A stretch of DNA of 63,963 bases, the filler included, from Reclinomonas americana ATCC 50394 (Eukaryota): assembly GCA_048213135.1 (NCBI GenBank). It is 12 parts of 9 records of this genome, joined end to end, with 100 filler letters (N's around TTAATTAATTAA, not from the genome) between each part and the next. Parts side by side here need not be neighbours in the genome. Positions count along the whole stretch, not along the records: positions 43,216 to 49,758 come from PS015977.1; positions 49,859 to 53,782 come from PS015978.1; positions 53,883 to 58,988 come from PS015978.1; positions 59,089 to 62,641 come from AFZH01016335.1; 8 more parts are not named here. The stretch is one strand, 5' to 3'. Position numbers and translations under genes: made by a program. The notes beneath the pieces were generated by a model. It did not search any database, was not told the DNA's origin, and worked only from the letters and a program-made list of their open reading frames with translations. Below are positions 1 to 63,963 of this stretch, in pieces. Position 1 is the stretch's first letter. Each line of letters begins with the position of its first letter.

Positions 1-105
1 CTACTTACTTCTACTCTCTCTCTCTCTCTCTCTCTCTACGTACGTACGTACGTACGTTCGTTCGTCGTACGTACGTACGACGAACTACTACTCCTACCTA
101 CCTAC

Positions 106-165
<60 letters not shown>

Positions 166-265
166 GATGCACATCATTCTCTCCATCCTGCACCACTTCT
201 GACACGGATTGCCTCCTTTTCCCCTTCTCCTTCCCCCTTTTCTCCCTCTGCCTCCCACAACTCAC

Positions 266-13474
<13,209 letters not shown>

Positions 13475-13687
13475 CTGGGGAGAAGGGAAGGAGAGGGAAG
13501 TGAGTGACAGAGAGATAGAAAGGAGAGAGAGAGGAGGGGGGGTGGGAGGAGAGAGGACGGGCGACGAAGGGAGAGGGACATGAGAGGAGGAAACGAGTGA
13601 GGAAAGCGTGAGATAAGCAGAGTTGTTGTGTGCGTGTGTGAGTGGACAGAGAGAGAGGGGGGAGAGAGAGAGACAGAGAAAGGGAGA

Positions 13688-13758
<71 letters not shown>

Positions 13759-13825
13759 GAGGAGAGGAGGAGTAGGAGTACGAGTGATCGTAGACGTCGA
13801 GTAGTGTAGGTACGTAAGTGTACGT

Positions 13826-13925
13826 NNNNNNNNNNNNNNNNNNNNNNNNNNNNNNNNNNNNNNNNNNNNTTAATTAATTAANNNNNNNNNNNNNNNNNNN
13901 NNNNNNNNNNNNNNNNNNNNNNNNN
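13826..13925. other. Artificial contig-joining linker (N-TTAATTAATTAA-N); further copies near 15711, 20911, 30982, 37357, 39689, 43160, 49803, 53827, 59033 and 62686
   Basis: An identical stop-in-all-frames spacer flanked by about 44 Ns occurs 11 times. Confidence 0.97.
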
Positions 13926-13970
<45 letters not shown>

Positions 13971-13996
13971 TTCCCTCACTCTCTCTCTCCCTTTAG

Positions 13997-15436
13997 CATT
14001 CTGGCTCCGAAGCAACACGTTCTTTGAGCCACCAAAAGTGCAGCCAAAGGCCAACGCGGTGCTATTGGTGGATATGGGACCGTCGGCGCCGTACACGCGC
14101 ATGTGGAGCACGCACCCGGGGATTAATTCGCTCATTCCGGCCGCGCAGTTGTTGTCGCCGTCGTATTTGGTGAGCGAGAAGGAGGCAAAGGGAGAGAAGG
14201 GAAAGGGGGAGAGGGAGGGAGGGAGAGGGAGACTCTGCAGGCATGCGTTGCTGCAGTCGCTTCCAGACACACGGGTTACCTCTCTGTTCATGTTTGCGCT
14301 TGCGTCCAGTTTCGTTGTGCACTCGTTTCCTCTCGTTTCCACTCGCTTCCTCTCGTTTGCGCTTGTTTTCTCTCGTTTGCACTGGTTCCGTCGCGCTTGC
14401 ACTCGTTTCCTCCCGTTTGCACTCGTTGCCTCTCGCTTGTACTCGTTTCCTCTGGCATAGCGCTTCTGTGATTGCCCGCATCTCTCGATGTCAGCTGCAG
14501 TCGCGTGCTGTGTTCCGTTGTCTCTCATGCACTCCGCTTTGAGTTTCTTCTGCTTCGCTGCACATTTACGCGCCGTTCACTACTTGTCCCTGTGCCTTAA
14601 TTCGTGATTATTGCATTCTCGTCGCCACCTCCTTTCCTCTGCATCACCCCGATTCCCCTCTCTTCCTCCTCTCTTCCCCTCCCTTTCCCCTCTCACCCTT
14701 CCCCTCCCACCAGGTCTCCGTCGAAGACGACGACCTCGACGGCCGCGCCTCCGCCCTGCGCTACCGCGTCCGCTTCGCCATCTCCTCCGCCAACCCCGTC
14801 TACTCGTTCCGCCTCCTAAACTTTCTCCAATTCGACCTCGACCACCGTCTCGATCTGTCGATGGAGTCGCTGGTGTACTTTGAGGTCACACAATGATTTC
14901 CGACCCCTCCCCCCTATTATTCGCCTCAACACCCCCGCCCACACCCGCAGTCCTCCTCCGGTGTCCCCTTCACCAACCTCTACTGCGACGGCCAGCTGCA
15001 ATTCCACCAGCGCGAACCCATCTCCATGGTCAATCCGGCGCGCACCATCTACAACACCACCCTGTTCGATCCGACACGCGTGACGTCGCTGGCCGAGATC
15101 GCCCCGCACAACATTCTCCCGAATTACATGAGCCGCAACGAGACCACGGCGCTCGAGGCGAAGCAGTGCTCGTGGAGTGCGGGTGTGGCGTCGGGGCAGT
15201 TTGTGTTTGAGGGGGTGGCGAGAATACCGAATGCGAGGGTGGAGTTGCGTCAGAGGGGGAAGGGAGGGCAAAGGAGGACAGAGAGAGGGAGGGAGAGAGA
15301 GAGAGAGAGAGAGAATATGGAATGCGAGGGTGGTGTTGCGACAGGGGGCAAAGGAGGGACAGGGAGAGGGGGAGTGAAAGGGGAAGGGAGAGGGTGAGGG
15401 AGAGAGAGAGGTGATTAGGAGAGCAGGGAGTGTGTG

Positions 15437-15471
<35 letters not shown>

Positions 15472-15589
15472 CGAATGCGAGGGTGGAGTTGCGTCAGGAG
15501 GGAAGGGAGGGGAAGTGGGGGAGGAAAAAGGAGTGAGGAGGAGAGGACGGAAAGGGGTTAGGGAGAGGGTGAGTGTGAGAGACGGAGGA

Positions 15590-15656
<67 letters not shown>

Positions 15657-16615
15657 GACAACAACGNNNNNNNNNNNNNNNNNNNNNNNNNNNNNNNNNN
15701 NNNNNNNNNNTTAATTAATTAANNNNNNNNNNNNNNNNNNNNNNNNNNNNNNNNNNNNNNNNNNNNCGAGAGACAACTCTTCTCCAGAGAGAATACCAGA
15801 GAACAAGGCGGTGACGCACACAAAGAGGCAGACAGCAGGCCAGTGCCGACAACTGGGACAACACAAAGACAAGCATGAAACGACAGAAGCAAGCAAGCAA
15901 GGAAGAAAAAAGAAGCAACGTGAAACACGACAGAAGGTGTGTGAGAGAGAGGAGGGGGGGGGGGGGTGAGGGAGTTAGTGAGGTATGGGAAGGAGAGAGA
16001 GCGAGATGAAGAAAGAGTGACAGAGAGAATATGAGAGGGAGAGATCTGCGTCGTTAATGAGTCGGGTCACGATATCATAACGACTGTTTATCGGTCTTGT
16101 GTGGAGAAAGAGGCGAGAAGAGTGCCAGCAGCGTTGAGAAGTAATTATGGCAACTTCGCATTGCATTCTGGCAGCTGTTTGCTTGTTATTTCTTTGACGC
16201 GTGGTTAAGAAGGCTGGGAACGCCACTGAACATGACAGACGGATGTGAGCAGAATGATGGGGACGTAGAGATTGGTTTGACTGAACGAAGAATGCAGAGA
16301 GCTTGAGTTCGATAGACAGCATGAGTGATTCTTTGGTGGAATTCGTGCACTGTTGTCACCATGTCAGTCTCATCCTGTCAATCTCCGCGTTGCTCCTTGC
16401 CTTCATGTCCATCCTCACTCTTCCTTCCCTTTGCCTTTGCGCGCAGCTACGTCCCCGGCACCTGGGAGGCCATCAAAATGGCCTGGATCCAATACGTCTC
16501 CTTCATCCTCGTCATCGGGTGGATCTCATTCTCGCTGGTTGGCCTGCTCGTGGTCAAGCGCATCCTCCCCACGCGGGTGATACGCGACTCCACACCCAAG
16601 CTGCATCAATTTTAG
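13997..16615 (+). CDS. TMEM231: Transmembrane protein 231, ciliary transition-zone (MKS module) component; 5' exon(s) missing
   Basis: Exons 13997-14169, 14714-14884, 14951-15243 and 16447-16615 splice in frame. They give AFWLRSNTFFEPPKV...WSTHPGINSL...VEDDDLDG...LYCDGQLQFHQREP...YMSRNETT...PNARVDYVPGTWEAIKMAWIQYVSFIL, matching TMEM231 motifs (FWLK, WSTFPAFN, EEDRNQDG, NGDLRLQQKQPL, RNVTT, YQPGFWEMVKFAWVQYVS). The gene spans a linker within its last intron. Confidence 0.93.
14310..14460. repeat. Intronic degenerate minisatellite, about 21 bp unit (GCACTCGTTTCCTCTCGTTT-like)
   Basis: About 7 degenerate tandem copies in the first visible TMEM231 intron. Confidence 0.7.
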
Positions 16616-17355
16616 TGCATGGCGCTCTGTCTGTAGTCATGACTTTGTTGCACTCCACAAGTCTCCATCGCCTCGCTTTTTGAGCTCTCTCAAGATTCAA
16701 CCTCTTCTCTTGTCTGTCATGGCATTCCCCTCTCTGTTCCCTCCGATCCTGGAGTCAGTCTTTCTTCTCCATCGTTTTCAAGACCTGCTGTCGCTCTTTG
16801 TCGGTCGTGGCATCCTCCAGTCACTCAGTCGCCTCGCCCAAGTCTCTCAGTTATTCCCGCTTCCTGCCATGGCTGCAGCATCAGTCTTCCGCTCTTCATT
16901 GCCAAGTCTTGCCCTTCTGCTGTCATCTTTACGCTTTCCCGGCAATCGCCCTCTGCTCTCTATCTTCCTTCGCCTCTCTCTCTTCCCCAGCCCGTGCCCT
17001 TGCCCTTTCGCAAGCAATTCTGGCGGCTCTCAGTCTCACATTTCACCTCACACACGCAACTGCTGCATCTGCATCTCCCCCGTGCCGCACCTGCAGCACA
17101 CCACCGACACGTGCATTGCATGATCCCCCACATCTCGTCTGATATTCATTTGGAATCCTCCGACTGCTGCACTCCTTACCATTCATGGATGCATCATGCC
17201 CTTCTACTCCAACCAACCACGACAATCAACGTTGGTGCGTGTTACGATGATCAGTGACGTCAACAGGGGACGAGGAAGAGAGAGAGATGGACACCAAAAG
17301 ATTCCTCCGGCTTTTCACGAATTGAAACTTTTCCGATATCTTTTCACTTGCTCTC

Positions 17356-18311
17356 TCACGTGGAAACATCAATCACGGAGAAGAATCCCAGCTCCCGTCG
17401 CGCATGCGGTAGTGGCAACGGCTGCGGCACCGCACCACCATCCTCCTCTTCCACAGAAGAAGATGCCGGCCGCCCCGGACCCGATTGCATCACCACGCGA
17501 GATTCGTGCATCTGATGATGCCCGGCCCCGTGCAGCGCCGACGACAATGACGACTCCTCCTCCTCGTCATCGTCCTCCTCATCCGCATCCTCCTCGTCCT
17601 CGTCGGTGAGCGTGGCCAGCGACGTGCGACTGGCACTCATCTCCACCGCCCGCTGCTTCCACGCTGCAGATGCACACGATTCCTTCTCCAGCTCCGTCAA
17701 CCACGCCTCCACGCGCTCACTCGCCGACACACGATGCCCCAATGTCCGCAAATACCTCCGCTTCAAAACAACTACAAAAGGGCAATCAAATGAGCAAAAC
17801 AACCACATTGTAGTCTCCAAGTGTGAGAGATAGAAGGCGCGCAACTTGGAGGGGGAATGAGGTGATCCAGTGACACCGATGTGGGTAATGAGTAGGCGGA
17901 GGAGGTGTGCGACGAGGAGCAGGCCGAGGAGCGCGACATGGCATGAGCCATTGCGCCTTGTCCGGCGTGCTCTCCCACTGTTGCAGTCATGAGACGCTGC
18001 TGCTGCTGCAGTGGCGGGTGTTGCTGATGCAGAGAGTGAGCTGGCGCCGGTTGTTGTTGCAGCAGTGGCGAGTGGTGCACAGCAGTGGTCGTCGACTGCT
18101 GCAGCAGTTGTCGTCGCGACACTGCTGCAGCCACGACCATCATCATCACGTCGTCTTCCTCGTCATAGTCGTCGGCTTGCTCCTCTTGCTTGTGATGGTG
18201 TTGTTGTTGTTGTGAGGTGGAAAAGGTGTCTGTTTTTGTCGTCGCGGAATGCACAAGTCGAGTGTCGTCGTCGTCGTCCATGGGGAGAGGGCTGAGAGAG
18301 AGTTGGCCCAT
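17356..18311 (-). CDS. Hypothetical low-complexity (Q/D/E/S-rich) protein, 2 exons
   Basis: Exon 1 runs from 18311 to about 17846 (donor gttgcg). Exon 2 runs from about 17771 (acceptor tttgtag) to the stop at 17356. They splice in frame (..PPP-I-VLKRRYLRTLGH..). No recognisable domain. Confidence 0.55.
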
Positions 18312-20997
18312 GCAGTGGTGTGTCTAACTGAGAGAGTGTGTGTGTGTGTGGGTGTTGGTGTGTGTCGCAGTCGCTCTTCGCTCTCTTGTGAGTGTCAAAA
18401 ACGGGGTGATGATGTGTGAGTTTTCGGACGTGAGGCCGGTTGGCGTTCGACGTTCAGTTGGCGGTGAGTGGAGGAGTTGATGAGCGGGCGGGGGAGGTTG
18501 GTGTGTGTCAGAGAGGGAGAGAGAGAAAATGAAGGGATGGGGAGAGAAAAGGAGGGAGGCGAATTTGCGCGACGTCGATCGATATCGCGCGCGACAGGTT
18601 GCATGCGCAAGGCGACGCAAGTGAAACGAGGCAAGGCGAAAAAGAGAAAGGCTTCCCTTTACGATTGCCACGGCATTGCGGAGCGCGAGTGGCTGTGCAG
18701 CAGGATCGGAATATTGCAAGCAAGAAACCGGGCAGAAGTCGTTCTGCAAGCCTCTGGCCAAGCAGGAGAATTCTGGGCACAGGGAAACAAGACTCGGGAC
18801 CCGAGAATTCATGTTCTTTGCGGGGCGCGAGGCCTGCGAAGGCGATTCGCACTTCCCGACCTGCAATTGTCGAAATTTCGAAATCCTTCAAGGCCCACAC
18901 GCGTTGTTTGGCTTTGCCTGCTGGAAAGGAAGGTGACTGCTGGAGAACAATAATTATGTGTCCATATATTGTTGGTCTGCCAAGGTCATTGTCGGCAAGG
19001 GATTTGTAGACGTCGACATTTGTCGAATTACGGTTTGAAGTGTTTATGTTTGCAACCGCAGCATTCTGCATCAACAACAACAATTCATTCGCCAGCAAAC
19101 AAGCAACTTCTAGCCGTTTGAAAAGCATCAACACAAAAACCAGTCTTGAGGGCAGCGGCAGATATCGATTTCCGTGTGTGCATTCGCTTTCTCAGTAAGT
19201 CAGCATCTCCATTCCTGCTGGCACTTCGTATACCGCCGTCCAAGCAACTGCCTCTTCTTGTTCTGCGATCAAAAACCGTCATTGCCACTGGCCTCGAGCT
19301 CGAGCTCGATCGAAGTCGGAAATCGAACACAATATCGAAGTCGAATTCGGCATGGAGACGCATACACACACGTACACTGAGTGAGGTAATCGATGTGCAC
19401 GCTGCATTTGCGATTCTTTGGCGGAGATCAAGCCAGAAATGTGCGGAAAGGACTGCAGGACACCGACGTTTTTCCGAGGGAAACGCACGCACACATCGCC
19501 TGCTCTCTCTCTCTGCTCTCAGTCAGCCAGTCAGTCACACTCAGGTATGCCGCCGTCTCACTCACTCACGTCACGAAATGTGTCCGTTCTTTGTGATTGA
19601 GAGAAATGAGTGCATCGCTCTGTGTGAGTGTGTGTGATCGTCTCTGTGCGCGTGTTGTGTATGCGTATGTGAAGGGAGGAGAACCAACGGCGATGGTTGT
19701 AAGAAAAAAAGGCTTTCCCTTTTTCGGTGGTCACATGGCTCACCACATGCAACCGACGTTCACTCAACGCCCTCTCTCAACGCTCTTTCTCTCTCTCACT
19801 CCCACGCAGACACGAGAGAGAGTGTGTGTGGTGAGAGAAGAAGTGTGCGTGTGTGTTTGTGAGTGTGTGAGAGAGACGTTGCAGACACATTCACTCATTC
19901 GCTCATTCGCTCATTCTCACGCTCTCTCACTCGCTCTCACTCTCTCTCATTCACTCACGCCTTGGCCTTCGACTCGTTTCCCTTTACCAGACTCGTTCGC
20001 CTTCCGTTCGCCTTTGTCTCACTCTCTCCTCCTCCTCTTCTTCCCCTCCCCCCTCTCACTCTCTCACACACTCTTCCGCACACTGAGTCATCCATCCTGT
20101 CTCTCGCCCTCCTTCTCTCTCTCTCCTTTGCCCTTGACTCGTTTCCTTTTACCAGGTCACTCATTCGCCTTCCTTACATCGTATCCCCTCTCCACCTTCT
20201 CCTCCTCCTCCTCTGGTACATTCATTCTTTCCTTGGCCTTTGTGCAAGTCACTCTGCTTGCCTTCTCTTTCTGTTACTTCAGTCATTCACTCGTTCACCC
20301 TTCCTTCTCTCGCCCTCCGTCCCACTCGCTCCTTCTCTCATCAAAAGCCACCCTCTCATCCTTCCTGTGCTCATTCTCTTGACCCTCCCTCCTCTCTCTC
20401 TCACACACACTCTTGTTCCTGTGGCCCTCGACTCGTGACGCTGGACGCAAGTCACTCTCTTCTCCTTCCTTCCTCGCTCTCCAGCCGTTGCATCTCTCAC
20501 TCGCTCATCTTTCCTTCTCTCACTCTCTCATCCTTCGCATTGCTCACTCGCTCAATCTTACTTTTCTCTCTCTTTCTCTCTCTCTCGTTCTCGCTGTGCC
20601 CTCGACTCGCCACGCTTGACGCAAGTCACCCTCTCTTTCTTCCTTTCTCGCTCTCTCATCCTTCGCATAGCTCACTCACTCACCCTACCTCTCGCTCTCG
20701 CTTTCTCACCCTCACGCTCTGTTCATCTTCCTTTTCTCGCTCTGTCGTCCTTGCATCACTCACTCTATCACCGTTCCTTCTTCTCGCCTTCTCATCGCAC
20801 TCACACACTTCTGCTCTTGCTTTATCTCTCTTCCTCACTCCCTTCCCTTCCCCCTCCCCACAGATGNNNNNNNNNNNNNNNNNNNNNNNNNNNNNNNNNN
20901 NNNNNNNNNNTTAATTAATTAANNNNNNNNNNNNNNNNNNNNNNNNNNNNNNNNNNNNNNNNNNNNACTCGTTCTTACTTGTCTTCTTCTCTCGTCT

Positions 20998-21043
<46 letters not shown>

Positions 21044-21108
21044 TGCCTTCGGGCCGCGCTTGTCGTCTCATGTTCAATGAGTGTTTATGGCTGCACTCTT
21101 TCTCCTTG

Positions 21109-21187
<79 letters not shown>

Positions 21188-21717
21188 GCTTCTCAAGTAT
21201 TGCGCTTCCATTTCTCTCATTCCTGTTCCTCCCTTTCCTCACTTGCTTCCCTTCCTTTGCATTGCCTTTGCTCACTTCCCTTTTTACTCCCTTTCTGGAT
21301 CCCTCACTCCCTGATTCCCTCCCTCCTTCTCTGTTTCCCTCACTTCCTGTGTTCCTCACTGTTCATTTCTCATTCCCTGTTCCCTCCCCTTCCCCTTCTT
21401 CTTCCCTTCCCCTCTTCCTTCCTCTCGTTCGTTTCCCCTGTTCTCCCTTCTTGTCGCCAACCCTCTGTCTCTCTTCCCCTTCCTCTTCCTTCCTCTCCTT
21501 CCTCTTCGCCTTACACTTCTTGTCTCTCCCTCTCTTCATGCTTTCCTCTGTCGCTTCCCCTTCCTCGCTCCCTTTCCATGTCCTCCCTTCTCCTCTTCGT
21601 CCCTCCCCTTCTTCCACCCTTCCCCTTTTTCGTCCCTTCCCTTCTTTCACCCTTCCCCTTCTTCCTCCCGTCCCCTTAATCCCCTTTCCCCTCACCTCCC
21701 CCTTTTCCTCTACGCAG

Positions 21718-21973
21718 GGCATGAGCCCACCGCCCACCCCACCGCTCACCCTGGTGCCGCTGGAGCGCAAGCTGAGGATCCTCGAGGAGCAAGCAAAGCA
21801 ACTCGACCTCGGCAGCTCATCGACGGTGAGCACTTTCTTCTGCCATTCTTCCTTCGTTTCTTCATGCCTCCTCACTTTATTTCAAGCAGGCACCGACCAT
21901 TGCACAACCGCGCCCACGGCCCAACAAGCGGGCCGATTCGCTGGATGAACCAGTGCTTGTTATCGCCGAGTAA
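21718..21973 (+). CDS. Last two exons of an unidentified gene
   Basis: A long polypyrimidine intron ends in acgcag. The exon GMSPPPTPPLTLVPLERKLRILEEQAKQLDLGSSST follows, then a gtgagc..cag intron, then APTIAQPRPRPNKRADSLDEPVLVIAE*. Upstream exons probably fall in the gap at 20867-20966. Confidence 0.55.
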
Positions 21974-22302
21974 TCTTAAACGTCACCCCGCCCCTCCCTC
22001 CCTCCCTCGTCATTGTTATCTTCTTCTTTTTTGATTTTCTTCTTCTTTTCTTCCCCCCACCTCACCCGTTTTGCCTCTAGAGATTTTTGTCTCCTTTTCG
22101 CCCACTCCCCTTGATCGGTATTGCATTTTGTAATTCTCCTGCTGTTATACATGTGTGATTGGGCGTTCAGTGCCCACCCACTTCCGCCTCTCCGCGTAGT
22201 AAAAGAAAGCGCAGCCGATCCGTTTTGCAAGTGTGTTGGCCAGGGCGTGTTTCCGTGTTCAAGTATTGCGAGACGTCGGTGTTTGAGGCCATGGTTCGTA
22301 AA

Positions 22303-22880
22303 TGTTGAATGGCATACCTCGCTCATTCTTGACTGACTGACATTCCTCCCTCGTTGTTGAATGGCATGCCTCCCTCACTGTTGAATGGCATACCTCCCTC
22401 ACTGCTGGAATGGCATACCTCTCTCATTGTTGAATGACATTGTGCTCTTACTGTTGACTGGCACACCTCCCTCACCGTTGAATGGCATGCCTCCCTCGCT
22501 GTTGAACACCATACCTCCTGCACGGTTGAATGGCACTTCTCCCTCGCTGTTGAGTGGCAAACCTTCTGTTGACTGGCACTCCTCCCTCACTGTTGGCTGG
22601 CATGCCTCCCTCATTGTTGACTGGCATGCCTCCCGCGCTGTTGAACATCCTCCCTCACTATTGAACGGCATACCTCCATCACTGTTGAATGGCATACCTA
22701 CCTCACCGTGACTGGCACACCTCCCTCACTGTTGAATGGCATGCCTCCTTCACCGCTAAATGGCATACCTACCTACTTGTTGAACGGCATGCCTCCCTCA
22801 CTGTTGACTGGCATATCTCCCTCACTGTTGAATGGCATAACTCCCTCACTGCTGGCATGGCAAACCTCCCTCACTGCTGA
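22303..22880. repeat. 24-bp minisatellite (TGTTGAATGGCATACCTCCCTCAC), about 24 copies
   Basis: Head-to-tail degenerate copies with no unique spacers. Indels break every reading frame. It lies between two convergent stop codons (21973 on + and 22982 on -). Confidence 0.92.
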
Positions 22881-22981
22881 CTGAAATGCAAGGCTCTCAC
22901 CACTGCAGCATCCTCTCCCTCTCGTTGTGTCTACACCGGATCTGTGACTAGGGTGTGTTACCATTTATTGCTTCTGCGCTA

Positions 22982-25900
22982 TCATCTCGGTCTCTCCGAC
23001 AGCACGCTCAGTTCCACCACGTGCGACTCGCCATCGCAGCGTAATGTCAACTCGGCGAGTGTCGGTGCGCCCGTCGCGTTGGTGGGGCCGTCAAAGGAGA
23101 CCGCCAGGTCGGCGGATTCATCCTGTGGGCGAGAAGGGTGAGTGGAGAAGACAAGCAGGTAACAGATAATCTACCTCTCGTCCACTCGTTCGTTTCCTTC
23201 TCTCTCTCTCTCTCTATCCTTCTCCTACAGTCTCCCCACTTCCTTCTCTTGTCATACCATAAGACAAGATAACAGGTAACCTTCCTCTCGTCGACCCGTT
23301 TGTTTCCTCTCTCTAACTCTCTCTCTCTCTCTCCCCTTCAGTCTCCCCACTTCCTTCTCTTGCAATATCATACCCCCACGCATTCAGTGAGACTCGCGTG
23401 TGTCACAAGCTTCTCTCTCACACAAACATGCACACACAGAACACAAGCACACACTCCTTCTCTTTCCCTTTCCCTTTCCCCTTTCCCCTTCTCCCCGTTT
23501 CCCCTTCTCCCCCTTTCCCCCTTGGCGCTCACCGGCTGCAACAGCCCCTCCTCCGCAACCTTGAACCTCCGATCATTACACGATGCACGCCAGTGCAACG
23601 GTGTGTCGCCCACATTGGTCAGCAGCAGCAAGTCCCGCGACTGCGCGCCCACAAAGTACAGACTCTGCGAGCCCAAATGCAAACTCTGTGTGCACGCCTC
23701 GCCTGCTCGTGGAGTGAGTGACAAATCACAGACACGCCCACACGCGCACACACTCACCAAAGAGGCGCACCGAGTCCGTGTGCTCACTCTGCGTCACAGG
23801 GCTCACGTGCCGCACTTGCAGCGTGCGCACCACTGGCCCCAGATGCTGGTGCGTGGGCATAAACACCACCGGCAGCATCACGTACGATCGGGGACGAATC
23901 TCCACCGATGCGTGGCGCACGCGGAACGGCGGTCCAGGCGCCACAATGTCCACTCGCGCCGCGGTGGAACACGGATTGCAAATCGGCAGCTTTGCGGTGC
24001 GTCGACCACCGACCTTGGTGCGCGGGAACGTCAACTGATCGTCGCGCACATACACGGAATCGCGCGGTTTGCCACTGCCGCGACGCTGGGACAAGATGCT
24101 GCCACCGCCATTGGTGCCGCCATTGGCGGAGGTATAGGTGCCGGTTTCCGAAGGCACGCCCTCGTCCTGGGGGTGGCTGTCGGCGGCATCGAACTGAGGA
24201 GATAGAGAGAGAGGTGAGCAAAGTGGGGGACTGAGCGGGATGAGACATGGAATTACCTTCCCGCCCAACGCATATCTCGTCTTTGGCATGTGCGACTCCA
24301 CTCGCGACGACGATCGGTGTGGTGGCGTTCCTTCTCCAGTTGGATGCGACACGCCCATAGACAGCTGAGCGGAAACAATAAGCAGACAGGAAATTGATCA
24401 GCACTCTTCTTGTCGTCGCTATATCGTTTCTGTTGCTGTTTTTCGTGTGTTCCATTTTCTACCTCAGCATCATTCTCCTCCTCCAGCCTCTATTTTATCT
24501 CCTTCTTCCTCTACTTCTACTCATTCTTCGCGTCCATTATCTTCCCTTTTTCTCGCAAATCCCCAAATCCTCCTCATCTTTTTCTTTATCATCGTTGTAT
24601 TCTTCTTGTTGTTTTTACCTATTTCTCGTTCTTCTGCTTCTCCTTCAGCAACCACCCTCTTTCTTCCCGTTCCCTCTCCATTCCATTCATCCCTCTCTCC
24701 CACTTCACATTCTTACTCTCCTCCTCCCTTTCCCTCTATTTCCCCCTCCACCCTTCCCCCCTTCACGCACCATTCTCGGCGGCTCACTGGACACCGCCCC
24801 TGGCGGCCTGTTGTGCTCCGGCGGCACCAAATCCCCACGCATGCTGACTTGCACCTGCTTGCTGTGCTCGACACTCTCAAACACGAAATACTGCGTGTAC
24901 GACACCACGCCCGTGCCAATCGCGGTCTCTGGCCCCGCCGCCGTATCTTCAATCGGCGGGCAGAACTCCACGTCCACTTCCACCGTGCGGCGAGGGGCGA
25001 CCTTGCCGCGGAGCAGCGCAAAGCGGAACACGCTGCCAATGTCGTCGGAGAGGGTGGTCACCTTGCCCTGCCAGTGCATCACGAGTGAGAAGCGTGGAGA
25101 AGGACAGTGTCTTTTTGGCAAAGGGAACGCACATCAGCCAGCGTCCGGAGAACGCGCGTGGATGGCTGCAGGGTCCACGAAAGCTCGCGCTTGAACGACA
25201 CATTGTCGATGCTGAGTCGCGAGCTCACGTACGCGCCACCGCCACGCACTCGCCGTTGCAGTTGCAAGTGCAGGTGCTTGGTGCGCAACAGCAGAGGTGC
25301 GTGCCCGGAGCCCACGTTGAACACTTCACCGTGGCCGGCCTTTTCGCGCAGCAGTGCCTCGGCGTCCGCCTGCGCCGACGGAGAGATGGGCCGGTCGGCG
25401 GAGGGTGTCTTTTTCGGCGTGCTCAGCATGCGCTTGTCGTCGCCCGGTGAGCCTGCGCACACGGAGCACGTGTGTGAGAGAGAGAAAGAGAGATAAAGAG
25501 AGAGAGAGGGAGGGAGAAGGAGAGATAAAGATAGAGAATTAGAGAGAGGGAGGGTGAGGGAGAGATGGAGTGAGATATAGAGACAGCGAGAGAGAAGGAC
25601 AAAAAAGTAGGAGAGAAAGAGAGATTGACAGCGAGTTGGAGAGGGAGAGAAACAAACTCCGCATGGAATGTCGCAACACTCAAAACTCACTCACACAGAC
25701 AACAGAGAGAAAGAAGAAGACACACTTTAAGAGAGAGAAGGAGACATGGAGAGAGAACAGGAAGGATAGATTGTGAGAGAAGGAGAGAAAGAGAGAGGAA
25801 ACAGACACTGCATATCAAATATCGCAACACTCATGACTCTCTCACTCTTCCAAGGGCATATCACTCACCAGATCGCCCACGACGACTTGGCTCGAATGGC

Positions 25901-39920: not shown

Positions 39921-41732
39921 TTGCACAACCAGACGCACACGAAGGAAGAAAGGGCACCGAAGCAGACGAGATGAGCCAGAATAAATCAATCTGACCCCTC
40001 ACTTCCAAGCAACGCAACTGGAGACACCAGTCGACGACGCCGACGAGTTGTTCCCGTGCCGCCCCACGTAGTCGCGTCGATGCAATTCCGCCGCCGCCGT
40101 CGACGCTGTCGCCGTCGTGTTGATGCTGCCTGCCGACATATCCGACGGCAATGGCGGCGATCGCAGCGATTCTGTGCGCGGGATCTCTGTTGTCACTGTT
40201 GAACTGTGGCTCGCTCGGCTGTGGCCCTCGTCCATTGATGCTCCACTTGAGGAACTCTGCATGGGAGAAGGGAAGGGTGAGGGCAAGGGGAGAAGGTGGA
40301 GGAAGAAGGAAGAGGAGGAAGGTGGTGGAATGAGACAGAGGTGAAGAAGGATGAGGCGGATCAAAATGCAGGAGGCAGAGAAGAAGAGCAAGAGACAAGT
40401 GGAGGAGGGGAGCAAAACGGTGGAGACGAACGAGAGCAAGAAGATGGAGGTGAAGATGAGCAGCGATGCAAGAGGAGCAGCGATGCAAGAGAAGGCAGGG
40501 CCGAGAAGGGGCGAAGAAGGAGAAGCAGGTGCATGAGAGGAAAAAAGAAGGAGTGGAGAACAGCACCATCACGACCAACAAGACGAAAGAAAGAAAAGGT
40601 GCAATGCAAGAGACGAATGGTGCCAAGAGACCAGAAGATGGAAAGATGAGAAGGCAGATCAGAAGAGAAAACAGGTGTAGTAGGCAACGACAACCAAGAC
40701 AACGACGGAGAAGAGGGGCAACGAAAAAGCAAGAAAGGAGCAGGACCGAAAAGGTCAGAAGAAGAGTGCAGAGAAGCAGGTGCATGACGGGAACGAAAGC
40801 GTGGAGAACAGCACCATTACGACAAACAAAACGAAAGAAAGAAAAGCAGAAAAGAATAGTGCCAAAAGGCGAGGAGAGGAAGATGAAAAGATGAGAAGGT
40901 AGAGACGAGGGAGAAGCAGGAAGGAGGAAACGACAGGGTGGTGCAAGACAAGATCACGACCAAGAAGAGAAAGGAAAAGGACAGCAGCGATGCAAGAAAG
41001 GCGAAGCCGTAGATAAAGAATGCATATGAGCAAGCAGAGAAGGTGCACGAGGGGAACAGCAAGCTCAAGCCCAACAAGACAGAGGAGAGGAAAGAACAGA
41101 GAAGAAAGGGAGACAAGTGCGATCGCATCACCAAAAATCGCACCTGTAATCGCGCATTGATAGTGGCGGCGGCCGCCGACGCCGGCGTCAGGCTCCCAAC
41201 CGACGAATCCAACAGCTCCTGCTGCCCCATGGCCGCACCGACCGACGGAGCCGACGAGGAGAGCGCCGTCGACACGGAATAGGTCGACACCGAATCGACC
41301 AGCGCGTCGACATGCGGGTGCGAGTGCCATCTGAACGCACAGAGTGAGCGAGAGAGGGGGGAGAGAGAGGGAGAGAGAGAGTGAGTGCGTGAGAGAGAGT
41401 GAGTGAGTGTGTGTGAGAGAGAGAGACCGTTCGCGCTGTCCAAAGTCGTCAATCGCCTCGCCCTCATCGCCCTCCTCGAACGTCGCCGATCGATGTCGAT
41501 CATCGTCGCCTTCCTCTGTGTCGACGTCGCCGCTTCGCACTGTCCCAGTGGTGGTGTTGGTGGCGCTTGTCTGCAAGTACATGGACGATTGGAAGCGCGA
41601 AGAGGCGAGCGCAGACAACGAGGCCGACGAGGCCTCTAATGATCGATGTTGCTGGTGGCGATGGTGGTGATAGGTGTGTGACACGTCACTGGAGAGGTGG
41701 CCGCTGTCGTCGCCGTCATCGTGCGATGACAT
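22982..41732 (-). CDS. CEP192: Centrosomal protein CEP192/Spd-2 homologue: disordered N-terminus plus tandem ASH (PapD-like) domains; multi-exon, spans four assembly pieces
   Basis: C-terminal exons carry CEP192-like motifs: LPLRNAGNLPLDV, FKIPLLAWAGTAQVAL, NHGSRMAFVRA, FGEEFLRQRRR, SYTQYFVFES, FPRTKVG, PPFRVRHASVEIRPRSYVMLPVVFMP. The stop is at 22982. Ser/acidic-rich N-terminal exons lie at about 35225-37312, 38185-38806, 40000-40256, 41146-41330 and 41428-41732. Joining the N-terminal pieces across linkers is inferred from strand and continuity. Confidence 0.85.
28770..29065. repeat. Intronic 15-bp tandem repeat (GAAGAGACGGAAGGA)n, about 19 copies
   Basis: Near-perfect array inside a CEP192 intron. 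Confidence 0.85.
37555..37915. repeat. Intronic direct duplication, about 150-bp similar blocks about 205 bp apart
   Basis: TCTTGCCGCAGGTAGGAGAATGAGAAGTCT...CAGAGAACGAAGCTCGGA...GAGAAGAACAGA occurs at about 37561 and about 37767. Confidence 0.8.
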
Positions 41733-42740
41733 TGGTGGCTTTGTGTGTGAGTGTGTGTGATTGGATTTTGCGCGCCATTTTTGGGGGCGCGAGCATCGTA
41801 ACGTTCGAGTTGGTTTTTTGTGTGAACGTTTACAGTAACGCGGAGGTACAAGGGAGCAGCTTGTATAGTCCACACAGGAAGAACAAGGAAATCGACACTT
41901 TGAATGCGTACGAGCGCAGAAGAAATAGAATTGGCGTTCAAGATCGAGATGCGCTGCGAATTTGAATTCCACGTATAGTATGCGCTGCGCGCACCGTGCT
42001 CTGACAAGCGTCGGTCCGGAAACACGTCACTCGCAGCAGCTTTTCCCAGAAACTGCAATCGCGATCACGCACGTCGACGTCTGCTATCGAGATCTTTTCG
42101 AATTCGATTCCGGAAGTCAGCTTGCTGCATACGCATCGCGATCGAGCGCGCTTGCGCGACAGCGCAGCGTCCGGGCATGAGCAGTGCTGCCTGACACCTC
42201 CTGGTCGCCAGGTGAGCATAGTACTCGATTCCAAGCCTTCTCAAGGAAAGAAAACGCTCGCGAGAAAATCGAATTCAAAATGGGGAACTGGCGTTGCGAA
42301 ATTCACGGTCGAAGAAAGCGTTCCCTGACTAGGTGGGGCTGGGTAGAAGCGATAGACAACCTTGCGTGCAGGGGCCATCCCGTCAGCCTATCCAAACGCA
42401 AAAATTGGCTTGACCGAAAACACAGTTCGCAATCATGGTCTGTGCGGCTGCCAAAATTCGCTAACAGGCTCCAGTGAGAAGAGCTACCAAGGCTCGCCAG
42501 CACTCTGCAGTGGCTCCAGATCCGCTACCGTACGCCGTTTTTCTCATGCAGAATTCGAATTCAAAGAAGTTCAAATTTTCCTTCGCCTCTACTCTCCCTG
42601 CGCACCCCACCAGCAGGCGATCAGAAACAACAGTCATACGATATCGCCACCCCAAAAAACAGGCTTTGTACAGCAACTTGAACCGTCCATCGGTCGACCG
42701 ACACAGACCGTGGATTCGAAACGTCGAAGTGTGAGTGCGA
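41733..42740. promoter_or_regulatory. Probable divergent promoter region between CEP192 (-) and a + strand gene; clustered TTYGAA motifs
   Basis: Largely microsatellite-free, CpG-rich segment between the CEP192 ATG and a + strand transcript with an acceptor at about 43046. It has eight TTTGAA/TTCGAA/TTCAAA hexamers. Confidence 0.45.
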
Positions 42741-43301
42741 AGACGGGGTTTGCTCACACACACACACACACACTCCTCCAATTACACCTCGTCGAGCAAG
42801 CACACACGCACACACACACAGTCGTGAGTGAGCAAGTGTGGTTGGTGTGTGTTGCCGCGACGACAAGTGTGTGCAATTTCGCACACTTACACACGCGCAC
42901 TCACTCTCTTTCACTCTCTTTCTCTGTGTGCCTGTGTGAGCAAGTGTCTATGTGTGAGAGAAGAGCGCGCCACGCACAGGACAACCCATCACGATCGCAT
43001 TTTTCTTCTCATTCTGTCTCTCTCTCTCTGTCTGTGTGTTTGACAGGGAGCACACACACCATTCAGTGGCGGCGGTGGGCGGCGACTTACATAACAGCAT
43101 CTACATCAACATCGTNNNNNNNNNNNNNNNNNNNNNNNNNNNNNNNNNNNNNNNNNNNNTTAATTAATTAANNNNNNNNNNNNNNNNNNNNNNNNNNNNN
43201 NNNNNNNNNNNNNNNCGTTACGTTACCGTTTCCGTTCGTTCTACTTACTTACGTTCGTCCGTACCTACCTACTACTTACTACTCTACTCTTCTCTACACG
43301 A

Positions 43302-43368
<67 letters not shown>

Positions 43369-43665
43369 GTGTGTTTCTCTCCTCCTTCCCTCTCGCTTCC
43401 CCTTCACTCTTTCCTCCTCTGCCTTCCCTCCCTATACATTCACACCCTTGTTCTTCTCTCTTCCCCCTTTCCCTCTTTCTCATTCTCTTCACCCTTTCCT
43501 CTTCTCCCTTCCCCTCCCTTTACGTCCACACCCTTGCCCTTCTCTCTCTTCCCCCTCTTTCCCCCTCCCTTCCCCTTCTCTCCCCTTCTCTCTTCCCGCT
43601 CTTCTCCTTCCCACTTTCTTCCCCTTCCCCTCCCTTCCCCTATTGACCCTTCCCCTCCTACCCAG

Positions 43666-43831
43666 AATCATGGAGAGCGGCCAGCCTGCAAGGGCCGCCG
43701 CCGACGCTCTCATCCACTGCGCCTCGAAGAACCGCGAAGGCTCAGGTGGTGACAACGTAACATGTGTCGTGGCCTTCCTGCACTGGTCGGACTCGTCGGC
43801 GGAAGTGGGTGCCGCCTCAGGATCACGTTGA
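43666..43831 (+). CDS. Last exon of a PP2C (PPM-family) Ser/Thr phosphatase
   Basis: After a polypyrimidine tract and cccag it encodes ..AAADALIHCASKNREGSGGDNVTCVVAFL..*, the PP2C C-terminal GSxDNxTxxVV motif. Confidence 0.8.
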
Positions 43832-44179
43832 GGGAACGTGTGTGTGGATGTGGTTCTGTGTGTGGCCGCTGTCGCTTCTTATTCTTCTCGTTCTTGAGGG
43901 TGGCTGCTGGTGTTTTTCATGTTTTTTTAGTTTGCTATTCGGCGCCGTGCTGTGATTGGTCTGCCCTGTCTGTCTTGTGCGTATCTGTGTGTGCGTGGGC
44001 CGCGGTCGTGGTCGTTTCTGTCGTGTCTTTGTGTCCTCCTTTGTTGTGCATAACAAACCTCTCTCCCTTCTCTCCATGAAAACCTCTGTCCTCTTCTTCT
44101 TTCTCTTCTCCTCCTTGTGATTCTGGAAAAAACATGAATGAACGCGACTGCGGCGGTGTACAAGCGGATGCTGGTAAGG

Positions 44180-44390
44180 GATTGCTCAGGTTATGTTGGT
44201 CCACAGTCACTACCGACTGTTGCCGTTCGGGGCTGTCGTTTGCAGCACAGGTCTTGTTGAGAGGGGGTCCACAGAACACACCGATTGCTGCCGTTCAGGG
44301 CTGTCGTTTGCAGTGCCGTTCTCTCGCTCAGGTCTTGTTGAGAGGGGTCCACAGTCAACACCGACTGCCGCCGTTCAGGGCTGCTGTTAT
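44180..44390. repeat. Intergenic tandem repeat, about 70-80 bp unit, about 2.7 copies
   Basis: GGTCCACAG...CCGACTG..GCCGTTC.GGGCTG..GTTTGCAG...CAGGTCTTGTTGAGAGGGG repeats at about 44198, 44266 and 44346. Confidence 0.8.
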
Positions 44391-44630
44391 GTTGCTTCTT
44401 TGGATGCGTTGGATGTGTATGGGGACTGTTCATGATAATGTTGTTGCTGAGTGCTTAGAGACAGACAAGAGAGTGAGAGACTGCTCGCTTGCACACACGC
44501 GCCGATGCACTTCTCCTCGCACTTTCTCTGTGTATTTGCCGCCGACGAGAGCCGTTTCCTCCTTTCCCCCGTCCGACCGACCAATTGCAGCTCCATCCAC
44601 TCTTCACTCCCTTTTCCCCTTCCCCCCTCG

Positions 44631-47600
44631 ATGAGTTGGCGCCTCCTCCACCCTGCCACCCCAGCGCCGAGTCCACGCCGCGCCCACTCCATGGTGGTGT
44701 GCGAGAGCCGCCTGTATGTCTTTGGCGGCTTTGATCACCAGCACGGCGCACTGTCGGACTTGTACTCGCTGGATCTGGAGAGCAAGGAGTGGACGCGCTA
44801 TGACAACACGCGTGGCAATGGTCCGACCGCGCGCTTTGATCACGCGTCGTTTGCGGTCGGGCATCAGCTGTACGTGTTTGGCGGAGTCAGTCGCGCGAAT
44901 CGCATTCTCGACGACTTGTTTGTGTTCAACACTAGTGCGTACACTACTTCTCTATGTGTGTGCGTGAGGAGAGGAGGAAGGGGAGGAGAGAAGCACAGTG
45001 TTGTGTTGGCGCCCATTCGATGCGTTTCATCTTGTAAACTGACTCGACTGACTCTCTCATTCTCGCGCAGTGACTTGTCGGTGGAGGCGCATCCACCGCG
45101 ATTCGGTGATTGGCACAGTGCCGCACTTGGCTGGCTGTGTTGCGTCGCTCTTTTGCATTCATCCTCTATCTCATTGTGATTGCTCAAATACTGTCCGTTT
45201 ATTCAAATCACAGGCCGTCGCTCGTGTCGGCACCTGTGTGTATCTCTTTGGCGGCTGCAACGGCGACAGTGACGAGCTGGAGAACGTATTGTATGTGTTC
45301 GACTCGCTGGCCGAGAGTTTCTCCACCATTGCTCCGCGTGGCCTGGTCAGTTTCTCCCTCCCCGTGTGCATCACCTTCGTCAGTCCCTCACAGAGCCTTT
45401 GTTGATGATAAACAGATGCCCTCACCACGCACTGGCTGCGGATGTGCTGTCGTCGGCAACTTGATCTACTTTTTCGGTGGCGAGACCGCCAATGGCGTCT
45501 CCAACGAGCTGTTTGTGTACGACATCAAGTCCAACTTTTTCAGCGGTCTCTCCACGCAGACGCTGGTGTGTGCCACCTCTGTCTCCCTCTTCTTCTCCTT
45601 CTCCTCCTCCACCTTTTCTTGTTCTTCTTCTTCTTCTTGTTGTTCTTCTTCTTCTTCTTCTTGTTCATCTCCTACCTATTTGTTCCTCCTGCGCCCCTTC
45701 ATCGTTCTTCTTCTCTCCTTATCCTTCCCCTTCTTCTGTTCTTCTTCTTCTTCTTCTTCGTGTTCTTGTTCTTCTCCTCCTCCTCCTCCTCCTCCTCCTC
45801 CTCCTCCTCCTCCTTCATTCTTCTCCTTCTTCTCTTTCTTCTTCTTCCTCTCTTCCTCCTCCTTCTTGTTCTTGTTCTTCGTCTTCTTGGTCTGCTTCCC
45901 CTTCTCCTCCTTCTCCTCCTCCTCACCATTCCCTCCCTGCAGGTTTCACCTCGCTCCGATGCCTCACTTCTGTCGATTGGTCGCCGACTGGTGCTGGTCG
46001 GCGGGCGCGACAAGGACGGCAACGTGCTGAACGAGGTGTTGTATGCGCATACCGACACGCTCAACTGGACCTCCGTGTCGCTGCTCGTCACCGAGGAGGC
46101 CAGACGCGCCGAGGCGGAGGCCGAGAACCTGGTGGCATCGTCGGCGCCCACCCCGATTCTGCCCAGCATTCCTCCACTCGTGCATCACGCAGCGTGCGTG
46201 TCGCCGACTGTGGCTCATCTCGTTGTGGTGTTTGGTGGCGAGTTGCGTGGAGTGGTGCGCGTGAGAAATGCCAGGATGACAACTCACCAAGATTGGTCAC
46301 AGAGCTCCCAACAAGGAAATGCTGAACACCTGTTACATTGGCGATCTGGCCGCCGTAACTCGGCGACAGCCCTCCGCTCACCGACTCAAGGCACAGCCTG
46401 GTGACGTATGATTCCACACACAACCTTTCTTTTTTACGAGCAGCTTTGCTGACAACTCCTCACAGTCGTGTCCGGTCTCCTTCCACGCTTGAAACTGGCC
46501 ACGTCCGCCGCTGCTCCCCCGGGCCCGCCGCCCGCAGCCGGCAGGTCCTCCCGCTCGAATCGTTCTGGTTCCATGCTGGTCTTTTCTGTGCGCCCACCCA
46601 CACCAAGGAAAAGGTGAGTGGAGTGACATGCTTTGCGAAAAGATCATCGACTGACTGTTTATTGTCGGCAGTGGGGGCGACATCGCCGCAGCTCCGAGTG
46701 CTGCTGCCAAGCCGGCCGCCTCACTGCAAGGCACGTGTCTTTCTGCACCCGCAGTATCACGCTGCCCTCCTGCTCACCTGCCTCGCGCAGTCTTGAAACA
46801 AGCCGTTGCGTCAGCCACCGGACTGCGGGAACCAGAAGTTATTCATCGCGCCACGGCCGTATCGTCGCCTTCGTCGCCACGCAAGGGTGCAGAGACGAGT
46901 GCGCCAACACTAACACTAAGTCTGCTCTCCCTCGATGATGCCACTCCCGCCTCACCCACCAACTCGTGGTGGAAAAAGGGGAAGAAAGGTTACGCGCGTT
47001 GCCATTTCCTTTTCTACACTCCAACGCTGACACGCAACCACAGCACGTCCCGGTTCCGCCAACCCCTCAACGCCGAGCCAGGCGGCGGCTACCACTGCCT
47101 CCTCCACGGGATCACCCACGGCAACGCAAGCCTCGTCTGGAGGAATGCACTTGGCAAATGACGGCTTCGGCTCCATCGGTGAGCTCCACGCCTTCTCTCT
47201 CACATCAACCACCACCCTCGCTCACTCGTGTCTCGTGCTCCCAGGACGCCGTTCATCCGTCTTCATGGAGCGCAGGTGGCGGCTGGCGGGTGCACGACGA
47301 TGGTTCGCAAAGAGAAGTTCACCAGAACCGCGGTCACCATCGCCGCCACCCGAGAAGGATGCCCTCCCACATCAGCGGTCGTGGTCCGTATTCCCGCCCG
47401 TCGTCCTGGCGGCTTCCACACCATCAAAGTCGGCTGCTCCCCCGGCGGCCGCAGATCAGGCAGCCTCGAGTTCGGAACCGTCGCCGGATCGTCGCCGGCA
47501 TCCTCGCATGTCGCTCGCCGTGAACAAACTGATGGAGAAGCATCAGCAGGCCGCGCAGGAGTTTACCGAGGAACTTGAGCATGTGCCGGTGTACGCCGGC

Positions 47601-48639
47601 TCCTTCAAGCTGTACGTCGCCGCAGATCGCCGCTTTGACCAGTTTCTGCAGGACCTCGCCGAGTATCACAAGGAGAGAGAGCGGGCGGAGAAGGTGAGCA
47701 GCGGTGGAAAGGGAATGGAAAGGGAAAGGAAGACTCACTGAAAAACGCAGCAACGACACATTGAGGCGGCCATGAAACGCAGCGGAGTGCGGCATTCGGT
47801 GGTCGGTGGCAAGGGAGTTGCGTGGCTTGGTGATGCAGGGCTAAAAGGGTATGTTAAACTTAATTCCAAAAAAACAGGACGGTCCACGGCTGTCCAACGA
47901 TCGCAACTCAATGAGTGGTCGAGTGCGGCGCGACACTCTGGGCCCGTCCGAGACAGCTGTGTCGTTGCGTCATTCCTTGGCAACCACTAGCCCACACCAA
48001 CCTTGCTCAATCCCTCCTTCATCTCCTTCAGTGGTCGCAGTCGCAGCTCGAGCAGGGTGGGATCGCGTGCGCCAAGCGCCGGCGCCAAGACACACGCCGT
48101 GGTGCTGCGCGATCTGGCCAAGCGCTCGCAGGAACTCATCGTGCAGGAGCCGTGGCGCGACGACTTTGCCTCGCGCCGGCGACGCGAGGCCGAGACGCAC
48201 AACACGACGGCGATTGACGAGTCGGACCCGTCGATTGCGGCCGGCGTGCAGCTGGGCATCGACAAGGAGCTGCTCATTGACTTGGCGGGTGAGACGCTGC
48301 CGGGAGCCGGTCAGCACGTGGCCGCCTTGCTGTCGACCGTCGGCAACGACGACCAGCTGCTGAAGGCGGAGCGCGCGCGCTTCAATCTCACGCGACACAG
48401 TCAGCCGCCGCTGCAGCCGCACGAGATTCCAGCGCCCGCGGACGATGTCGATGGTGAGGAGGTGACGGTGGTGCCGGTGGTGGCTCCCACGGCGCCCAAG
48501 TTGCCGCGCATCAGGCACAAGATGGTGGGCAGTTCGCATGGGACCTCGGTGTTTGGGTATGGGACGGGGATTGGTGCGAGGGCGAGGTATCGAGCGGTGC
48601 CCCCGCCGGATGTCATGCCCCCGCCGCTGAGACCAACAG
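44631..48639 (+). CDS. Kelch-repeat (beta-propeller) protein with low-complexity linker and helical C-terminal region; 3' end missing
   Basis: ATG at 44631. Kelch repeats PSPRRAHS..LYVFGG, PTARFDH..LYVFGG, VYLFGG, PSPRTGC..IYFFGG, LVLVGG and VVVFGG are spread over GT-AG exons. The last visible donor is at 48640. Confidence 0.85.
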
Positions 48640-49959
48640 GTAGGCAAAGGGAAGGAGAAGGGGAAGGAGAAGGGGAAGGGGAAGGGGAAGAGGGGGAAGG
48701 GGGGGGGAGAGGGGAAGGGAGGATAAGGGGAAGGGAGGGGATAAGGAGGAAGGGTGGTGAGGGGAAGGAGAGAGAGGGGAAGGGGAAGAAGGGGAAGGGG
48801 AGAGAGGGGAAGTGGAGAGGGGAATGGAAAAGAGGGGAAGGGCAGAAATGGGAAGGGAGGAAGGGGAAGAGAGGAGGGAGGAGGATGGAGGGGGAAGGGA
48901 AGATAGGAAGGCAAGAAGAGCGAGTGATGTACAATGTGGGAAGTGAGAGCAAGACGAAGAAGACATGGAGGGAGGAGATGTGGCCTACAATTAAGGAAGG
49001 CAGAGAAGGACACATAGAATGGTTGGAGAGAACGAGCACTGAGCAGAATCAGAGGCAAAACGAAGGAGGATGGCGGCGAAGTCGAAGAAAGGAAGTTGGT
49101 GAGCATGAATGACACGGGAGACATCAGAAGGAGGATAAAGTAGGGGAATGAGCAACAAGGACATGTTCGAAGAGTGAAGGCTCGTATTTGAAGGCAAGAG
49201 AGAGATGGGGAGAGAGTTGAAAACGTTGGAACAGCAGAGGAACGAGGAGGGTAGTGGAGAACGAGAGACTGAGGGCAAGGGGTACGATAAAGATGAGCAG
49301 CGGACGGGAAGAAGGAGCAGAAGAAGAAAGGGGCATTGAGATGGGGAAGGGAGGAAGGAAGCAATTTGATAGAAAGCAAAGAAGACGGAAGATGACAGAA
49401 GGACGGGAGCGGACAAGTCAGTGACATACTGAAACAACAAGAAAGATGCATCGCATTGTCAGAAGAGCGCAAACGGTGCAACAGAGAAAAACGTGGGGGA
49501 GAAGAGAACAGTGAGGGGAAGGGGAAAGGGAAGGGGACATGTTCGGAAGGCGGCGAAAGAAGAGGATGGAGGTACTCGTTCCTCTCTCCCTCTCTCTCTG
49601 TCTCACTGCCTCTCTCTCTCTCTCATTCTCTCTAGCTTTCTCTCTCTCTCTCTCTCTCTCTACTACTAACCTACTCCTACCCTACCTACTCCTACCTACT
49701 CGACCACGACGACCGTACGGTAGTAACTACCGTAAGGTCGGCCCGGACCTACGTCCGTNNNNNNNNNNNNNNNNNNNNNNNNNNNNNNNNNNNNNNNNNN
49801 NNTTAATTAATTAANNNNNNNNNNNNNNNNNNNNNNNNNNNNNNNNNNNNNNNNNNNNTGCTTCGCCTCCTCTACTCATCTTCGGTAGCAGTACATGGTG
49901 GTTCGAGTCAAGGACTAGAAAATAATGTTTCACTCTTCAAGTATCATTGTCGACAACAA

Positions 49960-50181
49960 ATGGCATCTGCCGCCGACCTCGTCCATGTGCACGCCAGTCA
50001 TATTGATATGCACCAGTTTCGGTTCAAGTGTCCGTTTTGTCCAAGGAGGGCTATACATAGGCATGGAAGTGGAGGCGACCTCTCGAACAGGGAAGAGATG
50101 CGAGGATACCATTGCCATCCCCGGTACAATGACAAGACATTCATGGTCCACATCACTGACCAAACGATCCGGATGACTTGA
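49960..50181 (+). CDS. Small putative Zn-binding viral-type protein (CPFC...HRHGS...HC), 73 aa
   Basis: ATG in ACAACAAATG context with TATCA 13 nt upstream. It has a CxxC motif plus His/Cys ligands. Confidence 0.55.
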   Translation: MASAADLVHVHASHIDMHQFRFKCPFCPRRAIHRHGSGGDLSNREEMRGYHCHPRYNDKTFMVHITDQTIRMT

Positions 50182-50536
50182 CCGCGGAATACGAGCGACG
50201 ATGATAAAGCTTGATGTCGCCAGCCTCCTTTCTCGCCCTCTTCTCTGCCAGCCTTGAGAGTATGTCCTCGCCATCAAGGCCTGGCACCTCTTGGATGCAT
50301 TCGGCCACCAGCGCCTCGTCCAGTCTTCTCGTCTTCATTTGGGTGGCAAGAGAAAAGGTGCCGAAGGTTCCGGCATGCACATCTTCCAGCCCCTGTTGAA
50401 GCATCCAGGTCTGAATCACCTCCATGGCGTCCTCCTGGGCATCCTTCAGTCGTCGCTTGTCCTCTGCGGCCTCCTTCAGCCTTTGCTTGAGCTCACAGAA
50501 CTGGCGGCAGGCGTCCATGACGTGATCGGGAAGCAT
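50153..50536 (-). CDS. DUF5760-like protein (giant-virus-associated family), 127 aa
   Basis: An N-terminal coiled coil (ELKQRLKEAAEDKRRLKDAQ), then IQTWMLQQGLEDVH, G-x-F-x-L-x3-KTRRLDE and a C-terminal helix, which matches my recollection of the DUF5760 pattern. The leader is AT-rich and contains TATCA. Confidence 0.55.
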   Translation of the reverse strand: MLPDHVMDACRQFCELKQRLKEAAEDKRRLKDAQEDAMEVIQTWMLQQGLEDVHAGTFGTFSLATQMKTRRLDEALVAECIQEVPGLDGEDILSRLAEKRARKEAGDIKLYHRRSYSAVKSSGSFGQ

Positions 50537-50584
50537 TTTCGTTTTGGGTTGATATTATAATAAAGAAAAGAATTTATTCGCTCA

Positions 50585-53398
50585 TCAAGGGAGACCCGCT
50601 GTGTAGACCTCGATAGTAAACTGCGCCCAGGCAAAGTCCGTTGCCGTCCCATTGTTATAGGTGACAAACGAAAAGGCATTGCCGAGGCCAGGATCGGCAA
50701 TACCAAGGTCCTTGTTGCTATACCCGCTCGTTGCCGTCATCACCATGTTGATCTTCTGCACGATGGTGTTAACCGCTCCAAACAGCGTGCCGGTGCCGTC
50801 GTAGAGTCTGTACTGGCCTGCCGCCGTGCGTTGAAAGCCAATCTGCGTTGATGACGGCGAGTTGGAGCTCACCATCGTCAGTGTGGTGCCGCCGTCAAAG
50901 CGCTGGATCCAACTTCCAACGAGAGAGCCGTTCTCGATGCGGAACCTGATAACCACCGCATACGGCACACTGCCTCCCGCCGCTGCCCAGGTGTAGTCGC
51001 CTCTCAAAAAGTTGGAGGAGCTGTTCCCGCTCGATGCCGCAATGGAGGTCAGCTTGCTGTTCAGAGGCTGCTTCTCCGCATCCAACTCGGCAATGGCCGC
51101 CTGCACTGTGGTCGATGAAATGCCGCCAGTGGGTGTAAAGCCAACATCCGATGCGCCCAGCGAGGCGACGGGAATCCATGTGGAGCCGTCGACGCATGCC
51201 TCCAGTTTCGATGTGGTGGTGTTGAAGCGCAAAAGACCAGCGGCGGCGGTTGGCCGCTGAGCAGTCGTTCCACGCGGGAGAATGATGCCATCAACGCGAG
51301 CGCCCATGTCCAGCGACACTGCCGGGTCTTCGGTATCGAGGCCGAGTTTCGCTCCATTGTCGATGCAGAACACAGTGTCGTTGTCCGTGTCGGTGACAAC
51401 CATAATGGGTGCGCTGCCGCTGGCCTGCACGGCGAGGGCCGGATCGCCGCCTCCGATGGTCGCCACGAGCAGCTTGTCGACGGTGGTGATGAGGCTGTTC
51501 ACGCTCGTCGCAGTGCCATTCACGGTGAGATTGCCCTCCACCGTCAGGCCGCCAGAGATGGTGCCGCCGGTGAGCGGCAAACGGGTGCCAAGCTGCCCAA
51601 AGGTGCAGGCGTCTGTCGATGTGGTGCCGTTCGCGAGGCCGGTGATCTTCTGCGAGTTCATGGCGAGACCGGCCACGGAAAGAGCATCGGTAGACAGAGT
51701 GGCGCTCACCCTCGTGCCGGAGATGGTCGATCCGCTCGAGTTGTAGACCACCTCGCGCAAAGAGTATGTCGCCGATGCGCCCACCGTGAGCTTTGCGGGC
51801 GATGCGTCGAGGTTGAGGAGACTCACATTGGACAACACCAGGGAGCCTCCATTGGCGGTGACGGCCGAGGAGGAGGTGGAGGCGGCGAATATGGGAGAGT
51901 TGGAGACACCGAGCACACCAGTGGTCAGCGTCATCGGCAGAGAGGTGGAGCAATCACGCACAGTCACCACGGCCGCCGAGTTGTTCACCGTGAGAGAACC
52001 CATCTTGGTGCCATTGAGGAACACGCAAGAGCCGCTGCCTGTGATGGAGATGGTGGCGGTGTTGGTGTTGCCCGTCAATGAGCAGTAGTTGCATTCGAGA
52101 TAGCCGCTGCCGCTCTTGTTGAGTGCGGTGAGAGTGGAGCAGTTGGTGAGGTACAAGGTGCCGCTGCCCGAGTGTGCAATGGTGGCAACGCTGATGCCGA
52201 TGACGCGAACAGAGCCGACCGAGTTGAACGTAAGTGTCCCGGTGAAGTTGACAATCCCGCCCGTCTCGCCGCTCAGCGCAGTGATGGTGACATTCTGCTG
52301 TGTGATGGCGGTGTCTGCAGCATAGGTGCCTGGCATGATGACGACCACGCGGCCGCTGTTGCCCGCAAGAGTGCATCCTTGTGCAAGAGTGGCCACCGCC
52401 GACTGCTCGCATCGGCCGTTGTTGGCGTCGTTTCCGGTGGCGGCGGAGACATAGACGGCATTGTTGAACACATTGTCGAGTGCGCCCATGGTGCCCACTG
52501 AAGGTATGGAAGGGAATGAGGCCAAGGAGAGATCGCCTCTAAAGTATTGCGAGGTGGTGCCCGTGGTGATGACATTCTGCTTGCTTGTTTGCAGAGTGGT
52601 GATGGCGGATCCCTGGCTGGCCGTCGTCGACTGGAGGGTGGTGATGGCGGATCCCTGGCTCGCCGTTGTGGATTGCAGCGATGTAATCGATGCCCCTTGG
52701 CTCGCCGTCGTGGATTGCAGAGTTGTGATGGCGGATCCTTGGCTGGCGGTCGTGGATTGAAGAGTGGAGATGGCCGATGAGTATCCACTCACCGTCGACT
52801 GGAGAGTGGCCACAGAAGACTCGACCGATGAGAGATCTCCCTCGATGGTGTTGATCTCTTCCTCGACGCTTTGCAGATCGGTGGAGAGCGCAGAGACATT
52901 GGATTGCACCGAGGTGATTGCCGTTCCCTGGCTTGACACGGTGCTCTGCAGCGAAGAAATGGCGCTGGTGTTGGTGCCGATCTGAATCCCTTGTGCCGTT
53001 GTTGTGCTTTGCAGAGAGGAGATGGATGCCCCTTGGCTGGATGCCGTCGACTGAAGGGCGGAGATGGCGGAGGAGTTTCCACTCACCGTCGACTGGAGAG
53101 TGGTGATGCTTCCCTCTGCGGTGGTGACTCGGCCGGCCAGCGAGGCCTGTTGCGACGCGACTGTATCGAGGTTTGCCCCATTGGAACTCATGACCGAACC
53201 GGCTGTTAATGAGCCACCCACCGTCGCATTGCCCTGCAGCAAGAGTCTGGCCTCGCCGGTAATGTCGGATGTTGCGCGGATGGTGCTGGCGAGGAGTGGT
53301 TGGCCTGGAACATACGCACCGGACTCGTTGATGAGCTCGACTACTGCATCGTACACCCCTGGTCGATTCCATGGCACGGTGTCTTGAGGATCCGTCAT
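50585..53398 (-). CDS. Mosaic fibre / tail-fibre-like adhesin, 937 aa (probable start MTDPQD at 53398)
   Basis: It has 14-aa coiled-coil repeats (ITTLQSTTASQGSA), GTTSQYFRGD and SSNFLRGD fibre motifs, a beta-helix start (VYVSAATGNDANNG..TLAQG..VVIMPGTY), a YadA-stalk-like KITGLANGTTSTDA, LPLTGGTISG, LPRGTTAQRP..LRFNTT..DGSTW and TVQAAIAELDAEKQP. AATAAA lies 6 nt after the stop. Confidence 0.8.
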   Translation of the reverse strand: MTDPQDTVPWNRPGVYDAVVELINESGAYVPGQPLLASTIRATSDITGEARLLLQGNATVGGSLTAGSVMSSNGANLDTVASQQASLAGRVTTAEGSITTLQSTVSGNSSAISALQSTASSQGASISSLQSTTTAQGIQIGTNTSAISSLQSTVSSQGTAITSVQSNVSALSTDLQSVEEEINTIEGDLSSVESSVATLQSTVSGYSSAISTLQSTTASQGSAITTLQSTTASQGASITSLQSTTASQGSAITTLQSTTASQGSAITTLQTSKQNVITTGTTSQYFRGDLSLASFPSIPSVGTMGALDNVFNNAVYVSAATGNDANNGRCEQSAVATLAQGCTLAGNSGRVVVIMPGTYAADTAITQQNVTITALSGETGGIVNFTGTLTFNSVGSVRVIGISVATIAHSGSGTLYLTNCSTLTALNKSGSGYLECNYCSLTGNTNTATISITGSGSCVFLNGTKMGSLTVNNSAAVVTVRDCSTSLPMTLTTGVLGVSNSPIFAASTSSSAVTANGGSLVLSNVSLLNLDASPAKLTVGASATYSLREVVYNSSGSTISGTRVSATLSTDALSVAGLAMNSQKITGLANGTTSTDACTFGQLGTRLPLTGGTISGGLTVEGNLTVNGTATSVNSLITTVDKLLVATIGGGDPALAVQASGSAPIMVVTDTDNDTVFCIDNGAKLGLDTEDPAVSLDMGARVDGIILPRGTTAQRPTAAAGLLRFNTTTSKLEACVDGSTWIPVASLGASDVGFTPTGGISSTTVQAAIAELDAEKQPLNSKLTSIAASSGNSSSNFLRGDYTWAAAGGSVPYAVVIRFRIENGSLVGSWIQRFDGGTTLTMVSSNSPSSTQIGFQRTAAGQYRLYDGTGTLFGAVNTIVQKINMVMTATSGYSNKDLGIADPGLGNAFSFVTYNNGTATDFAWAQFTIEVYTAGLP

Positions 53399-53444
53399 GG
53401 TGAGATGATGGTAAACCCCAGAGATTATTATTTGTGCAGTGAGT

Positions 53445-53782
53445 TTATCGTTGCATGTCGGAATCATTGATCGCCGCTGGTGTCGTCGCGGCCGCCGCCG
53501 CCGCCGTTGTCGTCGCTCTCCCTTCTTCCCCTGCAACTCCATCCCCTCTTCCTCTTCCTCTCCCTTCCCCTTCCCCATCCCCTCTCCCTCTCCCTCCTCC
53601 AACACCGACACCGATACCGCCTCCAACGCCGATGCCGATGCCGATGCCGACACCGACACCGACGCCGACGCCCGATCCAGAGCGCGGGCGAAACCGCTTT
53701 CCGTTGATGGCCTCCGAGTACGTCATCCATCGGGAGGAGGGACTATCCATATTCGCCAGCCTGCCTGCAGTGATCCTCGGTC
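53445..53782 (-). CDS. Probable C-terminal part of a Gly-rich protein, open toward the contig end
   Basis: The frame GSGVGVGVGVGIGIGIG..GRGRGDG..INDSDMQR* stops 46 nt before the fibre ATG, which matches the element's gene spacing. Confidence 0.4.
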
Positions 53783-54435
53783 NNNNNNNNNNNNNNNNNN
53801 NNNNNNNNNNNNNNNNNNNNNNNNNNTTAATTAATTAANNNNNNNNNNNNNNNNNNNNNNNNNNNNNNNNNNNNNNNNNNNNGTGTACCTCTCGCGAGTG
53901 ATATCGATGTCGCTGTTCTTGCTGTTGTTCTTGTTGTCCAGTGCACCAGTCGATAGTACTAGTGCAGCAGAGGTGGTTCTTGTTTTCGTTGACGCTGTAG
54001 CGGCGATGGATCCGGAGGTTTATGTTGTGGCGGTGGTGGTGGTGGTGGTGGTGGTGATGGGGGCGATGGTGATGGTGGGGTTGGGGGGTGGTTGATGAAC
54101 CTTCTTGTGCTGCCTTGTTGGTGTAAAGCGATGAGGAATATGAAGGGCAAAACAGGTGCAAAAATAGAAGTACCTTGCTTTCGCTCTCAGACGAGTAGAA
54201 AAAGAATGATGAGGACAAAAAGCGATGCGCGAGTCTTTTATGGACGAGATTTCCCGCCACCGACTAGCTCGCGAGTGCTCGCGTGCGCTTCAATGCGCGG
54301 TCACGACCAGGAATCCTCAAATACGTCTGAGCTCAGTGCCAGACGCAGATACTAGGTGTCGCGAATAAAATCTAAAGCCTTCATTATGTTGACCATCACA
54401 TGTCATGTTACCGACTGATGCAGATAGATGAAAGA

Positions 54436-55047
54436 CTAATGCATCACCGCCCGATTTGGGATGAAGAGTGCATGTTCGAGTGGTGTTCCCGCCAACAGTC
54501 GCAGAGCGGTGGTGTGTGCGTTGGAGCCCATCCACGTGGAGGTATCTCCTGTGCGCACAATGATGTGGAAGAGGTGATGCACCGGAACGAGTGAGAGACG
54601 CTGACTCACAGTGCCATCACTTTTCACCGCCGCATGAGTGCCCCGCGCATGGATGCTCCTGTGCACCACCCCACCCATCCACTGAATGAGCTCGCGGCGT
54701 CGGAAGCAGAGCGCCTCTGTGCCCTCTTCCACATTCATCCCCCATTGCATCGCCGGAAGCGCATCATGGAAACAGGAGGCCACCAAGTTGGAGATTGCCG
54801 CACATATGCGCTCTGCCTCCATGCGTGTGTCGGTGGCAATGGCTCGTCTTGAGCGCAGGATGACAGAGAGGAAGGTGGGAATGTCGATGGTGATCTCTGC
54901 GGATCCGGATCGTCGAGGACGCGAGGGGTGCTCCATGTTTCGCAGTGAGCTCTGGATGACGCGCACATCGACCATCTCGGTGAGCCGCTCCACGCACTGG
55001 CGCACAGTGACCAAGGCGGCCTCGAGTTGTTGGCGAGAGATATCCAT
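54436..55047 (-). CDS. Hypothetical protein of the element, 203 aa (start MDISRQ)
   Basis: Intron-less ORF 49 nt downstream of the integrase stop, with TATCA 9 nt upstream of its ATG. No recognisable domain. Confidence 0.6.
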   Translation of the reverse strand: MDISRQQLEAALVTVRQCVERLTEMVDVRVIQSSLRNMEHPSRPRRSGSAEITIDIPTFLSVILRSRRAIATDTRMEAERICAAISNLVASCFHDALPAMQWGMNVEEGTEALCFRRRELIQWMGGVVHRSIHARGTHAAVKSDGTVSQRLSLVPVHHLFHIIVRTGDTSTWMGSNAHTTALRLLAGTPLEHALFIPNRAVMH

Positions 55048-55096
55048 GGAAGGAGATGATATGTGGTGTGCGAGTAAAATTTTCATTGTCATCAAT

Positions 55097-56962
55097 CTAC
55101 TTGTTCGCGGCGAGTCTCGACGACCTGCGCTGGCCCGATGCACGCGCCGCCAGCTCGGCATCAAACTCGGCTCTCACTCGCTCCTTGGTCTTGGCGTCGA
55201 GGCCCGAGCGGTTGCCTGAGCGTGAGACAATCATCAGCGGCTTCTTGGTCTTCTTCTTTTCCTTCGGGATCGACATCACCAGCGGCGTTGGCGGAGGCGG
55301 TGGTTGCGCTCGAGGTGTTGGTGGCTTGGGAGCGGGAGGAGGAGGAGGAGGCGGCGTCGGTGGTGGTGTTGGTGGTGGAGTCGGAGCGGGAGTTGGAGGA
55401 GGAGCGGATGATGATGATGATGGAGGAAGGCCAGCGGAGCGGCGAGCGGCCGCCTCTTGCACACCATTCTGGCGCAGAGTGACGAATCGCCGCCACTGTT
55501 GCACCAGGGGGAACGGCAGATGCTTGTCGCGCCTCACTTGCTCGTCCAAAGCACTGGTTGGTGGCGGTGGAGGCGAGGCCGAGTCGAGCAGCGCCTTGTT
55601 CACTCGTTGCAGTTGGCCAAAGTAGAACCATGTGAGCGACGGCTCATCGGCCACCGATGGCAGCACCATCCACAGTTGCGCCTGCGCCTTGCGTTCCCCC
55701 GCCTTGCCCTGCACCACATTCCACACCTCATAGATCTCCGTCGACCAGGTCTGCCAGCGCTTCTTCTCCTGGTCCGTCGCGGCTCGATAACTTTTGTCGG
55801 TGGCCGCCGACACACGCACCCAGTCGCCCACCCGCAGCATGTCGGACCTTCCAGAGTTGAGCATGGCCTTTTCGCGCGTTACCTTCAGTGCTCTGTTCAC
55901 CACCGCTCTCGCAGCAGCCGCCGTGGCTCTCCGTTTGCCAACCAAGTCGTCGACATTTTGATCGTCGCCCTTGATTTGTTGCTCCGGTGCCACCAGCGAG
56001 GGCACGGGAAGCGAGCGCGCCGTGGCCACCTCCAACGGACGATGACGTGTGCTCTTTTGCTGGGTGGTGTTGATGGCGAACTCGACGCGCAGCAGGAGCG
56101 AGGGCCAGTCGCGGGTGGCCGTGGCCTTCATCGCCCTTTTCAACAGCGAGCGCACCGCCTGATTGGTTCGCTCCGCCAGTCCATTGCCACGTGAGTTGTA
56201 GGGGTTGGTCGTCTGTTGCTTGATTCCATAGCGCTGACAGAGGGCAGTGAAGATGGCGTTGCGGTACTCCTGGCCATTGTCGTGCACCAGCATTTTCGGC
56301 GCACCCCACTCGAGGATGATGCCTTCCATGGCGTCCGACATGGGCTTGCTTGCCTTTTGCGTCAGAGCACGGAGCCACACCTGCTTGGAGAACCCGTCCA
56401 CCGTCGTCATGATGTACCGCTTGCCCTTGTAGGCCTCCGAGGCCATGTCGATGAGGTCGGTGAACCAGGTTTCGAAGGGTGCGTTCAATCTTGCACCGAG
56501 TGAGGCGTTGACCACGGGACCTGGAGCGACTGGGCGACGGAACACGGCGGTGGTCTCCTGTCCATGCTTGACGAACTCGGCGACGAATCGACGCGACACA
56601 CCCACCACCACCTCATTGACGCGGCGCGAGAGCTCGGCGGCACCCAATCCCTGCCCGAACCCGGTTGTCGGCAATCGCACAAATGCGCGCAGCCACTCGC
56701 CTCTCCGGTCCATGGGGATCACCGGCAAGGAGCGCCGTTGCCCATCGATCAAGGCGAGCACCGCTAGCTTGGGCGTCTTGCTGTTGCCTCTGCCTTCCCA
56801 CCCGAGCAGCTGGAAGTAGGGCATCACGGAGAGGAAGGCGTCCCTTTGTCGTGTGGTGGGAAATGTCGGTGTGGTACCATCAGTGAGGAAGGTGGCAATG
56901 GCCTTGACCATGGCTGGAGTGTACTGCACCGTTTGCACTCGTCGTAGCGCTGATGCGTCCAT
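55097..56962 (-). CDS. Retroviral-like (rve, DDE) integrase of Polinton/Maverick type, 621 aa
   Basis: Catalytic triad in WFTDLIDM, LVHDNGQEY and NGLAERTNQ. It also has GKRYIMTTVDGFSK, INTTQQKST.HRP, the Polinton-type GDWVRVS...WSTEIYEV C-terminal domain and an N-terminal GVSRRFVAEFVK. No gag, RT or RNase H is adjacent. Confidence 0.92.
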   Translation of the reverse strand: MDASALRRVQTVQYTPAMVKAIATFLTDGTTPTFPTTRQRDAFLSVMPYFQLLGWEGRGNSKTPKLAVLALIDGQRRSLPVIPMDRRGEWLRAFVRLPTTGFGQGLGAAELSRRVNEVVVGVSRRFVAEFVKHGQETTAVFRRPVAPGPVVNASLGARLNAPFETWFTDLIDMASEAYKGKRYIMTTVDGFSKQVWLRALTQKASKPMSDAMEGIILEWGAPKMLVHDNGQEYRNAIFTALCQRYGIKQQTTNPYNSRGNGLAERTNQAVRSLLKRAMKATATRDWPSLLLRVEFAINTTQQKSTRHRPLEVATARSLPVPSLVAPEQQIKGDDQNVDDLVGKRRATAAAARAVVNRALKVTREKAMLNSGRSDMLRVGDWVRVSAATDKSYRAATDQEKKRWQTWSTEIYEVWNVVQGKAGERKAQAQLWMVLPSVADEPSLTWFYFGQLQRVNKALLDSASPPPPPTSALDEQVRRDKHLPFPLVQQWRRFVTLRQNGVQEAAARRSAGLPPSSSSSAPPPTPAPTPPPTPPPTPPPPPPPAPKPPTPRAQPPPPPTPLVMSIPKEKKKTKKPLMIVSRSGNRSGLDAKTKERVRAEFDAELAARASGQRRSSRLAANK

Positions 56963-57017
56963 TGTCTGGATATGATATTTTATTGTGCCGTCTTTTATCT
57001 AGTGGTTGAGCATCGCC
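56963..57017. promoter_or_regulatory. 55-bp AT-rich bidirectional promoter between the integrase and the membrane-protein gene
   Basis: The divergent ATGs are 55 bp apart. The gap contains AATAAAAATATCA on the minus strand and TTTTTATCTA on the plus strand. Confidence 0.55.
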
Positions 57018-58967
57018 ATGGACGACGATTCACTCGCTCTCGTCGGTGGCATTGCTGTCGCTGTTGCCGCTCTGGCGCTTGCCTCCTCTTCTTCCTCCTC
57101 CTCCTCCACGATTCGCCCTCCTGTGCCCCCGCGACCGCTCCCTCTACCGCCCGCCGATGGAGGAGGTGGCTCTGGAGGAGGTGCTGGTGGTGGTTCTGGC
57201 GGTGATGCTGGTGGCTCTGGAGGTTCCGATGGAGGTGGTGGAGGTCCGCTCATTCCTGTTGATCCGTCGCCACAGCCTTATCCATACCCTGTTCCTCCTC
57301 CTGTTCCCGTCCCGATTCCGCCTACGCCGATCCCTATTCCGCCAACACCGATGCCGCAACCAACACCGATCCCTGTTCCCGCTCCGCAACCAACTCCGCA
57401 ACCAACACCGACACCAGCGCCGACACCAACACCGATTCCATCACCGACTCCAACGCCGACACCAGCGCCGACACCGCAACCAACACCGACACCGGTACCG
57501 CAACCAACACCGCAACCAGCACCGCAACCAACACCGACTCCTCCGATGCCGCCGAGTCTCCCTCCCTACACGCCCAAGCCGGGACCAGACAATCCCTTCC
57601 TGCCACCAGAGGATGAGATGCCGCCTTTCGAGCCGCCAACGTACACACCATGGCCGGAAGTACCAAACCCACCGACGACACGCAACTCCTTTCCGGAGAA
57701 TGCCGAGGAGTATGTCATTGACCGTGCCAGTGCGCTGAAGCCGATCTTCTTGACAAACGCCGACTTTGTGAAGCTGCGCAAGGATCAGCACTACAAGTAC
57801 GCGTGGACGAGAGGAGCAGGCATTCCTGGCGAGAAAGGTGACTCACCCACTGCGCGACGAGTGTTGGAGCTGTGCTATGAGAACCTGAAGGGCTTCAACA
57901 CCGAGCTGGCCAAGCAAGGGAGATGGAACGAGCAGATTCCGCTCGTGCACTTGCAGGCCAAGGTGAGTGTCAACGACAACAAGAACTGCCCATTCTACTC
58001 GATGCAGTTTTACGCACCGTATGCCGATCGTGTGCTGTTCCAACCGGAGGTGGGGCCGGAATCATTGGCGCTGGACCACTGGGACTGGGAGGTGGTGGGT
58101 GCCGTCCATCCCACCCGCAATGTGTTGACTCGAGGCGCAGAAGGCTTCCTCGTCTACTCCTTCCCTCTGCCACTGCAAGATCCGAGCTCCATCTACTTTC
58201 CACCGCAGGGCAATGTGCTCTACGTGCCAATCCCCACCATGATTGGTTGGTTCCCGTATGAGTGGCACCAACCAATGCCCGGTGGGTGGAGCTACCACTA
58301 TGTGGGAGACGACTACTCGATGGGAACCACCCGCCAAGTGTTCATGCTTGTTCCCAACCTTGCAAGCGATGGAGATCATCAGGGAGGAGTGATAGAGCTC
58401 GTCGATGTGGCAGGCTGGGACAAGAAGGGGTATGTGAAGAGCTCGTTGCAGTCAGTCAACGGCCTCTGGTGGTACTCGATGGAGGGTGGATTCCAGCGTG
58501 TGGAGACCTCTTCCTCTCTCCCCTCTTCCTCTCTCCCCTCTCCCTCTCCCTCTCCCTCTCCGGCACCCATGGCCGAGCGAACGATGCTCTCGATGTGGGT
58601 GGACGGTGCTCTCACTCCCATTGCTCTGGACGCTTCTCAACTCGCTGCCTATACTCTGCTCACCACCAACAGCGGCCGTGTGATTCCTATGCCTGTGCGA
58701 CGAGAGGACGAGGGAGTGGTGGGACTTGTCAATGCTTCGCTGCTCGTCGATGACGACATGGATGTCTCGATGCACGGATTCAGTGTGGACGCCACACGAC
58801 TCTCCCGAGACTGGTATGTGGCTGAAGGAGTGCTGTGCCACCCGACGAAGCTGGTGACGCCAGCGGATGTGAGAGCATGGGCGGAGAGTGGCGTGATCAG
58901 AGGACTTTATGCTCCTGCGACGGTATCGGTGTTCCCTCGCTCCCTTCTTGCCGCTCTCATGGGATGA
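57018..58967 (+). CDS. Membrane-anchored or secreted protein with Gly and Pro/Thr-rich stalk and unknown C-terminal domains, 649 aa
   Basis: The ATG at 57018 is followed by the hydrophobic segment [18 protein letters not shown], then (PTP/PQP)n repeats and about 400 aa of aromatic-rich globular sequence. It has no introns. Confidence 0.75.
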
Positions 58968-59113
58968 AGGATGGCGGGAGGCGAAGCANNNNNNNNNNNN
59001 NNNNNNNNNNNNNNNNNNNNNNNNNNNNNNNNTTAATTAATTAANNNNNNNNNNNNNNNNNNNNNNNNNNNNNNNNNNNNNNNNNNNNCTCGCCTCACTC
59101 GCCTCCCTCGCAG

Positions 59114-59637
59114 AATGAGGTGGTGCATCGTGACATCAAGCCCTCCAATGTGCTTCTCGATCACCGATTGGAGCCATGTCTCGGTGACTTTGGCATTGCA
59201 CGGTCGATTGCAGATGGCAAGGTGTGTTTCCATTCAATTCTTCTCTCTTTCCCCCTGTCTCAGTTTCTCTCGCCTCGCAGACAACAACCGCCGCCGGCAC
59301 ACTGGACTACATGGACCCACTGGCGTTGCGCGTGAGGACGCCGGATCCGGAGCACGACGTGTACAGCATGGGCATTGTGCTGGTGCAGCTCGTCACTGGC
59401 AAGCCCGTGGCGACGGTGGTGGATTGGTCCGTGAGATGGGATCGCTCTGCTGCCTCGTTGCACCCCATGGAGCTGCTGGATGGAGGGGCAGAGTGGACGC
59501 CGCGCATCGCTGAACCGATGTTCGAACTCGGCATGCGCTGTATGAGTGTGCGTCGCGATCGGCCAACTTCGCAGGAGGTGCTTGATGTGATGCGTGCACT
59601 GCGCGAGGCTTGTGGGCAGTTCACGCTGGAACTGTGA
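59114..59637 (+). CDS. 3' end of RLK/Pelle(IRAK)-like Ser/Thr kinase, paralog 1
   Basis: Exon 59114-59221 encodes VVHRDIKPSNVLLD..LGDFGIAR. Exon 59281-59637 encodes AGTLDYMDP..DVYSMGIVLVQLVTGK..RRDRPT..*. Confidence 0.9.
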
Positions 59638-60007
59638 GATGAATGCAGGTTGTGTTGTTCAAGGGGTATTCGTGCAGAAGATGAACGTGGAGACGAATGC
59701 GGGCGGGGTTGCGTGCAAGAGATCAAGGGCCCGGGATCGTCAATTGTCGCGGTCGACGTCGATGTTGTTGTGTTTGTTGTATACGCAGAGGAGGTTGAGG
59801 AGCAGTGTTTTGTGGCGAATGTGTTGGCTTTCTCCTTGCCAGTGAGGAAGCAACAGGACGACGTCGCATGTGCAAACCCTGTCCGCGAAAACAAGAGGAC
59901 ATACAGGATCATACAGAAAAAAGGCAGTGCGCGAGGCGAAAGGGAGCGAGTGTGTGTGTGTGTTTGTGAGAGAGAGAGCACGCTGCTGTTATTCCCTCTC
60001 AAAGAAA

Positions 60008-62508
60008 ATGAGGTGGACTGTGATGTTGTCAGGTGGCATTCTCACTCTCACTCTCACTCGCGCTTCTGCTTTTGCCTCTTTGGTAACAGTGCTCCTCGGA
60101 AGAAAGCATTCGAGATGGCGAAGGATGGCGATGTGAAAGCACTGCGCGAGTTGGTGGCGCGTGAGGGCGCACAAACACTGCTGAAGAGAGAGGAGATGGG
60201 AAGTGCTGGCTGGTCGGCATTTTTCTGGGCCGCTCGGAGAGGCCATCTCCCTGTGTTGGAGTATTTGTGGGAGGAGAGTGGTGTCGGGCCACAACTCGCA
60301 CAGATGACCGACAACGCTGGCTGGACGCCACTGATAGTGGCTGCCTACTGTGGGCGCCTGCAAGTGCTGGAGTGGTTGCTTGCCGATGAGCGACGATGTC
60401 CGCCGCAGATGGTGCGGGCGGTCACCAATGATCATGCCAGCTATCCACAGTCTACTGCTCTGCATTATGCTGCCGCGGATGGCCACGAAGCCATTGTGCA
60501 ACTCCTCGCCACTCGCTATCCCGACCTCATTCCCATGGTCAACAAGTCGGGCAAGACAGCGGCTCAGTGGGCACGCGAACGAGGCAAGCAGCAAGTGGCC
60601 GACTTGCTCGATCGCCTCGCTGCACAACAAGCACCACCACGCCAACAACAACAACAGCAGCCGCGATCCCCGCCTCCTGCAGGTATGACCTCTATTATGT
60701 CTGTTGGCATAATGTGTTCGTGCTCACGCTCCACCACCTGTGGTTTGTCCTGGTGTGTCGTTTCTGGCGAAACATTCAGTGCCAGCACGCCAGGTGAGAC
60801 GGAGAGCGCCACTCTCTCTGCTTCTTGTTGCTCGTGAAACTCACTTCTCGCATCCGTTCCGTGTCTCCCTCGCACTCTCGTAAATATACAGTCGGATGTT
60901 GATGACCCCACCGTCGCACGCCAGCTCGCCGACAAGGACGCACTCCTTGTGCAACTCCAGCGCGATCTCACCGCAGCACAGCAGGAGCGAGAGCAACAGC
61001 AGCGGGAGTGGGACCGACAGCGACGAGATCTCGAAGACATTGTCGCCCAACTACAGCAAGCCAATGCAGTGCTCGAACAGGGGAGGGCCGAGGAGCAGGA
61101 GAAGAATGCCCAAATTCAGCGCATCAGCACTGAAAGCCAGCAGCAAGTCGCCCAACTGCAGGAGGTGGTCGGCGAATGGCGACGAGCTCATGCCAGTGAG
61201 CAGCAGAAGAATGCCCAACTTCAACAAGCCAGCACGGAGTGGCAGCGTGCTCATGCCAGCGAGCAGCAGAAGAATGCCCAGTTGCAGCAATCCAATGCGG
61301 AGTGGCAACAAGCTCATGGCCAACTGCAGCAAGCTCATGGCCAACTGCAGCAAGCTCACGGCCAACTGCAGGCTCTGTTGACTGCAGCTCTGCTTGACAA
61401 GGACTCTCTCACCGCACAGCTGCAAGAAAGGGATCAACTCATCTCCCAGCTGCGACAGGATCTTCTCCTCACCCAAGGTGCGTCTCTCGTCCTCTTTCTT
61501 TCTTCATGTCAGTGTTCAACGTCCTCCATTCTCACCCATCTCTGTCTTCCCATTACCCACTCTGCCACAGTCGACACCGCCGTCCAGCGTTTCGAGTGGC
61601 CCGAAATCATGCAAGCCACCGACTCATTCTCCCCACGCCTCAAGGTCGGCGAAGGTGGCCAGGGTGCTGTCTTCGTCACTCTGCTGCGCGAGATGCATGT
61701 GGCCATCAAGGTCCTCGATCCCGAGGCACCGTGGACGATGGAGTCGTTTGAGAGTGAGGTCTGTGACTCTCTTCCTCTCCTTATTCTTCCCTAGGCCTCT
61801 CCTTCTCTCCTCATGCTTGTTCCGTTTGCACAGGTGGCAACACTCGGACGCCTGCGTGACCGTCGCATTGTGCCTCTTGTCGGCTACTCGGTTGGCGACG
61901 ACAAGGCACGCTGTCTCGTGTACAAGGCCCTGCAGTGCGTGTTCCTCTCTGTCGCCTTCTCATCCATTATCGTCTCACTGTGAAAGCACACAGAGTTCCC
62001 AACCTGGAGGATCTCTTGCTGCTGCCCCGCGCCGGTCGTGCACCACTCACGGTCCTGCAGCGTGTGCAGATTGGTCTCGGACTGGCCGAGGCTGTGGTGT
62101 TCTTGCACAAGGTCTGTGCGATGTGGAAACCATCCTCCATCTCCCGTTCAGCCTCTCCGTCACCCGAGCTCTCAGTTCTGCACTCTCTTCCTCTTCTCTC
62201 CTCGTCACTCTTTCGCTGTTCTTGTCTCTCCCACTCTCACCTATTCTCTCTGAATAGCCCTTGCTATCTATTCATGCCCTTTTCTCTCCTCTCTCCTTGC
62301 CGCACTCGTGCTGTTCGTGTCTCTCCAAGTGTCTCTGACTTTCTCATTTTCGCTGCTGTTTCTCATGCTTTGTTCCTTGCCTCACTTGCCAGTCTCGCAG
62401 AATAAGGTGGTGCACCGCGACATCAAGCCCTCCAATGTGCTTCTCGATCACCGTTTCGAGCCATGTCTCGGTGACTTTGGCATTGCACGGTCGATTGCCG
62501 ATGGCAAG
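60008..62508 (+). CDS. Ankyrin repeat + coiled-coil + RLK/Pelle(IRAK)-like kinase, paralog 2 (last kinase exon absent)
   Basis: In-frame exons: 60008-60012, 60090-60682 (ANK), 60780-60793 (14-nt microexon), 60892-61477 (coiled coil), 61571-61758 (FEWPEIMQATDSFS..KVGEGGQGAVF..VAIK), 61834-61934, 61994-62111 and 62401-62508 (HRDIKPSN, DFG). Confidence 0.88.
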
Positions 62509-63118
62509 GTTTGTTGGCTTTCGTTCTCTCTCTCTCTCTCTCTCTCTGCTGTACCGTACATCCGCCTTGGCCGTACAGCAGAACAAGCACCACCACGCCA
62601 ACAACAACAACAGCAGCCGCGACTCCCCGCCTCCTGCAGGTNNNNNNNNNNNNNNNNNNNNNNNNNNNNNNNNNNNNNNNNNNNNTTAATTAATTAANNN
62701 NNNNNNNNNNNNNNNNNNNNNNNNNNNNNNNNNNNNNNNNNAACAGTAGTTTTGCGAAAGAAAAAGCAATGGCCGGCGGTGTTTTTTTCTCGACTGACCC
62801 TCACAGAGCATGAGTCGTTCCCCCCTCCACACACGCGTATCGAGCTGCAGTGAGGCATGCCTCGTGTTGCATGCCTCACTGTTTGTACAGTATAATAGTT
62901 GATAGTCGCGTGTTTTTTTCGTCCTCCTCGAATCGATACTCATTTGTTTCTTGCGCTCTTGTGTGTTTGTTTGCTTGTTTGCGTGTGTGTGCTTGCTTGT
63001 GCATGTACTCGCCTTCCCCCGCTTGTTCGCCGTTTATCGACATTTGCTGCTGTTGCTGGTTGCGTTTGTTCCCTCTCGCCCTCCTCTCCTCGGCTGTCTT
63101 CACGTTTTCCTGTTGTAG

Positions 63119-63886
63119 CACAAGAATGGGGGCGCCATCACGAAAACCACTCTGCAGTATCCCGGCTCCGACTTTCTCATCGAGTTGTACTCCGACATGC
63201 ACGCACAACACGCCAAGCTCGTCTCCATGACGCAGAACCTGAATGGTGTCATTATCTGCTGCGACGAGGCGCTCCATCGAGCACTCCTCTCCGACCACCC
63301 ACAAGTCACACCGTGCGAAAGTTGCGCTCCGCCTGCGTGCGCCGCGTTGCCCCTCCTTGTCGCACTCATCTCAATGTCACTGTGCACAGAACCCTGGTGG
63401 GCCGAGGCAATCGACGGCAAGCGGGGACAGCTGGGCAGCTGCGTGTGCGCCACATCGCCCGATCAGCAGAGATTCTACATCCTCGACTCGGAGCACCATC
63501 CCAGCCTGGGGAGGCGACTTGACCCAGTGGCCGCCATCTCTGTCAACGTACGCAACGTTGGCTCGTCGCTCGAGTACTGGACCGGCATGCTGTCGATGAG
63601 ACCACAGGTTTGTGCGCGGTCTTGTGTGCATCTCAATCCCCGCCTTGCCTCACGCGTCTCACTCGACTTGTGTGTTCGTCGCAGCTGTCGAGACCACCAG
63701 AGGTTGCGGTGTGCTCGTACAACTCATCGCAGTGCATGCTGGTGCTGCAAGAGGTCGATCAGTTCGTCTCTGGCAAGTTCAGCGACTGTCAGTTGGGTCT
63801 CGTGGCAAACTCACCGAGCGATGTGGAGCGGAGAATACGAGAGGGCGGGTTCAGCATTCAGGTGGACTCGGGCACCTTGGGCGATG
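63119..63886 (+). CDS. GLOD4: Glyoxalase domain-containing protein 4-like (VOC fold), internal exons
   Basis: Three in-frame exons give ITKTTLQYPGSDFLIELYSD...SPDQQRFYILD...DPVAAISVNVRNVGSSLEYWTGMLSM...YNSSQCMLVLQEV. This parallels GLOD4 (KTMVG..[51 protein letters not shown]). The ORF track misses it. Confidence 0.75.
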
Positions 63887-63963
63887 GTGCGTACCGCGCA
63901 CGCAACTCTCCTCCCTCCCTGTCCACACACAGAGAGACTCATGCCACTGTGCCTGCCTGCAGG

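Follow-up and report, generated by a model that had tools for sequence, protein, structure and literature searches.

Two of the 12 separate contigs in the window, the 63,963-nt stretch of Reclinomonas americana ATCC 50394 DNA analyzed here, carry a stand-alone integrase gene, a long fibre gene and several smaller ORFs. We refer to these contigs as pieces A and B and detected the following features:

49859..53782, no strand: piece A, 3924 bp (GC 0.584), a contig of its own without host-like flank
49960..50181, plus strand: 73-aa Cys/His-rich ORF from the ORF list, a tentative gene call
50153..50536, minus strand: ORF for a 127-aa small helical protein (Pfam DUF7307 E 0.0093, below the cut-off)
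50585..53578, minus strand: fibre gene (997 aa when read from the first ATG), called from its ORF, repeat, Pfam and PHROGs matches and relatives
53399..53454, no strand: 56-nt spacer (GC 0.41) from which the fibre and stalk genes diverge, with TTATTTGTGC 18 nt before the ATG
53455..53782, plus strand: 5´ part of a second stalk gene, 109 codons truncated by the contig end, with a hydrophobic N-terminus and a Pro-rich stalk
53883..58988, no strand: piece B, 5106 bp (GC 0.592), likewise a contig of its own
53883..54435, no strand: left end of piece B, 553 bp of non-coding DNA with a (GTG)n microsatellite
54436..55161, minus strand: 241-aa ORF with a 65-nt overlap with the integrase stop, a tentative gene call
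55097..56962, minus strand: 621-aa stand-alone integrase with an N-domain (1-136), an rve core, an SH3-like domain (364-456) and a Pro-rich basic tail
56963..57017, no strand: 55-nt spacer (GC 0.40) from which the integrase and 649-aa genes diverge, with TTATTGTGC 30 nt before the ATG
57018..58967, plus strand: 649-aa protein with a hydrophobic N-terminus, a Gly-rich then Pro/Thr-rich stalk and a C-terminal part

The ORFs are real, intron-less and uninterrupted under the standard code (997, 621, 649, 241 and 127 aa), coding is dense in both pieces, and the intergenic distances are short, with spacers of 48, 56 and 55 nt that are AT-rich (GC 0.25-0.41 versus 0.58-0.59 for the pieces). This dense, intron-less gene packing is virus-like. 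The neighboring pieces look eukaryotic, as the original prediction had it, with CT/TCT microsatellites as well as ankyrin and Cep192/ASH exon-like ORFs. That prediction also described two consecutive pieces and an abrupt switch from host DNA. However, because A and B are separate contigs joined by artificial spacers (44 N, TTAATTAATTAA and 44 N), the "abrupt switch" is a contig boundary, and the adjacency and order of the pieces are without support, only the N/TTAATTAATTAA spacers connecting them. As assembled, A and B are unlinked contigs, an outcome named beforehand as speaking against a provirus. Piece A showed no DNA similarity to other window pieces apart from low-complexity matches. We saw no terminal inverted repeat (TIR), target site duplication (TSD) or host junction on the two pieces, both of which are incomplete contigs, nor direct repeats at the contig ends; a complete Polinton-type element would be a unit of 14-40 kb with TIRs at its ends and TSDs of 5-6 bp. 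The left end of piece B could be either the end region of an element or host flank.

The stalk genes nevertheless tie the two contigs to each other. In the 649-aa protein the stalk extends to about residue 215 and is followed by a 435-aa C-terminal part for which no relatives were detected; its AlphaFold2 model (mean pLDDT 35.0) is too low in confidence for use. Of the membrane-anchored stalk protein proposed for this ORF, the hydrophobic N-terminus and the Pro/Thr-rich stretch are present, while the anchoring is putative. The truncated piece A gene matches the 649-aa ORF (BLASTP E 1e-4), has the same architecture and shares with it RN.FP..A.EYVI.R at the start of the globular part. From these sequence comparisons the two genes appear to be paralogues and, since piece A ends within its copy, A and B cannot abut directly. 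The spacers of the two genes are also similar: the motif TTATT(N)GTGC, picked after inspection of both, is found in the whole 64 kb only in these two (53399..53454 and 56963..57017). A paralogue-like stalk gene behind a similar spacer in piece A thus associates the contig of the fibre with that of the integrase.

The presence of an intact DDE rve integrase free of RT or gag held on closer analysis. The 621-aa ORF matched Pfam PF00665 (rve) with an E of 3.2e-15 and 56.6 bits versus a cut-off of 32.6, and the catalytic triad is complete (D169, D228 and E264, in invariant or near-invariant columns of 16- and 97-row alignments). The best PDB match was the prototype foamy virus integrase (E 1e-11). 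Pfam detected no RT, gag, H2C2, OTU or chromodomain in the protein; upstream of it, RT, RNase H, protease and gag are all lacking, and no such RT, RNase H or gag domain was found on the piece B contig. With HMMs from which the window row was left out, an N-terminal domain was detected at residues 1-136 (profile positions 1-129, E 6.9e-15) and an SH3-like C-domain at residues 364-456 (E 2.2e-18), with the pattern VGD.VR ... WS..IY.V ... Y.L. Judged by this architecture, the window integrase belongs to a stand-alone family with an N-domain, a DDE core and an SH3-like C-domain, defined in the present analysis as a family of small eukaryotic DNA viruses. A domain scan of 97 proteins (96 hits no longer than 700 aa plus the window integrase) found H2C2 in six, a chromodomain in six and OTU in one; in some relatives of the window integrase the chromodomain is C-terminal.

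The rve catalytic core is also common to the integrases of LTR retroelements (Ty3/gypsy, spumaviruses), and core-only trees do not separate the two. The original prediction had held that a grouping with LTR retroelements would count against it, and on this point the trees gave a divided answer. In a 147-row core tree, the window integrase fell among 62 rows that form a set starred at 95, with 45 polyproteins and 16 other short proteins, apart from the N-domain family. In a 44-row tree, it was sister to P0005, beside the family (SH-aLRT 88, not starred), and for the same set an AU test did not reject a clade with RT-type integrases (p 0.743), the likelihood of the RT-constrained tree being higher by 9.49. 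The catalytic-core phylogeny would thus be compatible with a place among LTR-retroelement integrases. The gene might accordingly be read as the remnant of an LTR retroelement pol gene lying by chance beside unrelated ORFs, a reading that could also draw on the best-scoring hit overall, a 2120-aa polyprotein. We consider this very improbable. The score of that hit adds up three integrase copies, and the window integrase is without the H2C2 finger and, as noted, without upstream RT, RNase H, protease and gag or direct repeats at the contig ends. The ORF has its own ATG after the 55-nt AT-rich spacer and a divergent gene, a layout that is not that of a retroelement. Moreover, its N-terminal 136 residues fit the full profile of the stand-alone family, as in viral stand-alone integrases, whereas polyproteins match only the second half, with an E of 1e-7 or weaker.

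The genomic context of relatives in IMG/VR points to viruses. Twelve loci carry an integrase with the full N-domain, and in half of them (L020, L027, L030, L032, L033 and L046) a Pox_A32-type ATPase is present. These ATPase-bearing contigs are 10-25 kb, the size of virophages or Polinton-like viruses (PLVs), and one of them, L020, is recorded as a genome of 24.8 kb that bears direct terminal repeats; the integrases from packaging-ATPase loci are only 21-29% identical to the window integrase. Four of the 12 are giant-virus bins (L023, L026) or contigs of 152-175 kb (L024, L031), and the remaining two, L022 and L035, measure 18-20 kb and carry a helicase of the origin-binding type. Integrases that came up in the same search but are more distant adjoin a double-jelly-roll (DJR) capsid gene (L025) or, in L029, major and minor capsid genes of the Sputnik type. 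A scan of 10 related loci (E <= 1e-5) turned up neither a protein-primed PolB nor an adenain-type protease. The same architecture on A32-ATPase contigs of virophage/PLV size and on giant-virus-like contigs bears out the proposal of a stand-alone rve enzyme.

Stand-alone rve integrases are found in transposons too, and one of the 96 short relatives has an OTU protease domain. Piece B could then be non-viral, a cut-and-paste DNA transposon or a copy that has been domesticated, Ginger/TDD-like or of a new family, with an rve integrase and two or three passenger ORFs, and piece A would be unrelated. The separate contigs, the lack of linked capsid or replication genes and the ambiguous placement of the integrase in the core trees and AU test are what such a transposon would leave. 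Ginger1 and Ginger2-TDD transposons have an H2C2 finger in the integrase, and Ginger1 has an OTU/ULP protease. In contrast, the window ORFs have neither H2C2 nor OTU, the N-domain of the integrase is of the type found on viral contigs, and the link between the two contigs through the stalk genes and their spacers argues against an unrelated piece A. We therefore regard a transposon as quite unlikely.

Most of the smaller ORFs are without relatives. No known family was found for the 73-aa Cys/His-rich ORF (best Pfam E 0.01), for which an alternative frame (49925-50176, 83 aa) has a codon-position GC untypical of the other ORFs. The 241-aa ORF had no relatives, and its AlphaFold2 model (mean pLDDT 33.2) is too low in confidence for use. 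A tblastn comparison of 1711 ORFs from 68 related loci with the window gave matches only at the integrase and the fibre, and in these loci we found no relatives of the 83-, 127-, 241- and 649-aa ORFs or the partial paralogue, leaving the anchored Pro/Thr-stalk proteins without a counterpart. The 127-aa protein had been labeled DUF5760-like. This label was not sustained by Pfam, where DUF5760 (PF19064) gave no match even at E <= 10, and its sole basis is a language-model lead from an ESM Atlas feature search, which scored 0.93 to clusters of both DUF5760 (Nucleocytoviricota) and DUF7307 (Uroviricota) and flagged the family call as uncertain. The protein is possibly a DUF5760/DUF7307-like small viral protein.

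The DUF5760 clusters nearest the 127-aa ORF are mostly from Nucleocytoviricota, and this bears on a further reading, in which A and B would be parts of a giant virus, whether endogenous or co-assembled, or of a provirophage inside a giant-virus insertion. The integrase, the fibre and the small DUF5760-like protein would then be giant-virus genes and not those of a free-standing small element. The full-N-domain integrases in giant-virus bins and on the 152-kb and 175-kb contigs fit with this, the latter two (L024, L031) carrying giant-virus-like genes for HSP90, Ras, ABC1 kinase, SNF2, RING and DUF5824. However, giant-virus hallmark genes were detected neither in the 9 kb of pieces A and B nor in the other window pieces, the DUF5760 link is the uncertain lead described above, and the GC of 0.58-0.59 is far from the 0.30-0.33 of L024 and L031. 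A giant-virus origin is, in our view, unlikely.

The 997-aa ORF is fibre-like, as predicted, with matches to coiled-coil-type Pfam families and phage tail PHROGs. An ATG at 53398 is the more likely start and would give a protein of about 937 aa. The protein is made up of an N-terminal part, 14-aa coiled-coil repeats encoded by a 42-nt tandem repeat, a beta-helix domain, modules of the phage tail-fibre type and, at the C-terminus, a head. The beta-helix part has relatives (P0165-P0171) with 32-44% identity and is 39% identical (E 1.5e-50) to an ORF (9392-11413) of L069, a myovirus-like tailed-phage contig on which the ORF follows Baseplate_J, Mu gp48 and baseplate-hub genes. Cyanophage tail-fibre genes match a module of ~130-190 aa with 32-37% identity, and 51 cyanophage records match the fibre, some of them annotated tail fiber. 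These relatives confirm the phage-like mosaic make-up that had been proposed. Homology to the tail fibres and tailspikes of tailed phages spans the protein in parts only: no phage tail-fibre match was seen for the N-terminal part, for the shaft of 14-aa repeats or for the last 170 residues. Since the closest beta-helix relative of known context is in a tailed-phage contig, the fibre alone is no pointer to a eukaryotic virus.

Another fibre relative lies on a 2961-bp contig of an alphaproteobacterial MAG. Together with the tailed-phage context of the fibre modules and the lack of a host junction on both pieces, this could suggest bacterial or phage contamination, and not the eukaryote, as the source of one contig or of both. 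We judge this very improbable. The genomic neighbors of the window fibre are not phage genes, unlike those of tailed-phage fibres, the integrase had no tblastn match in 50,697 phage records, and its family has eukaryotic-virus-like contexts. The GC and low-complexity style (Pro/Thr, Gly and Ser runs) also match other window contigs, and phage-like fibres are known in PLVs, for which PMC12220804 describes them as usual.

The virion genes that the original prediction expected to be linked to the integrase were not found in the 9 kb or the rest of the window. Using Pfam, PHROGs and tblastn, we found no DJR major capsid or penton gene in the 9 kb or the other 10 pieces, with methods that divergent major capsid proteins escape. 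An FtsK/A32-type packaging ATPase was not found within the window, nor was a polymerase (pPolB), primase-helicase or maturation protease in the 9 kb or the other 10 pieces. In mavirus-type virophages and Maverick/Polinton elements, a retroviral-type integrase serves chromosomal integration. The window element resembles these in having such an integrase, a likeness drawn from descriptions of these elements, and differs from them in that the window has no protein-primed PolB or adenain-type protease and the integrase has no chromodomain.

The closest likeness is to endogenous PLV/virophage-like elements of protists. As surveyed in PMC10120064 and PMC12220804, these elements combine, like pieces A and B, an rve integrase that stands alone and a long fibre of the bacteriophage type with intron-less, tightly packed genes, many without relatives, on short separate contigs, into which they usually break in short-read assemblies (PMC10120064). 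The two pieces differ in that neither a DJR capsid or penton gene nor an ATPase, a replication gene or a TIR was seen in them. They also differ in the fibre, in which Pfam detected no Peptidase_S74 chaperone domain, called ubiquitous in PMC12220804. Because no capsid gene is present, the two contigs have the look of an endogenous virus-like element of the ordinary kind, in fragments. An "undescribed lineage" was an overstatement, as PMC12220804 already describes PLVs that combine an rve integrase and a fibre of the bacteriophage type. What stands of the original prediction are the ORFs and short spacers, the stand-alone integrase, the mosaic fibre and the virus-like packing; the adjacency of the pieces and their linkage, the abrupt switch, the DUF5760 label, the virion genes and the new lineage are without support here.

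Collectively, these data suggest that the pieces are probably fragments of a PLV/virophage-like integrating element, a reading to which we give a probability of roughly 0.55. The two contigs could represent one element or two related copies of an integrating dsDNA virus-like element of the virophage, Polinton-like-virus and Maverick supergroup in a GC-rich, eukaryotic (protist-like) genome assembly. We infer that A and B belong together, with a capsid module elsewhere in the assembly, and that the element is integrated; the functional roles proposed here are all of the same kind. The stand-alone DDE integrase, with its N-terminal DNA-binding-like domain, rve core and SH3-like C-domain, would insert the linear element into host chromosomes. 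A long trimeric-type fibre on the particle would bind the host cell surface, and the paralogous stalk proteins (hydrophobic anchor, Pro/Thr stalk) may be membrane-anchored or surface-exposed. Finally, the GC of the pieces (0.58-0.59) is close to that of the other window contigs (0.53-0.59), unlike that of 14 loci of relatives (0.24-0.48), which fits a resident, host-adapted element.

Pieces A and B can be read, with a probability of about 0.55, as fragments of an integrating element of the virophage/Polinton-like virus (PLV)/Maverick supergroup, or of two related copies. This reading is based on the integrase family and the contexts in which it occurs, the fibre, the gene packing and the published observation (PMC10120064) that short-read assemblies of protists split such elements over short, separate contigs. 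The capsid and replication modules of the element would be on other contigs.

Features of piece A (contig 9, 49859-53782, 3924 bp, GC 0.584) and piece B (contig 10, 53883-58988, 5106 bp, GC 0.592)
49960-50181, + strand, piece A: doubtful small Cys/His-rich ORF of 73 aa (83 aa in another frame)
50153-50536, - strand, piece A: 127-aa ORF, standard code
50585-53578, - strand, piece A: 997-aa fibre ORF, standard code
53455-53782, + strand, piece A: first 109 codons of a stalk gene cut by the contig end
piece B: non-coding stretch of 553 bp carrying a (GTG)n repeat
54436-55161, - strand, piece B: 241-aa ORF, standard code
55097-56962, - strand, piece B: 621-aa integrase ORF, standard code
57018-58967, + strand, piece B: 649-aa ORF, divergent from the integrase across a 55-nt spacer

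The original description of densely packed ORFs that lack introns and lie some 50 bp from one another was correct: the long ORFs are read in the standard code, and the two divergent spacers measure 55 nt and, if the ATG at 53398 is the fibre start, 56 nt between the fibre and truncated stalk genes. Open frames of 600-1000 codons cannot be due to chance, since by our own estimate about 3% stop codons are expected in DNA of such composition. The GC content is 0.25-0.41 in three spacers, as against 0.60-0.73 at third codon positions of the long ORFs. One of the spacers (50537-50584, 48 nt, GC 0.25), running from the fibre stop to the start of the 127-aa ORF, has on the gene strand AATAAA, resembling a poly(A) signal, and then TATAATAT, resembling a TATA element. 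The sequence TTATT(N)GTGC occurs at two sites in the whole 64 kb window, one per divergent spacer (53428-53437 and 56980-56988), both on the + strand and preceding the two paralogous anchored-stalk genes by 18 and 30 nt. The motif may be a promoter element, though this is a hint only, because it was selected after both spacers had been inspected; when aligned, the two spacers matched poorly and revealed no conserved promoter beyond this post hoc 9-10 nt motif.

Twelve separate contigs make up the 63,963-base window, each divided from the next by an artificial spacer of 44 N, TTAATTAATTAA and 44 N. What was earlier described as two consecutive pieces switching abruptly from host sequence to intron-less ORFs is thus a contig boundary, and the window does not give the mutual order or adjacency of the two pieces. 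Among the window pieces, blastn detected no real similarity between A and B or between either and the others, and the search for inverted repeats inside A and B returned low-complexity matches only. An Rfam scan of the whole window gave no match, and none of the reads from one public DNA run (0.05 share of words) could be placed on piece B. The sole evidence tying the pieces together is an apparent stalk-gene family. The 649-aa protein starts with a hydrophobic N-terminus, continues with Gly-rich and Pro/Thr-rich stretches as far as about residue 215 and ends in a C-terminal part of 435 residues. The truncated gene of piece A shares this build, together with the motif that comes first in the globular part (E 1e-4), so that the two contigs have a gene family in common. 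Given the truncated stalk gene at the end of A and the 649-aa gene of B, the pieces cannot directly abut. It is improbable, in our estimate, that B is a plain integrase transposon and A an unrelated fibre contig.

The remaining ten pieces (GC 0.53-0.59) look eukaryotic because of their CT/TCT microsatellites and exon-like ORFs with ankyrin and Cep192/ASH domains (27878-28750, 4423-4854 and 9041-9706, all on the - strand). Pieces A and B have the GC content of these neighbouring contigs, unlike the loci of 14 relatives, which lie far lower at 0.24-0.48, and this suggests a host-adapted resident rather than a passing contaminant. Bacterial or phage contamination is the least probable of the explanations we considered. 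Other features of the neighbouring contigs were also recorded. Piece 11 (59089-62641) has a 173-nt direct repeat, 87% identical, at both ends (contig positions 1-173 and 3288-3459), which could be LTR-like or segmental, together with an ankyrin-repeat open frame of 399 codons (59638-60834, + strand, no ATG required) and a 63-nt tandem repeat at 61173-61355. The very low GC in the composition profile of pieces 1 and 5 is due to long N runs, i.e. scaffold gaps, at 2884-3680, 32031-32384 and 32976-33632.

The 621-aa protein matched the Pfam rve family (E 3.2e-15, 56.6 bits, cut-off 32.6), while the RT, RNase H, gag, H2C2 and chromo families of Pfam were all unmatched. D169, D228 and E264 fall in conserved columns of a 16-sequence alignment, and the prediction of an intact rve integrase without RT or gag therefore held. 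The best relative of solved structure was a foamy-virus integrase (E 1e-11). A full HMMER search of 1.84 billion representatives was run with residues 1-460, as an earlier word-index search had been swamped by the Pro-rich tail (3 weak matches). It gave 28,935 matches at E <= 0.001, just three of them at E <= 1e-30, and the best full-length match, P0005 (562 aa, encoded on a 19,741-bp contig), is 30% identical; the integrase thus appears to have no known close relative among these representatives. When we scanned the 96 proteins of <=700 aa among the best 150 matches, plus the window protein, for domains, all 97 had rve, six had H2C2, six a chromodomain and one an OTU protease domain. The architecture common to the 16 aligned sequences is an N-terminal domain (N-domain) of ~135 residues, the DDE core and a C-terminal SH3-like domain. 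Profiles from which the window sequence was excluded matched it at residues 1-136 for the N-domain (E 6.9e-15, whole profile) and residues 364-456 for the C-domain (E 2.2e-18). RT-bearing polyproteins matched the N-domain profile weakly and in its second half only.

Phylogenies restricted to the catalytic core disagree with the virophage/PLV-type assignment drawn from architecture and context. In a 147-row tree, the window integrase fell in a starred set (SH-aLRT 95) of 62 rows, comprising 45 long polyproteins and 16 other short proteins besides the window protein, apart from 71 N-domain proteins. In a 44-row tree from which eight long-branch rows were omitted, it was sister to P0005 on the N-domain side, on a branch that was not starred. 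An AU test did not reject a clade of the window integrase with RT-type integrases (p 0.743), the constrained tree having a likelihood higher by 9.49. The 147-row grouping and the AU result are among the points for a retroelement remnant, a reading that we nevertheless consider very improbable. The rows of the core trees include no named Polinton, mavirus or Ginger references; the assignment of the integrase rests on domain architecture and gene context.

As to context, viral-contig searches with the window integrase or P0005 as query detected no relatives, and a metagenome-contig search with P0005 returned three short contigs only, none of them the 19.7-kb one that encodes P0005. A closer alignment of family members (A4) led to 48 IMG/VR loci, of which 12 have the full N-domain integrase. 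Six of the 12 (L020, L027, L030, L032, L033 and L046) carry a Pox_A32-type packaging ATPase, two (L022 and L035) are 18-20 kb contigs with an origin-binding-type helicase, and four (L023, L026, L024 and L031) are giant-virus bins or contigs as large as 152 and 175 kb that carry HSP90, Ras, ABC1, SNF2, RING and DUF5824 genes. More distant integrases from the same search adjoin a double-jelly-roll (DJR) capsid gene and an A32 ATPase (L025) or Sputnik-type major and minor capsid genes (L029). The best score against the window integrase among the related loci was that of L020 (phmmer E 2e-31), part, with L070, of a 24,772-bp record (G001) with direct terminal repeats that looks like a complete small viral genome. 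It encodes the integrase with an A32-like ATPase next to it, an AEP primase, a D12 methyltransferase and an S74-chaperone fibre. No capsid gene was recognised in the record by Pfam or PDB sequence searches. Its 523-aa ORF (L070 5290-6861), a candidate, had no capsid match in them either; a search of the record with Pfam PF21738 and PF21915 gave no match, as did that search's own controls. No pPolB or adenain was found at E <= 1e-5 in ten scanned related loci, and the window integrase is absent from 50,697 phage records. Judged by architecture and gene context, it is probably of a type found in virophage/PLV-like viruses and some giant viruses. The 733-aa integrases of the same N-domain family on the AT-rich contigs L024 (4991-7189) and L031 (9779-11977), with HSP90, Ras, ABC1 kinase, SNF2 and RING genes among their neighbours, may be genes of giant viruses or remnants of provirophages. 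That pieces A and B are themselves a fragment of an endogenous giant virus is a reading we regard as unlikely.

The fibre was predicted to be a phage-like mosaic, as its parts bear out. An N-terminal part without matches is followed by a shaft built of 4.5 copies of a 14-aa repeat (42-nt period), with coiled-coil-type Pfam and PHROG matches. Next come a domain of ~290 residues that reads as beta-helix-like, with 39-44% identity to stretches of seven large metagenomic proteins, and a module that matches the tail-fibre genes of 51 cyanophage records at 32-37% identity; the C-terminal head is again unmatched. For the beta-helix-like part, the one relative whose context is readable, in L069 (E 1.5e-50), sits after Baseplate_J, Mu gp48 and baseplate-hub genes on a contig of a tailed phage, and the fibre alone is therefore no proof of a eukaryotic virus. 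It is compatible with a PLV, since bacteriophage-like fibre proteins, often >1000 aa, are described as usual PLV components in PMC12220804. A viral-contig search with the fibre relative P0165 found no relatives, and a genome-contig search with the fibre alignment found one 2961-bp contig. The closest fibre relatives (P0165, P0166 and P0169) are on 17-20 kb contigs, those bearing P0165 being up to 19,725 bp and of the same source type (JGI) as the contig of P0005.

For the remaining ORFs, comparison with the 1711 ORFs of 68 related loci, which match the window at the integrase and fibre only, revealed no relative of the 649-aa, truncated paralogous, 127-aa or 241-aa ORFs. The C-terminal part of the 649-aa protein had no relative in a 5.8-billion-protein index, the ESM Atlas, Pfam (E <= 10) or the PDB, nor did the ORF in a viral-contig search. 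AlphaFold2 without alignments gave unusable models (mean pLDDT 35.0 for this part and 33.2 for the 241-aa ORF). The 127-aa ORF, originally called DUF5760-like, had no Pfam DUF5760 match; its nearest ESM Atlas clusters (0.93) are DUF5760 (mostly Nucleocytoviricota) or DUF7307 (mostly Uroviricota), labels carried by at most about half of the cluster members and marked by the tool as an unsure family call. In all, neither the billions of proteins that were searched nor the 68 related loci contain a homologue of four of the seven ORFs. Because of this, and because no capsid gene was seen, a non-canonical, new lineage without a DJR capsid remains conceivable in this GC-rich protist, though as a long shot, combining a virophage/PLV-family integrase, a phage-type fibre and a multigene family of membrane-anchored, mucin-like stalks. 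Such a lineage might form particles that are enveloped or carried by vesicles, or might remodel surfaces.

If the virophage/PLV/Maverick reading holds, the element is divergent, new but of a documented type. There is good documentation already of endogenous PLV/virophage-like elements that carry an rve integrase and phage-like fibres; the integrase and phage-like fibre of PLVs are reported in PMC12220804, and short-read fragmentation in PMC10120064. What is unusual is the high GC, an integrase <=30% identical over its full length to any relative, and the anchored Pro/Thr-stalk gene family, whose paralogues travel with the element. The element opens no long-standing question. In practice it is of modest value, its intact integrase and fibre flagging contigs worth joining. 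Virophage-/PLV-like elements can serve as inducible defences against giant viruses. If confirmed, the element would extend the known virophage-/PLV-like invasion of protist genomes to one further host lineage and to a host-adapted form of unusually high GC.
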